A DNA stretch of 64,000 nucleotides. Origin: Gemmatimonadota bacterium (lineage in GTDB: Bacteria > Gemmatimonadota > Gemmatimonadetes > Longimicrobiales > Gaopeijiaceae). Of the stretch, positions 1 to 64,000 are shown piece by piece (within the stretch, counting starts at the first letter, position 1; each line of letters begins with the position of its first letter). Under the pieces are notes generated by a model. That model saw only the letters and a list, made by a program, of their open reading frames with translations. It made no database searches and was not told the origin of the DNA. Location: NCBI GenBank assembly GCA_039589315.1, contig JBDHHQ010000040.1, positions 1-64,000 on the forward strand, given 5' to 3'. Position numbers and translations under genes: made by a program.

Positions 1-279
1 ATCGTCACGAGTTGGCTGCCGAGACGGGCGCCCATCGAGCTGCGCGGCCACTTCGACCCTCTCGGAGACAACGCTTTCGAGCGGGCGGTGCGAGGCCACT
101 GCGATGGAGAGGGATCCGACCTGGAGCGAGCGGTTCAGGCGATTTGGATCGAAGAGTCCAGCCGGCGAGCCCAGGCGCTCCACGACCAGCGCCCCGAGGA
201 CGGCACCAGAATCCGGGACTGCATCAACGCCTGAGGTGGCCCCACGGCGACGTGCGGTCAACCCCCAGGCGCCGTCACA

Positions 280-2952
280 CTACGTACTGAGCCAGTAGGA
301 CACCTTCAGGAGCAGCACGTTGTTGGGCGGTTGGGCGAACAAGCGATTCACGTCGTCGCCCACCTGGAAGGACCCGTCGTCCACCCAATGATCCCGCGCC
401 TGGGTCCACACCAGGTACACCGCGGAGCCGGGACGGTATTCCCAACGCAGCACCACGTTCGACTGGAACTGCTTGGAGTTGAAGTCGGGGTTGTCGAAGC
501 GGTTGAGCGTTCCGTCCCCATCGACGTCAGCCAGGTAGCCGCCATCGGGATCGGCGACGTAGTCGAGGAGACCGAAGCGATCCGCGTATCGCGCGGCCCT
601 GGGGTCGTCCACCCGTTTGAACGCGGCGTAGGAGCCGGCGCTGACGAACGGCTGCGCGTAGACCTGTAGGGACAGGGTGGGCGTGAAGGCGTAGTTCACC
701 CGGGCGGTGATCCCGACCGTGGTCTGGTCCAGCCGGCCGATAACGTACTCGGGCGTCGTGAGATCGAGGCGCTCGACCCACTGACGGTCGTCGGCCCTCC
801 AGCTCACGAACGGACCCACCGAGAGGCTCGTGCGTCCCGAGGGACGCCACCCGACATGGGCATTGGTGCCCACGTTCCAGGAGTCGCTCTCCGGACGAAC
901 GCCCCAATGGGCCCCAACGCTGAAGCTCACGCTGTTACGGGTGTCGGAGTGCAGCCCGCTCCAACCGTTCCATCCGGCCTCGCGCAGCAGCGCGGGTCCG
1001 CCGCGTAGGGCCCCGGTCGAGAGGGCGGACGTCTGCCGCATGACACCGAGCCATCCTCCCCAGTTGTTGTTCAGGGTGAACGATCCGTTCACGTTGCCTG
1101 CCAGCGACGTCTGCTCGCCCCCAAAGGTGTAGCTGGTCCAGGCGTTCGCGTTCAGGTAGTAGTTCCGGAAGATCCCCGAGGGCTCACTCCGGTGATAACC
1201 GGCCCAGGCCCACGAGGTCACGAAGTCCGCTTCTCGCATGAAGCCCACGTCATTGGGCTCGAAGCCTGGGGATCGGACCTGGGCACCGGTGGAGAAACGC
1301 CAGAAGCCGCCGCCGATCTTGCTCGCCTGCAGGAAGCCGGCCCAGCCGTCGAGGGACGTGCGGTCGGCGTCCAGGTCCACGTGTTCGGCGTCGGGGCGCT
1401 GGAAGTAGCGCGAGGAGGATCGCTGCGTGGCCTCGATGGCCTCGGGGGACCCGCTCACCCGCGAACCGACGGCGTATCCCGAGACCTGAAAGCGGTCACT
1501 GCCGAAACGGTGCCGGAAGTCCAGGCCTCCCGTCACCGCGTTCGACCGCAGGCCGAGAGCCCCGGCCACACCCGCGTCACGTACGACGCCGGTACCGATG
1601 AACCCCACCGCGCTCTTGCCGTCTCGGAAGTCCCGCTGGATGCGGGCGACGCCATAGGCTGTGGCGGGCTCGACCACGTCCTCGAAGCGCTCTCCCTCAC
1701 CCGTGTGCACCCGGGCCTTCTCTTCGCCGGTGAGGGCCGATAGCAGGCCCACCGACCATCCGCTCGACGTCTTGCCCGACACCTTGGCCGCGCCGAGGAT
1801 GCTCGTGAGCTCGGGCACATCGGCGAAGCCCCCCTGCACCTCCGGCGAGCCCTGCGGTGCCCGGCCGATCCGGCGGGAGTAAAAGAGGGCCTCGCCCGCC
1901 CCGTCGCCATCGCCCAGCCCGATGCCGAAGTTGTAGAAGTTGGACCCTTCGACGAAGAACGGCCGGCGCTCGGAGAAGAAGCTCTCGAAGGCCGTGAGGT
2001 TGACCTCGGCCGGATCGGCCTCTACCTGTCCGAAGTCGGGGTTGACCGTCACGTCGAGGGTGAGGTCACCGGTGAGGCCGTACTTCAGGTCTCCCCCCAC
2101 GCTTCCCTGAGCGTACGTCGACCGGTAGAACGGATCGGCAGGGTCTCCCTGGAGGCTCCGGACCTCTGCGACGCTGTAGGGAATCACCTCCAGGCGACGG
2201 GGCGACTGGAGCTCCACGAGTCCGCTCAGCTCTCCGGCTCGCGAGACCATGCCCGCTTCGCGGTTCGACAGGGGAGCCCAGGCCGACGTCTCCCGGTGAC
2301 GCGCGATCTCCCGGGTGAAGTTGATGCCCCAGCTCTGCCGATCGGCACCCCGAAAGCGAAGCTGAGAGAGAGGGATTCGGAACTCAGCCGTCCAGCCGTG
2401 TTCATCTACCGACGCGGCCACATCCCAGACCGCGTCCCAGGTGCGATCCTGCTGGGTATCGTCGAACCGGTAGATATCGGTCTTCACGCCCCGAGGATTC
2501 ACCTCGAAGTGGAAGGCGGTGCGCCGATCGTGGTAGGAGTCCACGACCACGGCCAGGCGGTCCGAGTAGGACTCCTGATCGCGGCGCGTAAGCTGGCCGA
2601 CGATGCTGTCCGGAGCGCTGTCGTAGGCGCGAATGCCCACGTAGAGCGCATCGGCGCCGTAAAGCACGCGGGCTTCAGTCCTTTGCGACGGCAGGGCGCC
2701 CTCGATGGGCTCGAACTGGACGAAGTCCCGCGCTACGGAAGACGTCCCCCACGCTGCCTCGTCCAGGTTGCCGTCGATACGGGGCTCCGCACCGACGATC
2801 CTGCCTGCGGTCAGCACCGGCACGCCCGAGCGGACCGCGCTGCTCGAGGCGGGAGATCCGCCCGCCTCCTCCAGGGCACCCTGTGCGTGCACCGGACCGG
2901 CCAGGGCCACGGCCAGCAGCACACAGCACGCACCAGACACGCTCGACCTCAC
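280..2952 (-). CDS. Exported DUF5916-family protein (CBM9/DOMON-like N-domain plus probable beta-barrel)
   Basis: Signal peptide ending AHA-like (GPVHA-Q); IDGNLDEAAW and TVNPDFGQVEAD/ERRPFF/LFYSRRIG motifs; C-terminal LLKVSYW. Start moved to GTG 2952, which has GGAGG upstream. Confidence 0.85.
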   Translation of the reverse strand: MRSSVSGACCVLLAVALAGPVHAQGALEEAGGSPASSSAVRSGVPVLTAGRIVGAEPRIDGNLDEAAWGTSSVARDFVQFEPIEGALPSQRTEARVLYGADALYVGIRAYDSAPDSIVGQLTRRDQESYSDRLAVVVDSYHDRRTAFHFEVNPRGVKTDIYRFDDTQQDRTWDAVWDVAASVDEHGWTAEFRIPLSQLRFRGADRQSWGINFTREIARHRETSAWAPLSNREAGMVSRAGELSGLVELQSPRRLEVIPYSVAEVRSLQGDPADPFYRSTYAQGSVGGDLKYGLTGDLTLDVTVNPDFGQVEADPAEVNLTAFESFFSERRPFFVEGSNFYNFGIGLGDGDGAGEALFYSRRIGRAPQGSPEVQGGFADVPELTSILGAAKVSGKTSSGWSVGLLSALTGEEKARVHTGEGERFEDVVEPATAYGVARIQRDFRDGKSAVGFIGTGVVRDAGVAGALGLRSNAVTGGLDFRHRFGSDRFQVSGYAVGSRVSGSPEAIEATQRSSSRYFQRPDAEHVDLDADRTSLDGWAGFLQASKIGGGFWRFSTGAQVRSPGFEPNDVGFMREADFVTSWAWAGYHRSEPSGIFRNYYLNANAWTSYTFGGEQTSLAGNVNGSFTLNNNWGGWLGVMRQTSALSTGALRGGPALLREAGWNGWSGLHSDTRNSVSFSVGAHWGVRPESDSWNVGTNAHVGWRPSGRTSLSVGPFVSWRADDRQWVERLDLTTPEYVIGRLDQTTVGITARVNYAFTPTLSLQVYAQPFVSAGSYAAFKRVDDPRAARYADRFGLLDYVADPDGGYLADVDGDGTLNRFDNPDFNSKQFQSNVVLRWEYRPGSAVYLVWTQARDHWVDDGSFQVGDDVNRLFAQPPNNVLLLKVSYWLST

Positions 2953-3452
2953 GACCACCTCCCCACCAGACCCACCGCCCCTGTGCATCAGGCGCCGGCG
3001 AAGCGCCTTCGCCGGCCACCTGGTAAGACGAGGCGAGGCACCCAAAGGTTGCGAGTGACGTGAAACCGATGTCCGGTGGAAGAGGGCGGCGCGCATGAGT
3101 CGGCCCCCGACCGCTCCACCGACCAGTCCGAAGCCGATGCCGAGGCCCAGGAGCGCCATGCACCTGCGATCCAGTGTCCGGAATGGCGTACCGATGGCGC
3201 ATGCCCCGGGGCGGACGCGACCTCGCCTCCTCGGGGGTGCTGCGCCTCTCGCGGCGCTTGCCATGGGGGCGTCCACTCCCCGTAATTGTGGGAGCCCACG
3301 ACGAAGCGCGCCCGGATGCGGAGCTGACCGGGCCCCGTCCGGGTCACCCCGACACGGAAGAGGCCCAGCCCCGCCGAACCGGACCGAGAACTGCCCGGAC
3401 GGACCGGTTCCAGGCGGAGCGCGCGCCCCGCGACTCGAAGGGGAGCTGGCGA

Positions 3453-6400
3453 ATGACGGAGCACTCGGCCCGGAGGCGGATCCGGGCCCTCGTTCAGCGG
3501 CTGTGGCGAGGCCGGGTCTCACACCGCGCGCCTGTCTACGTCGTCCTGGGCGTGGTCGTCCTGGCCGTCGTCCTGTCCGTTCCTGGCCTCCTGGAGGTGC
3601 CCCCGGCCGTGGTCGGGGTCGTGGTCGTGCTGGGACTTCTGGGCGCCCTGGCGCTGGTCCGGGCCACGGAGCGCGCAGCCGGACCGGAGGGTCCGCCGTC
3701 GGCGACGCCCGAGGACGAGGGCCGGCGGGCCCGGGTCGAGGATCTCTTCATCCGGGCCCTCGACGTGCCCGAGACGGAACGGCCCGCCTTCCTGGACGCG
3801 TCGGCGGGCGACGACCCGGAGCTCGCCCGGGAGGTGCGGGCCCTCCTCGAGGCGCATGAGCGCCAGGGCCCTCTCGACCAGCCCAACCAGGCTGCGGCGC
3901 TGCTGGCGGGCGAGGCCCGCTCCGTCGGCGACCTGGAGGGTCAGACGCTGCTCCGCTACGAGATCCTCGAGAAGCTGGGTGGCGGGGGGATGGGCGTGGT
4001 CTACAAGGCCCGGGACACCCAGCTCGATCGGATCGTGGCCCTCAAGTTCCTGTCGTCCCACCTCCTGTCGGACCCGGAGGCCAAGGAGCGCTTCCTGGTG
4101 GAGGCCCGGGCGGCCGCCTCCCTGGATCATCCCAACCTGTGCACCATCCACGAGGTGGGGGAGACCGAGGACGGTCGGCTGTACATCGCCATGGCGTACT
4201 ACGACGGGGAGACCCTGCGTCGACGAATCGCCCGAGGGCGGATACCGTCGGCCCAGGCGCTGGACGTCGCAGCCCAGGTGAGCCGGGGGCTGGCCCGGGC
4301 CGCGGAGGGCGGGGTCATTCATCGGGACGTCAAGCCCGGCAACCTGATCCTCACGGGCGACGGCACCGTCAAGATCGTCGACTTCGGCATCGCCAAGATG
4401 ACGGGTGCCGACCTGACCCAGACCGGCGCCCGCATGGGGACCGTTGCCTACATGAGCCCGGAGCAGGCCCGGGGGGAGCCGGTGGATCAGCGGACCGACG
4501 TGTGGTCGCTGGGGGTGGTGCTGTACGAGATGCTCAGCGGTTCCCGACCGTTTCGCGGCGGCAGCGAAGTGGCCGTCGTCCACAGCATCCTGCACGACCC
4601 CCCGGTCCCCCTGGCCGACCTCGTACCGTCGCTTCACGGCGGAGTCGGCGAGGTGGTGGCGCGGGCGATGCAGAAGGACCCGGCCCGGCGCTACCCGGAC
4701 GCCGCCAGCTTGCTCCAGGACGTCGAGCGCGTCCAGGACGATCCGTCCAGTCGGAGCCTGTTGGACACGGCCCCGAGCATCCCTCCCGAAGGAGAACGGC
4801 GGACCGTCACCGTCGTGGCGTGCTCCGTCAGCGGGTTCGAAACGCTGCTCGAGGCCCTCGACCCCGCCCAGGTCGACCGGGCCCTCGATCGGCTCGAGAA
4901 GCGCGCCCGGACCGTCATGGAGGACTACGGCGGCCTGCTGCACGAATTCTCCGAGGACCGCATCGTGGGGCTGTTCGGAGTACCGCTGACACACGAAGAC
5001 GACGCGCTCCGTGCCGCCCGGGCCGCCCGCGAGCTTCACGCGGCCGATCTCGAGCCGGCCGTCGGCGCACCCGGCGTGCACCTTCGTACGGCGGTGGGCG
5101 CCGAGCGAGTCGCCATCCGGGCGACGGAGGCCGGAGGGCGTCGCTACCGTCTCGGTGGGACCGTGGTCCAGGACGTCCTGCGTCTGGCGTCGGCCGCCGA
5201 TCGGAGCGAGATCCTGTTGACACCGGAGGTCTGCCGCCTGGTCGAGCCGTTTCTGGAGACGGAGGAGCGGGCGCCGGTCCGTATGGGTCCGAACGACCCT
5301 CCGCTCACCCCTCGTGCGGTGGTGGGCGAGTCGGGTCTGGCCAGCCGGCTCGAGGCGTCCGGCGCCCTCACCCGGTTCGTCGGCCGCTCCAACGAGCTCG
5401 CCACCCTGACCCGGGCGCTGGACGGTGCCCGGTCCGGAGAGGGACACGTCGTGTCCGTGGTCGGCGACGCCGGAGTCGGCAAGAGCCGATTGTTGCACGA
5501 GTTCCGGACGCTGCTCACGGACAGGGAAATCCGGTACGTGCAGGGCCGCTGCCAGGCCCACGGGGGCCTCACGCCCTTCTTGCCCTTCAACGAATGCGTG
5601 AAGGCCATGCTGGAGGTGGGGCGGTCCCTTCCCCAGAATGCCCCGGATCTGGTGGCGGAGCGCACACGCGCCCTCGCGCCGGAGCTGGAGGCCTACGTTC
5701 CACTGCTGCTGCACCTCCTCGCCGTCGAAAGCGACCGCTATCCGCTGCCCGACTACCTGGCGGGCGACGACCTCCGGGCAGCGGTGGGAGAGGCCCTGGT
5801 CTCGGTCTTCACCCTGGGGTCCCGCGGGGAGCCGCTGGTCGTGCTTCTGGAGGATTGGCACTGGGCCGACGGGGGCTCGCGGGACGTCCTGCAACAGCTC
5901 GGCGAGATGGTGTCAGCCTATCCCCTCCTCCTGGTCGTGACGTCCCGACCCGCCACGGTCGGAGAGTCTCTGCCACCCCGGGGAGACAGTCATGTGGAGC
6001 TGGCTCCACTGGACGCCGGTGCCGCCGCGGAGGTCATGCGGCAATCACTCGGCGACGTGCGCATCCCCCCGGAGCTGGAGGACAGGATCGCCGAGAAGAC
6101 CGGCGGCAATCCCTTCTTCATCGAAGAGCTCTGCCGGACCCTCCTGGAGACGGGCACGGTCGTGCAGTCGGACGGCGAAGCCGTGCTGGACGGATCGGTG
6201 GAGCGGCTGTCCATACCCGATACGGTGCAGGCGGTCCTGAAGACGCGCCTGGACCGGCTGGACCCGGAGGCCAGGGAGGTGCTCCGCAGCGCCTCGGTCA
6301 TCGGCCGGCGTTTCGGCTCGAAGCTGCTGAGTCGCATCGTCCCGTCGCCGTCCAGACTGGACGCCGCCCTGGACAGCCTGCGGGCCACAGGGCTGATCCA

Positions 6401-8342
6401 ACGCACCAGCCTGCTCCCGGAGCCGACCTACCGCTTCAAGCACGCCCTCACGCTGGACGTCACGTACGAGAGCCTTCTCGAACGGCAACGCCGGGAGCGG
6501 CACGCCCTGGCGGGTGAAGCCATCGAAGCGCTGTACCCGGGCCGCGTCGAGGAGCACTCCGAGCGCCTCGCCGACCACTTCGCCGAGGCCGAGGATTGGG
6601 ATCGGGCGGTTCGGTATGGGCTCCTGGCGGCCGAGCGGGCCGCCGGGCTGTGGCGCCTCGACGAGGCCGTCCAGATGCTGGATCGCGCCCGCGAGTGCGT
6701 CGAGCGCCGGGAGGCGTCGCAGTCCGAAAAGACGGCCACGCTGGTGGCGATTCTGCTCGAGGAGGAGCGTCATCTCGAGACTCTGGGCCGACGTGACCGC
6801 CAGCAGGAGGTCATCGACGAGCTGCTGGCCCTGCTCGACGGAGAGCCCTCGACCGAGTTGGCTCAGGTGTGGGTGCGGCAGGGAGAGCTGTCGACACTGA
6901 CGGCCCGACACGACGAGGCCCACGAAGCGTTCGAGAGAGCCCTGGAGATGGCCTCGGAGCTCGGCGACCTCGGGGTGCGCGTCGTCGCCCTCCGGGCGGT
7001 GGGACACAGCCTCTGGCGGCGTGCCCGCTACCAGGAAGCCGTCGCTCCGCTGCAAGAGGTCGTGGACTGGGACCGAGAGGGGGCTCCGGCGACCGTGCTC
7101 CTGCGGGACCTCGTCAACCTGGGACGGGTCTGGCGGGAGCAGGGAGAGCTGGATCGGGCCCACGCCATCGGGGACGAGGCGTGGGCGTTGGCCGAGTCCA
7201 CGGGGACCCCGCTCGACCGAGTGTACGCCCTCAACTACCGGGGACATCTGCTCAAGACCAAGGGCCGGGGGCCGGAGGCAATCGAGGCCTTCGAGGAGGG
7301 GAATCGCATTGCCGCCGACGCCCGTCTGCCCATGCGGCACGCGTTCAACCTGCTCGCGCTGGCGGCGCTCTACATGGAGCAGGGCCGCATCGACGAATCT
7401 CTGTCGGCTTACGACGAGGCCATCGCGCTGTCGCACCGAGCCAATCGTACGGACGGCGTGGCCCACGCGCACTCGCTGCTGGGTGACGCCCTCATGACCA
7501 TCGGGCGGGCGGACGAGGCGGCCGAACACTACCGCGAGTCGGTGGCCCTCCTGCGTCGCGTCGGCTCGGATCGTGCCCGGTCCGAGATCCTGGGCAAGCT
7601 GGCCGGGGCCCTCGAAGCGACCGGACACGAAGGTGCCGCCGATGCGTGGCTTCGGGCGCGGCGGCTCCGGGAGTCCCTGGGCGACCGCCCCGGCGCGCTG
7701 GTCGCCCTCGAGCACGAGGCGGGACTACGGCGGACCGCGGAGCCTACGGTGGCCCGCGAGCTTCTCCGGAGCGGCGTGGCGCTTGCCCGTGAGCTGGACG
7801 ACGCCGATGCCGAGGCGCGTTGTCGGAACAGCCTCGCGATCCTCGCGTGGCGGCGTGGCGAGCTGGCGGAGGCCGAACGGCAGTACCACGCCGCAACGGC
7901 CCGGCTCCGCGCGTCGGGGGACTCCAGGGAGCTCGGCGGTCTGCTCAACGGACTGGGCGTGGTGCTGACGCGGCTCGGGCGCACGAATGAGGCCCTGACG
8001 ACGCTCCATGAGGCGCTGGAGGCCAACCGCGCCTGGGGGCGGACGGCCTCCGAAGCCGACGGCCTGGCCGCCCTGGGGGCCGCATACCGCGAAGCCGGAG
8101 ACTTGACGCGAGCCTACGATTCGTACCACCAGTGCTTGGAGAAGCGAAGAGAGCTGGGAGATCGGACGGGAGAAGGCTGGGCGCTGCAGAGGTTGAGCGA
8201 GCTCTCACGACGCGCAGGTGCCGGCGAGCGTGGCGACGCGTTCGCGGCTGCTGCCCTGGCGATCGCCAGGGAGATCCACGACACCGAGCTCGAGGCGCTC
8301 TGTCGGAGCACCGCATCCGACGACGCAGATCGCACGGATTGA
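3453..8342 (+). CDS. Membrane-anchored Ser/Thr kinase + class III cyclase-like domain + STAND (AAA_16) NTPase + TPR repeats
   Basis: Two hydrophobic helices; kinase motifs LGGGGMGVVY, VALK, HRDVKPGN, DFG, YMSPEQ; cyclase-like GERRTVTV...LFG.P.THEDD; Walker A GDAGVGKS; Walker B VVLLEDWHWAD; GGNPFFIEE; TPRs. ATG 3453 has GGGAG upstream. Confidence 0.92.
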   Translation: MTEHSARRRIRALVQRLWRGRVSHRAPVYVVLGVVVLAVVLSVPGLLEVPPAVVGVVVVLGLLGALALVRATERAAGPEGPPSATPEDEGRRARVEDLFIRALDVPETERPAFLDASAGDDPELAREVRALLEAHERQGPLDQPNQAAALLAGEARSVGDLEGQTLLRYEILEKLGGGGMGVVYKARDTQLDRIVALKFLSSHLLSDPEAKERFLVEARAAASLDHPNLCTIHEVGETEDGRLYIAMAYYDGETLRRRIARGRIPSAQALDVAAQVSRGLARAAEGGVIHRDVKPGNLILTGDGTVKIVDFGIAKMTGADLTQTGARMGTVAYMSPEQARGEPVDQRTDVWSLGVVLYEMLSGSRPFRGGSEVAVVHSILHDPPVPLADLVPSLHGGVGEVVARAMQKDPARRYPDAASLLQDVERVQDDPSSRSLLDTAPSIPPEGERRTVTVVACSVSGFETLLEALDPAQVDRALDRLEKRARTVMEDYGGLLHEFSEDRIVGLFGVPLTHEDDALRAARAARELHAADLEPAVGAPGVHLRTAVGAERVAIRATEAGGRRYRLGGTVVQDVLRLASAADRSEILLTPEVCRLVEPFLETEERAPVRMGPNDPPLTPRAVVGESGLASRLEASGALTRFVGRSNELATLTRALDGARSGEGHVVSVVGDAGVGKSRLLHEFRTLLTDREIRYVQGRCQAHGGLTPFLPFNECVKAMLEVGRSLPQNAPDLVAERTRALAPELEAYVPLLLHLLAVESDRYPLPDYLAGDDLRAAVGEALVSVFTLGSRGEPLVVLLEDWHWADGGSRDVLQQLGEMVSAYPLLLVVTSRPATVGESLPPRGDSHVELAPLDAGAAAEVMRQSLGDVRIPPELEDRIAEKTGGNPFFIEELCRTLLETGTVVQSDGEAVLDGSVERLSIPDTVQAVLKTRLDRLDPEAREVLRSASVIGRRFGSKLLSRIVPSPSRLDAALDSLRATGLIQRTSLLPEPTYRFKHALTLDVTYESLLERQRRERHALAGEAIEALYPGRVEEHSERLADHFAEAEDWDRAVRYGLLAAERAAGLWRLDEAVQMLDRARECVERREASQSEKTATLVAILLEEERHLETLGRRDRQQEVIDELLALLDGEPSTELAQVWVRQGELSTLTARHDEAHEAFERALEMASELGDLGVRVVALRAVGHSLWRRARYQEAVAPLQEVVDWDREGAPATVLLRDLVNLGRVWREQGELDRAHAIGDEAWALAESTGTPLDRVYALNYRGHLLKTKGRGPEAIEAFEEGNRIAADARLPMRHAFNLLALAALYMEQGRIDESLSAYDEAIALSHRANRTDGVAHAHSLLGDALMTIGRADEAAEHYRESVALLRRVGSDRARSEILGKLAGALEATGHEGAADAWLRARRLRESLGDRPGALVALEHEAGLRRTAEPTVARELLRSGVALARELDDADAEARCRNSLAILAWRRGELAEAERQYHAATARLRASGDSRELGGLLNGLGVVLTRLGRTNEALTTLHEALEANRAWGRTASEADGLAALGAAYREAGDLTRAYDSYHQCLEKRRELGDRTGEGWALQRLSELSRRAGAGERGDAFAAAALAIAREIHDTELEALCRSTASDDADRTD

Positions 8343-8365
8343 GACTTCCACTTCAGGAGCTTGCG

Positions 8366-8629
8366 ATGCCGCGCTACATCATCGAACGGAACATGACGGC
8401 CACGCAGGAGGAGTTCCAAGCCATGGGCAAGGTCTCCGTCCAGGTAGCCGACAGCATGGAGGGCGTGGTCTGGATTCGCAGCTACATCTCGGAGGCAGAG
8501 GGCAAGATCTACTGCGAGTACGAGGCGCCGAATCCGGAAGCCGTCTACGAGCATGCCCGCCGAGTCGGGATCCCCGTAGACAAGATCAGTGAGGTCGCCA
8601 TGGAGGTGGAGCCCTCCATGTTCCGCTAG
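8366..8629 (+). CDS. DUF4242 / SCO4226-like small protein (putative metal-binding)
   Basis: MPRYIIER...WIRSY.SE.EGKIYCEYEAPNPEAVYEHARRVGIPVDKISEV; AGGAG RBS; 23 bp after the kinase stop. Confidence 0.85.
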   Translation: MPRYIIERNMTATQEEFQAMGKVSVQVADSMEGVVWIRSYISEAEGKIYCEYEAPNPEAVYEHARRVGIPVDKISEVAMEVEPSMFR

Positions 8630-8748
8630 GAGCCGGCGCCTGCGCGCCCCGAACCGACCGGGCGCACCCGGTCATGAGACGCCCAGGGTCGTGCCGTACG
8701 AGCGGTAGGGCACGTCTTGGCCATCCACCAGAGGGCCTCTCCATCCGC

Positions 8749-9339
8749 TCAGCGCACGGGGTTGGCCACCTCTCCTGCACGAAACGCCTCGTCGACCCTG
8801 GCGATCACGCGATCCGTGATGTCCAGCTCCGGTCGGCTGAACACGGTCTGCGAGCGAGGCAGTAGGAGATTGACGCCGAGGGTTTCGGCAACCTCGTTGA
8901 TGTAGGGCCGGATGTCGCCATCGAGCTGTGCCGTGAGCCGCGCGACTTCGTTCTGAAACCGCCTCTGGCGCGCGTCCGCGTCCACCTGTGCGGCCTGGAT
9001 CAGGTCCTGCAGAGACTGCTGCCGTTCCAAGAGATCCGCCTCTCTCGCCTGTGCTTCAGCCTCGGCGAGCCCTTCCCGCTCCTCCTGGAACGTTTGAACC
9101 AGCGACTGGAAGTCGGCCTGATTCTGCTCGACCGTGCCTCGTCGCTCGTTCAGCTCGGTCTCGAACTCCGCCTGGAGGGTCTCCAACTGGTTGGACAGGA
9201 GCTGGCCCACGAGGCTCTCTTCGGACACGCGCGCCAGGTCGACGACCGCCACCACGGCCGGAGGCGGAACCGGCTCGCTCTGCTGAGCGGCCGCCGGGGC
9301 CGCGACCAGGGAAGCCGTGAGTATCATCCAACGTCGCAT
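8749..9339 (-). CDS. ompH: OmpH/Skp family periplasmic chaperone
   Basis: Signal peptide, VAVVDL, long coiled coil, C-terminal LDITDRVI. Confidence 0.85.
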   Translation of the reverse strand: MRRWMILTASLVAAPAAAQQSEPVPPPAVVAVVDLARVSEESLVGQLLSNQLETLQAEFETELNERRGTVEQNQADFQSLVQTFQEEREGLAEAEAQAREADLLERQQSLQDLIQAAQVDADARQRRFQNEVARLTAQLDGDIRPYINEVAETLGVNLLLPRSQTVFSRPELDITDRVIARVDEAFRAGEVANPVR

Positions 9340-9444
9340 GTGCCTTCTCCATCTCGGCGGGAGGCGGGGTGACTCGAGGTTCGTCCGGCCCTTACCACCG
9401 CTGCAGGTCCCGCGTTCCGTGCGGCCCGCAGCGGGTTCGTCCGG

Positions 9445-10485
9445 TCAGACGTTGAATCGGACGTGCAGGATGTCTCCGTCCGCGACGACGTACTCCTTGC
9501 CCTCTACCTGGAGCTTGCCGGCGCTCTTCACCTTGGCCTCCGATCCGTGCTCCATGAAGACGTCGTACGGGATCACCTCGGCCCGGATGAAGCCCCGCTC
9601 CAGGTCGGAGTGAATCCGCCCCGCCGCCTTGCGGGCCATGGTGCCTCGGTGGATGGTCCACGCCCGCACCTCGTCCTCTCCGACGGTGAAGAACGAGATC
9701 AGGTCGAGCAGCCCGTAGGCGGCCCGGATGAACCGGTCCAGCGCGGATTCCTCGAGCCCAAGGTCCTCCAGGAACGCGATCCGATCGTCCGGCGCCAGCC
9801 CGGCGATCTCCGCCTCGACGCTCGCCGAAAGGGACAGCCCGCCCGCTCCGAGCTCCTCCCACCGCTGGCTCAGCGGTTCGGGGACCGGAGACGCTGCATC
9901 CTCCTCGCGGCGGTTCAGCGCAACCAGAAGCGGCTTGTCTGAAAGGAGTCCGTACCCCCGGATGAGACCCCTGTCCAGCGCATCGGCATCCAGCGAGCGG
10001 AGGGGACGCTCGTCCTCCAGCGCCTCCTTCATGGTCTCGAAGGCCGCCACCTCCTGGGCGTCGGCCCGTTCCTTCCTGGCCCGATCGAGCCGCCGTTCGA
10101 CGATCTCGAGATCGGCGAAGAGGCACTCGGTGTGGAACGCCTCCAGATCGCCCAGCGCATCCGGCGGATCCTCCAGCGCCGGACTCTCGAAGTCTCGCAG
10201 GACGAGACAGAGCGCTTCCTGGTCCCGAATCTCCTGCAGAGCACGGGGCGACAGCCCCTTCTTCTCGGCACCATGCTCGCCGGGGATGTCGCAGAATGTG
10301 ATCTCGGCGTAGGTCGTCTTCCGGGGTGAGAACACGACCGAAAGAGCGTCGACCCGTGGATCGGGAACGGCAACCGAGCCGAGGCGGACCTCGCCGCCGT
10401 ACCCCACCGGGACGTCCCTCCCGGTCATCGTGTTGAACACTGTGGTCTTTCCGGATCCCGCAAAGCCCACCAGGCCGACCTTCAT
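9445..10485 (-). CDS. ychF: YchF/Obg-family ATPase (atypical paralog, DUF933 TGS domain)
   Basis: P-loop GFAGSGKTT, VPDPRVD, DIPG, C-terminal FFTVGEDEVRAW...IHSDLERGFIRAEV...EGKEYVVADGD. Confidence 0.85.
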   Translation of the reverse strand: MKVGLVGFAGSGKTTVFNTMTGRDVPVGYGGEVRLGSVAVPDPRVDALSVVFSPRKTTYAEITFCDIPGEHGAEKKGLSPRALQEIRDQEALCLVLRDFESPALEDPPDALGDLEAFHTECLFADLEIVERRLDRARKERADAQEVAAFETMKEALEDERPLRSLDADALDRGLIRGYGLLSDKPLLVALNRREEDAASPVPEPLSQRWEELGAGGLSLSASVEAEIAGLAPDDRIAFLEDLGLEESALDRFIRAAYGLLDLISFFTVGEDEVRAWTIHRGTMARKAAGRIHSDLERGFIRAEVIPYDVFMEHGSEAKVKSAGKLQVEGKEYVVADGDILHVRFNV

Positions 10486-10620
10486 AGCGCAGGCACCTCC
10501 TGGACGGTCGTCGTATACGTGTAGCGCGCGAAGAGCATAATCGAGTGAGCCGCATGCGGGGAGCCCCCCGTGATCTCCGGCGGCCAGGCCAGCCCTGGCA
10601 CGGTGCTCCCGTTCTAATTA

Positions 10621-10660
10621 GTATCAACTGAGATCAATCTCAGATGGTATCAATCTCACT
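10621..10660. promoter_or_regulatory. Putative PadR operator/promoter
   Basis: AT-rich patch with perfect inverted repeat CTGAGAT-CA-ATCTCAG (10628-10643) and direct repeat ATCAATCTCA (10633, 10649) just upstream of the PadR gene. Confidence 0.55.
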
Positions 10661-10673
10661 GGTGCAGGCGACC

Positions 10674-10997
10674 ATGATCTCACGACCCATGAAGCCTCAG
10701 TGGTACCAGATTCTCCTGGCGCTCTCGAAGCGGGAGCTCCACGGCTACGGCATCCAGCGGGCCGTCCTCGAGCAGACGGACGAGCATATGCGACTCTGGC
10801 CCGCCATGCTGTATCGATCCCTCACGACCCTCGAAGAGGGAGGGTTGATCCGGCAGATCGCGGTTCCCCGCGGCGAGCCGGACGACGAGCGGCGCCAGTA
10901 CTACGCACTGACGCCCGCAGGAGAGGAACGACTGGCCGAGGAAACGGAGATGCTCGCGCGTTGGGTGGCACGGGCCCGAGCCGCCGGCGCCACATGA
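10674..10997 (+). CDS. PadR-family transcriptional regulator
   Basis: ILLAL...HGYGI...LYRSL..LE..GLI...RRQYYALT..G; start uncertain (10674 or 10689). Confidence 0.9.
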   Translation: MISRPMKPQWYQILLALSKRELHGYGIQRAVLEQTDEHMRLWPAMLYRSLTTLEEGGLIRQIAVPRGEPDDERRQYYALTPAGEERLAEETEMLARWVARARAAGAT

Positions 10998-11412
10998 CTG
11001 GTTCGCGGCGCTCTGAACGCGCCGGGCGTCGGTGTGGCTCCTCGCGATCTTCTCCGGCGTCGCCCTGACGCCGGCGGTGACAGGCCTCTTCGGCGTGATC
11101 TCCTACTCCGTCGGCCAGCGCACCAGCGAGATCGGCATTCGCATGGCCCTGGGAGCCCGCCGGGAGCAGGTGCTCCGACAGGTCGTGCGCCAGGGCATGC
11201 TGCTGGTCGCCGCAGGCGTGATCGTGGGGCTGCTCGCCTCCCTGGCCACGGCCCGCGTCGTGTCAGGGATCCTGGTCGGGGTCAGCGCCACGGATCCGGT
11301 CGTGTACGTGGGCGTCACGCTGCTGCTCGTCGCCGTGGCAGCGCTGGCCAACTTCGTGCCGGCTCGGCGGGCGGCTCGGCTCGAGCCCATGGAGGCGCTC
11401 CGCAAGGACTAC
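10994..11412 (+). pseudogene. ADOP/FtsX-type ABC permease remnant (first ~13 codons plus last ~125 codons, out of frame)
   Basis: ATGA overlap with the PadR stop; frame 11032 encodes GLFGVISYSVGQRTSEIGIRMALGA...PARRAARLEPMEALRKD, followed by TAC where a stop is expected. Confidence 0.8.
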
Positions 11413-11528
11413 GGTCGCGGCGACCGAATCTCCGGGCCAAGGGCGCGGGTGGGTGCCAGCGAGACTCGACAGAGGCCACCCCTCCGCTCGTACATTCAGC
11501 AGAAGCGTGTCTCGAGCGGGAGGGTGAG

Positions 11529-12791
11529 ATGGACCGAAGACAGTTTCTGACCACGGGCATGGGGGCCGCGGTGGGCGCCCCGCTGGCCCTGGAAGCCGGC
11601 GCCCGGCGTGGTGCCGCGGTGGGCCGTGCCGGGGCACGCCAGACCCCTGACGAGATCCGCGAGCTGTTCCCGCGCCTGGAGGGTCAGGTGTTCCTCAACA
11701 CCGCAGGCGGAACGCCTCTCGGCTCTTTCGCGCAGGAGGGGCTTCGACGGTACGAGGACTTCTGGACCCACGGACCCGGAGATGGACGGGGCGATTACTT
11801 CCGCGAGATGCTCACGGGAGTGCGTGGCCGCATCGCCGGCCTGATCGGCGCGGATGCGTCGGAGGTGGCGCTCGTCCACTGCACCAAGGAGGGAGAGCAG
11901 ATCGTTCTGGACGGGCTGCCCTCGCTGTGGAGCGGGGCCAACCTGGTCACCAACGACCTCCACTTCGCGGGTTCGCTACACAATCTGCTGGGCCTCGGGG
12001 ACGCGGGCATGGACGTCCGCATCGTCCGCAGCCATGGCTTCGACCTGCAGCTCGAGCAGATGGCGGAGGCCATCGACGACCAGACCGCCCTCGTGTCCGT
12101 GACGCTCGTGTCCAACGTGAACGGCCGGATCGAGCCCATGAAGGAGCTCGCCGCCCTCGCGCATGCGCACGGCGCCTACGTCTATGCCGATGTGATCCAG
12201 GCCGCCGGGATCGTCCCGTTCGACGTCCACGACCTGGGCATCGACTTCGCCGCCGGGAACGGATACAAGTGGCTGTTCGGCCCCCACGGCACCGGATTCC
12301 TGTTCGTCCGACGGGAGCTGCAAGGCTCGGCGCTGACCGATCGGCTGTTTCCAGGCCATGCCCGCCACAACTACCGCCCCTGGATCGCGGAGCCGGTGGC
12401 CGGACAGGCCGACTTCGTCGTCCGGGACCCGGACGATGCCCGCCGGTACGAGCCGGGCCATCATGCGTACCTGTGCTACGCCGCCCTCTACGAGGGACTC
12501 GGCTTCGTCGAGGAGATCGGTGTGGAGGCCATGCGCGACCATGCGGTCGGTCTCGCCGGGAGGCTCAAGGACCGCGTCGATCCGGACCGCTACCCTTGCG
12601 TCTCGCCCCACACGGATCGGTCCCCCATCGTGACCTTCACCACGGGGCATTCGCCCGAGGGCCTCGGGGAGCGCCTGAGCGCGGAGCGCATCGCCGTGGC
12701 GCTGAGTCCGGGCCGAATCCGGGTATCCCCGGCCATCTTCAACACGGCGGACGACGTGGACCTGTTGGCCGACGTGCTGAACCGCGCCTGA
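11529..12791 (+). CDS. Class V PLP-dependent aminotransferase/lyase with Tat signal
   Basis: MDRRQFL twin-arginine signal; FLNTAG, D..QAAG and YKWLFGPHG (PLP lysine) motifs; IRVSP. Confidence 0.88.
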   Translation: MDRRQFLTTGMGAAVGAPLALEAGARRGAAVGRAGARQTPDEIRELFPRLEGQVFLNTAGGTPLGSFAQEGLRRYEDFWTHGPGDGRGDYFREMLTGVRGRIAGLIGADASEVALVHCTKEGEQIVLDGLPSLWSGANLVTNDLHFAGSLHNLLGLGDAGMDVRIVRSHGFDLQLEQMAEAIDDQTALVSVTLVSNVNGRIEPMKELAALAHAHGAYVYADVIQAAGIVPFDVHDLGIDFAAGNGYKWLFGPHGTGFLFVRRELQGSALTDRLFPGHARHNYRPWIAEPVAGQADFVVRDPDDARRYEPGHHAYLCYAALYEGLGFVEEIGVEAMRDHAVGLAGRLKDRVDPDRYPCVSPHTDRSPIVTFTTGHSPEGLGERLSAERIAVALSPGRIRVSPAIFNTADDVDLLADVLNRA

Positions 12792-12870
12792 GGGTCACCG
12801 AAGCCTGGGCAGAACTTGGCCACGGCCGACAACCGAGAAATTCGCGCCGCTGGCGTAGCTCCTGGCGCTC

Positions 12871-12945
12871 CGAGGAACCGCAACGCCGCCGGGCGGGATG
12901 CAGCGGCTCTCGAATAGCATCACGACTTCGGCATCACCGCACTAG
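12871..12945. repeat. Right half of a CTAG-bounded palindromic repeat (MITE/REP-like)
   Basis: 12871-12919 is identical to 30781-30829; ends in CTAG (12942-12945), which overlaps the TAG stop of the neighbouring gene. Confidence 0.85.
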
Positions 12946-13877
12946 CTCGGGGGCAATCGCCAGACGTCCACCCGGTTCAGCGAGATATACGGGACGGCGA
13001 CCCGGCTTCGGCGGGTGTCCACCCCGATGTCGGCCGGCTCACCACCGACCCGAATCAGCACGCGTCCCGTCCCGTCCTCGATGACGTGCAGGGAGGAATC
13101 CACCTGGCTGGCCACGAGCCAGCGGGAGCCCACGACCTCGATGCCGTCGAAGTCGCCTCCGGGACTCGTCGCGACGACCTCGACCTGGCCCCCGGGTCGC
13201 CAGGCGTGGAACTCCTGCCCTCCGCCCCACGGCGCCAGCAGGAACCGCTCCCCGGCGGGGTCCCAGGCGATCCCGTTGGGCCGGCCCAGCTCCGGGCCGT
13301 CGACCGCCACGGACACGTCACGCCCGTCGAGGCGATACACACGGGGCACGTTGGTGTCCGTCACGTAGAGCGCACCATCCGGACCCACGGCGATGTCGTT
13401 GAGGAATCCCGGCGCAAACGGGCTGAAGTCGACGAATGCGACGTGCGCACCGTCCGTGCGCCGGAACCCGTGGACGCCGTCCACGTCGGTCACCCAAAGA
13501 GTGTCCCCCGTGATGTTCATCCCCCGGGGCGCGTGGAGCGGCCATTCCTCGGAGCCCGTCATGAAGGACAGGGACTCGATCACCCCGTCCGAGCCGACCC
13601 GGCTCACGAAGCCGTTTCCATCACGGTCCATACCGTCGCCGTTGAAGTTGGAGACGAAGTAGACGTCCTGGTCCGGGTCGTAACGCACGGCTTCGGGGCC
13701 GGAGAAGCCCGACACGATGGCCAGGCGATGCGAGGGATCCTGCACGGCGTCCCAGCTGAGCGCCGGCGGCGCTTCGCCCACATCGCCGGTCGACCCGTCG
13801 GCGGGGACGTCTCCCGATCCGCACGCGAACACGGCGACGCAGAGGACGCCCGTACCGATCCGCCCGAGCCCCGTCAT
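12942..13877 (-). CDS. SMP-30/gluconolactonase/LRE-family beta-propeller lipoprotein
   Basis: Lipobox VFAC; GPEAV, FLNDIAVGPDGALYVTD, PNGI, DGI motifs. Confidence 0.85.
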   Translation of the reverse strand: MTGLGRIGTGVLCVAVFACGSGDVPADGSTGDVGEAPPALSWDAVQDPSHRLAIVSGFSGPEAVRYDPDQDVYFVSNFNGDGMDRDGNGFVSRVGSDGVIESLSFMTGSEEWPLHAPRGMNITGDTLWVTDVDGVHGFRRTDGAHVAFVDFSPFAPGFLNDIAVGPDGALYVTDTNVPRVYRLDGRDVSVAVDGPELGRPNGIAWDPAGERFLLAPWGGGQEFHAWRPGGQVEVVATSPGGDFDGIEVVGSRWLVASQVDSSLHVIEDGTGRVLIRVGGEPADIGVDTRRSRVAVPYISLNRVDVWRLPPS

Positions 13878-14158
13878 GTGCCCGCCACCGGAGCGCCGAA
13901 CCGCTTCGCCGCACGAGCCCGAGCCTTGGCGGCCTCCTCCTCCCGGTTTCTGGGCGGTGCCTGGGTCACCAGCGAGTCGACCAGCTCCCGCGCCACCGCC
14001 GCCACATCGTCGACCGCCTTGTCGAAGGCGGCTTCGTTGGCCCGGGACGGCGTGGTGAAGCCGCTGAGCTTGCGAACGAACTGGACGGCCGAGGCACGGA
14101 TCTCGTCGTCGGTGGCCGGCGGATCAAAGTTGAAGAGCGTCTTGATGTTCCTGCACAT
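13874..14158 (-). CDS. DUF2277 family protein
   Basis: MCRNIKTLFNFDPPATDDEIRASAVQFVRKLSG signature. Confidence 0.88.
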   Translation of the reverse strand: MCRNIKTLFNFDPPATDDEIRASAVQFVRKLSGFTTPSRANEAAFDKAVDDVAAVARELVDSLVTQAPPRNREEEAAKARARAAKRFGAPVAGT

Positions 14159-14227
14159 GGTCTCGCTCCGTAGGGTTAGAGGCCGAACTGGCGAAGATGA
14201 TGGTCCGCGTGGCGGCCCTCTCGAGCC

Positions 14228-15511
14228 TCAGCGCCGCTTGGCCCGGATGAACACGCGGATCTGGTCGGGCCGCGGATTCACGTACCGGATGCGGATCTCA
14301 CCGGCGGCGCCCTCGTCGATGACGCCTGGGATGGCATTTGCCGCGAGCACCCACCCCGCCGGAAGCACGACCGTGTTTCGGGACCTGCCGAAGGACCGGT
14401 CCCAGACCAACTCGTCCCCCGACACGACGTAGCGGCCGGGATCCGTGTACGTCTCCCAGATCCTCAGCCGCACCGACTGACCGGGCTGCACCGCGTCGAA
14501 CCAGATGACCACCACCTCCGTCTCGTCCGTGACTCCGCCGCTCAGCTCGATCCCGCGCTCCGTGATCTCGGCGCCCCGCAACGTCTCGACGTCGAGCGCC
14601 TCTCCCGTGTCGAGGTTGGTGGCGGACGGATCCGAGGCCCTGCTTCCGGCACGAACGACGTTGAGGTAACGATCCATCCCGGGACGGGACTCCGTGTAGT
14701 CGTGGAACAGACGGAACGAGTGGGTCTCCGGCGGCTGGAGGAAGTAGGTGATGTCCCGATCCTGGAACGCCCGCTCCGGAAAGCTCCACTCCGCCCTGGC
14801 CCCGCCGACCACGGTGCTGGTGGCGGTGGCGGGCTCGGGGAAGCCGGTCTCTCGCGAGACCATCTTCGCCGCCACCGCGTCCGGCAAGCGACGCCCTCGC
14901 ACCTCGAAGGGCACCGGCCCGGGACCAGGATTCATGAAGCTGGCCCGCACCCGGCCACCGGCCTCGGTGTCCACCTGACAGGGGTAGTTACACCCGACGA
15001 GCTCGTACCCGGGTGGGAGCACGACGGCGTTGCGGCGAATCCCGAGCGACCGGGAGAAGACGATGTCTCCGTCGTCGTCGAAGTAGCTCTCCCCGTCCCG
15101 GTAGGTCTTGTCGATCCGGACCCGGCCCTGCCCGCCCTCGGGCACCGGCCGGGCCAGTGTGACCTTGATGTAACGTCCAACCGGGCTCGCGGTGGGATGT
15201 CCGTGCTCGCGCGCGTGCGCGCCGTCCACGAGCTCCCACGACAGGGGTTGGCCGGTGTGGAGGTCCGTCACCCCATGTACCACTTCCTCGGCCCCGGTCC
15301 GGATGGTGTTGTAGTAGAAGCGCGCACCCGGTGTCGTGGCGCTCACGTCGTAGAGGATGCGGAAGCTCCCGGATCCGGGCGACTGGAGCTCGTACCGGGT
15401 GTAGGAATCCGTCTGGGTCTGGGGGGCCTCCTGAGCGGACGCGCACCACGCCGCCAGGAGCAGCCAGCCGGCCGGCATGCCGCCGATCCGGAGAATCCGC
15501 CGAGCTCTCAT
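14228..15511 (-). CDS. Secreted hypothetical protein made of two tandem homologous domains
   Basis: GGAGGAG RBS, signal peptide ending ASA-Q, internal duplication. Confidence 0.8.
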   Translation of the reverse strand: MRARRILRIGGMPAGWLLLAAWCASAQEAPQTQTDSYTRYELQSPGSGSFRILYDVSATTPGARFYYNTIRTGAEEVVHGVTDLHTGQPLSWELVDGAHAREHGHPTASPVGRYIKVTLARPVPEGGQGRVRIDKTYRDGESYFDDDGDIVFSRSLGIRRNAVVLPPGYELVGCNYPCQVDTEAGGRVRASFMNPGPGPVPFEVRGRRLPDAVAAKMVSRETGFPEPATATSTVVGGARAEWSFPERAFQDRDITYFLQPPETHSFRLFHDYTESRPGMDRYLNVVRAGSRASDPSATNLDTGEALDVETLRGAEITERGIELSGGVTDETEVVVIWFDAVQPGQSVRLRIWETYTDPGRYVVSGDELVWDRSFGRSRNTVVLPAGWVLAANAIPGVIDEGAAGEIRIRYVNPRPDQIRVFIRAKRR

Positions 15512-16095
15512 CGCTCCTCCCTGATCGGTCGACTCGGGCTCCCTGCCGCGACGCCTCCTCCGACGATGTTCGTCATGTGCCAGATGTGACGACGATTGTG
15601 GGCGACGAGGAACTCGTAGGCCCCAATCACGGGCATCGTCAGCAGCTTCAGGAACGGCGAACGGAGCTTCGCCCGCCCCAGGTCCACGCCGTCTGCCGCC
15701 CGGAGCGACACGACCATGTCTTCCTGGGTGGCGCGAAAGTCCCTCATGACCCCGGCCCGGTCCATGTCCGCCGGCGGCTGGAGCTGCTTGAACGTCTTCA
15801 GGCCCCGCTCCACCGGCGGTTCCATGCTCCGCGTGAACCGGTTCATCAGCCAGCCGCCCCGATACGGCCCGGGCCGAAGCCACCCTTTGGCCCGTGCCCG
15901 CTCCGCGGCCACGCCGATGGACTCGAGGTAGGGGCGATTCGACACGGCGAGGTGGGCGACGTGCTCGGCAACGGACCACTTCCCGCCCGAGGTCCGTCGA
16001 AAGAACCGCTCGTCGGTCAGTGGAGCGGCCAACCCCTCCACCTCCGCCGTCTGACGTTCCAGCTCCTGGATCAACGCTTCGATCTGAGGTTCCAT
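15508..16095 (-). CDS. DinB family protein
   Basis: WSVAEHVAHL and HNRRH metal-binding histidines. Confidence 0.85.
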   Translation of the reverse strand: MEPQIEALIQELERQTAEVEGLAAPLTDERFFRRTSGGKWSVAEHVAHLAVSNRPYLESIGVAAERARAKGWLRPGPYRGGWLMNRFTRSMEPPVERGLKTFKQLQPPADMDRAGVMRDFRATQEDMVVSLRAADGVDLGRAKLRSPFLKLLTMPVIGAYEFLVAHNRRHIWHMTNIVGGGVAAGSPSRPIREER

Positions 16096-16230
16096 GCTCG
16101 TCGTCCCGTGGCAAGGTCGGAGCTGCGCACCCGGTCCCCACACCTCACCAGCCCCACGGCGCGGTTCGCCGCGGACCCGACCGTCTCAGGCGCGCACCAC
16201 ACCCAGTCTAGCGTTGCGGGCGCGGTGCTG

Positions 16231-16593
16231 CTATGCGACTCCGGCCCCACGCCCGGGCTCGGCCTCTCCGGCCGTGAGCGCGGCGAACGCCAGGATGACG
16301 AGAAGGGTCAGCTTCACCCACAGCCCCTCCTCCACTGGAGACGCGCCGCTCCACGCGCTCACGATGACCACGACCGCCAGAAGCCCGAATCCGCCCCAGA
16401 ACGCCCGCGCGGGTGTCCGGTAGGTCAGAAGGCCCAGGTACAGGAACGAGCCGCCGAGGATCAAGCTCGCCGCGACGATCCTGCCCTCGCTGTGCGGGTT
16501 CAACGGCGTGAAGGGAAGCACGACGTGTATGCCCACGAGCGCGAACAGCGCGCATCGGCCCAGCCGCGGGCCCCAGACCTGACGTCCCATCAT
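16231..16593 (-). CDS. Small hypothetical membrane protein (about 4 TM)
   Basis: Hydrophobic helices; ATGA overlap with the upstream gene. Confidence 0.6.
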   Translation of the reverse strand: MMGRQVWGPRLGRCALFALVGIHVVLPFTPLNPHSEGRIVAASLILGGSFLYLGLLTYRTPARAFWGGFGLLAVVVIVSAWSGASPVEEGLWVKLTLLVILAFAALTAGEAEPGRGAGVA

Positions 16594-17003
16594 CGGCGGC
16601 GCCCGATCCCCCGGTAGAACGCGCCCTCGTTCCGCTTGAAGGCGATGATGGCCATGCCCCCCACCAGCACGAAGTTGACGAGCTGGGGCCCGGTCGGCGC
16701 GCCGGTCACCGACTCGTGGGCCAGGACCTGATCGGCCATTCCCCAGATCGGAAGCAGGATCGAGAGGATGAGGAGCAGCAGGTTGGCGGCGCTCTCGCCC
16801 ATGCCCACCACGGGGGCCAGCCGGGGGCGGAAGCGACAGAGCAAGCCCAAGCCCACCAACACGATGTAGTAGGCGTATCGCCACGCCGGCGCGTGGAACG
16901 CCGCGGCTCTCACGGGAGCGTCGAAGATCAGGTCCGCGAGGAAGAACAGGGGAGTCGCCAGGTAATACGCCTCGATGATCCGATCCCCGTAGCGCCGCGC
17001 CAT
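16590..17003 (-). CDS. Hypothetical membrane protein (about 4 TM)
   Basis: Hydrophobic helices; 1 bp from the ProX gene. Confidence 0.7.
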   Translation of the reverse strand: MARRYGDRIIEAYYLATPLFFLADLIFDAPVRAAAFHAPAWRYAYYIVLVGLGLLCRFRPRLAPVVGMGESAANLLLLILSILLPIWGMADQVLAHESVTGAPTGPQLVNFVLVGGMAIIAFKRNEGAFYRGIGRRR

Positions 17004-17004
17004 C

Positions 17005-17553
17005 TCAGTCCCGCGGTGGGATTTCGTCGAAGTCCAGCAGCAGCGGCGGGTGTTCCTCCGCCTCGAGGAAGCGGACGAAGTCGTCGGCCCCGATGGACGT
17101 GGTCATGCAGTTGTCCAGGGGATGGAAGTTCAGGGGCTCCTGCGCCAGGATGTCCCGATCCACGGCGACCCGCACCGCTCCTTCCGTGTCGTTCACCACC
17201 GCGAACGGCGTGACGGCACCTGGGATCACTCCGAGAAAGGACATGAGGCGGCGAGGACTCCCGAATGAGAGGGAGCCTGCCCCGATCGCCTTGCCGAGCC
17301 CCTTCAGGTCCACCGAGCGGCTCTCGAGACACACCACCAGCCACATCCGGCCCTTCTTGTTCCGGAGGAACAGGTTCTTCGTGTGACACCCGGGGATGGG
17401 CCCGCGGAGCGCCTTCGACTCGGCCACGGTGAACACGGGGGCATGTTCGATGGTATTCGTTGCGATGCCGAGCTCGTCGAATCGCGCGAAGAGGTCGTCC
17501 GGCGTCTTCGGCCGGGCGCCGCTCGCCAGATGGGTATCGGTGGTGTCGTCCAT
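17005..17553 (-). CDS. proX: ProX/PrdX (YbaK-family) aminoacyl-tRNA deacylase
   Basis: HAPVFTV, HTKNLFL, LGVIPGAVTPF, FHPLDN motifs. Confidence 0.88.
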   Translation of the reverse strand: MDDTTDTHLASGARPKTPDDLFARFDELGIATNTIEHAPVFTVAESKALRGPIPGCHTKNLFLRNKKGRMWLVVCLESRSVDLKGLGKAIGAGSLSFGSPRRLMSFLGVIPGAVTPFAVVNDTEGAVRVAVDRDILAQEPLNFHPLDNCMTTSIGADDFVRFLEAEEHPPLLLDFDEIPPRD

Positions 17554-17782
17554 GGTCAGCGTCGCCTGGGGACCGGATGTTCGCCAACCTGGCGCCTCCC
17601 CGGGTGGGACGACAGGGGGGATCGGTCGCGCCCGGGGCGAGGCATTGACCGTTTCGGCCGGAGCCGGGAGCGAAGGGCCGTCTTTGATCGACTGATACAG
17701 GCAGCAGAAGGGTCGAGTCCCGAGCTCGGTCCTTGTGAAGGCTGCCCGCCCTGACTGGCATCGTACTCGGAGTGAGAGATCC

Positions 17783-18067
17783 ATGTCCCGAGCCTTCGTC
17801 AAAGAAGATACAGGCGACGAGCCCGAACCCAGGTACAGCCTTCCCGATCCCGAGTCGCCGTACTTCGATGAAGCCGCGGCGTGGGCCCTGATCGAGGGAG
17901 CCAACGCGGGAGATACGCGAAGCGCCGAGCTCGCCACGGGCTGCGATTGGGGGGAGGCTCGCCTGGTTCCTCACATCGAGCGCATCCTGGCCGAGGCCGA
18001 GGAAGCGGACAACCTGCGGATCGCGCAGCTCGCTCGGCGGTTTCTCCGAGCGGCAGGCGGAGCCTGA
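17783..18067 (+). CDS. Hypothetical protein beginning with the MSRAFVKE motif
   Basis: Plausible RBS and codon usage; helical 94-aa product. Confidence 0.7.
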   Translation: MSRAFVKEDTGDEPEPRYSLPDPESPYFDEAAAWALIEGANAGDTRSAELATGCDWGEARLVPHIERILAEAEEADNLRIAQLARRFLRAAGGA

Positions 18068-18080
18068 CGCGGAACCGCGC

Positions 18081-19550
18081 TCAGGAAGCGGAGCTCTCCA
18101 CGAGCGCCTCGGCCTCGACTTCTACCAGGTAGCCGTCCCCGATGATACCGGCCCGGACCAGGGTGTTCGCCGGCTGAATCTGGCCGAACCGTTCGCCGTG
18201 GGCGCGGGTGACGGGTTCCCAGTGCTCCTCACTCGCGATGAACACTCGGGTACGGACCACGTCGTCCAGACGCCCACCCAGGGAAAGCAGGGCGCCCTCG
18301 ATCTTGTCGATCACGAAGTGGAATTGAGCCGCCGGGTCGTCCCCACCGATGGCCCGGTCCCCGTGGGTGGCCGTCGTCCCGGACACCACGACGCGGTCCC
18401 CGACCCGCACAGCGCGACTGAAGCCCGCTAGGGACTCCCACACCGTACCCGTGAGGACCCTCCGGCGGGCGCCAGGACCGTCGATGGCCTCGAACGGTGG
18501 TGGGAACTCGTCGAAGTGGTGGCTGAGGTCGCCGGACGCCGTGAGAAAGGGCGGCTTCCGGTACTCGTCTCCGGAGTCCCCGGGAATCGGGTCGAGATCC
18601 GCTATGGCAAGGGCGATGGCGGCGTTGTCTTCGTCATCCAGCGTCAGGTCGAACAGCCGAAGGTTGTCCACCACGTGTTCGCTGCGGCCCAGGCGAGCCC
18701 CGATGATGATGCCGCCGACAGCGGGTCGGTCCAGGATGTGCCGGCACGCCACGTTGGCCATGGATACGCCGTGTTTCGCCGCGACGGCATGCACGGCCTG
18801 CAGCACTGGACCCAACCGTTCCCAACCGCCCGCGGCCCGGATGAAGCGCCCGTACTTCATCTGCGACCAGGTCTCCAGGTGGTCCCACTCGGGCGCTGGG
18901 GCCTCGAGCCAGCGTTCGGTCAGGAAGCCACCCGCGACCGTGCCGTAGGCCAGCAGCTTCACCCCGTGCTCCAGGCACAGCTCGGTCATGCCCAGGCTCG
19001 GCCGCTGGTCCACGAGGGAATAGCAGACCTGGTTCGACACGATCGGGATGCCGCTGTGCAGCACGACACGGAGGTGGGCCGTATCGAAGTTGGTGAGCCC
19101 GAGGTGAGCGATCACGCCCTCCTCGTGGAGCTCGTGCAGCCAAAACAGGCAGTCGAGCCATCCGGGATCCGCATAGGACCACGCGTGGAACTGGAGCAGG
19201 TCCAGCCGCTCGGCCTTGAGCCGGTCCAACGAGACCTGCACGGCGGCCCGGACGTCGTCGCGGCTCGAGCGACCCGGTCGGGGAACCCACTTGGTCAGGA
19301 GCTGGACGGCCTCACCCCCTGGCTGATGCTCCCGGAAGGCTCCGGCGATGTCTTCGGCAGAGCCGTAGTGATCGGCCATGTCGAAGGTCGTGAGACCGGC
19401 GTCGACGTAGGGTCGCATGGCCTGGGCCGCATGGCGCACGTCCAGGCGACGCCCGTCCCGCTCCAGATCGGCGACTTGCCACAGGCCCGTCAGCACCCGG
19501 GAGATGGTGAATCCGGGGGCCAGCTCACAGCGCTCTACGAGTGGAGCCAC
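18081..19550 (-). CDS. Aldo/keto reductase fused to a C-terminal RidA/YjgF domain
   Basis: GLWQ, FDMADHYG, TKW, DLLQFH, LGLTNFD; then WE..AGFSRAVRVG.RVVVSGTT...DVVRTR...LVEVEAEA. Confidence 0.9.
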   Translation of the reverse strand: MAPLVERCELAPGFTISRVLTGLWQVADLERDGRRLDVRHAAQAMRPYVDAGLTTFDMADHYGSAEDIAGAFREHQPGGEAVQLLTKWVPRPGRSSRDDVRAAVQVSLDRLKAERLDLLQFHAWSYADPGWLDCLFWLHELHEEGVIAHLGLTNFDTAHLRVVLHSGIPIVSNQVCYSLVDQRPSLGMTELCLEHGVKLLAYGTVAGGFLTERWLEAPAPEWDHLETWSQMKYGRFIRAAGGWERLGPVLQAVHAVAAKHGVSMANVACRHILDRPAVGGIIIGARLGRSEHVVDNLRLFDLTLDDEDNAAIALAIADLDPIPGDSGDEYRKPPFLTASGDLSHHFDEFPPPFEAIDGPGARRRVLTGTVWESLAGFSRAVRVGDRVVVSGTTATHGDRAIGGDDPAAQFHFVIDKIEGALLSLGGRLDDVVRTRVFIASEEHWEPVTRAHGERFGQIQPANTLVRAGIIGDGYLVEVEAEALVESSAS

Positions 19551-19587
19551 GTCGTTGCCTTTCGATGAAGCGAGGGATGGCGTCCCG

Positions 19588-20109
19588 CTACGGGCGTGCG
19601 TAGGACCGGTTCAGTGCCGAGATGGCGGCCAGGTGGTGGTCGTCGTGCTCTGCCACGAAGAAGAAGAGATCGACGATCGACATGGGCTGCCTCAGCCGAG
19701 GGTGCAAGGCGGTGCGCGACAGGTCGGTGCGCGGCAGCTCCTCGAGTCGGCGGACCACCGGCTCGCGGGCCGCGCGGAAGCCCGCCAGGAGCTGGGCCAT
19801 GGTCTTCTCGTCGTGCCCGGCTGCGTGGGTCTTCCGGTTCTGCAGGTCTGCGGGGCGGAGCTCCTGGACCCCCTCGAGCAGGTCGTCCAGACGACCTGCC
19901 CAAAGTGGCTCCAGGTCCAGGAGGTGTCCCACGTTCTCCTGGATCGACCACGCGTCGCCCTGGCGCCCCGTGTACCTCGCCGCGGGGACCAGGGCGATGC
20001 GCTCGTCCAGCCTGGCGGGCGTCCCCCGGACGCGCTCCACGATCTCCGGGAACGCCTCGGGGGGAAGCCCGAGCGCGAAGCGTCTCTCGAACCATAACCG
20101 TCGTGTCAT
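19588..20109 (-). CDS. DinB family protein (YfiT-like)
   Basis: WSIQENVGHL, HPRL, AEHDDHHL. Confidence 0.88.
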   Translation of the reverse strand: MTRRLWFERRFALGLPPEAFPEIVERVRGTPARLDERIALVPAARYTGRQGDAWSIQENVGHLLDLEPLWAGRLDDLLEGVQELRPADLQNRKTHAAGHDEKTMAQLLAGFRAAREPVVRRLEELPRTDLSRTALHPRLRQPMSIVDLFFFVAEHDDHHLAAISALNRSYARP

Positions 20110-20430
20110 GTCAGGCCCCCTCCCAGCGGCATGTGGTCCGGCCGCTTATTGCGCCTGGCGGCGGCGGGCCGAAGCCCGGCAACGGCTCCGAGGCGGTCTT
20201 CCTCGTACCGGGGGCAAGCTGCTCGGCTGGAGTGGCCCGGGGCAAGCCGGGCGACTCGCTGGTGCGGCGTCGCGGAGGCTCCGGCCGCCCGACCCCCGGG
20301 GTCACGCCGGGGCCCACGTGGAACGACGAGGAACGGACGGGGCTACGCCTGGGAGCCCACCGGCCAGCCCGGAGATTCGCCGTGCCGACCACTTCCCGCG
20401 CACTTTGGATACAGGAAGCGAAGGGGGGTC

Positions 20431-20934
20431 ATGCAAGCTGTCAAAGGGGATCCTGGTGCCGCCGGCCCGGGTCGCTGCCGCAGCTGCGGTGCGGAGCCGT
20501 TCGGCACCTACCAGAGCTGCCAGGACCTGTGGGAGACCTTGCTCGCCAAGTCGTTCTCGGAGCTGGCCTATGGCCGGTTCCACCGACTGCTGGTGGACCT
20601 CTACTCCCTCCAGCATCCCGACACGTTCTGCCGGTCCGCCAAGTCCTATGCCGCCCACCTGACCGGGCTGTGCGTGACCCAGGAGCACGCCGGCGATCCC
20701 CAGCTCAACGCAGCCGTCCAGAGGTGGCTCGGCGGCCGCAGGGACGACCTGACGAAGCCCGGCGTCCCTTCGGCGCGCGGAGCGTTGGACCTGACCCACG
20801 TCCTCAGGGCGACGGACGCCGCTGACGTGGCCCGGCGTGTGGCCGCGTGGTCCGACGACGTGTGGGTGGCGTACCTCCCCGTGCAAGGCGTCGCCCGTCA
20901 GTGGATCGCGCTGGCCACCGGGTCGGGACGGTAG
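20431..20934 (+). CDS. DUF5946-like protein
   Basis: CxxC, HRLLVDLYSLQHP, AHL.GLC, W...VW..Y. Confidence 0.75.
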   Translation: MQAVKGDPGAAGPGRCRSCGAEPFGTYQSCQDLWETLLAKSFSELAYGRFHRLLVDLYSLQHPDTFCRSAKSYAAHLTGLCVTQEHAGDPQLNAAVQRWLGGRRDDLTKPGVPSARGALDLTHVLRATDAADVARRVAAWSDDVWVAYLPVQGVARQWIALATGSGR

Positions 20935-21000
20935 GACGGCAGGCGGAGGCCGGGCCCCGCCTCGGCCGCATGCGCTCGCCGGACGCCACACGACGTGACT

Positions 21001-22212
21001 TCACTGGCGCCATCCCTTCGGCAGATCCATGCGCTCCGCGTCGAGGAACTGCCGGAGGCTCTCCAGCGACTCGGCGAGCCCTCGCCGGAAATCCGTGCCT
21101 CCCTCGAAGCCGTCCTCGAGGTAGATCGCCTTGATCTCCAGCAGCCCCCGGTCTCTGTGCAGCTTGGGATCGAGCCGGCCCACCAGTCGACCCTCGTGCA
21201 GGATCGGCATCACGTAGTAGCCGAACTGCCGCTTCGCCGCCGCCACGTAGATCTCGACGCGGTACGCGAAGCCCAGGAGCTCCTCCGCCCGCTTCCGCTG
21301 CCAGAGGAGGGAGTCGAAGGGGCAGACGAGCGTCGTGCCCTGCGGTGCCGGCAGCTCCTCGATCATCTCGAGGTGCTCCGGAAGCACGAAGAACGAGCCA
21401 CGCCGATCCTGCACGCGCACCTCCACGATCCTCCCCTTCGCGAGGTGTCGACGGATTATGCGCTTCCGCTCGGCGGCTACCGGTGAGGGCCCGGTGACGT
21501 AGTTCGTCAGGTGACGCTCGCTGGCCACGCCGTTCCCCGACAGGCCCACCCGGAGCCAGCTGTCCTCGAACTCGGTCGGGCTGGCCACGGGACCCTCGGG
21601 GTATACGCGCTCGGCCAAATCGTACACACAGCGGAAGTGACGGCGACGGCGCACGGCCACTCGGCCGTCGTGCCACAGGAGCTTGAGCGACCTGGTGTCC
21701 TCCTTCGGCATCGGCATGCCCCACGGCGAGACGTCAGGGGATTCAGTCGCCCGCCTCTCGAAGTCGGAGCTCTCGAGCGGACCCTCGGCCCGCAGGCGAC
21801 GGAGCACGCGGCGCTTGGAAGCGGTGGACGTCGCGTAGCTGGGCCACCACGACCGCTCCCGCAATCTGGGCGGAGGAAAGCGCCTCATACGACGGCGGCC
21901 GAGGGGCAAGTGGGAGATAGGCAGGATGGAGGCCTCGTGTCCCCAGTACTCGTAGGCGGTGCGCTCCCGGTACACCCACCGGTCCACATGCCCTTTCGTG
22001 TACGGCCCGAAACGACTCCAGAGGGTCAGGTAGTGGGCGCGGTCCAACACGTTCACCGAGTCCAGCTGCAGCGCGCCGGTCCGCTCCAGGTGGCCCACGA
22101 GAGTGCGCTTGTCCAGTGGAACCGATCCCCGAGGCGCCGACAGGCCCTGCCGGTGGAGCCAGAGCCGGATCACCTGTTCCAGCGGAACGACGGGAAGCGG
22201 GCGCGGGGTCAT
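21001..22212 (-). CDS. YcaQ/AlkZ-family (HTH_42) interstrand-crosslink DNA glycosylase
   Basis: LQLDSVNVL.RAHYLTLWSR (Q-phi-D motif), EYWGHEAS, PFDSLLWQR, YRVEIY...KRQFGYY. Confidence 0.88.
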   Translation of the reverse strand: MTPRPLPVVPLEQVIRLWLHRQGLSAPRGSVPLDKRTLVGHLERTGALQLDSVNVLDRAHYLTLWSRFGPYTKGHVDRWVYRERTAYEYWGHEASILPISHLPLGRRRMRRFPPPRLRERSWWPSYATSTASKRRVLRRLRAEGPLESSDFERRATESPDVSPWGMPMPKEDTRSLKLLWHDGRVAVRRRRHFRCVYDLAERVYPEGPVASPTEFEDSWLRVGLSGNGVASERHLTNYVTGPSPVAAERKRIIRRHLAKGRIVEVRVQDRRGSFFVLPEHLEMIEELPAPQGTTLVCPFDSLLWQRKRAEELLGFAYRVEIYVAAAKRQFGYYVMPILHEGRLVGRLDPKLHRDRGLLEIKAIYLEDGFEGGTDFRRGLAESLESLRQFLDAERMDLPKGWRQ

Positions 22213-22231
22213 GCCGAATGCGCGTCTGCCC

Positions 22232-22759
22232 TCAGCCCATGTCCGGCTCGTCGGCGGTGGGGCCATAGGTCTGGGGCAACGGGACATCCAACATGCGCAG
22301 GTACCCGCCGAGCTGCGCCCGGTGGTGCACCAGGTGGCTGATGCAGAAGACCCGCATGGCCATGCCCCGCGGCATCGTGAAAAACACGGTGTCACCCTCC
22401 CTCAACGTCCAGTCGAGCAGGAGGTCACGGGCCGTGATGTCGTCCAACGCTCGAGCGACGACGGCCGCCTGCTCGTCGAAGAGCGCCAGCAGCTCGTCCA
22501 GCGTTGGGGGGATCTGCCGTTCGTCCGGCAGCGACGCCATGTCGAATTCGGTCTGCCGCAGCGTCACGGTCATCCAGAACAAAAGGTTGACCACGTGTGC
22601 CGAGAGCTCGTGGAGTGACATCGACTTGGGGTGAGGCTTCCAGTCGAAGCGGTCTTCCGGCAACCTCTCGAGAGTTCGCCGCGTGCGGTCCAACTCGCCG
22701 GGCAGATCGCCCATGGCCAGCCGTTTGACCGTCTCGTTGTCGAACGTGAGCGTGTTCAT
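22232..22759 (-). CDS. DinB family protein
   Basis: WKPHPKSM, SHLVHHRAQL..YLR.LDVP.P..YGPTADE. Confidence 0.9.
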   Translation of the reverse strand: MNTLTFDNETVKRLAMGDLPGELDRTRRTLERLPEDRFDWKPHPKSMSLHELSAHVVNLLFWMTVTLRQTEFDMASLPDERQIPPTLDELLALFDEQAAVVARALDDITARDLLLDWTLREGDTVFFTMPRGMAMRVFCISHLVHHRAQLGGYLRMLDVPLPQTYGPTADEPDMG

Positions 22760-22765
22760 GGGTCC

Positions 22766-23764
22766 TCAAGGATCGTCGTTGGAGTGGTCTCGGAGGAAGT
22801 CGCCGACGAGGCCCAGGAAGGCCTCGGGTCGCTCCACGAAGGCGAAGTGACCCGCTTCGGGGATCCGGACCAGCGTGGCGTTCGCGATCCCGTCGACCAG
22901 GACATCCCCGCTGATGCTCGCGCCGGGCTCGACGTCTCCATAGACGATCAGCGTCGGCGCTTCGATCCGCATCAACTGATCGGTGAGGTCGAAGCCCATG
23001 AGGTCGGGCATCATGTAACCGAACTGGCGGCTGCGGGCCTTGTAGTCCTCGGGCACGAACAGCGTCAACCGGTCGGCGAGAGAGCGGTCGTGGAACTGAC
23101 TGCGGTACGTCGCCATGAGGGCCTCGCGGATCGCGCCCGGCTCGCCCCGGGCGAAGGCGTCGGACGAACGGGCCTGGGCCATGGCGGCGCTATCGGCCGC
23201 CGTGATCCGCTCAGCCACCCAACGCTGTTCCTCCTGCCAGAGCGCCGCGTTCGGGGGCATGGGTGATACCAGCACCAGGGAGCGTAGCCCATCCGGGTAG
23301 CGGAGCGCGTAGTTCAGGGCCAGGAGCCCGCCCCAGGAGTGAGCGAGTAGATGAACCCGCCCGAGACCCAGCTCCCGCCGGAGGGCCTCGATGTCGTCGG
23401 CGAAGGCCTGGATCCGGACCGACGCGCTGTCGACCCGCCCCGCCGACCGGCCACTGAGGCGCTGGTCGTAGAGAACGAGCTCGTGGCCGGCGGCCAACGG
23501 CTCCACGTGTGGAAGGAGGTACCCGTGATCCAGAACGGGGCCGCCGTGGACCACGATCACGGGATCGCCCGTACCCATGCGGCGCACGAAGATCTCGGTC
23601 CCGCCCACGGCCACGAGCTCGCCTGCGGCGGCCGGCGGATCGGGGTGGTCTTCCGAATCGGTGCCGTCGCCGCGGCTTGGGTCAGCGCCGCACGCGAGGC
23701 AGACGAACACGGCCCCGCCGAGAAAGACGGTCAAAACGAGGCTGAAGCGCGTCGGGGCGGTCAT
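22766..23764 (-). CDS. Alpha/beta hydrolase (proline iminopeptidase-like), probable lipoprotein
   Basis: Lipobox CLAC; HGGP, YDQR, HSWGG, GHF. Confidence 0.88.
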   Translation of the reverse strand: MTAPTRFSLVLTVFLGGAVFVCLACGADPSRGDGTDSEDHPDPPAAAGELVAVGGTEIFVRRMGTGDPVIVVHGGPVLDHGYLLPHVEPLAAGHELVLYDQRLSGRSAGRVDSASVRIQAFADDIEALRRELGLGRVHLLAHSWGGLLALNYALRYPDGLRSLVLVSPMPPNAALWQEEQRWVAERITAADSAAMAQARSSDAFARGEPGAIREALMATYRSQFHDRSLADRLTLFVPEDYKARSRQFGYMMPDLMGFDLTDQLMRIEAPTLIVYGDVEPGASISGDVLVDGIANATLVRIPEAGHFAFVERPEAFLGLVGDFLRDHSNDDP

Positions 23765-25035
23765 TCCCCCTCCTGGCCCACGTAGCTGAACTCCTCGGGA
23801 AACGTCACCGCCTCACTCCACCAGGCCCGGGCCTCCGCCGCCTCCATCCTCCCGAAGTCCGGCGCGGCCCAAACGAACGCCTGCTCCATCTGGCGCCCGA
23901 GCCTGGTGAGACGCTGACCGGTGCGGGTCTGCACGTGGCTCCATCCCGACAGAGCCCGGTCCAGGTCCTCGCCCCCCGCCAGGGCCCGGGCCAGGTTCGT
24001 GGCGTTGTTGGTGGCCTTGAACACGCCGCTGCCGGTGAATGGCTGGGCCACGGACCCCGCGTCCCCCAGCAAGCAGCACCGCTGCTCGGCGTAGGCGGGC
24101 ACGGTCACGGTGTAGATCGGCTGGGCGAAGGTACTGGCGCTTCCCGCGACGACCTCGGCGAAGTACGGCGGCAGGTGCTGCCTCATGAGGCCCTTGAGCC
24201 GAGCCTCCTCCTCCAGGCGCATCGTACCGGGGGGCAAGGAGCTCTCGTGCCGCTGACCGCTGCGGTCCGTCAGGAACCGGTCGAGATCCTGGTCCGGCAC
24301 GGGCACGTAGCAGGCCCAGTTGACCCACCGCTCCCCCTTGGCCGTCGAGCCGGAGCTCCCCGGCACGAAATAGAACACCGCGTTGCCGGGAAGCCCCTGG
24401 TAGTGGATGCGGTAGAGGGCGTCCTCCAACGGGTCGCTGTCGGCGAGGTCCCGCTCCTCGAGCACCCCCCGCCAGAGCACGTAGCCCCGGTAGCTCAACG
24501 CGGCGTCGGGAAAGAGCATGCGGCGTCCGAACGACTGGTATCCGTCGGCGAAGACGACCAGGTCGGCCCCGTAGCGGCTGCCGTCGTCGAGCTCCAGAGC
24601 TCGGCGGTCGCCCTCGAAGGCCAGGCCCACCACGCCGGCTCCCGAGCGATACACGTGGTCTGGCACGCGCTTGCGCAGATTGCGGAACAGATCTCCCCAG
24701 TTGACCAGGGCCATGTCCAGGGGAAGAGCGAGCGCCGTGTGACCCGTGGGCCCGCTGGCGTCCGAGCGGCCGACGAACGGATGGCGGGACACCGTCGAAC
24801 GGGGCATGTCGGCGTCGACGAGGTCCCGCTCCACCAGGAGGTCGAAGGTGGAGGTGGGCGTGCCGATCCCGGCGCCACGCCCGACGAGCGTCCCGCGGGA
24901 TCGCTCGAACACCACCACGTCGCACCCGAGTCGGGACAGCTCGATGGCCGCGGCGCACCCGGCGATCGACCCACCGACGATTCCCACCCGGAGTCGGCCT
25001 TCCTCCCTCTGCCCGCCGTCGGACGTCGTTGCCAC
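23761..25035 (-). CDS. FAD-dependent monooxygenase (2,6-dihydroxypyridine hydroxylase-like)
   Basis: VGGSIAG, ADG..S, Y.GYV.WRG, LLGDA...QP.TG.G..KA. Confidence 0.85.
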   Translation of the reverse strand: MATTSDGGQREEGRLRVGIVGGSIAGCAAAIELSRLGCDVVVFERSRGTLVGRGAGIGTPTSTFDLLVERDLVDADMPRSTVSRHPFVGRSDASGPTGHTALALPLDMALVNWGDLFRNLRKRVPDHVYRSGAGVVGLAFEGDRRALELDDGSRYGADLVVFADGYQSFGRRMLFPDAALSYRGYVLWRGVLEERDLADSDPLEDALYRIHYQGLPGNAVFYFVPGSSGSTAKGERWVNWACYVPVPDQDLDRFLTDRSGQRHESSLPPGTMRLEEEARLKGLMRQHLPPYFAEVVAGSASTFAQPIYTVTVPAYAEQRCCLLGDAGSVAQPFTGSGVFKATNNATNLARALAGGEDLDRALSGWSHVQTRTGQRLTRLGRQMEQAFVWAAPDFGRMEAAEARAWWSEAVTFPEEFSYVGQEGE

Positions 25036-25285
25036 TTTCCCTGCTGCCTCCGGAGATGCGTCCGCTGCCTTCCGCCTCGATCACGCGGAAGGCACGTGAT
25101 CAACCTGGGTGGTGCCTGGCGCGCACCGCAACCTGCTTCAGGGGGACCCGGACCGCATCGGCGTCGCACGAGCCGACGGGTGGAACCGCGACAGCCCCTC
25201 CAGTCGTTATGCGGACGTACGGCGCCTGTAGATCCAGGCCGAGGAGGCGTGGGTGCTCCGTGGGTGTAACGGCCTCTGGTGGCCG

Positions 25286-25316
25286 ATCGTTTAAAGGTTT
25301 AAGAATCGTTGAACGC
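25286..25316. promoter_or_regulatory. AT-rich promoter/operator upstream of the cytochrome-YceI-DUF5777 operon
   Basis: Imperfect inverted repeat CGTTTAA(25288)...TTGAACG(25309); direct repeats ATCGTTTAA/ATCGTTGAA. Confidence 0.4.
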
Positions 25317-25350
25317 GTGTTTTCCTGAATCACCCTGCGGAGAGGGGCAC

Positions 25351-25794
25351 ATGACCGGAAGATCCCCCCACGTGCTCGGCGCCCTGGCCCTGACGGTGCT
25401 GGTGGGCTGTTCGAGCGACAGCACGACCAATCCGAACGGTCCACCCGGCAATGGAGGTAGGGAGATCAAGGCCAGTCCCTCGTTCGCGCAGGACATTCAG
25501 GAGATCTTCAATCGAATCGGCTGTAACAGCTCCAGCTGCCACGGGGCTACCCCGGCGGGGGGATTGGACCTTCGGAGCGGAAACTCCCATGCAGCGCTGG
25601 TGGGCGTACGATCCACCAATGAACCCAGCCAGACACGGGTCATCGCCGGTAACGCCCAGGGCAGCTACCTGGTGATCAAACTGGAAGGCCGCCAACAAGT
25701 GGGCACGCAGATGCCCCAGGGCCGCGGAACACTCGACAACATCGACCTGACCAACATCCGTAACTGGATCGATCAGGGCGCGGCAAACGACTGA
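25351..25794 (+). CDS. Lipoprotein with a planctomycete-cytochrome-c-like domain (CX4CH)
   Basis: Lipobox LVGC; SF..DIQ.IF...CNSSSCH...GGLDL...S.L..KL...QMP...IR.WI.QGA. Confidence 0.8.
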   Translation: MTGRSPHVLGALALTVLVGCSSDSTTNPNGPPGNGGREIKASPSFAQDIQEIFNRIGCNSSSCHGATPAGGLDLRSGNSHAALVGVRSTNEPSQTRVIAGNAQGSYLVIKLEGRQQVGTQMPQGRGTLDNIDLTNIRNWIDQGAAND

Positions 25795-25797
25795 GGG

Positions 25798-26421
25798 GTG
25801 GGTAGTCGTCCGCGTTCGGCCCTGCGAGGCCGGGTCCACCGCTTCGGTGCCGGCGTGGCGCTTTCGGCGTTCCCTGCCCTCCTGGGTGCCCAGGAGTATC
25901 ACGTGGACCGAGACCACGACAATCTGGTCCGGTTCATCTCCCAGGCTCCCATCGAGGACTTCGACGGCGTGACGGACCGGATCGACGGCTACGTCATCAT
26001 CGACGGGCCTCGGTTCGAGTCGTCCTCGGGAGGGCCGGATACGGAGTTCTACCTGGAGGTCGAGCTCGCCAGCCTCGACACCGGGATCGGACTCCGCAAT
26101 CGGCACATGCGGGACAACTACCTCGAGGTCGAGGAGTACCCCTACGCGACGTTCGGCGGATCGATCGAGCAGGTCTCCCCGCGAGACGACGGTACGATGG
26201 AGGTCGTCGCCGTCGGGACGCTCGGCATCCACGGCCGCGAGCAGGAGCGCACCGTTCCGTGCACGGCAGAGCCTCTGGGAGACGGGTACCGAATCCGGTG
26301 CGGCTTTCAGGTGCTCCTTTCCGATTTCGAGATCGACATCCCGCAGGTCATGTTCCTGAAGCTCGGAAACGAGATCGAGCTGGAGCTGGACTTTGCGCTT
26401 CAACCGGCCCAGGCCCCGTGA
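25798..26421 (+). CDS. YceI family protein
   Basis: SLDTGIGLRNRHM, YP..TF, GTLGIHG. Confidence 0.88.
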   Translation: MGSRPRSALRGRVHRFGAGVALSAFPALLGAQEYHVDRDHDNLVRFISQAPIEDFDGVTDRIDGYVIIDGPRFESSSGGPDTEFYLEVELASLDTGIGLRNRHMRDNYLEVEEYPYATFGGSIEQVSPRDDGTMEVVAVGTLGIHGREQERTVPCTAEPLGDGYRIRCGFQVLLSDFEIDIPQVMFLKLGNEIELELDFALQPAQAP

Positions 26422-26431
26422 GGAGGTCAGG

Positions 26432-27301
26432 ATGAGAGCCCGTCTGAGTGTGCTGCTGTGCCTCGCCGTCCTCTTTCATCCGCGCCTCGCCTCGGGTCAG
26501 GAGGAGGAGCGGAGCGTGCGGTGGCGCCGGAGCGACGACGGAGCCACGGTCCCGGTCACCGTCTTCCACTCGGTTCAGTCGGCCAACTTGCCCACCGCGG
26601 AGACCCTTCGGCAGGGCGAGTTCCAATTCGAGATCTCGCACCGCTTCCAGCCGCCGCTGTCCACGGGAGCGGAGACCCTCTGGGGACTGGATGGCCCGGT
26701 CTACAACCGTCTGGGGTTGGCATACGCCTTCCACGACCGGGTCCTGACCACGTTCCAGCGCAGCAACCTCGACGACAACTGGGACCTGAACGTCAAGGTG
26801 CGGGTGGCGGAGGGCGGCCGAGACGGCGTTCCCTGGATGATCGGTCTCCTGGGCGGTGCCGCCGTGAACACGGAGGTCCCGGACAGAAGCGCCTTCGACT
26901 CGCGGAACTGGCAGTACTACGCCCAAGGCATCCTGAACGCGCTGCTCTGGCGGCGGTTCGCGGTCGGTGTCGTACCGTCGTACGTGCACAACCCGCGCAT
27001 CACGTCGCCCGAGGCGGAGGACGGCTTCTACCTGGGCCTCAACGGCCAGGTCTACATGGGCTCCCAGTGGAGCATCCTCGCGGAATGGACCATCAGCGAG
27101 GCCGTGGAGGACTTCGAGCACGATGCGGGGACCATCGGCATCGAGCTCGAGACGGGCGGGCACTTCTTCAAGATCTTCGTTACCAACTCGGCACGGCTGA
27201 ACCCCGGCCAGTACCTGCCCGGCACGCGCTACCGCTTCGAGCCCGACGAGTGGCGCCTCGGCTTCAACATCACGCGCTTGCTGAGGTTCTGGGGCGGTTA
27301 G
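26432..27301 (+). CDS. DUF5777-family outer-membrane beta-barrel
   Basis: Signal peptide; F.ISHRF, LWGLDG, GIELETGGHFF...TNS, LGFNITR. Confidence 0.82.
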   Translation: MRARLSVLLCLAVLFHPRLASGQEEERSVRWRRSDDGATVPVTVFHSVQSANLPTAETLRQGEFQFEISHRFQPPLSTGAETLWGLDGPVYNRLGLAYAFHDRVLTTFQRSNLDDNWDLNVKVRVAEGGRDGVPWMIGLLGGAAVNTEVPDRSAFDSRNWQYYAQGILNALLWRRFAVGVVPSYVHNPRITSPEAEDGFYLGLNGQVYMGSQWSILAEWTISEAVEDFEHDAGTIGIELETGGHFFKIFVTNSARLNPGQYLPGTRYRFEPDEWRLGFNITRLLRFWGG

Positions 27302-30300
27302 CCGCGCCGCGGCACCTCGATGGCCGCCCCGGGATCCGGCCGGATCCCGTGCTCGTTCAGCTGTTGGTTGACGCTCGGCATACGCTGCGTGATGTGTTCG
27401 TTCAACACCTCGACGAGCGCGGGGACCTCCTCCCAGGCCTGATCCAGCTGCCAGAGCTGGTCGGCCGTGGGCCGCGAGGTGGATCCCCCGATGGCGAATG
27501 CGGCGCGGGCGTTCGCCGCCGCATCGGTCAGATCCTCTCCCAACTCCTCGAGGGCCTCCTTGAACGCATCGACCTCCTCGGAGAGCGCCTCCGGCGTCCC
27601 CTCGTGACCTTCGATCAGCTCACCGACCTCGTTCAGCTGTTCCCGAAGACGGCGCACCGCTTCCTGGGCCTCGTGAAGGGGACGGGCCAATCGGTAGGCG
27701 CTCATGAGCGCCTCCTGGCGCACGGCCAGGTCCGCCGGGCTGATCTCGACCCGCGGATCGAGGCGCACGGCGACCTCGGTCTCGTGGGTCTCGCCCGCGG
27801 CTTCCAGGCGCACCGTGTACGAGCCCGGGAGTACGCGCGGTCCCTGTGGTGACACGCCCCGCCCGAAGAAGCCGCCCCCGCCCTGCTGCGGCTCCTCCAC
27901 CTCGAACGCCGGCTGGATCCGCAGATCCCAGACGACCTGGTGCAGGCCGGCCTTGCCCGGTCCCTCCAGCGTCCGCACGACCTCACTCTGTGCGTCCAGG
28001 ATCGTGATCGCGGCCTCGGCCTCCACGTCGGAGTCTCCGGCTCCTCGTGCACGGCGGGCCCCGTTTTCTCCCGTGCCGTTCTCGGCGGCGCCGTCGACGC
28101 TCGCCCCGTTGTCGGCAACCGTGGCATCCGCGGCCTCGAGGTCCTGGGCCAGGTGATACCGGATGAGGGCGCCGTAGGGCGGATTCGGGGCTACGTAGAT
28201 CCCGGGCGTCCAGCCTTGGGGCCTGTGCAGCACGAAGGACGTAGCGCGGCGGACGGGGAACAGGTGGGCGTTGGCGGCGAGCACCGCCCCGGACAGATTC
28301 TCCAGTGGGGTGACGTCCGACATGATCCAGATGCCCCGTCCGTGCGTGCCGATGACCAGGTCGTTCTCCCGGGGGTGGATCTCGATGTCGTCCACCGGCA
28401 CCGTCGGTAGGTTGCCGGCGAGCCGGGCCCACTGGCCGCCCCGGTCGATGGAGAAGTGGACACCGGTCTCGTTGCCGAGGAACAGCAGCTCGCGGGTCCT
28501 GGGGTGCTCGGCGATCACGTTCACCGAGGTCGGGGGCAGGCCGGTCACGATCGGTTCCCAGGTGTCACCGTAGTCGGCGCTCCGGTACACGTAGGCGGAG
28601 AAGTCGTCGTTACGGTGGCCATCGAAGGTGGCGAAGACCGTGCCCTCGTCGAACCGCGACGCCACGAGGCGGCTCACGTATGTCCGTTCCGGCAGCCCCG
28701 GGAATCTGCCTGTGAGGTCGGTCCAGCTCGCCCCGCCGTCGCGGGTCCGGTGGACCTTGCCGTCGTCGCTGCCGGCGTACAGGAGACCCCGGTCCAGGGG
28801 GGACTCGGCGATCGTCTCGAGGTTGCCGTAGGACGACTGCCCGTCGTTCCGGGACATCTGGGGCTCCGACCCCTTGACGCCCATGATCTCCAGCTCGTCA
28901 CGATCGATGCCGTGGGTGAGGTCGGGGCTGATCTCCTCCCATGTCCTCCCCAGGTCGGTGGAGCGGAAGAGCACGTTGCTCCCCACGTAGACCGTGTTCG
29001 GATCGTGAGACGACCACACGACCGGTGTGTCCCAGTTCCAACGGAGCTCGCGCTCCTCCTCGTCCTCCGGCTGGTCGGGGAGCGGCCGGGTAACCGGTCG
29101 AATGCGGGCGCGCTCCATGGTCTCCAGGTCTACGAGGGTCAGGTTTCCGCCCTGTGACTCCGCGAACATGACGCCGGGACGATCCGGGTGCATGACCGTG
29201 TGGAAGCCGTCTCCGCCCCCGACGTTGTACCAATCCCGCGTGCGGATCCCCTGGTTCGACCACGTGTCGCTGGGGGCGCACCACGATCCGTTGTCCTGCA
29301 GGCCGCCACATACGTGGTAGGGGTCCCGCTGGTCGACGCCGATCTCGTAGAACTGGGCGATGGGCAGGTTGCGAAGCTGCCGCCAGCTCTCGCCCCGGTC
29401 CCAGGTGACCGACACGCCGCCATCGCTGCCCAGGATCATGTGGTCCGAGTCGCCCGGGTCGATCCAGAGCGCGTGGTGATCGAGGTGGACGCCCGCGGCC
29501 GCGTCATCGGTGAAGGTCTTCCCGCCGTCGCTGGACCGGAAGAGGTTGGACCCGCCCAGGTAGATCCGCTCGGGATCGCCGGGATCCACGCGCACCTGGC
29601 TGTAGTACATGGGCCGATTGTTGGTGGTGCTCGTCTGCTCCCAGGTGAGCCCCCTGTCGCGCGACCGGTATACGCCGTTCTTGTCTGCGCGCCCCCCGGA
29701 GAATCCCTGGCCCGGGCGTCGTGGATCGGCCTCCACGACCGCGAAGATCAGGTTGGGGTCCTCACGGTAGATGTCCAGGCCGATGCGCCCCACGTCCCCA
29801 TCGGGCAGCCCTTCGGTCATCTCCTGCCATGAGTCCCCCCCGTCGGTGGTCCGGTAGATCCCGCTCCCCGGGCCGCCCCCGTTGAAGCCCCATCCGGTCC
29901 GACGGCGCTGGTACATCGCCGCGAACAGGGTCTGGGGATCCCCGGGATCCATGACCAGGTCGATGGCGCCCGTGTCCTCGTCGACGAACAGCACGAGCTC
30001 CCAGCTCTCGCCGCCATCGGTGGTCCGGTACACCCCGCGCTCCGGGTTCGCGCCCCACAGACGGCCCACCGCCGCCACGTACACCACGTCCGGGTTCCGG
30101 GGGTGGATACGAATCCGCGAGATGTGGTGGGTGGCCTCCAGGCCCCTGTGCTCCCACGTCCCACCGGCGTCCATCGACCGGTAGACGCCGTTGCCCCAAG
30201 GCGAGCTCTGCCGGTTCTGCGGCTCTCCGGTCCCCACCCACACGACGTTCGGATTGGAGGGTGCGACGGTTACGTCCCCCACGGATGCGGTGGCCTCATT

Positions 30301-30573
30301 GTCGAAGACCGACTCGAATGTGGTCCCGTGGTTGACGGTCTTCCAGACGCCACCCGTGGCCGTGCCCACGTAGAAGACGGCGGGCTTCGACTCCACGATC
30401 GCCAGGTCCGACACTCGGCCGCCCATGATCGTGGGACCGATGTTTCGCCACTCCATGCCGCCGGCCGCGGCTTCGAGCTGGGCCTGGCTGACCTGGCCGG
30501 CCACCGGCACGGACGTCAGCGACAACAGTACGGCGAGGGATCCAACGAGCGGAGGGATCCGTGAAGGTGCCAT
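27298..30573 (-). CDS. Secreted VPS10/sortilin-like BNR-repeat beta-propeller protein
   Basis: WRNIGP...GGRV; many S.D.G.TW Asp-boxes; GGLQDNG, GGDGF, THGRG. Confidence 0.9.
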   Translation of the reverse strand: MAPSRIPPLVGSLAVLLSLTSVPVAGQVSQAQLEAAAGGMEWRNIGPTIMGGRVSDLAIVESKPAVFYVGTATGGVWKTVNHGTTFESVFDNEATASVGDVTVAPSNPNVVWVGTGEPQNRQSSPWGNGVYRSMDAGGTWEHRGLEATHHISRIRIHPRNPDVVYVAAVGRLWGANPERGVYRTTDGGESWELVLFVDEDTGAIDLVMDPGDPQTLFAAMYQRRRTGWGFNGGGPGSGIYRTTDGGDSWQEMTEGLPDGDVGRIGLDIYREDPNLIFAVVEADPRRPGQGFSGGRADKNGVYRSRDRGLTWEQTSTTNNRPMYYSQVRVDPGDPERIYLGGSNLFRSSDGGKTFTDDAAAGVHLDHHALWIDPGDSDHMILGSDGGVSVTWDRGESWRQLRNLPIAQFYEIGVDQRDPYHVCGGLQDNGSWCAPSDTWSNQGIRTRDWYNVGGGDGFHTVMHPDRPGVMFAESQGGNLTLVDLETMERARIRPVTRPLPDQPEDEEERELRWNWDTPVVWSSHDPNTVYVGSNVLFRSTDLGRTWEEISPDLTHGIDRDELEIMGVKGSEPQMSRNDGQSSYGNLETIAESPLDRGLLYAGSDDGKVHRTRDGGASWTDLTGRFPGLPERTYVSRLVASRFDEGTVFATFDGHRNDDFSAYVYRSADYGDTWEPIVTGLPPTSVNVIAEHPRTRELLFLGNETGVHFSIDRGGQWARLAGNLPTVPVDDIEIHPRENDLVIGTHGRGIWIMSDVTPLENLSGAVLAANAHLFPVRRATSFVLHRPQGWTPGIYVAPNPPYGALIRYHLAQDLEAADATVADNGASVDGAAENGTGENGARRARGAGDSDVEAEAAITILDAQSEVVRTLEGPGKAGLHQVVWDLRIQPAFEVEEPQQGGGGFFGRGVSPQGPRVLPGSYTVRLEAAGETHETEVAVRLDPRVEISPADLAVRQEALMSAYRLARPLHEAQEAVRRLREQLNEVGELIEGHEGTPEALSEEVDAFKEALEELGEDLTDAAANARAAFAIGGSTSRPTADQLWQLDQAWEEVPALVEVLNEHITQRMPSVNQQLNEHGIRPDPGAAIEVPRRG

Positions 30574-30686
30574 GACGGGCCTCGTGGCGGAATGGTCGGT
30601 TCCGGGACGGGCGCAACGTGAGCGTCCTCCCGGGGACTCCGCAAGATCGGGCGCACGCCGAGGGAGGCGGCGGCAAGCCCACCAAG

Positions 30687-30829
30687 CTAGAGTGAGGTGC
30701 TGCAGACGGCTGGTGGCTACCGAGGGGGCCGATGCGCCCGAGCCGGCAAGGCGCGGAGACGAGTAATAGCAGCGCTATTGCGAGGAACCGCAACGCCGCC
30801 GGGCGGGATGCAGCGGCTCTCGAATAGCA
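30687..30829. repeat. Near-complete copy of the CTAG-bounded imperfect palindrome, missing its right end
   Basis: Starts at CTAG 30687; long hairpin 30716-30828 with apical TAATAGC-AGC-GCTATTG; right arm identical to 12871-12919. Confidence 0.85.
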
Positions 30830-31139
30830 GAAACACGTACAGTCGACCGAAGGGGATGTCTGCTCCGCACTCGACGCAGATGCCGTACCGTCCGCCCTCC
30901 ATGCACCTGAGCGCTTCCTGGAGGCGCGCCAGCTTGATCCGCTCTCTCTCCTGCAGGCTCTTGGTGAGCCCCTGGTTCTGTAACGAGTCCATGCGGGAGA
31001 GCCGCCCGACGGCGGTCTGGTCCAACTCCACGGGGCGGGCCGCCTCCTCGGTCAGCTTCATGCTCCGTTCGAGGCGCTGGAGCTGGTGCGTGAGCTCGAG
31101 CCGCAGCTCCGCCACCTGGTCGTCGGTCAGGTGCTTCAC
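30717..31139 (-). pseudogene. TraR/DksA C4 zinc-finger protein whose C-terminus is replaced by the repeat
   Basis: LDQTAVGRLSRMDSLQ.Q and YGICVECGADIPFGRL; second CxxC is absent because repeat sequence follows YVF; GTGA overlap with the upstream stop. Confidence 0.8.
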
Positions 31140-31777
31140 CGGCCCGGCTGTCGTGTGTCGGGCATTCCGCCCTGGCCACGGCCGGGTGGAGAGCCGAGGG
31201 CTTCGCGCAGGGCCCGGGCCGAGTCGTAGAGGGACGTTTGCAGGTACGCGGCTTCCTCCGCGGGCCCCCTGCTGATCGGACCTTCCTCGCCGGGCTCGAC
31301 GTGCCCCTCCACCAGGGTCGGCCCGGCCTGCCCGAAGGCCTGGTCCAGCGCCGACGCATACTCCTGAGGCGTCCGGCAGGAGTACGCCCGACGAAAGCCG
31401 CAGGCGCGCGCCACCTCTCCGTAGCGCACGCGGCCCGCTCCGGCCACCGGCTGCCCGCCGGTCAGCTCGAAGGCTCCGTTGTCGACCACGATCAGCACCA
31501 GGTTGGTGACGCCGGACTCCACGATCGTGACGAGGGTGCCGAGGCTCATCAACAGGCTGCCGTCGCCGTTCAGGCAAATCACCGTGCGCCCGGGTTGCGC
31601 CATGGCGATCCCGAGAGCCAGGTCGGCGGTATGGCCCATTGCGCTGTCGGCGGAGGCGAAGTCAAACGCATGGTTGGAGTACCTACCCCAGGGCCGCACG
31701 GTGGACATGGTGGTGACCACGACCTCGTCGGTCCGTCGGGCGGCGAGGGGCTCGAGGAGCTGCGCGGTCGTGAGCAT
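31136..31777 (-). CDS. ThDP-dependent decarboxylase beta subunit (ComE/phosphonopyruvate decarboxylase-like)
   Basis: AMG...ALG.A; GDGSLLMSLG...VDN ThDP-binding motif; TGGQ. Confidence 0.85.
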   Translation of the reverse strand: MLTTAQLLEPLAARRTDEVVVTTMSTVRPWGRYSNHAFDFASADSAMGHTADLALGIAMAQPGRTVICLNGDGSLLMSLGTLVTIVESGVTNLVLIVVDNGAFELTGGQPVAGAGRVRYGEVARACGFRRAYSCRTPQEYASALDQAFGQAGPTLVEGHVEPGEEGPISRGPAEEAAYLQTSLYDSARALREALGSPPGRGQGGMPDTRQPGR

Positions 31778-32358
31778 CAGTCTGCCGCGAGCGGCGCCGT
31801 GAGCAGGATCGCCACGGGCCGTTCTTCGGTTCGTGCCCGCACCCAGGCCGCGCGAATCGACTCGGCTTCTCGTTCCGGGTCCAGGAACACGTACGGGATG
31901 GCCCATGCCCCGAGCGTCGGCAATAAGTGGACCGCGGCCGAGTCGACATCGTGGCGCTGCAACTCGCCATGGTCGGCGGGAACGGAGCCAGGATCGATGC
32001 CGGCCCTCAGCATCTTCGCGTACCCCCGGTACCCCACCAGGCAGAGGACCGGGACTCCCATGCGAACCGCGGTGCCTCGGATGGCATCGCCGCTCTCCAT
32101 CAGCCCGGTGCATTGAATGGATACCACGGGCATCCGTCCGCCCAGCCAAAGGCCGGCGGCGACCGCGAAGGCCTCGCCCTCCCTGGTCACGGTGAGGCAC
32201 CGGACCCGATGATCGGAGGAGGCGAGGTCGAAGAGAGCAGCCGACGCGTTATCCGGGATTCCCAGCAGGTCCGTGGCGCCCTGGGCGATCAGGCCCGCGA
32301 GGACCTGCGCCGCGGACGGCTGTGGTGGCGGCTTGGGGGTCTTATACACCCGAAACAC
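31777..32358 (-). CDS. ThDP-dependent decarboxylase alpha subunit (ComD-like)
   Basis: GIPD, TREGEA.AVAAGLWLGG, Q.TGL, GYRG. Confidence 0.82.
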   Translation of the reverse strand: MFRVYKTPKPPPQPSAAQVLAGLIAQGATDLLGIPDNASAALFDLASSDHRVRCLTVTREGEAFAVAAGLWLGGRMPVVSIQCTGLMESGDAIRGTAVRMGVPVLCLVGYRGYAKMLRAGIDPGSVPADHGELQRHDVDSAAVHLLPTLGAWAIPYVFLDPEREAESIRAAWVRARTEERPVAILLTAPLAAD

Positions 32359-33403
32359 CCAGCACGTTGGTGATGCCGAAGGCCTCCAGCGTCATCCAGA
32401 TGCCGAAGCCGACGTAAAGGGCCATCATCCAGATGGCCTCCGCCACGGTCAGCTCCATGTCGCGACGCATGAAGACCAGCATGAAGATCGTCGCGATCAT
32501 GAGGAATCCCATCATGGGTACGGTCTGGGAGAAGCTCACGGTCACCGCCCCCCCGACCAGGATCGCCACCGGTATGGCGACGAGCAGGTCGAAGACGTTG
32601 CTGCCGAGGACGTTGGAGATGCTGGCATCCTGACGGCCGGCCTGCGACGCCTTGATGCTGATCAGCGTGTCGGGGATCGACGTTGCCACGGCTACGACGG
32701 TCATGCCCCACAGAAACGACGGCGTCTCCAACAGCTCGCCCAGGGTGAGCGCTGCCCGCAGCAGGATCTCCACGCCGACCATGATGAAGACCACGCTGAC
32801 GAGGACGACGCTCCACTCCTTGAAGAGGTTCACCGGCGGTGGCGGCTGGTCCCGCGCCGCTCGGGTGCGGCGCGCGTCCCGCACCTCCTCGTACTGGATA
32901 TAGAGGTAGAGCCCGTAGAGCAGGAGCGGGATCATCGCGAGAGGTCTGGTGAACACGCCGTACACCTCGGACGTGCCCGGCGGTGGAGCCGACGACGGTC
33001 CCCCATTGAGGATCACGCTCAGGCAGACCACCAGCAGCAGGACCGTGACCGACACCAGGTAGAACTGGGCCTCCCGGTACACCAACTCACGGTTGGACGT
33101 GAGGGGCCGGCCCTGGATCAACACCGAAGCCGCAGGAATGACCAGGACGTTGTAGATGGCGGAGCCGATGATGGCCGCCAGGCCGAGCTCGAAATCGCCA
33201 TGCAGCAGGATCGCGAGCACCGCGGTCATGAGCTCGGGCATGCTCGAGGACACGGCCGTGAGCACCGAGCCCCGCACGATGTCCGGGACTCCGTAGTGCC
33301 TGGCGAGCCAGTGACTCGACTCCTCCAGACGATTGCACGAGGCCCAGAGCAGAGCCGAGGCGACGGCGACTCCCAGGACGACCAGAGCGAGGGTGGAGAT
33401 CAC
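32342..33403 (-). CDS. Sodium/calcium (CaCA, YrbG-like) exchanger
   Basis: Alpha repeats SSSMPEL...IIGSAIYN and ATSIPDT...NVLGSNVFD. Confidence 0.9.
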   Translation of the reverse strand: MISTLALVVLGVAVASALLWASCNRLEESSHWLARHYGVPDIVRGSVLTAVSSSMPELMTAVLAILLHGDFELGLAAIIGSAIYNVLVIPAASVLIQGRPLTSNRELVYREAQFYLVSVTVLLLVVCLSVILNGGPSSAPPPGTSEVYGVFTRPLAMIPLLLYGLYLYIQYEEVRDARRTRAARDQPPPPVNLFKEWSVVLVSVVFIMVGVEILLRAALTLGELLETPSFLWGMTVVAVATSIPDTLISIKASQAGRQDASISNVLGSNVFDLLVAIPVAILVGGAVTVSFSQTVPMMGFLMIATIFMLVFMRRDMELTVAEAIWMMALYVGFGIWMTLEAFGITNVLGVSGV

Positions 33404-33556
33404 CGCGAGACCCTAGCCCGCAGCATCATGGACCCAGTGCGTCGGAGTGGGGGCGCTGGTGCCGGCGGCATCGTCGGGTCGGCGTAACGGTCGCAAGATC
33501 GGCATCTCCTGGGGCATCATCCAAGCTGAGCCCCCGCCCCGGGCGCCGCAACGGCT

Positions 33557-33909
33557 TCAGACACGTCGGAAGCTCGCGTGGAGAAACTGCTGGTCGACTC
33601 CGTCGGTCGTCGTGTGCGTCTTCAACTCGCTGGAGACGAGCTCGAGAGCCGGGCCGAGCACCCGGCGCAACTCGTCGACGCGACCCGATGCACGTCCAGG
33701 CCGCTGCACCGCGCGGGTCCTTCGGGCCCGAACGTGGCCACGACCACGTGTCCGCCCGGAGCCAGGGCCGCGAGCAGCGCCGCCCGGTAGCGGTCGGGGC
33801 AGGCAGCCTGGATGCTCTCGGGTGAGGGAATCGGACGGGGCTGATGCCAACTAACCCTTTCGGGATCCCTCGTGCGGTAGATGTGGTCCCAGTGCTGCCG
33901 GCGGTTCAT
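33557..33909 (-). pseudogene. Class I SAM methyltransferase remnant (core deleted, frameshifted)
   Basis: MNRRQHWDHIY...VSWHQPRP joined directly to YRAAL..ALAPGGHVVVATFGPEGP.RCSGL; C-terminus H.T..G..QQF..A.FRR lies in another frame. Confidence 0.78.
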
Positions 33910-34072
33910 CCGCGAACCTTCGCCACTCGGGACGGCCGTGGCAACGGGCGTTCCCCGGCTGCCGACGGGGCCTGCAGGGCGCCCCGGGCAGACCCTCGAC
34001 CGCTTCGCCTCCGCCCTCGGCACGCTTGCGCCGGGTGCGCCAGAGGTCGATTCTCCTGTGACTCCAGCACAG

Positions 34073-34807
34073 ATGTTCGACATGCGCGCGCCCATCATCT
34101 TCTCGCCGGCACCCCACGAGACCCGTTGGTACGACCGGCTCGGGCTGCCGTTGGTGCTGCTGGGCAACCTGGCCATGGTCGCGTTCGTCTACCCGAGCGC
34201 GCTCACCACCCGCGCACGGTTCGACCCGCCGCTGGCGCGGCTCCTCGCCTTCCTGCGGGAGCGGGATCGGCCGCTGATCTTCTATTCCTGGCACGCCTAC
34301 GAGCAGCTGGTGGTCTGCGCCGTGGCCACCCTGCCCAGGGAGCTCATCCCCTTCGGGATCGGACACGACGGGATTCTCTCCCGCATGCTCCAACGGGGCA
34401 CCACGGGCCTGGGCATCCCGGTTTGGGTCTACCGTCGACGCTCACCGGTTCGGCCGAGCCAGCAGCTCATCGACTTTCTGAGAAACGCCAACGAGCCCCC
34501 GGCCGTGGGCCTTTTCACCGACGCGGGAGGCCCCTACGGCGAGGCGAAACGGGGACTGTTGGAGGTGGCACGAGCGGCCCGCGCATGGCTGGTGCCGCTC
34601 ACCGTACGAGCGCGGCCGGTGGTGATCTTGAGGAAGCCCGCACCCTACGCCCTGCCGCTTCCGTTCAGCCGGATTCAGGCTTTCTACGGGAAGCCGTTGG
34701 ACGGCTCGGTAGTCACGCTCGAAGAGTGCTCACGTGCCTTGGCGGACGTGGACCGAAGAGCCCATGGGGTCTGGCAGTCTCACGCCCCGCCGCGGGTCAC
34801 TGAATAG
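34073..34807 (+). CDS. DUF374 / lysophospholipid acyltransferase-like protein
   Basis: SWH, DG...S, D..GP...AK.G...A, PLPFSR; start uncertain (ORF open from 33881). Confidence 0.65.
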   Translation: MFDMRAPIIFSPAPHETRWYDRLGLPLVLLGNLAMVAFVYPSALTTRARFDPPLARLLAFLRERDRPLIFYSWHAYEQLVVCAVATLPRELIPFGIGHDGILSRMLQRGTTGLGIPVWVYRRRSPVRPSQQLIDFLRNANEPPAVGLFTDAGGPYGEAKRGLLEVARAARAWLVPLTVRARPVVILRKPAPYALPLPFSRIQAFYGKPLDGSVVTLEECSRALADVDRRAHGVWQSHAPPRVTE

Positions 34808-35307
34808 CGCAGGCTCACGATCCCGCTGGGGAATGTCTCGGTGCCCTCGAGCGTGAGCGATACCGGGCCCGCCAGGGCCGGCAGCATGGGAACGCCGCCA
34901 CCCAGGAGGATGGGCACCACTGCCACCTCCACGTCGTCGACGAGGTCCGCCTCCACGAGCGTCCGGAACAGTCGGCCACCGCCGAAAAGCCAGATCGCCT
35001 TACCCTCTTGCCGGCGAAGCTCCGAGATGACGCCCACCGGGTCGTCGGAGACCTCGACGCGCGGGTGGTCCTGGGAACGGAGCGTCCGAGAGAAGACCCA
35101 GGGCCGCGCGCCGGGCAGCCCGTGCGTCCCCTGCTCGTGTCCCCGGAGGATCTCGTAGGAGCGCCGGCCCATTACGACCACGTCGAACCGGTCGAAGAAC
35201 GACTCGAAGTCGATCGCGGGGTCCACGACGATCCAGTCGAACTGGTCCTCCGGCCCGGCGATGAACCCGTCCAGGCTCATGGCGACGGCGTAGCGCACCC
35301 GCTTCAT
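34780..35307 (-). CDS. Dihydrofolate reductase-like (RibD C-terminal) protein
   Basis: AMSLDGFIA, MGRRSY, WLFGGG, PILLGGG. Confidence 0.9.
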   Translation of the reverse strand: MKRVRYAVAMSLDGFIAGPEDQFDWIVVDPAIDFESFFDRFDVVVMGRRSYEILRGHEQGTHGLPGARPWVFSRTLRSQDHPRVEVSDDPVGVISELRRQEGKAIWLFGGGRLFRTLVEADLVDDVEVAVVPILLGGGVPMLPALAGPVSLTLEGTETFPSGIVSLRYSVTRGGA

Positions 35308-35393
35308 GCCGACTGCCTGAGCCTCCGCCCGGTGCTCGCCGACCCATCCTCGGCTAGGCGGGCGCGTGCTGCTCCGGGGCTGCTCATCCCCCG

Positions 35394-35645
35394 TCAGCCG
35401 TGCCGATCGTGGCTCTCCTCATACTGAAGGCGCTCATGCATGAGGTCCGTGGCCTGAGCGGCGTCCCGTCGCTTCGCCGCTCTCATGCTCTTCGCCCGTG
35501 TGCCTTCGGAGTGGACTCTGGGGAGAGAGATCAGCTTCTCGAGGTCGGCACCGTTACAGGCCGGACACTCGGGGGTCTGGTCGCCCCGAACCAGGAGCTC
35601 GAACTCGTTGCCACACGCTCGGCAGAAGTACTCGTAGATGGGCAC
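35394..35645 (-). CDS. FmdB-family zinc-ribbon protein
   Basis: MPIYEY.C..C...FE...CP.C. Confidence 0.88.
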   Translation of the reverse strand: MPIYEYFCRACGNEFELLVRGDQTPECPACNGADLEKLISLPRVHSEGTRAKSMRAAKRRDAAQATDLMHERLQYEESHDRHG

Positions 35646-35799
35646 CGTGGGTCTCCGTCGTGTCGAAGGCGCTCCGTCGTGCTCTACGCCAACCCCGGCC
35701 CCGGGGGCTCCGGAGGTGCCGCCGCCAGCTCGGGCGCGACGGCCCGAGCACGGTCACAACTCTGTCCCTGGTCACTCGCCGCGGCAAGGGTGCCCGGAG

Positions 35800-36324
35800 T
35801 CAATCGGTACGACCCAACCCCGCCTCGGCCAGGACGGACTCGATGAACGGCGACTTGGCGTCGGTATACGCACGCCGATCCCTGCCGAGGCTGGACGCCA
35901 GCCGGTGCTTCAGCTCGAAGTAGGCCCTGGCCCGCTCCGCATCGGCTCTGAGGCGGTCGCGGAATGCCAGGTGGCGAAGCCAGAAAGCGCCGCCCAACCG
36001 CACGCAATGCAGATGGTGGGTCCGTGGCCGACGGCGGGGCTTCCGGAAGTATCGGCGCCCCGGCAGCTCCGCTTCATACTCCGGCACGTATTCGTAGCCG
36101 CTCTCCTCGAGAGCCGGAATCCGAGCTTCGACCCGGGCCAGGGACGCCACGCCGACCATGACGTCGAGGATCGGCTTCCCTCCAAGGCCAGGGACGGCCG
36201 TGCTGCCCACATGCTCGATCACCGCTGCGGTGCCCTCGAAGACCTGTGCGAGCCTTCGGCGCTCTTCCTCGTACGCCTGCGGCCACCGGGAATCGTAGGG
36301 CACGATGACGATCGGATCGGTCAC
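35800..36324 (-). CDS. GrpB-family nucleotidyltransferase-fold protein
   Basis: EHVGSTAVPGL..KPILD, HLAFRD.LR, Y..LK, YTDAK. Confidence 0.9.
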   Translation of the reverse strand: MTDPIVIVPYDSRWPQAYEEERRRLAQVFEGTAAVIEHVGSTAVPGLGGKPILDVMVGVASLARVEARIPALEESGYEYVPEYEAELPGRRYFRKPRRRPRTHHLHCVRLGGAFWLRHLAFRDRLRADAERARAYFELKHRLASSLGRDRRAYTDAKSPFIESVLAEAGLGRTD

Positions 36325-36346
36325 GTGGGCCCTCCGCCTTCGCCGC

Positions 36347-36892
36347 TCAACGGAGGAAGGAGATCAGCCAGCGCACGATGGTAAACAAACCGACCGGGAT
36401 CGCCGCCGCCAGCGCGAGTCCCGCGGCCCAGCAGCCGGTGAGCGCCACCCGATCCGCCACGCGCTGAGCACGAGTCTCGGGCTCGGCGAGGCCCTTGCGG
36501 GGCTTCGACGTGGGAAGGTCCAGAGCGGTCAGGTCAGACTGGACCACGACGGGGAGAGCATCGAGCCCGGCCTGGATCACTCCAGATGGGAACTGGGCGA
36601 CCAGGTCGTTCAGGTGGCCCCGCCCGTGCCGAGTGAGGAACAGCGAGATGGCAGGGTCCACATCGGGGCCGCGCACGCCGGAGAGGAAGAGGTACTTGCC
36701 GGCCTCGACGCGATCGCCGAGCCGATCCAGCAGCCGGCCATAGCGTGCCAGCACATCTGCGTTGGTGGCGTTCTGCCGAATCGCCCCCTGGAGGATCTCA
36801 CGCGCTCGCCACAGGCGGCCTGCCTCGACCTCGTGCTCGACCCTGGTGAGAAGCCTACCGGCCGGAGGCGTCTGAGGGCGGTCTTCGGTCAT
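36347..36892 (-). CDS. DUF6584-like protein (TPR-like N-terminus, C-terminal TM)
   Basis: L.RVE.E..AG..WRAR..L.G...GD..EAGKY; hydrophobic C-terminus. Confidence 0.65.
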   Translation of the reverse strand: MTEDRPQTPPAGRLLTRVEHEVEAGRLWRAREILQGAIRQNATNADVLARYGRLLDRLGDRVEAGKYLFLSGVRGPDVDPAISLFLTRHGRGHLNDLVAQFPSGVIQAGLDALPVVVQSDLTALDLPTSKPRKGLAEPETRAQRVADRVALTGCWAAGLALAAAIPVGLFTIVRWLISFLR

Positions 36893-37436
36893 CTCGCCAC
36901 GCGTTGGTCCCCCGGCTGCCGCCGGGCCCTCGAGACGGCGTTGCCGCAGGAGCGTCAGAACGAAGAGAGGCTCACCTCCAGTCGGTCAGCTCGGGCCCGA
37001 CCGTCTCGGGACCCGCGGCGGACGGCGATTCCGACACCGGACATCACGGCCGGCGCTTCGATCGTCGTCCGCCATCCTCCGCCAACCCACGAGGTAGCCT
37101 CACTGTTCGGAAGGAGCCTGAGCGCCCCCCCCGGGTGCCTCTTCGCGTCAGACGACTCTCTGCAACGAGCCCCGGGGGGGCAACGTCGCACAGGAGCCTC
37201 GGCGCGAGCCCGCAGGACCTCGGAGACCGCGGCGGTCGCCCACGCCGAAGGAAGGTGAAGCTGGCCAACCCTCCCTCAGCGTGGGCTCCGCCCAACGTGC
37301 CGCTCCGATCCCTGCCGACGTGCCCACGCGATCCGTGAACGAGTCGGACCAGCGGCTACGACTCTCCAGGTCCACCCGCGCGTCCGAGCCCGGGTCACCT
37401 GGGGGGCTGCGAGTCCCAGCCGTCGGCCCTCAGGAC

Positions 37437-37730
37437 TCAGTCCGCGACCCGGTCCTTCAGTCCCTTGCCGGCCTTGAAGACCGGATAGGTCTTCGCCGCC
37501 AACATGATCTGCTGACCGGTAGCAGGGTTGCGGCCGGAGCGCGCCGCCCGATGCTTGGTGGAGAACGTGCCGAAGCCCGTGATTCCCACCTTGCGCCCGC
37601 CATCGAGCTCGATCGCGATGATCCCCTTGCCCGGTGCCGTGTCGAAGATGCAGTTGATCACCTCAACGGCCTTCGCTTTCGACAGGTCGCACTTCTTCGC
37701 CAGCTTCTCCGCCATCTCCGTCCTGTTCAC
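37437..37730 (-). CDS. hup: HU family histone-like DNA-binding protein
   Basis: ITGFGTF..K.RAAR.GRNPATG...PVFKAGK.LKD; AGGAGG RBS. Confidence 0.95.
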   Translation of the reverse strand: MNRTEMAEKLAKKCDLSKAKAVEVINCIFDTAPGKGIIAIELDGGRKVGITGFGTFSTKHRAARSGRNPATGQQIMLAAKTYPVFKAGKGLKDRVAD

Positions 37731-38115
37731 CTGGTACCTCCTGAAGGGTTGGGAGCGTCAGCTTCTACCACGGGTGCAGATCGCGGCCGCTCTCGGATAG
37801 GTAGCGGGCCCTACGCGGCTCGCCACGACGATCTCGGGTGCGTGACCATCGCAGTATCGGCGATCCCGCGGCCGTTCGCCACCCGATCCCCCCATGATTC
37901 TTGCCCGATCGACCGATTCTGCTGCGCACCAGTCTGCCGACTCCGAGCCCGCGCTGCAAGGCCGCCGGAAATGAAACATTTGAGGACCGGATGGCGACGG
38001 ATGTTTCCCGGCTCTGCGACCGGACCCGACGGTGCGGAATACGGACTCCCCGGTCACGAATCGAGACGCGGTCGGGACCCGCCGCGCACCCGCGCGCTCT
38101 CTCGGAAAGCCCGCC

Positions 38116-38898
38116 CTACCCGTGGGAGCCGTCACCGCTCGCGAGACGGTTGAGAAACGCCGACACGATCTCCCAAGTATCTTCCACGTCGCCGCTTACG
38201 CGATCAGCCACCAGCATGGACGATCCGTGCGCACCGGGGTCTGCCACATGCGTCTCGTGGCCCTGGTCCCGGAAGATCTGCATCTGCTCGGCGATCCAGC
38301 CGTGCTCCATCTCCGATTGGGGGCGCAACACGAGGGCGGGCACATGGACCTGCTCGCCGAAGGGCTCGGGTCGGCAGCCGGCCATAGGATCGCCCGACGC
38401 CGGTGAGAACGCCAGCAGCCCCTGAACGTCCTCCGGGTGGGCCGCCGCCAGCTGGAAGACCAGCGCCGCCGAGTAGCTGCTCCCCCAAAGGATGGAGCGC
38501 TGATCCGGCTCGAGGTACCGGGCAAAGGCCAGCGCCGCCTCGAGGTCGGGGAGAACGTCGCAGTAGGAGACGTCATCGGCAGCGACCGAAGAGGCGGTCC
38601 GGTTGATGCCGCCGAAGCGCTCGCCCCCCCGACGCTGGTCGATGATCAGCAGATTGAAGCCCGCCGCTCGGAGCCGGGGAATCAACGGCCCGTACTCGGC
38701 CATCCCACTGGCGCCGCCCTGATGGAAGAGCAGGATCACGGGCTCCCCGACCGTGTCCTGCGAGCGATACCAGGTGGCATGCACCCGCACACCGTCGCTG
38801 GTCGTCAGGACGGTGTCCGCAGAGGCCTCCTGTGCGCCGGCCCCGAGGGGGAACGGCGTCGCGAGGAGGATCAAGAGGAATGGCCGGGCGATGCGCAT
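38116..38898 (-). CDS. Secreted alpha/beta hydrolase
   Basis: Signal peptide; LFHQ, DQR, WGSSYSA nucleophile elbow, HGSSML. Confidence 0.82.
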   Translation of the reverse strand: MRIARPFLLILLATPFPLGAGAQEASADTVLTTSDGVRVHATWYRSQDTVGEPVILLFHQGGASGMAEYGPLIPRLRAAGFNLLIIDQRRGGERFGGINRTASSVAADDVSYCDVLPDLEAALAFARYLEPDQRSILWGSSYSAALVFQLAAAHPEDVQGLLAFSPASGDPMAGCRPEPFGEQVHVPALVLRPQSEMEHGWIAEQMQIFRDQGHETHVADPGAHGSSMLVADRVSGDVEDTWEIVSAFLNRLASGDGSHG

Positions 38899-38946
38899 GA
38901 GCGTGGCCGAACATGGCGAAGGTCGAGATGTGTGCGCCGGGTGCGG

Positions 38947-40389
38947 CTAGAAACCTCCCAGTAGACGAAGGAGCTCGTCGTTCGACGCTACGGGCAGGAA
39001 GGTGTCCCACTCGAGGAAGTACCCCTCCGCGTCGTACGCCACGAACACCCGGACCCGGCCGCTTTCCCCGGTCACCTCCGGTGTCCGCAGCTCGACCGGT
39101 AGCGCCCGGACCCGTTCGAACCACCCGTCCACGTCGTCCGTGAAAAACGACACGGTCACACCCTTCTGATCCGTCGCCTCATGGAGCCCTCGGCTGCCGT
39201 CCACCAGCCCCAGGAAGCCGGTGCCCGACGCCTGGTAGACCTTGGCCCAACCCTGATCCACCAGAAGGTCCACACCCAGGAGCCGCTCGTAGAACTCCTG
39301 CATCGGTGCCACGTCGCGGTAATAGAGCCACAGGACGGTCGCCTGAATGGTCAGGCCCTCGGGTCGGGCGGTCCCTCCGGAGAGGGGCGCGATCTCGCGG
39401 AGGACCGGTGTCAGGGATCGGTTCTCGGGGTGAGGGTTGAACCGCTCGAACTCCAGGTAATAGCCCTCTGGATCCACCGCCACGAACCCATCGTGGGGCC
39501 GACCCTCGGCCGAGGAGAGCTCCGCCCGCATGGGCACGTCCTGCGAGATCAGGTAGTCGTACCAAGCCTCGACCTGCTCGGTCACGATGGCCAGTGTCAC
39601 GCTCTTCGGCTCGTCGGCGGAGTGCATGCCACGCCTGGCGTCCACGAGGGTCAGGTAGGAAGCCGGTGCGACCCGGAGTATCTTGGCGAACCCGTAGTCG
39701 ACGACGGTTTCGAGGCCCAACACCTCCGTGTAGAAGGTCCACGCTCCCTCGACATCGGCGTAGTAGTAGAAGGCGTTGGTGGCTTGGATGGTCGGGGCCG
39801 CTGGGGAAGCCGGCGCTCGCCGCATGCTGAAGGCCATGAACGGGAGCTCGTTCCGTGCCTCGGTCCGCGTGTCGACCAGGCGCGTCTCGATCACGAAATG
39901 ATCGTCCGACAGGAGGTGCAGGACGATCACGAACTCCTTCTTCAGGCCAAGCGCCTGCATGACCGGCTCGTCATCGGTGCCGTACATGGCGATCCGATTG
40001 CCGGTCGGATCCTCGTGCCCCTGGGCCGTGACGAAGTAGGTGCCGGTCTCGTCCATGGCGATGACGGCGAACCGGTCGTGGCGCGTATCGAACCCGAACG
40101 TGTAGAGCGCGTGGCGTACCGGACCCCTCTCGGCCTCGATGTCGACTTCGAGGAACCGACCCCCGAGGCGCATGCGCGCTACGGCGGATCCTGCCGGGCT
40201 GGAATCGTCGGCTTCGCTCACCCCGTGGCCGACGTGCACCTGCCACTCACCCTCCAGTCGGCCCAGCCGCTGGTGCATGGCACCTGGCATGGCTGCTTCG
40301 GCTTCCTGCCCAGCTGCACGGTCGTGGAGACCACCAACGCACGTCACCCCAAGGGCGAACAAGGTTGCTCGGCGGAATCCGCCCATCAT
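38947..40389 (-). CDS. Secreted DUF1579 + tandem VOC (glyoxalase-fold) fusion
   Basis: Signal peptide; L.RLEGEW...LGGRF; two YY.D...FY..LG...VD.G.AK...D.EGY.LE repeats. Confidence 0.78.
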   Translation of the reverse strand: MMGGFRRATLFALGVTCVGGLHDRAAGQEAEAAMPGAMHQRLGRLEGEWQVHVGHGVSEADDSSPAGSAVARMRLGGRFLEVDIEAERGPVRHALYTFGFDTRHDRFAVIAMDETGTYFVTAQGHEDPTGNRIAMYGTDDEPVMQALGLKKEFVIVLHLLSDDHFVIETRLVDTRTEARNELPFMAFSMRRAPASPAAPTIQATNAFYYYADVEGAWTFYTEVLGLETVVDYGFAKILRVAPASYLTLVDARRGMHSADEPKSVTLAIVTEQVEAWYDYLISQDVPMRAELSSAEGRPHDGFVAVDPEGYYLEFERFNPHPENRSLTPVLREIAPLSGGTARPEGLTIQATVLWLYYRDVAPMQEFYERLLGVDLLVDQGWAKVYQASGTGFLGLVDGSRGLHEATDQKGVTVSFFTDDVDGWFERVRALPVELRTPEVTGESGRVRVFVAYDAEGYFLEWDTFLPVASNDELLRLLGGF

Positions 40390-40391
40390 GC

Positions 40392-41060
40392 CTATCGATC
40401 CTCCGCGAGCCGGTTGATATCGGGGTTTTCGAGGATGCGCTTCACGTAACCCCGCACAGCGACCTCGATCATGGCCCGACCGAGATTCTCCGTGGTCGTG
40501 ACGTGCTTGGGGAACAGCCGCCGCAACAACGGAAAGAGAGGTCCGGCCACCGTGTAGAGAGCCTGATAGAGTGCGGTCTTCGACCGGACGCCCTTGAGCG
40601 GCTGAACGAACCCCGGCCGGAACATGAACGCGTTCAACGGTAGCTGCAACAGTCGGTTCTCCGTCTTCCCCTTCACGCGAGCCCACATGAACCGGCCCTT
40701 CTCGGTCGAATCGGTCCCCTCACCCGAAACGTAGCAGAACGCCAACTCCGCATTCGCGGCCACCAGGGCCTCCGCCGCCGCCACGGTCAAGTCGTAGGTC
40801 ACGTGATGGTACGCTTCCTCGCTCATCCCGGCAGCGGACACGCCCAGGGTGAAGAAGCAAGCGTCGCAGCCGGACAGTTGGGCCGCGACGTCGCGGTAGG
40901 CGGTGAAGTCCGGGTGGATGAGCTCCTCGAGCTTCGGGTGCGTGATGCCACAGGAGCTGCGCCCGATGGCCAGCACCGAGGTGACGCGCTCGTCGTCCAG
41001 GCATTCCCGTAGGACGCCCGATCCGATCATCCCGCTGGCTCCGAACAGAATCACCCTCAT
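40392..41060 (-). CDS. NAD(P)-binding epimerase-like protein
   Basis: ILFGASGMIG, DACFF.LG, WARVKGKTEN, FRPG. Confidence 0.88.
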   Translation of the reverse strand: MRVILFGASGMIGSGVLRECLDDERVTSVLAIGRSSCGITHPKLEELIHPDFTAYRDVAAQLSGCDACFFTLGVSAAGMSEEAYHHVTYDLTVAAAEALVAANAELAFCYVSGEGTDSTEKGRFMWARVKGKTENRLLQLPLNAFMFRPGFVQPLKGVRSKTALYQALYTVAGPLFPLLRRLFPKHVTTTENLGRAMIEVAVRGYVKRILENPDINRLAEDR

Positions 41061-41704
41061 GGTTGCTCGTCCTCGCGTTCTCGGCCACGTGGCGATCGAA
41101 GAGCGCGTCCCGCCGACTTCGAGCCGTCGCGCCCTGCGGTGGCACGAAACTGATGGGCGGACAGCTCGAACACCATGGTATCCCGCTCCGGCGAGGACGA
41201 TTGGGCGCCGCCCCCGCCGAGGACCTCCCGGAGCCGATACCCGAGCTTGCGCGGCACTGCGGCGCTCGCGGCGTGGTCGGGGTCGCACCGAATCTCCATC
41301 CGGTCGATGCCGGGCAGCCCCAGACCGGCGTGAGTCAGGAGAGCGGCGGCTTCGGTGGCGATGCCGCGCCCCGCACGATCGGTGCGGACCCAGTAGCCGA
41401 TCTCCAACGCACCGGGCCCGACCCGGTGGTACAGTCCCGCGCCGCCCCAGACCTCCCTCTCCTCGAGATCCATCACCGCGTAGAGGGCGTTTCGGCCCTC
41501 CAGGAAATCGTCCCGGTATCGCTCCAGACGGTGGGCCAACACGGGCGGCTCTTCCGGCTCTGCGAACACCCACGGGATCCACCTCTGGAGCTCGGCCCAG
41601 CTCATCTCCAGCGCTCGCTGAAGCAGGGGGGCGTCACCTGGATCCCAACATCTCAGGAGCAGTCGGTCCGATCGGATCCGCTCCGGCGGAATTGCACCCG
41701 ACAT
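41057..41704 (-). CDS. GNAT acetyltransferase (RimJ/RimL-like)
   Basis: RLLLR, EIGYW....GRGIATEA, S.AVPRKLGY. Confidence 0.88.
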   Translation of the reverse strand: MSGAIPPERIRSDRLLLRCWDPGDAPLLQRALEMSWAELQRWIPWVFAEPEEPPVLAHRLERYRDDFLEGRNALYAVMDLEEREVWGGAGLYHRVGPGALEIGYWVRTDRAGRGIATEAAALLTHAGLGLPGIDRMEIRCDPDHAASAAVPRKLGYRLREVLGGGGAQSSSPERDTMVFELSAHQFRATAGRDGSKSAGRALRSPRGREREDEQP

Positions 41705-41798
41705 GATGCCCTCCCTCAGGACGTACGGAGCAGGCGATGGAAAGCGCGGGGACGCCCTTCCCGCCACCGGAGCGGCGGCGTGCCCACGCCGAGCGTGC

Positions 41799-42746
41799 TC
41801 ACGGGACGAGGTGGCGACGCATGAACCCGATCTCACCGGCGCCGACCCGGCAACAACCCCCGACTCCGGACGCACCTCGTTGCACCCACTCCACGGACGT
41901 TCGCCCCCAATCGACCGCTGCCGGTGTGGTCGTCCACCTCTTCGTTGCGGCGTCGTAGCGCTCACCCGAGTTCGGGTAGACCAGGATCGGTTTGTCCGTG
42001 CCTCGCTTGATCTCGTCGATCAGCGACGAGATCAGATGTGGAGCGGTGCAGTTGACGCCGACAGCCGCGACTCGGGGGCTCGCCTCACACAGGCCGGCCA
42101 CCGCAGTCATCGGACTGCCGTCGCTCACATGACGGCCATCGCGGCAGCTACAGCTGATCCAGGCCCAGCTTCGGGGCGTCTCCCCGAGGAGGCGGAGGAG
42201 CGCCTTCACCTCATGCAGGGAGGGAATCGTCTCGCAACCGAGCAGGTCCGCGTCGCTCTCGGCCAGCAGGTGCCATCGTCTCCGGTGGAACGAGTAGAGT
42301 TGCTGCGTGCTCATCCCGTAGTCGCCGCTGTACTCGGACCCGTCGGCGAGGGCCGCGCCGTAGGGACCGACGCTCGCCGCGACGAGAGGTCGCATCCGCC
42401 CTCTCCGGTTCTCCGCCCGACTCCAGAACAGGTCCCGGGCCTCCACGGCGAGCCTCACGGAACGCCGGATCAGCTCCTCGCCCTCGGCGTCGGTCAGACC
42501 GCGGCTGCGGAATCCAGCGATCGTGGCCTGGTACGTCGAGGTCATGACGCAGTCGGCCCCGGCCGTCAGGAAGTCCAGGTGAACGTCACGAATCAGCTGC
42601 GGGTCCTCCAGGAGGACCTTGGCCGACCACAGGTCGTCGTCGAGATCACAGCCCCGGGCTTCGAGGGCCGTGGCCAGGCCGCCGTCCAGGATCAGGGCGC
42701 CCTGCCGTCGAATGAACCTGCCGAGCGGATTGTGCAGGCCGCTCAC
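41799..42746 (-). CDS. mmuM: Homocysteine S-methyltransferase
   Basis: LDGGLAT.LE, LWSA, ASVGPYGA.LADGSEY.G, ETIP, GVNC, YPNSGE, GGCC. Confidence 0.93.
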   Translation of the reverse strand: MSGLHNPLGRFIRRQGALILDGGLATALEARGCDLDDDLWSAKVLLEDPQLIRDVHLDFLTAGADCVMTSTYQATIAGFRSRGLTDAEGEELIRRSVRLAVEARDLFWSRAENRRGRMRPLVAASVGPYGAALADGSEYSGDYGMSTQQLYSFHRRRWHLLAESDADLLGCETIPSLHEVKALLRLLGETPRSWAWISCSCRDGRHVSDGSPMTAVAGLCEASPRVAAVGVNCTAPHLISSLIDEIKRGTDKPILVYPNSGERYDAATKRWTTTPAAVDWGRTSVEWVQRGASGVGGCCRVGAGEIGFMRRHLVP

Positions 42747-43213
42747 GTCGGCTCCCCGCCGCCACGCCGCTCACGCCGGTCGGCGAGGTGCTCGCGCAGG
42801 CCCACCGCGTAGGCCTCGGCCACGAATCCCCGGAACGCCGGATCGATGTCGTCGGGCGTGTCGAGGCGGAACTGGTGGCCGAAGGAGCGTGGACCGAACG
42901 CCTCGACCCGCCTGAGCGCCGGATGCTCCACCCGCCGGGTGAGCCAGAGGTTCGCCAGGAGCCACCTCTTCCTCACGACACATCCGGCGAACCGCACCTG
43001 CGCCTGGATGGCGATCCGGGTCTTCTGAGGAATCACCTCCACCGGACCGCACGCGCGGATCACCGCCAGGAATCGCTCGAATATGTCTCGGACGTGCGGC
43101 TCACGACCTCGAAAGTGGTGCTCGAGCGGATAGTTCGAGCACGAGTGCCACGCCTTCCTCGTGACGAACCGGTGACCGCAATCGGGGCAGGTCCACAGGT
43201 CCGCGGCGCTCAT
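42743..43213 (-). CDS. DUF5655-like protein with N-terminal zinc ribbon
   Basis: WTCPDCG.RF....HSC; P.KT.I...VRFAG. Confidence 0.7.
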   Translation of the reverse strand: MSAADLWTCPDCGHRFVTRKAWHSCSNYPLEHHFRGREPHVRDIFERFLAVIRACGPVEVIPQKTRIAIQAQVRFAGCVVRKRWLLANLWLTRRVEHPALRRVEAFGPRSFGHQFRLDTPDDIDPAFRGFVAEAYAVGLREHLADRRERRGGGEPT

Positions 43214-43264
43214 GCATGTCCCGGCAGCGTGGTGTCGTGAGCACGCCGAGACCGCAATGGCGTC

Positions 43265-43675
43265 TCACCCGATCTCATACTCGAGGATCAGAGTGTGGGC
43301 CCCCTCGGCGTCGACGGATATCTCGACCGTGCCGCTCAAGCCGTCGAGGCCACCCGTGCCGGACCCCGGGACGACGTGTCCGGAGGTGCGCTGGCCTCCC
43401 GCCTCGCTCACGCCCCAGTGCTGGAGGACGAAGGTGCCGGACCGGTCCCCGAGGTGCCCCACGACCCACTCCGACGCGACGTAGCCGGCTCCGGCTGCAA
43501 GGTCGGACCGATCAGCCTGGCACATCAGTAGCTCGGCGGTGCTTTCCCCGGTCAGGTCCCCGCGGAACGCCTTCCTCACCGTGGCCCGGGAGAGACTCGG
43601 TCCCTCCCTCTCCTCCCCATAGGGGATCTGGTCCCATCCAGTCACGTCGAACTGGGAAATCGCGCGATTCGGCAT
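43265..43675 (-). CDS. DUF3224 family protein
   Basis: F.V..WD..P, K.F.GDL.GES, G.FVLQH, VVPGSGTG.L.GLSG. Confidence 0.85.
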   Translation of the reverse strand: MPNRAISQFDVTGWDQIPYGEEREGPSLSRATVRKAFRGDLTGESTAELLMCQADRSDLAAGAGYVASEWVVGHLGDRSGTFVLQHWGVSEAGGQRTSGHVVPGSGTGGLDGLSGTVEISVDAEGAHTLILEYEIG

Positions 43676-43732
43676 CTCGACTCCAAAGTTGATCGAGGTC
43701 CTGCGGGCTGCAGCGCAAGATCGGGACTCTGG

Positions 43733-45343
43733 TCAGCTCGGCGCTTCACACGTGCCCGGCCAGCCCTGCTCACACGCCAGAGCCCACAGCACGGCCGGCT
43801 CTCGCTCCTCGAGCGGCGGCTTCGTCCCCCGCAGAACGATGGGCAGATCCCCGACGGCCGGCCCTGCTCTCGCCATCCCCTCCACTCCCGTCCCCGTCCA
43901 CTCGACGTTCTCACACGCCGGCACGAAGCCCAGCTCGCAACCCCGGGTGAACACGGAATCGGCTGGCCTGTCGAGGCGGACCAAGCCGATGCCCACCTCG
44001 TTGCAGGCCCAGCCTGAGCCGTTGTTACAGTAGGCGAGCGTCAGGTACGACGCATAGTCGCAGGCCCGCGTGCTCCCGGCGCCGCAGGCCTCTCGCCAGA
44101 ACGGCAGGTATTGACCCGGGTGTCTGTCTCCGACAGCCTGGGTCGCGCTCATGGCCAAGAACACCGCCACCCACGCGGACGTGTACCCAACGTTGCGTTG
44201 CCCCTCAGTCAGTGCGCGACCCATCCTCGCGGGATCCAACGCCGCGAACGGCCTCGACTCCGCGAGCCGGTCGATGCGCCGGACCATGAGGTTCATGAGC
44301 GGCACCGGGAGCAGCTTGTCGTAGAAGGTGGGGATCCCGAGCCCGCTCAGCACGACGAAGAAGACCGTGGTGAGGATCGCGTACAGCACTCCGAACAGGA
44401 CCCGGCCGAGCTCGGTTCGTGGTGAGGTGGAGGGATCGGTAAAGAGAAGGTGCATGCCCAGGAAGACAGGCACCGGGATGAACGCGTCGAGGAAGAGGTA
44501 GGTGCCGGTCGCATTGAGGTACACCACGCCGATCGCGAGCATGGTGATGACCGCCGACAGGGTCATCGAGGCCACGCCGAACAGCAGCTGCCCCGGCACG
44601 GCCGCCAGGAAGATCACGAGGTAGATGTACGGAGGATCGAACTGCGAGTTGGCGATCAGGTTGCCGAACGTCAGCTCCGACCCCTCGGTCAGGATCAGGA
44701 CCAGCGAGAAGATCGCGAGCGGGAACGACGACGGGTTGAAGATGTGCCGCGAGCGGCCGTCGCGGTGCCAGCGGATGAGCTCCTTACCGGCGTACCCCAG
44801 CGCGATCATGACGAACTGCCAGTGGAACCACTCCGGCCTGAACCACAGGAACAAGTTGATGCTCAGGATGACCGGCACGGGCCCGAAGCCGATCGTGTAG
44901 GCGTCGCGCCGAGACCAGGTCAACAAGCTGTCCACGGCGTAGGCGAAGATCAGCTGCGCGAGGATCAAGGGCAGAAACGCGTACACGAAGCGCGCGTGCC
45001 AACCCCAGTAGAACAGGATGGTGAGCTGGGCGCAGGCTTGCACCCAGTGGTGCTTGTGGAGCGCGACACCCAGGGACAGGGTCCGGTTGACGCGCCGCGC
45101 CGCGAGGTAGAGCCCCCCGCTCCACAGGAGGAGTGCCGCTCCCGCAACCAGGAACGCGCGCAACAGCTCCGGCGATCCGCTGTTGGGAAACGCGAAGGTG
45201 AGGAGGGCGACCGCGAAGGCGAGGGGCAGGGCCACGGCCCGTTCGAGAGGCAGCGGCGAGGGAGGTCTATCCGGGGCGCCGCCGCCAGGCCCGAAACGAG
45301 AGGGACGAGAGTGCGCTCCGGACGGTGACCCGACAGGCTTCAT
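43733..45343 (-). CDS. RnfD/NqrB/UnbU-like polytopic membrane protein with C-terminal Cys-rich Sel1-like repeats
   Basis: Many TM helices; RHIFNPSSF and LFTDPSTSP motifs; four C-X7-C motifs; start uncertain. Confidence 0.7.
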   Translation of the reverse strand: MKPVGSPSGAHSRPSRFGPGGGAPDRPPSPLPLERAVALPLAFAVALLTFAFPNSGSPELLRAFLVAGAALLLWSGGLYLAARRVNRTLSLGVALHKHHWVQACAQLTILFYWGWHARFVYAFLPLILAQLIFAYAVDSLLTWSRRDAYTIGFGPVPVILSINLFLWFRPEWFHWQFVMIALGYAGKELIRWHRDGRSRHIFNPSSFPLAIFSLVLILTEGSELTFGNLIANSQFDPPYIYLVIFLAAVPGQLLFGVASMTLSAVITMLAIGVVYLNATGTYLFLDAFIPVPVFLGMHLLFTDPSTSPRTELGRVLFGVLYAILTTVFFVVLSGLGIPTFYDKLLPVPLMNLMVRRIDRLAESRPFAALDPARMGRALTEGQRNVGYTSAWVAVFLAMSATQAVGDRHPGQYLPFWREACGAGSTRACDYASYLTLAYCNNGSGWACNEVGIGLVRLDRPADSVFTRGCELGFVPACENVEWTGTGVEGMARAGPAVGDLPIVLRGTKPPLEEREPAVLWALACEQGWPGTCEAPS

Positions 45344-45362
45344 GGCACCGAGCGGCCGACGC

Positions 45363-45470
45363 CTATGCTCCGTTCGTGGACCATCCCTTCCGTTCCTGGT
45401 CGAAGTCATCGTATGCCTGCTTCCAGACAGCGAAGTCGGCGACCGGATGACGCACGAACATGCGGGTCAC
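45363..45470 (-). pseudogene. N-terminal fragment of a small dimeric alpha/beta-barrel ('cyclase'/ABM-like) protein
   Basis: GAGGAGG RBS and GTG start; MFVRHPVADFAVWKQAYDDFD.ERK then a stop after about 35 aa. Confidence 0.6.
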
Positions 45471-45679
45471 TCTTGCCTCCTCGAGAGATGAAACCACATC
45501 GCGTGAGCGGTATCCCCACGCCAAGGGTCGCCTCCGGGGACTGACCCCGTGCCGAGCGTCTTCTCGGGTAACCGACCTCGTTGGGGGGAGAGTACGAGCC
45601 GATGAGCGAATCCGACAGGCCACCGCACGCGCGCGTCGGCATGCCTGTTCGGAGCGGACCGCCCGTCGCCGCACCACCG

Positions 45680-46068
45680 GTTCGGAGTCTGGAGGCAGCG
45701 TCACGTCGAGCCATTCGAGGGCGGCCTCCTCGTCCCGGAACACCCGGGTTTCTACGTTGAAACCCGAGCCGAACGCCGCCGCCATTCGCATCAGCCCGAA
45801 CTTCACGTCCGAGGGGCGCGACAACTGCGCATCGTACACCCGACAGACCGGACCTGGGCGTAGAATGCCGCGCCGCATCCCGGATCTCGTCAGCGCGTCG
45901 CGTGACGAGAGAAGCCGCTTGGCTCACATCTATGAGGAAGCGTGCATCCTCGGGGAAGCGCGGGTCTTCCAACGCGTCGTCGTGCGCCTTCTTGAGCTCG
46001 GAGACCGTGTATTCGCCTACGCACGCCAGCCTGAACAGTCGCCCTGCGAAGTGGTAGCTTACGGGCAT
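45680..46068 (-). pseudogene. SpoIIAA-like/STAS-SEC14 protein with a +1 frameshift
   Basis: Removing one base from the G4 run at 45813-45816 joins RCAVVAP to SDVKFGLMRM...RVFRDEEAALEWL; 3' end approximate. Confidence 0.7.
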
Positions 46069-46277
46069 CCTGCTTCTCTGCTCGATTGCGAAAGTGGCGC
46101 CACTCGAAGAAGAGCGCAGCTGGCAGCGAGCGATCTTTGTGGGCCCTTTTTCGGTATTAGGATCGCCTCCGTGCTCGGTGCACGACGAGCGCCGGCCCGG
46201 CGAGGATCGTGAAGGACGCCGGCCCGGCGAACCGTATACGAAGTGATGGCCCCAACCGGAGCCCAAGGGCTGTGATC

Positions 46278-47006
46278 ATGAACCCTGACCGCCGTTACTC
46301 AGACGACGAGGTCGCCCGGATCATCGAGCGAGCGACCGAGGCACAGGAATCGGAGCGTAGCTCGCTCCCGTCCCCGAAAGGGATGACCTTGGCCGAGCTA
46401 CAGGAGATCGGCCGTGAGGTCGGCATTTCGGCGGACCAGATCGCTCGCGCAGCGGCCGCCGTCGATCGCGGCGTGGATCAGAGTCCGAGTGCGCGCTTCC
46501 TGGGAGCGCGCATCGGCGTCGGACGGACCGTCTATCTCGACCGTCGCCTCACCGACAGCGAGTGGCACCGGCTCGTGGTCGACCTCAGAGAGACGTTCGA
46601 CGCGAAGGGGACCGTTCGGGAGGAAGGGGCCTTCCGCCAGTGGACCAACGGCAACCTGCAGGCGTTGCTCGAGCCCACCGACTCCGGCGAGCGGCTGCGC
46701 CTGCGAACGGTAAAGGGTGACGCCAGGGCTTCAATGGGGATCGGGGCGACCATGCTCGCGATGGTGCCCGTCATGCTCGTCGTTTCAGCCATCACGGGCG
46801 GCCTGGGCCAACCGGGTGCCCTGGAGGTGCCTTTCCTGCTGACCGCGTTGGGCGGCTTCTTCTACGGCAGCGGCCGCCTGAGACTGCCCCGGTGGGCTGC
46901 GACGCGGGAGCTACAGATGGAGGGGATCGCTGCGCGGTTGGCCGCATCGATCGAGACGGCCCCGGCGCCGGAGGACGACGACCCGCGGGGAGCCCTGCCG
47001 AGCTAG
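46278..47006 (+). CDS. Hypothetical membrane protein
   Basis: RRYSDDEVARI.ERA...TLAELQEIGREVGI; two C-terminal TM helices. Confidence 0.8.
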   Translation: MNPDRRYSDDEVARIIERATEAQESERSSLPSPKGMTLAELQEIGREVGISADQIARAAAAVDRGVDQSPSARFLGARIGVGRTVYLDRRLTDSEWHRLVVDLRETFDAKGTVREEGAFRQWTNGNLQALLEPTDSGERLRLRTVKGDARASMGIGATMLAMVPVMLVVSAITGGLGQPGALEVPFLLTALGGFFYGSGRLRLPRWAATRELQMEGIAARLAASIETAPAPEDDDPRGALPS

Positions 47007-47015
47007 TGGGCTGCG

Positions 47016-47420
47016 CTAGGAGGTCACCTCGCTGATCTCCAGGAGGTGCCCGTCAGGGTCCCGGAAGAAGCAGCGGATCTCCCCTCCGCGATCCAGGGGC
47101 GGCGTCAAGAACCGGGCACCCCGTGCGCGCAGGACCTCGTAGGCAGCTCGGCAGTCGGGCACGCGCATGGTCAGCTGATGGCTGACCCGATCGGGATCCT
47201 CCGGGGGCGCGAACGTCACCGTGGGCTTGTCTGGTGTCGGGCCGCCCCCGGTGACCAACAACAGCCAGCTACCCTGGAACTCCAACACGGCGGACGTTCC
47301 TCCGTACTCGCGGAAGAGCTGGGCTCCCAGGACGTCGGTGTAGAATGCCGTCGCTCGCCGGATGTCCTGGACGACGAGCAGGTGCGTCATCTCGACACCG
47401 GGGACGGGGAAGTCGGTCAT
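47016..47420 (-). CDS. VOC/glyoxalase family protein
   Basis: D..RA..FY.DVLG...RCFFRDPDGHLLEI. Confidence 0.9.
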   Translation of the reverse strand: MTDFPVPGVEMTHLLVVQDIRRATAFYTDVLGAQLFREYGGTSAVLEFQGSWLLLVTGGGPTPDKPTVTFAPPEDPDRVSHQLTMRVPDCRAAYEVLRARGARFLTPPLDRGGEIRCFFRDPDGHLLEISEVTS

Positions 47421-47556
47421 GTCGTCTCGCTCGGGACTGTCGGGAATCTCCCACCGCCTCGATCCGCATCATCGATCCGGCCGCGCACGCCGGGTTCACG
47501 GGCCCCGCATCGGGGGTTTCGGAGGGGCCGCTACGCTGATCCTCCACCTCCCAGGA

Positions 47557-48150
47557 TCAGATGTTCGACGTCCAGGGGGCGCCGCCCGCGCGCACCACGG
47601 CTTCGAGAGCGTACTTCGGGCAGACGTAGCCCTCGATGAAGTCGAGCAGCGATGTGGCGACTCCCCGCAGGGACTCCTCGACCCGTTCGTCGGTGCAATT
47701 CCCCTCGTCGTCGAAAGCCCCACGCACGCCGGCGACGGACACGGACCCGGGAAGGACGATCCCACCCACGTGAGCACAGACGCCGCGTAGCTGCTCCAGT
47801 GACTTGATCGCGCCGATCCGTCCGCCGGCAACTCCGACCAGGGCCACGGGTTTCCCGGACAGCACCGACGGAAACCCGAGGTTCTCGATGACGAGCTTGG
47901 CCATGGCAGAGAATCCCCCATGGTACTCTGGAGTGGCAATGACCACGCCCGACGCCGCTTCGATCTCACTGCGCAGACGCTCGGCGTCTTCCGTAGCTGG
48001 GTACCCCGGGAAGGTGAGTGTCAGGTCCCGTGCGTCGAAGACGGTCGGGGAGCAGTCGCGGCGAGCGAGCTCGTCATTCACCACGGCCAGCGCTCGCGAA
48101 GTGAAATTGTCGGGACGACTGGTCGCCGAAATGCTGACGATGCTTCGCAT
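47557..48150 (-). CDS. NADPH-dependent FMN reductase
   Basis: S.R..N, IATPEYHGG.S...K..IE, GKPVA. Confidence 0.88.
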   Translation of the reverse strand: MRSIVSISATSRPDNFTSRALAVVNDELARRDCSPTVFDARDLTLTFPGYPATEDAERLRSEIEAASGVVIATPEYHGGFSAMAKLVIENLGFPSVLSGKPVALVGVAGGRIGAIKSLEQLRGVCAHVGGIVLPGSVSVAGVRGAFDDEGNCTDERVEESLRGVATSLLDFIEGYVCPKYALEAVVRAGGAPWTSNI

Positions 48151-48530
48151 GCTCGCTTCTCTTCCCTGTTGAGTCCGGTCCGTCCCGCGCTTCACGCCGT
48201 CTCCGGAGCCTCGTGCGGGGCACCCGCCCCGAGGACCTTCATTGGCTGGGACGGCGGAGACGCCCGAACCGGCGGAGGCTACGGATTCGCGGGCCCGTGG
48301 CCATCAGTGTGGAGTGCCTACCCTCGGGCAGCAAGGCCAGCTCGTACGGGACCTCGCCGATCGGAATCCCCTCACCACCGACGGGATCCGAGGGGCGCTC
48401 CAGCCTACGCGCCGCGGTCCGACCGCCGGCAGGGGCGAAGGGCGCAACGAGGACCCGTTGCTCTCGGGACCCTGGGGCCCCTACGATTCCCGCAGCGGAG
48501 CCCATCCCCGACTCCCCAACCCCCCGGCGT

Positions 48531-49319
48531 ATGCGACGAAGCCCTCCAGTTCTCCTGCTCGGCGCCTCGGTCGTCCTGAGCGCACCGGCCTGCGACACGG
48601 CCAATTCGGCGCAGGCGCCCGATACGCTGCCCCCCTACAAGGTAGCCCAGCTCGAGACCCTGCTGGACACGCGGCTGCCCTGTTTGGGATGTCACACCGT
48701 CGATGGAAGGGGCGGTCGTATCGGCCCCGACCTGTCGGAGGTCGGCGCCCGGCTGACCCACGAGCAGATCGACTCCATGGTGCGCATGCCCGACGCGCGC
48801 ATGCCCCACACGGTGATGCCGGCGGTGATCATGCGGGAGGATTGGCGGGTCCTGGTGATCCGCCATCTGGCAGAGCGAGGTGGCACCGCGTCTGCCGGGC
48901 TGGTGGCCGCTGGCTCTCCGCTGGAAGGAACGCCGCCGTCCCGAGGTGACGCTCCGGGCAGAGCCGTAGACTCCACCACGACGTCGGACGGCCTGCCCGA
49001 CGGCGCTGCCCTCTACTCCAAGTACTGCGCCACCTGTCACGGCAACACCGGAGGCGGCGACGGCGCGAACGCACAGCTGCTTCCGGCTCAGCCGACGGTC
49101 CACTCCGACCTGGAGTACATGAGCGAACGGCCGGACGACTCCCTGTACGACGCCATCTACGCAGGTGGCTACATCATGGACAGGAGCCACACGATGCCGC
49201 CGTTCGGTGCCACGCTGAGCCGGGGGCAGATCCGCGCTCTGGTCAGCCACATGCGAACGCTCTGTGGCTGCGAGGGACCGGCCTGGTCCCGGGATGGCGC
49301 ACTGGGAACGCCCCGGTAG
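48531..49319 (+). CDS. Diheme c-type cytochrome lipoprotein
   Basis: Lipobox APAC; CLGCH...GPDL...MP and CATCH...MPPFG. Confidence 0.88.
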   Translation: MRRSPPVLLLGASVVLSAPACDTANSAQAPDTLPPYKVAQLETLLDTRLPCLGCHTVDGRGGRIGPDLSEVGARLTHEQIDSMVRMPDARMPHTVMPAVIMREDWRVLVIRHLAERGGTASAGLVAAGSPLEGTPPSRGDAPGRAVDSTTTSDGLPDGAALYSKYCATCHGNTGGGDGANAQLLPAQPTVHSDLEYMSERPDDSLYDAIYAGGYIMDRSHTMPPFGATLSRGQIRALVSHMRTLCGCEGPAWSRDGALGTPR

Positions 49320-49324
49320 CAACG

Positions 49325-51703
49325 GTGGACGCCCCCCCCGAGATGCCCGTCGACTCCGGTCCGGACCCCGAGCCCGAGTCGCCGGTCGAGGGGGCCCTTG
49401 TCTCCGGTCGGTGGCGGGCGGCGCTCGTGGTGGCCGGATTGGCCGGCGCCGTCGTGGTGGCCCTCATCTACCCTGCCCGCGGCCCCTCGGGAACCGACTT
49501 TCCTCCATACGTCGGCCCGCCGGCCGCGTCCCGTGTCGATCTCGACGACTTCCTCGGAGCCCGGGCCTGCGCGGAATGCCATGCCGACGAGTTCGCGGAT
49601 TGGGTCGGTTCGACGCACGGCCGGGCCGGCGGCGAGCCGAGCCCGGAGCTGGTTCTGGCGGCCTTCGACGGCACGCCCATCCGCTTCCTGGACGCCACCG
49701 TCGTGCCCATGATCGATCCGGACGGCACGTATCAGTTCGTCGTCGATTGGAACGGCATGGTCGACACCCTCGCGATCGAGGGTGTGGTGGGAGGCGGGCA
49801 CATGGTCGGAGGCGGCACCCAGGGGTTCTTCGCCCGCCACGACGACGGCACCGTTCGCTTCGTGCCCTTCGACTGGTCTCGTCATGAGCAGACCTGGTTC
49901 TGCAACACTCGCTACCCCGAGAGAGGCGAGTGGCGACGGATCACAGGCGAGATGAGCATCACGGAGTGCGCCGATTGGCCCCCTCGCCGCCGACTCGGTC
50001 AGATCGAGGGCGGGGCCAATTGTGATACGTGCCACGGCAGCCAGATCCAGGCTGCCTTCGATCCGGCTGCGGGCGCCTACGAGACGTCCTACACCGGCCT
50101 CGAGATCAACTGCGAATCCTGCCATGGACCGGGACGAGCCCACGTGGAGCTCGTCGCCGCCGGAGGGGCCCTGACCGAGGCCAACCTCGGCCTGGAGCCG
50201 CTCGGAACGCTCGATGAGGACGGCTCCCTGGAGGTGTGCTTTCGCTGCCATGCCACCCGTCTGGTGATCCGCGGGGGGGATCTCCCCGGAGAGCCCCTTC
50301 AGGACAACGCCAGCCTGCTCCTGCCGCTGCTCACCGACCGACCGTTCCTCCCCGATAACCGCGTGCGAACGTTCGCCTACCAGCTAAACCACAAGGGGAG
50401 CGGCTGTTACCTCGATGGTGCCATGACGTGCGTGTCGTGCCACGAACCGCACACACAAACGTACCAGGACGAGCACGGACGTACTCTCGTCGGAAGATTC
50501 GACGACGGGCAGTGCGTTGGATGTCACGCGAGCAAGGCCGAACGCCCCGAGGAGCATTCCTTCCATGAGCGGGGCTCCGAGGGTAGCCTCTGTGTCTCGT
50601 GCCACATGCCGTTCCTGCAGCACCCGGCCGTGGGAGACGACATTCGCTACGCGCGCTCGGACCACACGATCCCCATTCCGCGGCCCGGTCTCGACGAACG
50701 CCTGGGGGTCACCAGCGCTTGCGCGGCTTGCCACCCGGAAACGCCGCCGAACGAGCTGGCCGTCCAGCTCCGGGCCTGGTATGGCGAGGTGAAGCCGTGG
50801 CGGCCGTTGGTGCAGGGGATCGCCTCCGCTCCGACCACGCCGGATCCGGCCGCTGCGGCGGATCTCCTTCTGCGATCCCAGGACGGCTTCGGAATGGCTC
50901 AGGCGTCGGCCCTGAGCCAGTACCTGCTGCGCTTCCTTCGCCCCGACATGCCGACATTGCCGCCCGGGGTCCGTCAGGAGCTCCTGATGTTGAATCGAGA
51001 TTCCGACGTGGACGTGGCCGCGCTGGCTCTGGCCGCCCTCCACCTGTCCCGCGGGAGCGATCCACCGACCCGCCAGCTCCTGGTCTCTGCCCTGGAGGCG
51101 CGCGGCGAGCGTGCCTACCGGGTCCGGGATCGATGGGGGGCGGCGCTTCGCTACGTAGGGGACGCCTACCGAATCCGGGGCGCCTACGACGACGCGGTCG
51201 TGGCCTACCGTAGGTCGCTGGAGGCCAGGCCAGGCGAACCCCGCACGGCGGAGGGCCTCGGCCTCGCCCTCCTCGCAGCCGGTGACGGCGCGGCGAGCGA
51301 GGAGGCCTTTCGGTCGTCGGTGGCGGCGGACTCGACCCGGGCGTCGGCGTGGGTGAATCTGGCCCAGGCGCTGGCGCAACAGGGCCAGGACGACGAGGAG
51401 GCGGCCGTTCTCACGGAGGCGGTCCGGCGGTTCCCGCTGGACCCCCTGCCCCACTTCCGGTTGGGGAACGCCCGGTTGCGGAGGCGGGACCTCCTGGCTG
51501 CCGCCAGCGCGTTCACCCGTTCCGTGGAGCTGGACGGTGCGCTGGCCAGCCCCAGGATCGGCCTGGCACAGATCCTGGCGGCCCAAGGCCGTCTGGACGA
51601 GGCCCGTCGACAGGTGACCCTGGCCCTTCAGTTCGAGCCCGACAACCCGCAGGCCAAGCAGCTCCTGGAGCGGCTGGATCAGTTCGAGTCGTCGTCACCG
51701 TAA
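49325..51703 (+). CDS. Octaheme c-type cytochrome with C-terminal HEAT/TPR repeats
   Basis: N-terminal TM; CAECH, CDTCH, CESCH, CFRCH, CVSCH, CVGCH, CVSCH, CAACH; TPRs. Confidence 0.9.
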   Translation: MDAPPEMPVDSGPDPEPESPVEGALVSGRWRAALVVAGLAGAVVVALIYPARGPSGTDFPPYVGPPAASRVDLDDFLGARACAECHADEFADWVGSTHGRAGGEPSPELVLAAFDGTPIRFLDATVVPMIDPDGTYQFVVDWNGMVDTLAIEGVVGGGHMVGGGTQGFFARHDDGTVRFVPFDWSRHEQTWFCNTRYPERGEWRRITGEMSITECADWPPRRRLGQIEGGANCDTCHGSQIQAAFDPAAGAYETSYTGLEINCESCHGPGRAHVELVAAGGALTEANLGLEPLGTLDEDGSLEVCFRCHATRLVIRGGDLPGEPLQDNASLLLPLLTDRPFLPDNRVRTFAYQLNHKGSGCYLDGAMTCVSCHEPHTQTYQDEHGRTLVGRFDDGQCVGCHASKAERPEEHSFHERGSEGSLCVSCHMPFLQHPAVGDDIRYARSDHTIPIPRPGLDERLGVTSACAACHPETPPNELAVQLRAWYGEVKPWRPLVQGIASAPTTPDPAAAADLLLRSQDGFGMAQASALSQYLLRFLRPDMPTLPPGVRQELLMLNRDSDVDVAALALAALHLSRGSDPPTRQLLVSALEARGERAYRVRDRWGAALRYVGDAYRIRGAYDDAVVAYRRSLEARPGEPRTAEGLGLALLAAGDGAASEEAFRSSVAADSTRASAWVNLAQALAQQGQDDEEAAVLTEAVRRFPLDPLPHFRLGNARLRRRDLLAAASAFTRSVELDGALASPRIGLAQILAAQGRLDEARRQVTLALQFEPDNPQAKQLLERLDQFESSSP

Positions 51704-51789
51704 TGGCCCGAGCCCGCCGTGGCGGGGGCCCGGCCGGCTGAGATCCGCCCCGGACGGGCGACCGCCACGTGCACGCGGCGGCGTGTTCC

Positions 51790-51950
51790 CTACTCCGCGT
51801 CTTCCCCGTGAATGAGCTGCACCAGCGCCGGGACGTGGCCCAGGAGGCGCACAGACAGGGTGAGCCGGCCCGCTTCGGAGATGACCCCTTCCGAGCCTCT
51901 TCCCAGGCTTCGAAGGCCTCACCGAGGAGTTTCGTGAAGGACCGCGACAT
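51790..51950 (-). pseudogene. DinB-family remnant (N- and C-termini only)
   Basis: GGAGG RBS; MSRSFTKLLGEAFEAWEEARKG, frameshift, then VISEA|GRLTLSVRLLGHVPALVQLIHG..stop. Confidence 0.6.
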
Positions 51951-51987
51951 GGACGCCTCCTGAGGGGATGACTATACTCCTGCCCCC

Positions 51988-52545
51988 ATGAAGCACCTCG
52001 CGAGCACCCGACCCAACGGCTTCCCCGCCCGCACGACTCGACGACCCCGCTCGTGCCGGTCGGCCCGTCGCGCCGCGCTGGGCCTGCTGCTCCTCGTGAT
52101 GCCGTCGGCCGCGGCCGCCCAGTCCATCACCGACGACGGTCTGCGCCTGGGCGTCGGCGTGGCCGGCACCGGCTTCATCTCGTTCCTGGTGGAGTACCGC
52201 TGGGGCAACACGTCGCTGGACATGGCGTTGTCCACCATCTCCTTCAGGGACGTGGGCGTCTACGCGGGCATCCGACAGTACCTGGGCAGCCTGTCGCCCC
52301 AACCGGTGGTGGGCTTGGGGCTCTGGGGACTGCTGGGCGCCTCGGAGCAGAGGACGGGAGGAGCCCTCATCCTCAGGGCGCCCATCGGTATCGACTGGAA
52401 CGTCTCCGGAGACCACTTCCTGGGCTTCAACATCGCACTGAACAAGGCGCTGGTGGTACGCCGGTCCGACCCCATGGATACGGAGCCGCCGAATCCGAAG
52501 CTCGTGCCGCTGCCCGCCCTGGAATACCGGTTCCGGTCCAACTGA
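51988..52545 (+). CDS. Secreted hypothetical protein, probable small outer-membrane beta-barrel
   Basis: Signal peptide ending AAA-Q; alternating beta strands; C-terminal EYRF; TATACT at 51973. Confidence 0.7.
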   Translation: MKHLASTRPNGFPARTTRRPRSCRSARRAALGLLLLVMPSAAAAQSITDDGLRLGVGVAGTGFISFLVEYRWGNTSLDMALSTISFRDVGVYAGIRQYLGSLSPQPVVGLGLWGLLGASEQRTGGALILRAPIGIDWNVSGDHFLGFNIALNKALVVRRSDPMDTEPPNPKLVPLPALEYRFRSN

Positions 52546-52563
52546 CCCGGTCGGCGGTCCTTC

Positions 52564-53748
52564 CTACGCGATGGGCTCCATCCCCACGTACTTGAGTCCG
52601 CTCCCGGTGTTGAACAGCAGAACCTCGTCTCCGGAGTCGATCAGGCCCTTGTCGCGGAGCAGGGGAACCGCGGCGGCCACTGCGCCGCCTTCAGGCGCAG
52701 CGAACACGCCGGTGTCGGCACCCATGGCCTGGACCCAACGGTGCATCTCGGCGTCGGGCACCGCGACCGCCCCGCCGCCGGACTCCCGCAGCGCATCCAG
52801 GATCAAGAAGTCCCCGATGGCCCCGGGCACGCGCAGCCCGGAGGCGTAGGTCTTGGCTCCCTGCCACGTCTCCGCGTGGCGGGTGCCCGCCTCCCAGGCA
52901 CGGACGATGGGCGCGCATCCCGCCGCCTGCACCGAGAACATCTTGGGGCGGTCCGCCCCCATCCACCCCATGCGCTCCATCTCCTCGAACGCCTTCCACA
53001 TGCCGATGAGGCCCGTGCCGCCCCCCGTGGGATAGACGATGGCGTCCGGCAATCTGAAGCCGAGCTGCTCGAAGATCTCGTAGCCCATGGTCTTCTTCCC
53101 CTCCACGCGGTACGGCTCCTTCAAGGTGGAGAGGTCGAACCAGCCGTGCTCTGCGACACCCTTCCTCACCACCTTGCCGCAGTCCGAGATCAGCCCGTCC
53201 AGGAGCTGGAGGTCCGCCCCCAGCGCGCGGATCTCTTCCACGATCGGAGCCGGAGTGTCCGTGGGCACCACGACGTGCACCGGGATCCCGGCGGCCGCCC
53301 CGTAGGCGGCGGCCGCTCCTCCTGCGTTCCCGGCCGACGGGAGCGCGAGCTCCGTCGCGCCCAGCTCCTTCGCCCGGGACACCGCCAGACAGAGCCCGCG
53401 AGCCTTGAAGCTGCCCGTGGGATTCTGCCCTTCGTCCTTGACCCAGGCTCGCGCCACACCCATGCGAGCGGCCAGGCGGGGGGCGTCGAGGAGCGGAGTC
53501 CAGCCTTCTCCGAGCTCCACCCGGGCGCTTCGGTCCCGGATTGGAAGGACCTCCTCGTACCGCCAGAGGTCGGCACGGCGACCGGCGAGATCGGTGGGCT
53601 GAAAGGCAGGGGCGATGATCCCGAGGTCGTAGCGCGCCAGGAACGGCTTTCCGGCGGCCGACACCCCGATGAGCTGCTCGGAGTCCACTTGCTCGCCGGT
53701 AGCGGAGCATTCGAGGAAGGCGGCGCCGAGGGTCGAGGTCGATGTCAT
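52564..53748 (-). CDS. thrC: Threonine synthase
   Basis: LWRY, LGEGWTP, NPTGSFKARG, SAGNAG, PTGGG.G, NTGSG.KY. Confidence 0.9.
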   Translation of the reverse strand: MTSTSTLGAAFLECSATGEQVDSEQLIGVSAAGKPFLARYDLGIIAPAFQPTDLAGRRADLWRYEEVLPIRDRSARVELGEGWTPLLDAPRLAARMGVARAWVKDEGQNPTGSFKARGLCLAVSRAKELGATELALPSAGNAGGAAAAYGAAAGIPVHVVVPTDTPAPIVEEIRALGADLQLLDGLISDCGKVVRKGVAEHGWFDLSTLKEPYRVEGKKTMGYEIFEQLGFRLPDAIVYPTGGGTGLIGMWKAFEEMERMGWMGADRPKMFSVQAAGCAPIVRAWEAGTRHAETWQGAKTYASGLRVPGAIGDFLILDALRESGGGAVAVPDAEMHRWVQAMGADTGVFAAPEGGAVAAAVPLLRDKGLIDSGDEVLLFNTGSGLKYVGMEPIA

Positions 53749-53862
53749 GTGAGCGGTCTTCGAGTCGAGGTGGCGGCGGCGACACGGCGCGTGAGCAGCC
53801 GGAACCGGACCGGCGGCGGTCCGTCGAGGCGGCACCCGCGGTGGCGCGCGCGCCGAAGCGAC

Positions 53863-53935
53863 CTAGTGTGGTGGTGAGGGAGCCTGGTAGCAACCGAGTC
53901 GGCGACCGCACGAAGACGGCGCAACGCCTCGAGAC
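53863..53935. repeat. Degenerate, internally deleted third copy of the CTAG palindromic repeat
   Basis: CTAG followed by a 32-nt stretch matching the left end of the 30687 copy at 23 positions (by eye), then GCAACGCC from the right arm. Confidence 0.5.
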
Positions 53936-53957
53936 ACGGCCGAGCCGGTTGCGGTCC

Positions 53958-56090
53958 TCAGGAGGGCTGGGGCGCCGGCACGTCCCGAGTGGCCTCTGGC
54001 TCGCCGACGGCCTCTGCCTCCGCCGCGTCGACGCCCAACTCCGTCCCCACGCGGCCGAGGATCAGGATGCCGCTCACCATGAGCGCGATGGCGATCGGAA
54101 GGAGGATCAGAGGCGGACGGGTGTCCGGACCCACGAGCTGCTCCCGCAGCGCCGGCGACGCCGCCAGCAACACGATGCTCCCGTTGTTCAACAGGTGCAT
54201 CAGGGCACTGGTGTAGAGCGAGCGCGTCCGCCACACCGCGTATGCCAACAGGATACCCAGCCACGCCGTCGGCAGGAAGCGGAAGGCCGTGGCGTAGGAG
54301 AGATGAAACGCACCGAACACGGCCCCGTTCAGGAGGATCATCCTGAACGGCGTCAACCGCCGGACCGTGCCGCCGAGCAGCACCCCTCGGAACACCGCCT
54401 CCTCGCAGACGGCAGGCGTGAGCGCCACGAGGAAGAGGAGCCAGACCAGACGGGACGCGTCGTCTGCGACGATGAACTCGCTCATGCCCTCCAGGAGGTC
54501 CCATGGGATCGGCAGGATGAAGCCCTGGAGCCAAGCGATGAACCATGCCATGGGCGTGCCGCCCGCGATGAGAAGCACACCTCCCACCAGTCCCATGATC
54601 GGTGGTCGCCGCAGCGAGAAGGTCTGCTTCAGGTCGAACCCTCCCATCCACGTGAAGGCGACCGCAGCGCCGAGGAGGATCAGCCACTCCGACGCCAGGA
54701 GACCCCGCTCCCCCAGTCTGGACTGGAGGCCCATCCCGATATAGAAGAACAGCAGCGCCACACCACCGACGAAGACAGCCGTTTGCGTCGGCGTGGGAAC
54801 GAGGTAGTGCTGGCCGCCCGGCCTGAGCAGCCGTTTGAGCCAACCCAGCTCTCCTCCGGGAGCGCCCTCGTCGACACCGAACAGGACGTCCTCGCGGCCG
54901 AAGGCATCGGCGGCGAAGAGGAGGGCGAGCATCGCGTACACGAGCGTCGTCAGCAGCGTGAGCGATGCGAGCACGAAGGGGATGTTGCCCCCCATGAGCT
55001 CCCGAAAGAGGAGCGCCACGCCGGCGACGGGGACGAAGGCCATGAAGCGCGTGTATTCGATTCCGGGGAACAGCGGCAACAACGCGGGGATGATCACCGC
55101 CATGTAGAATGGCGTCAGGGCGTTCTGCGCTTCCTTGAACGAACGGGACCGCACCGCGATCCCCAGGAACAGGGCACCGAACAGGATGGCCAGCGGCACG
55201 AGCGTCGCGAAGATCAGCACCACGGCGTACAGGGGGATCGCGAACTCGACGTCCACCGCCCCCGATATCTGGAAGAGGCCCGATTGAAAAGTCAGGAGCA
55301 TACTCCCCAGGTTCAGACCCGCCGCGACGATGCCGATGATCGTGACCGTGATGAACTTGCCGGCCACGATCTGCCGAGCGTGAGTCGGCGCGGTGAGGAG
55401 CGTCTCCAGAGTGCCCCGCTCCTTCTCACCGGCCGCGAGGTCGATCGCCGGATAGAAGACGCCGAGCAGCGTGATGATGATCAGAATCATGGGCAGGAAG
55501 CGGCCCAGCGCATACCCACCCAGCTCCTCCGGCAGCGCCACCGATTCTGTGTCCAGCCTGAGCGGCTCCGCGAACGTCTGGGGCAATCTGCGGCCCTCGA
55601 TGCGGCGCGCCAGCAGCGAGTCTCCCCAACCCCGCAGGGCCCGAATGAGCAAGCTGCGCCCCCGTTGCGACTGATCGTCGGCGCCGTCGAAGAAGACCGT
55701 GACCTCCTGGGTGCCCTCCGGCCCTCCGGCCTGGTCGAAGACCGCCACCGCCGTGGCGGCCCTTGCCCGAACCGCGACTTCGGCGTCCCCCGCGGGCACG
55801 AGCGTCAATTCGTCGCTGGCCTCGAGGAAGGCGATCAGCGAATCGGATACGTCCCCCATCACCGCGACACGGGCAGGCGCCGACTCGAGCTGCCGGCGGC
55901 CGAAGAGGGAGAGCTGTTGAGAGAGGATCATGATCATGGGGTAGAGCAGCACCGGCACCACGATCATGATCAGCAGAGTCCGCCGGTCCCGCAGCGTCTC
56001 CCGCATCTCCTTCAGGACGACCGTCTTCACCGCGGCGAAGCCGGTCTCTCGGGTGGCCCTGCTCAAGGGCCCCTCACCCCGCTCGCTCAC
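53958..56090 (-). CDS. NatB-like ABC-2 permease fused to a CPBP (Abi/CAAX) intramembrane metalloprotease
   Basis: KE.R..LRDRR, AGEKERGTLETLL; EEAVFRG, FGAFH, HLLNN. Confidence 0.9.
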   Translation of the reverse strand: MSERGEGPLSRATRETGFAAVKTVVLKEMRETLRDRRTLLIMIVVPVLLYPMIMILSQQLSLFGRRQLESAPARVAVMGDVSDSLIAFLEASDELTLVPAGDAEVAVRARAATAVAVFDQAGGPEGTQEVTVFFDGADDQSQRGRSLLIRALRGWGDSLLARRIEGRRLPQTFAEPLRLDTESVALPEELGGYALGRFLPMILIIITLLGVFYPAIDLAAGEKERGTLETLLTAPTHARQIVAGKFITVTIIGIVAAGLNLGSMLLTFQSGLFQISGAVDVEFAIPLYAVVLIFATLVPLAILFGALFLGIAVRSRSFKEAQNALTPFYMAVIIPALLPLFPGIEYTRFMAFVPVAGVALLFRELMGGNIPFVLASLTLLTTLVYAMLALLFAADAFGREDVLFGVDEGAPGGELGWLKRLLRPGGQHYLVPTPTQTAVFVGGVALLFFYIGMGLQSRLGERGLLASEWLILLGAAVAFTWMGGFDLKQTFSLRRPPIMGLVGGVLLIAGGTPMAWFIAWLQGFILPIPWDLLEGMSEFIVADDASRLVWLLFLVALTPAVCEEAVFRGVLLGGTVRRLTPFRMILLNGAVFGAFHLSYATAFRFLPTAWLGILLAYAVWRTRSLYTSALMHLLNNGSIVLLAASPALREQLVGPDTRPPLILLPIAIALMVSGILILGRVGTELGVDAAEAEAVGEPEATRDVPAPQPS

Positions 56091-56809
56091 GCCGCCGCCC
56101 GGACGAGAGCGAGGAAGGCCCTGGCCAGGTTGGCCTCGCCCGTGCTCGCCACCAGAGCCGCGGGAGTGCCCTCGGCGACGAGCTCGCCCCGGGAGAGCAC
56201 GCCGACCCGGTCCGCGAGGAGCTCCACCTCCTCCATCTGGTGCGTGGAGAAGACGATGGCCTTCCCCCGCTGGCGCTCCCGCTCGATGAACTGATAGATG
56301 GTCTGTCCGCTGAGCACATCCAGGCCGAGCGTCGGCTCGTCGAGGATCAGGGCCGGGGGATCGTGCACGATGGCCCGTGCCACCGATACGCGCTGGCGCT
56401 GACCGGTGGAAAGACGCCCGCAATAGCGGTTGGCGAACTCGCTGATGTCGAACACCTCCACGACCTCGTCGACGCGCTTCTTCAGGCGATGCCCTTGGAG
56501 TCCCTGGAGTCGGGCGAAGTACTCGACGAATTCACGGGCGGTGAGGCGCTCGTAGAGACCCATGGAAGCCGCAAGGAAGCCGATGCGACGTCGCACCTCG
56601 AGGGGGCCCACCCGCACGTCGATGCCGTCGACGAACGCCGTGCCGGAGGTCGGGGTAAGAAGCGTCGCGAGGACCCGGAGTGCCGTCGTCTTCCCTGCGC
56701 CGTTGGGGCCCAGGAGGGCGTAGATCTCGCCCGGACCCACCTCGAGGCTCACATCCCTCACGGCCTCGACGGTGGCATATCGCTTGACCAGACGGTCGAA
56801 TCGGATCAT
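56087..56809 (-). CDS. NatA-like ABC transporter ATP-binding protein
   Basis: GPNGAGKTT, LSTGQ, LILDEPT, STH. Confidence 0.92.
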   Translation of the reverse strand: MIRFDRLVKRYATVEAVRDVSLEVGPGEIYALLGPNGAGKTTALRVLATLLTPTSGTAFVDGIDVRVGPLEVRRRIGFLAASMGLYERLTAREFVEYFARLQGLQGHRLKKRVDEVVEVFDISEFANRYCGRLSTGQRQRVSVARAIVHDPPALILDEPTLGLDVLSGQTIYQFIERERQRGKAIVFSTHQMEEVELLADRVGVLSRGELVAEGTPAALVASTGEANLARAFLALVRAAA

Positions 56810-56956
56810 CGAGTCACGCTGGGAGGGTGGTGAGGAGGGCACGCGGGAGACTACCCCTTGTATTGGGGATCGGCAACTGGGCCAGGTGGCTCAAGGGCGA
56901 GGCCGGGCAGGGCCGAGGGTTCGGGGCGTAAGCGCGACCCGACAGCGACGGGTGAG

Positions 56957-56982
56957 GCAACCCAACAACGGTGAACCGCATC
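56957..56982 (+). promoter_or_regulatory. Possible ECF autoregulatory promoter
   Basis: GCAAC-N17-CATC about 170 bp upstream of the ECF sigma gene. Confidence 0.35.
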
Positions 56983-57152
56983 CCAATAGAGCAGAACCGG
57001 GAGGCCCCGGACCACCCACGGGGCCAGGGGCGGGGAGGCCGATCGCCGGAGACGCGGAGACGCGGCTCTTCCGGCAGATCGGCCCTTACACGAGAGGTCG
57101 GTACGCGTCACGTCGCGAGGCGTGACCCGGACGCCGGCCCAGAGGAAGGCCA

Positions 57153-57722
57153 GTGACCGAGGCACTGCTGGTTCGAAAGGCATGCGACGGAGACGGCGTG
57201 GCCGTGCGGGCGCTCTACGACCGCTATGCGCCCCGCGTGTTCGCCGTGGTTCGCCGCATCGCCGGAGACGACGAGTTGGCCCAGGACTACGCCCAAGAAG
57301 CGTGGATTCGGGCCATCCGCGCCCTGCCCACGTTCCGCGGCGATGCCCGGTTCTCGACGTGGTTGCACAGGATCGCGGTGAACTCCGCGCTCCAGGCATT
57401 GCGCAAGGCAGAGACGCGGCGCAAGCGGGAAGCGCCCATGCCCGAGACGGTGGCGGTAGCGCCGCGCATGGGCGATTCGCTGCTCAGCCAACGGCTGGAG
57501 AGTGCCATGGACCGCCTGCCCGAGGGCATGCGCAGCGTGCTGATCCTTCACGATGTGGAGGGCTACACGCACGAAGAGATCGGTGAGCTGCTGGGCGTGA
57601 CGTCGGGGACGTCGAAGTCCCAGCTCTTCAAGGCTAGAGCGAAGATGCGGGAGATGCTTCGGTCCCTGAGCGAGGCCGGAGACTCCAGCGAACAAGACGG
57701 AGCTGAAGTATGGGGCACCTGA
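57153..57722 (+). CDS. ECF RNA polymerase sigma factor
   Basis: A.D..QE.W, F.TWL.RIA.N, L.D.EGY.H.EI...LG...GTSKSQL.KAR. Confidence 0.93.
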   Translation: MTEALLVRKACDGDGVAVRALYDRYAPRVFAVVRRIAGDDELAQDYAQEAWIRAIRALPTFRGDARFSTWLHRIAVNSALQALRKAETRRKREAPMPETVAVAPRMGDSLLSQRLESAMDRLPEGMRSVLILHDVEGYTHEEIGELLGVTSGTSKSQLFKARAKMREMLRSLSEAGDSSEQDGAEVWGT

Positions 57723-58387
57723 CACTCGAGACGCTGGCGCGGCTGGTCGACGAGCAGCCGACGCCCGACGAACGGGGGCACCTGGGCTCGTGTCTCCACT
57801 GCACCGCTGAGCTGGCGGCGATGCGTCACCAGACCGAGTCTCTGGGGGATCTGCCCGACCTCCGGCCGCCGCAGGGAGACTGGGACGTCCTGGAAGCCCG
57901 CCTCCTGAGCGAGGGCTTCATCCAGAAGAAGGGATGGTTCCCGCTCCGCAGCCTGACCGCCACGCCGGGCTGGATCCAGGCCGCCGCCGCCCTGGTTCTG
58001 TTTCTGGGCGGCATGGGGCTCGGGGCGTCCGTCGTCCGCGACGCCGGTGCCGATGAGCCCACGCTTTCGAGCCTGTCCGACCTGACGCCCGTCTCGGATC
58101 TGCGGCCGGACAATCTGACCGAGGCCGAACAGGTGGTTCGAATGGCCGAGCGCCAGTACATGAACGCCCTCGTTCGCTACCGGGAGATGCGGAGCGTGAG
58201 CGGTCGGGACTTCGCGGGAGCCGACCCTGCCGGACGGTTCGCCGCGCTCGACGCGCTCGTGGCCACCACCCAGGCGGCGGTGCGTGAGGCCCCGGCCGAC
58301 CCATTCCTCAACGGGATCCTCATCAGCACCCTCGCCGAGCGCCAGGCGGCGCTGCAACGGGTCTCCGGAAACGCCGAGTGGTACTGA
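57710..58387 (+). CDS. Zinc-binding (ZAS, HxxxCxxC) transmembrane anti-sigma factor
   Basis: HLGSCLHC, TM helix, overlap with the sigma gene. Confidence 0.85.
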   Translation: MGHLTLETLARLVDEQPTPDERGHLGSCLHCTAELAAMRHQTESLGDLPDLRPPQGDWDVLEARLLSEGFIQKKGWFPLRSLTATPGWIQAAAALVLFLGGMGLGASVVRDAGADEPTLSSLSDLTPVSDLRPDNLTEAEQVVRMAERQYMNALVRYREMRSVSGRDFAGADPAGRFAALDALVATTQAAVREAPADPFLNGILISTLAERQAALQRVSGNAEWY

Positions 58388-58392
58388 GTCCG

Positions 58393-59730
58393 ATGATCGT
58401 GCGAAGCTGGGCGATGGCCGTCGCGGCCGCGGCTACGGGAGCCGCGCTGGCAACCCCCACGGACGTCTCGGCCGAGTGGGCCCTCCTGCAGCAAACACGC
58501 CAGCACGCGCCCGCTCCATCGGCGGCCGCCGGGTGGGTAGGTCTCCGCGTCGATTTCGTCGCCAGCGGTGCCGCCCAGGCCATGTCGGGACGCTATACGG
58601 TTCTCGTAGGTGAGGTGGTGTCGGGCAGCCCCGCTGCGGAGGCGGGGCTCCAGCCAGGGGACACGCTCTTGTTGATCAACGGTAACGAGGCTTCGCCTCG
58701 CTCCTTCGATGAGCTCCGCTCGGGACTGCGAGCCGGCGATCCGATCCGCCTGTCGATCCGCCGTCATGCCCGCCGGCAGGACTTCGACCTCGTGGCAGGA
58801 ACCCGACCCCACTTCGTGCTCAGCCCGACCCCCGGCGAGCTGGAGATCAGGATCGACTCGGTCCGGACGGCGATCTTCCGGAACGCAGACTCGCTGCGCC
58901 GACGCGCCATCGTCGAGGCAGGCCAGCTTGCCCTCGCGGTCCAGACGGACTCCTTCGCAACGGTGTTGGAGGTGGCAGACGACGGAACGGTCCGGGTGGG
59001 CTCGGGCGGCACGGTGGCGGTCATCGAAAGCGCGTCCCGGGACGGGACGACGCAGATCCGGCAGTGGACGTTCCGATTCGAGGGCCCGGGCACGCCGCAG
59101 GCCTTCGAGAGCCTGGTGGTCCAAACGCCCCGCACTGACTCGGTCCGGATCGCGATTCAGGCCCTGAGGGGCGAGTTGGAAAGGGTGAAGCGAGCTCAGA
59201 CGCGGCGGGAACGAGAGGGTGCCACCAGCCAAGTCGTCGCGGTCGGGCCCCAGGACCGGACCCAGGACGCCGCGCTGGTCGAGCTGCGTCGGGTCGAGGC
59301 CGCCTTGAATCGCCGCATCCAGGCCCAGGAGCGGGCGCTGCGGGAGCTCAGCCGCGCTGAGCTCGAGGCGCCGCCCGCTGTCGACCCAGCCCCCGTGACG
59401 TGGCGGGAGGTCCCGGTCGTAGCTCCCCCTCGGCCGATCACGCCGTACCTGGTCGGGCGCAGCTACCTCGCGGGTGCCCGTGTCACCAGGATCAACGAGG
59501 GACTCTCGGAGTACTTCGGCGTCGAGCACGGCGTGCTGGTCACCGAGGTGAATCCGGGCACCCCCGCTTCCGAGGTAGGTATGCTCTCGGGCGACGTGAT
59601 CGTGGCCGTGGACGGGAGCGCCATCGAGGACGTCGACGAGCTGCGGGCGCGGCTGTCCAGTCGCTGGGAGGGTGCCCGGCTGACGCTGATGCGCCGGGGC
59701 GAGGAGATCGAGCTGGAGCTCAAGCGGTAG
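58393..59730 (+). CDS. Exported protein with two PDZ domains and a coiled coil, no protease domain
   Basis: GWVG...GSPAAEAGLQPGD and GA...GTPA..GM..GDVI; signal peptide. Confidence 0.85.
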   Translation: MIVRSWAMAVAAAATGAALATPTDVSAEWALLQQTRQHAPAPSAAAGWVGLRVDFVASGAAQAMSGRYTVLVGEVVSGSPAAEAGLQPGDTLLLINGNEASPRSFDELRSGLRAGDPIRLSIRRHARRQDFDLVAGTRPHFVLSPTPGELEIRIDSVRTAIFRNADSLRRRAIVEAGQLALAVQTDSFATVLEVADDGTVRVGSGGTVAVIESASRDGTTQIRQWTFRFEGPGTPQAFESLVVQTPRTDSVRIAIQALRGELERVKRAQTRREREGATSQVVAVGPQDRTQDAALVELRRVEAALNRRIQAQERALRELSRAELEAPPAVDPAPVTWREVPVVAPPRPITPYLVGRSYLAGARVTRINEGLSEYFGVEHGVLVTEVNPGTPASEVGMLSGDVIVAVDGSAIEDVDELRARLSSRWEGARLTLMRRGEEIELELKR

Positions 59731-59759
59731 CGAGCAGGAGTCGAAACGTCAGTCCGAGC

Positions 59760-60977
59760 TCACTCGTACCGCAGTGCGTCGATGGGATCGAGGCGTGCCG
59801 CGCGCCGGGCGGGCCAGATCCCGAAGAAGAGCCCGATCGCCGCGGAGAATGCCAACGCCACCAGCACGGCCTGCGGTGAGATGACCGTGCGCCACTCCGC
59901 GAAGTAGGTGAGGGCGGCGGCTCCGCCGATCCCCACCAGGACCCCGAGCACGCCACCGAGGACACACAGCACCAGGGCCTCGATGAGGAACTGGAAGAGG
60001 ACGTTCTTCCGGGTGGCGCCCAGAGCCTTTCGTACGCCGATCTCCCGGGTCCGCTCCGTGACGCTCACCAGCATGATGTTCATGATGCCGATGCCGCCCA
60101 CCACCAGGCTGACGCCGGCGATCGCGGCGAGGAGCAGGGAGAACGTCTGGTTCGTCTCGTTGAAGGTCGCCAACAGGTCGGCCGAGTTCCGGATGTTGAA
60201 ATCGGGCTCCTCGCCCGGCGCGAGCCGGTGCTCACGCCGCATGACGCGGTCGATCTCCGCGAACGCCTGGTCCATGAGATCGGGACTTTCCACGCCCGCG
60301 TAGATCGAGCGCAAGAAGTCCCGCCCACCGGAGACCCGGTACAGGGCCGTGGAGACCGGAATGAAGATCTGCTCGTCTGGGTCCATCCAGGCCGCTGAGC
60401 CCTTCTCCTCGAGGACACCGATCACCTCGAAGGGTACGCCCTTGATCTGAATCGTCTGGCCGATGATCATCGACGGCGGCGTCTCGCCCAGATCTTCGAG
60501 CACCGTGGCCCCGAGCACAGCGACCCGCCGGCGCCCCTGCTCCTCCCCCAGGTCGAAGAACCGCCCCTCCTGGAGCCCATGGTCGTAGACGTCAAAGTAA
60601 CTGGGCCACGTGCCCACGATCTCGTGGCTCGAGTTCCAGCGTAGGTACGAGACCTGGAGGCGGCTCTCGGTCTCTGGCGCGATGGTGAGAAGGCCTCCCG
60701 TTTGATTCCGAAGAGCCGCGGCATCGTCGAGCGTCAGGCGCACGTTCCCGGTGTGCACCCCGCGCCACATGTTCTGACCCGGCCGAATGGTGAGCACGTT
60801 CGTGCCGATGCGCTGGATCTGCTCCTCGACCCTCAGCTGAGCTCCCTCACCCAACGCCACCACGGCGATCACGGCGGCGATGCCGATGACGATGCCAAGA
60901 GTCGTGAGCATGGAGCGGAGCGCGTTCTGGCGGATCGCCGCCAGCGCGACCATGACGATCTCCTTGAACATCAGCAT
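59760..60977 (-). CDS. MacB-type ABC permease
   Basis: LRS.LT.LGI.IG; GGIGIMNIMLVSVTERTREIG.RKALGA; PIDALRYE. Confidence 0.93.
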   Translation of the reverse strand: MLMFKEIVMVALAAIRQNALRSMLTTLGIVIGIAAVIAVVALGEGAQLRVEEQIQRIGTNVLTIRPGQNMWRGVHTGNVRLTLDDAAALRNQTGGLLTIAPETESRLQVSYLRWNSSHEIVGTWPSYFDVYDHGLQEGRFFDLGEEQGRRRVAVLGATVLEDLGETPPSMIIGQTIQIKGVPFEVIGVLEEKGSAAWMDPDEQIFIPVSTALYRVSGGRDFLRSIYAGVESPDLMDQAFAEIDRVMRREHRLAPGEEPDFNIRNSADLLATFNETNQTFSLLLAAIAGVSLVVGGIGIMNIMLVSVTERTREIGVRKALGATRKNVLFQFLIEALVLCVLGGVLGVLVGIGGAAALTYFAEWRTVISPQAVLVALAFSAAIGLFFGIWPARRAARLDPIDALRYE

Positions 60978-61020
60978 CGGTGTTCTCCCGGCTTCGATCC
61001 AGCTCCCGCACGCGCCAGCA

Positions 61021-62520
61021 TCAGAAGGGACCGCCACCCCGGCGCTGCCGGACGCGTTCGAGGAACGCGTCCTGAGACGCCTGGAGCTGGGCGGCACCGA
61101 TCTGGGCCACCTGCTCTCCCGCCGCCAACCCTGCGACGATCTGCGTGAAGTCCCAATCGCTCAGCCCGGTCAAGACGGCGCGAGGTTCGGTCGTCCCGTC
61201 CTCGGCGACCACGAACACCACGGCTTCTCGATACCCAGGAGCCCCCTGGATATGGCTGCCCTCGCCTCCCGCAGCCTCCAAGCCGCCCCCTGGCCGTCCC
61301 GTGGCCCGCCCCGCTCCGGCGCCCCCCTGTCCACCACTCGCCGCTCTTGCCGCCTGGAAGAGGGCTCGGGCGCTGTCGCGGGAGATCTCGCCGCTGGCCA
61401 CCTTGGCCCGAATGTCCTCCGTACCGGCGGGAGGCGTGCCCGCACCGGCTCGTTGTCCGGCCGGGCCGTTCGCGGCACCGGGTTCGGCACCCTCCACCCC
61501 CGCGCTGGCGTCCACCGAGGCGATGCTCCGCCGCAGCTCGCCCCACGCGGATCGGTCGATCTGCATGGCATCCGTGCTCAGGCCGAGTACCGTGGCTGCC
61601 GGTCCGACTTGTCGCGGTTGGACGACGGTGTTGTTCGGCACCGTCAGGGCGCCGGTCTCCTCGGCGATGAGGATCTCCACCTCGGCGTTCATCCCCGGCC
61701 GCAAGAGCCCGTCCAGGTTCTCGACGGTCACGATTACGGGAAACATCGTGATGTTCTGCTGGATCACGGCCTGGGGCTCGATCTTCCGGACCGTCCCCTG
61801 AAACGCCCGATTCGGGAAAGCCTCGACGTCCACGTTCGCCACCATCCCCGGCCGGATCTCGCCCATGTCCGTCTCGTCCACCAGCGTGCGGACCTGCATA
61901 TCGTTGAGGTTCGCCATCAGCATGAGGACGGCCCCGCCGGAGACGTTCTGGGACGCCGACTGGATGACCTGACCCACCTCCACGCTCTTGGTCAGGATCG
62001 TGCCGGCCGACGGCGCCCGGATGGTAACGTCGCTGAGACGTAGCTCAGCCAACTCCAGGTTCGTCTGCGCCTTCACCAGGGCCGCCTGGGCGTTGGCGAA
62101 CTCGAGGTTCTTGGCCTCGTGCTCCTCGGCGGTGATCACGCCCGCCGCCACCAACTCGTCGGCCCGTTCCAGCTGAGCCCGGGCGATCGCCATCCGGGCC
62201 TGGGCGACCTGGATGTCCGCCTCTGCCTGATTGTAGCCGTTCCGAACGTCCCGTGGGTCGACCTCGGCCAGTAACGCACCCGGCTCGACGACGTCGCCGA
62301 TGTCCACGTGGAGCGCCGTGATCTCGCCCGACGCCTTGGACTTGACCTCGACCGTCCGCACCGGCTCCACCGATCCAGTGGCTTCGGCGGTGATCACCAG
62401 GTCCCGCTGCTCGGCCACCGCCGTCAGCACGGACGTGGCCTCCACTGCCTCGCCCTGGGCGCAACCTCCCAGGGCCGCCGCTGCCAGGAGCGCGAAGAGA
62501 GCCTGACTTGCGCGCTTCAT
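61021..62520 (-). CDS. MacA-like periplasmic adaptor lipoprotein
   Basis: Lipobox LGGC; V.SKASG.I, IRAP..G, VDETD, LRPGM. Confidence 0.92.
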
Positions 62521-63239
62521 ATGTCCGTTCCCCCGGCCGTTACCGGCTGCTGGGTGAAGTCCTTCTCGACCATCCCGTCCCGGAGATGAACCTGCCGGGT
62601 GGCGTAGTCCGCGATGTCGCGCTCGTGCGTGACCAGCAACAGGGTCTGGCCCTCCCGGCTGAGCGTGGAGAAGATGTCCATGATCTCGCTGCTGGTCTCG
62701 GAGTCGAGATTCCCTGTCGGCTCGTCCGCCAGGAGGAGCGCTGGGTCGTTGACCAGCGCCCGGGCGATGGCTACGCGCTGCCGTTGCCCCCCGGACAGCT
62801 CGGGTGGCCGATGACCCATCCGGTCACCCAATCCCACCAGCTCGAGCTTTCCCCGCGCCTTTTGGCGCCGCTCCTTCGCGGGCATTCCGGCGTAGATCAG
62901 CGGCAACTCCACGTTGTGCTCCGCCGTGGCCCGCGGGAGCAGGTTGAACGTCTGGAAGACGAATCCGATGGCGCGATTTCGCACGCCCGCGAGCTCGTCG
63001 TCCGACAGCTCGCTCACGAGCTCGCCGTTCAGCCAGTACCGTCCCGCCGTGGGAGTGTCGAGGCAGCCGATCAGGTTCATGAACGTCGACTTGCCGCTCC
63101 CGGACGGTCCCATCATGGCGACGAACTCACCGGCTCGGATCGCCAGATCCACGTCCCGGACGGCCCTCACCGTCTCGGCACCGAGCACGTAGTGCTTCGT
63201 CAACCCCTCGGTCTTGATGACCACGTCTTCAGTGATCAC
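62517..63239 (-). CDS. MacB/LolD-type ABC ATP-binding protein
   Basis: [24 protein letters not shown]. Confidence 0.95.
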
Positions 63240-64000
63240 AGCTCCCTCCCCAGAATCGCCTCCAGCTGCGCTCTCGCCAGCAGATAGTTGTACCTCGCCG
63301 TGACGAGGTCTGTGCCCGCCTGATCCAGAGCCACCTGACTGGCCACGAGGTCCAGGATGGTGGCGACGCCCAAGCGATACCGCTCACGGACCACCCGAAG
63401 ATCCTCCTCCGCCACGATCTGGGCCTCTCGAGCAATGAGGATGGCCTCTTCGGACGTCCGCAGGATGTCGAACGCGGCGTCGGCCTGTTGTCTGGCGGCA
63501 AGCTGCGCGTCCTGCGCCTGCGTCTGGGCCACGCGCTGGGACTCCCGGGCCCGGGCGATGTTGCTCTCCCGGCTGAACCCGTTGAAGAGCGGATAGGCGA
63601 CGTTGAAGCGGAGGTTCCAGCTCGTCAGACCGTCGGTGAGAGCGAAGTCGCTGTTGTTCCAGTTGTAGCTCCCCGAAAGCCGCAGGTTGGGCAGCCACGC
63701 CGCCTTGGCCGATCGGACGGCCGCACCCGACGATTCAGCTGCGGAGAACGACGCTCGAACCGATGGCGATGCGCTCTCCGCTTCGACGACGGCTTCCTCC
63801 CGGCTCAGCCCCAGATCCGTCGGATCCAGCGTCTCGGGCGGTACGGGCACCACCGGGCCCGGTACGCCAACCTGACGCCCCAGGGCGAAGCGCGCCGCCT
63901 TCGTCGTGGTCTCGGCCTGGAGGAGCGCCTGCTGGGAGTTCACCCACTCGAGGCGTGCCCTGAGCGAGTCGGACGTGGTCGCGACACCCAGCTCGGCGCG
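63236..64000 (-). CDS. TolC-family outer membrane efflux protein (partial; 5' end outside the window)
   Basis: WLP.L.L, YPLFNG, ERY.LG.ATILD; frame open to the window edge. Confidence 0.9.

What the first reader, a model, noticed from the sequence alone, without database searches (positions are those of the whole stretch)
3453..8629. Candidate signalling or immunity system: TM-kinase-pseudocyclase-STAND-TPR giant protein plus a DUF4242 partner
Seen: one 1629-aa protein with two TM helices, an intact Hanks kinase (about 3957-4740), a class III cyclase-like domain (about 4790-5330), a STAND NTPase and a long TPR tail. An 87-aa DUF4242 gene follows 23 bp later. Known: effector-STAND-TPR is the NLR-like layout used by bacterial sensors and Avs defence proteins. 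SCO4226 (DUF4242) binds nickel, and from memory DUF4242 also occurs fused to cyclase domains. Inference: TPR ligand binding could oligomerise the STAND domain and activate the kinase, with DUF4242 acting as substrate or metal-sensing co-regulator.
Basis: partly seen in the sequence, partly recalled or inferred. Interest (0 to 1): 0.72.

Follow-up and report, generated by a model that had tools for sequence, protein, structure and literature searches.

The report
NLR-like sensor kinase with dedicated partner
A giant bacterial protein with an intact kinase, a dead cyclase domain, an ATP switch and a repeat tail is almost always encoded next to one tiny partner gene; the partner likely serves the repeat tail as a sensing input, and in most relatives the kinase likely switches on a neighbouring sigma factor, so this looks like a new wiring of a known signalling route rather than nickel sensing or phage defence.

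Summary
Observation confirmed: one 1629-aa ORF (TM hairpin, intact Hanks kinase, class III cyclase fold lacking its first metal Asp, intact STAND, TPR) and a DUF4242 gene 23 bp later. The pairing is strongly conserved: 18 of 18 intact relatives with downstream DNA, and 76 of the best 80 partner-type DUF4242 loci.

The partner follows the TPR, not the kinase. Four kinase-less genes keep this TPR and DUF4242; four close STAND relatives with another TPR lack it. SCO4226's nickel ligands are not conserved, and neighbours are not defence-rich.

In 44 of 64 informative relatives an ECF43-type sigma gene sits directly upstream, tied to a PknS-like N-terminal helical segment, and a conserved TGAGCC-N17-GC(C/T)T site precedes neighbouring flavoenzyme genes. 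This window keeps the segment but has no such sigma gene or site, so its output is open.

The scan found the two-gene unit before on another genome (e1-2191723), and ECF43 plus soluble kinase-STAND-TPR modules twice more. Verdict: new variant of a known kind; interest 0.5.

The parts
3453..8342 (+). Gene for the 1629-aa TM-kinase-pseudocyclase-STAND-TPR protein (P0001)
3534..3659 (+). Predicted two-helix membrane hairpin (res 28-69), a worn copy of an N-terminal module found in 59 of the 66 closest homologues; 21 other ORFs of this genome carry the module
   Evidence: P0001 itself scores only 5 bits on the module profile
3732..3869 (+). PknS-like N-terminal helical segment (res 94-139), likely ECF-sigma docking element
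   Evidence: 9EED; presence tracks an upstream ECF gene in relatives
3957..4748 (+). Hanks-type Ser/Thr kinase with K198, E217, HRD 290-292, N297, DFG 310-312, PE 336-337 intact
4785..5357 (+). Class III cyclase fold, predicted inactive (S458 for the first metal Asp, Q573 for Asn; D502 and R577 kept)
5358..6629 (+). STAND NTPase module: Walker A GxxGxGK677S, Walker B E800-D801, R832, GNPFF 885-889
6630..8339 (+). TPR superhelix of about 570 aa; its clade predicts the presence of DUF4242
8366..8629 (+). DUF4242 (PF14026) of a partner-specific subfamily with invariant S42, E51, E80 and C-terminal P83-x-M85-F86
3079..3165 (-). Remnant of an ABC permease gene that lies intact between DUF5916 and the kinase in the same-genus genome G301; no ECF gene there either

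Best explanation
This is a conserved two-gene unit in which the small DUF4242 protein likely acts as the input partner of the TPR tail of a cytoplasmic STAND switch, whose activation would turn on the intact kinase, which in most relatives likely phosphorylates a neighbouring ECF43-type sigma factor. Shown: the anatomy; intact kinase and ATPase motifs; loss of the first cyclase metal Asp; near-obligate gene pairing; DUF4242 following the TPR clade across kinase, active-cyclase and HTH-like N-termini; the ECF gene and a conserved promoter-like site in relatives. Inferred: DUF4242 binds the TPR, as a ligand-loaded activator or as a brake released by a small molecule; ATP binding assembles the STAND domain, as in other STAND proteins; the pseudocyclase serves as a dimer or scaffold domain bringing kinases together; the phosphorylated sigma transcribes a flavin oxidoreductase that would act on the inducing compound. 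In this genome the sigma gene and its site are absent from the locus while the docking segment and a membrane anchor remain, so the kinase would act in trans on one of the other ECF43-like sigma factors or on other substrates, or the output arm is decaying.
For: Forward test: 15 of 15 intact kinase-cyclase-STAND-TPR genes among the 19 best hits in 301 phylum genomes, plus 3 of 3 in metagenome loci, have DUF4242 directly downstream; of the other 4, three are cut by a contig end and one has no kinase and another TPR. Reverse test: of the best 80 of 245 matches, 76 lie within 94 bp of this TPR, 1 at 902 bp, 1 precedes the ECF-kinase pair, 2 have no upstream DNA. TPR dependence: among 84 STAND ORFs with at least 500 bp downstream, 18 of 18 with TPR-profile score 258 or more have DUF4242 and 0 of 66 scoring 82 or less do. 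Kinase-less L157, L175, G599 (intact cyclase motifs) and G1017 (HTH-like N-terminus by eye) keep TPR and DUF4242. L034, L035, L038 and L120 group with L157 in the STAND tree (support 0.994), L034 is 56% identical to L157 up to the TPR, yet they have another TPR and no DUF4242. TPR-first searches of two other phyla (401 genomes each): 8 of 8 new STAND-bearing hits have DUF4242 (one repeats L143); the one hit without STAND has none. Output arm: segment present with ECF upstream 44, segment without ECF 4, neither 15, ECF without segment 1; two of the five discordant cases are frameshift artefacts (L166; L125). The sigma factors pass TIGR02999 (2 of 2 tested) and 44 of 46 have the sigma-2.2 Thr that is phosphorylated in EcfP and EcfK (PMC8999054, PMC13147305, passages). 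TGAGCC-N17-GC(C/T)T precedes 32 of 39 flavoenzyme genes, scores 20 bits or more in 32 of 40 ECF-bearing loci, 4 of 20 scored as ECF-less (one is L125) and 0 of 32 control loci.
Against: All support for a DUF4242-TPR contact is genomic; no fusion of the two was found (longest of the best 150 profile hits is 224 aa; 6 longer hits, none with TPR). The TPR profile was built from paired loci and kin are not independent, so the counts overstate. L175 has a frameshift inside its TPR. In this window there is no ECF gene and no promoter site in 2700-3600 or 8300-9500; G301 also lacks the ECF; none of the genome's ECF43-like sigma factors groups with the module's sigma factors with support; and the genome's homologues of the FAD-oxidase and lipoprotein targets have no site upstream. 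Fifteen relatives lack both ECF and docking segment, so the ECF arm is dispensable. Most of the promoter-positive loci were in the training set; 13 of 16 loci inspected separately, chosen as mostly held-out, scored 20 bits or more.
Confidence: 0.55

Rival explanations
1. DUF4242 does not bind the sensor; it is a small ferredoxin-fold enzyme or carrier that makes or removes the small molecule the TPR senses.
For: It would equally explain why DUF4242 follows the TPR clade. The ferredoxin-like dimer fold (PMC4186839) is shared with small enzymes (recalled). H63 (74 of 75), C50, W36 and E51 are conserved. The likely targets are flavin oxidoreductases acting on small molecules.
Against: W36, C50 and H63 are shared with the general, unpaired DUF4242 subfamily, while the subfamily-specific invariants cluster in the C-terminal tail (E80, M85, F86), which fits a docking peptide better (inference). 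The TPR model resembles peptide-binding TPRs such as LGN.
Confidence: 0.2
2. An Avs-like anti-phage system: the TPR senses a phage protein and the kinase arrests the cell.
For: NLR-like effector-STAND-TPR layout and fold similarity to CED-4/Apaf-1/NRC3; patchy distribution (1 of 40 nearest relatives); EcfK/PknS itself drives an anti-predator response (PMC13147305, abstract).
Against: The 25 PADLOC families shown for P0001 (of 34) are all kinase-region matches, none Avs. 5 of 150 neighbour proteins from 20 loci hit PADLOC at 1e-15; two are small-molecule methyltransferases; no background rate was measured. No defence family among 57 predicted window genes by Pfam. Recurrent neighbours are a sigma factor and flavoenzymes. 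The TPR keeps many invariant residues across phyla.
Confidence: 0.1
3. DUF4242 is the kinase's substrate.
For: S24 (74 of 75), S39 and S42 (75 of 75) are conserved; 15 relatives and this window have no adjacent ECF, so some other substrate is needed there.
Against: The same DUF4242 type stays with four kinase-less genes and is absent beside three other kinase-STAND genes with a different TPR (L094, L109 with downstream DNA; L062 cut).
Confidence: 0.08
4. DUF4242 is a nickel sensor that gates the kinase.
For: It belongs to PF14026, whose one studied member binds four Ni per dimer with Kd 10 uM (PMC4186839).
Against: Ni-1 ligands D43, S46, H76 align to S42, E45, S75 and E74 to K73; 52 of 75 partner sequences have a single His; NF033706 score 32.3 against cut-off 125; the SCO4226-type rows lie on a long separate branch; no nickel genes among recurrent neighbours.
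Confidence: 0.07

Closest known systems
ECF43 sigma / Hanks kinase pairs: EcfK-PknS (Xanthomonas citri) and EcfP-PknT (Vibrio parahaemolyticus)
   Same: Hanks kinase with the PknS-like N-terminal helical segment; in relatives an adjacent TIGR02999 sigma with the sigma-2.2 Thr and no anti-sigma among recurrent neighbours.
   Different: PknS senses through a periplasmic TPR region behind a TM helix (PMC13147305, passages). Here nothing hydrophobic follows the kinase; the sensor is a cytoplasmic pseudocyclase-STAND-TPR with a separate DUF4242 partner. This window has no adjacent sigma.
Cyclase-STAND-TPR proteins (SWACOS-type STAND; definition recalled from Leipe et al. 2004, the name seen only in passages of PMC8195603 and bioRxiv 10.64898/2026.01.04.697583)
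   Same: Same cyclase-STAND core, 28-46% identical, with the same Walker A, Walker B and GNPFF motifs.
   Different: Those keep the first cyclase Asp in 54 of 59, against 0 of 66 in the kinase clade; they mostly lack the kinase, carry other TPRs and have no DUF4242 (0 of 66).
TOMM system kinase/cyclase fusion protein (TIGR03903)
   Same: Kinase-cyclase-STAND order; match over residues 194-1205, E 5e-131.
   Different: 438.7 bits against cut-off 705.75; no TOMM biosynthesis family among window genes or recurrent neighbours.
SCO4226 nickel-binding protein (PF14026, PDB 4OI3/4OI6)
   Same: Same Pfam family; only PDB sequence match (E 0.0017).
   Different: Separate subfamily without the nickel ligands, with its own invariant C-terminal PxMF tail, and found almost only beside this TPR.
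Avs and other defence STAND systems
   Same: Effector-STAND-TPR layout.
   Different: No Avs model among the PADLOC hits shown, no defence-rich neighbourhood, and a transcriptional output arm.

Membership tests
STAND NTPase | Walker A GxxGxGK[ST], Walker B acidic pair, conserved Arg, GxP motif in the helical domain | tested here: met
   G671...K677-S678, E800-D801, R832, GNPFF 885-889; K677, E800, R832 and GNPFF in 65 of 65, D801 in 63 of 65
STAND NTPase | STAND fold followed by superstructure-forming repeats | tested here: met
   model matches CED-4, Apaf-1, NRC3; TPR model pLDDT 95
STAND NTPase | ligand- and ATP-driven oligomerisation | not testable with these tools
   inferred from the family
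SWACOS clade | phylogenetic placement with reference SWACOS NTPase domains | not tested
   no reference set was fetched; assignment rests on the recalled architecture
Active class III nucleotide cyclase | class III catalytic fold | tested here: met
   Foldseek to 2w01, 3r5g, 1wc1, target TM about 0.8
Active class III nucleotide cyclase | two metal-binding Asp | tested here: not met
   first Asp is S458, and D in 0 of 66 relatives; second is D502, D in 31 of 66
Active class III nucleotide cyclase | transition-state Asn and Arg | tested here: not met
   Q573 for Asn; R577 kept
ECF43-associated kinase (PknS/PknT type) | intact Hanks catalytic motifs | tested here: met
   K198, E217, D292, N297, DFG, PE present in every aligned row of 66 (64-65 rows, rest gaps)
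ECF43-associated kinase (PknS/PknT type) | N-terminal helical extension before the kinase | tested here: met
   res 94-139 match PknS 11-55, E 0.003
ECF43-associated kinase (PknS/PknT type) | adjacent ECF43-type sigma gene | tested here: not met
   absent in the window and G301; present in 45 of 64 informative relatives as scored
ECF43-associated kinase (PknS/PknT type) | TM helix and extracytoplasmic sensor C-terminal to the kinase | tested here: not met
   no hydrophobic segment after residue 69
ECF43-associated kinase (PknS/PknT type) | phosphorylation of the sigma-2.2 Thr | not testable with these tools
   Thr present in 44 of 46 neighbouring sigma sequences
TOMM kinase/cyclase TIGR03903 | score over the curated cut-off | tested here: not met
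   438.7 against 705.75
PF14026 (DUF4242) | score over the gathering cut-off | tested here: met
   85.8 against 28.5
SCO4226 nickel-binding family NF033706 | score over cut-off and Ni ligands D43/S46/H76 | tested here: not met
   32.3 against 125; S42/E45/S75
Avs anti-phage STAND | match to an Avs model | tested here: inconclusive
   none among the 25 of 34 PADLOC families shown
Avs anti-phage STAND | defence-rich neighbourhood | tested here: not met
   5 of 150 neighbours from 20 loci; none by Pfam in the window
Avs anti-phage STAND | protection from phage | not testable with these tools
   needs a phage challenge

The most novel reading that the evidence does not exclude
The TPR plus its DUF4242 partner form a portable two-part receptor, a separately encoded co-receptor for a bacterial NLR-like sensor, that has been plugged onto kinase, active-cyclase and HTH-like outputs; in its commonest form it makes a complete cytoplasmic pathway from an NLR-like switch to sigma-factor phosphorylation to an enzyme that removes the inducer.
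Probability: 0.3. Interest if true: 0.75.

Novelty: new variant of a known kind. Interest (0 to 1): 0.5.

Why it matters
It would give a DUF4242 subfamily a function other than nickel binding, and extend ECF43 sigma phosphorylation, so far shown for membrane receptor kinases, to a cytoplasmic NLR-like sensor. The four-gene relatives come with a predicted promoter, a predicted phospho-site and a target enzyme, so each step can be tested with a small reporter. Natural swaps show which domains go together. I found nothing on this system in print (full-text searches: DUF4242, 4 papers; SCO4226, 6; SWACOS, 9; STAND+cyclase+kinase+TPR+ECF, 0; pseudocyclase terms, 0), but the library lacks most subscription papers, including Iyer et al. 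2020, whose kinase survey may list such architectures.

Tried and rejected
Complex prediction of TPR with DUF4242 was not available; nothing was folded, so there is no result either way. No RNA holder was listed for the locus. No partner-type DUF4242 in viral contigs (0 of 46 pattern matches). No DUF4242 fusion to STAND or TPR in two searches; tandem DUF4242 repeats exist. The in-frame ECF-kinase join in L125 differs from L209 by a frameshift and was not used as fusion evidence. The idea that G301's extra 2.35 kb held the lost sigma gene was wrong: it is an ABC permease. The best genome-wide promoter hit lies beside the kinase-less ECF on contig C46, but its -10 reads GCATC, it flanks glutamine synthetase and ammonium transporter-like ORFs (named by eye), and that sigma does not group with the module's; not accepted as the partner. 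A TTGCCA-17-(C/T)GTAAT block upstream of the kinase is shared with G301 but fails the sigma-70 scan; no terminator after DUF4242. The TPR-DUF4242 distance correlation (r 0.66) is expected from shared descent and was given no weight. The DUF4242 tree is the quick one; the careful search did not finish. Pairing with the pseudocyclase, suggested by DUF4242-cyclase fusions, was rejected because three paired genes have intact cyclase motifs and close cyclase-STAND relatives lack the partner.
Full report
Observation. The ORF 3453-8342 gives 1629 aa with two N-terminal hydrophobic helices, a Hanks kinase, AAA_16 and TPRs. Residues 445-635 have no Pfam hit in this protein, but the predicted structure matches class III cyclases, and the following part matches STAND proteins. 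DUF4242 follows 23 bp later and is the genome's only copy. The genome is 6.67 Mb and 67.5% GC; named close homologues are mostly Gemmatimonadota.

Which parts work. Among 66 de-duplicated intact relatives, every aligned row keeps the main kinase catalytic residues and all keep Walker A Lys; the other STAND motifs are near-invariant in 65. The first cyclase metal Asp is Asp in 0 of 66, against 54 of 59 kinase-less controls. So kinase and ATPase are predicted active and the cyclase inactive. With both hydrophobic helices at the N-terminus and a very short loop, everything after residue 70 would be cytoplasmic (inference).

The pairing. In 301 phylum genomes PF14026 occurs in 89 and the cyclase-STAND query hits 42 at 1e-40; unpublished genome G157 enters these tallies only. 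Of the 19 best hits other than this genome, 15 are intact kinase genes and all 15 have DUF4242 directly downstream. Three are cut by contig ends, with a partner-type DUF4242 on another contig (behind a matching TPR tail in two). One has no kinase, another TPR and no DUF4242. Three of three intact metagenome loci are paired too. The partner is a distinct subfamily. Scanning 185,579 genomes with it gave 245 matches; I examined the best 80 (54 titled Gemmatimonadota by my count, the rest Acidobacteriota, Gammaproteobacteria, Bacteroidota and others; MAG labels may be wrong). 76 lie within 94 bp of this TPR type, one at 902 bp, one precedes the ECF-kinase pair, two have no upstream DNA. A few loci repeat between the two sets. 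Among 40 nearest relatives only the same-genus G301 has it, so the unit is patchy.

What the partner follows. In loci found by the cyclase-STAND query, DUF4242 is present in 18 of 18 with a TPR-profile score of 258 or more and 0 of 66 scoring 82 or less (84 ORFs with at least 500 bp downstream; ORFs cut closer were dropped). TPR and kinase are confounded in that set, but natural swaps separate them. L157, L175 and G599 have a zinc-ribbon-like N-terminus and intact cyclase motifs, no kinase, this TPR and DUF4242; G1017 has an HTH-like N-terminus (by eye), no kinase, this TPR and DUF4242. L175's STAND falls outside the paired clade, whereas L034, L035, L038 and L120 group with L157 yet carry another TPR and no DUF4242 (FastTree, midpoint root, deeper nodes weak; L175 has a frameshift in its TPR). 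TPR-first searches in two other phyla gave 8 of 8 new STAND-bearing hits paired. DUF4242 therefore belongs on the sensing side. Whether it binds the TPR or makes its ligand is open, since no complex could be predicted. Its subfamily-specific invariant C-terminal tail and the TPR's conserved charged residues in 1094-1230 are the obvious contact candidates (inference).

Nickel. SCO4226 binds Ni through H76, D43, S46 and others (PMC4186839; I read parts 2 and 3 of 5 of the text). These align to S75, S42, E45 here and are not His/Asp in the subfamily. A DUF4242-cyclase fusion exists (L224) but in the SCO4226-type branch.

The output. Clustering neighbours showed an ECF sigma in 37 loci, an acyl-CoA-dehydrogenase-fold flavoenzyme in 30, an FAD oxidase in 8 and a lipoprotein-like gene in 11. 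The sigma passes TIGR02999 and keeps the sigma-2.2 Thr in 44 of 46, the site phosphorylated in EcfP and EcfK (PMC8999054 and PMC13147305, passages; PMC7826278 passages list the kinase-linked ECF groups). Residues 94-139 match the N-terminal helical segment of PknS. That segment and the upstream sigma occur together or not at all in 59 of 64 informative loci (loci with under 1.3 kb upstream and no ECF, and four duplicates, were dropped; kin are not independent); two of the five exceptions are frameshifts. A de novo motif TGAGCC-N17-GC(C/T)T precedes 32 of 39 flavoenzyme genes, recurs before lipoprotein genes and the sigma operon in loci outside the training set, and reaches 20 bits in 0 of 32 control loci. 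The targets resemble small-molecule flavin oxygenases and oxidases (EncM, nitrososynthase, DszC-type), which points to a chemical rather than a phage cue (inference).

This copy. The window has the docking segment and a worn membrane hairpin but no sigma gene and no site nearby; G301 has an ABC permease at that place, of which the window keeps 87 bp. The genome has 11 ECF43-like sigma ORFs, three without an adjacent kinase, none grouping with the module's. The segment is 84% identical to the closest homologue against 90-94% for the other soluble domains, so it is kept but looser. The output here is unresolved.

Defence. PADLOC matches to P0001 are kinase-region only among the 25 of 34 families shown. 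Of 286 predicted non-kinase neighbours I scanned 150 from 20 loci: 5 hits, of which two are small-molecule methyltransferases, two a type I R-M fragment in one locus and one a partial MADS match. No background rate was measured. The window's other genes are stress, detoxification and transport types.

Comparison and novelty. It works like EcfK-PknS but with a cytoplasmic NLR-like sensor in place of a periplasmic one, and adds a dedicated DUF4242 partner. It fails the cut-offs of TIGR03903 and NF033706. Literature searches found no description (listings only, except the papers named above, PMC8195603 and bioRxiv 10.64898/2026.01.04.697583, of which I saw passages). Iyer et al. 2020 was not held, and I did not open supplements of the ECF classification or the STAND survey, which may list this clade. 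The scan noted the two-gene unit on another genome and ECF43 with soluble kinase-STAND-TPR twice; these are leads, not support. Verdict: real, conserved, a new variant of a known kind; interest 0.5.

Noticed in passing
window 10689-11547: PadR gene followed by only a C-terminal FtsX fragment (172 aa); G301 has a 923-codon permease-like ORF in the corresponding region (L132:5773-8541), so this looks like a second permease deletion in this genome.
   Followed up: partly
window 283-2922 (-): Divergent CBM9-like plus DUF5916 gene with a signal-peptide-like start; the real start is near 2940, not the GTG at 3522.
   Followed up: no
L212 (G000:C46:26000-32200): ECF43-like sigma with no adjacent kinase, flanked by TGAGCC-N17-GCATC sites, ahead of glutamine synthetase-, ammonium transporter- and glutaminase-like ORFs (named by eye); a possible nitrogen regulon.
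   Followed up: partly
G000 genome-wide: 21 ORFs carry the same two-helix N-terminal membrane module, three in tandem on C149; it looks like a mobile anchor shared by many signalling proteins.
   Followed up: no
L127:4792-10575: A relative with an alpha/beta-hydrolase-like region in the same frame ahead of the kinase, no ECF gene, and the most divergent DUF4242.
   Followed up: no
L221:4461-5571 (-) and P0129, P0134, P0136: Adjacent or tandem-fused DUF4242 domains, some with signal-peptide-like N-termini.
   Followed up: no
L002-L031: The commoner DUF4242 subfamily of this phylum (ending IDPTTAE-like) is highly conserved; its gene neighbours were not annotated.
   Followed up: no
L047, L054, L070, L080, L088: Tandem arrays of two to four cyclase-STAND-TPR genes.
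   Followed up: no
L187:5656-7979 and L208:7099-7774: L187 has lost cyclase and STAND by an internal deletion but keeps sigma, target and DUF4242; L208 has an unrelated insert between TPR and DUF4242.
   Followed up: partly
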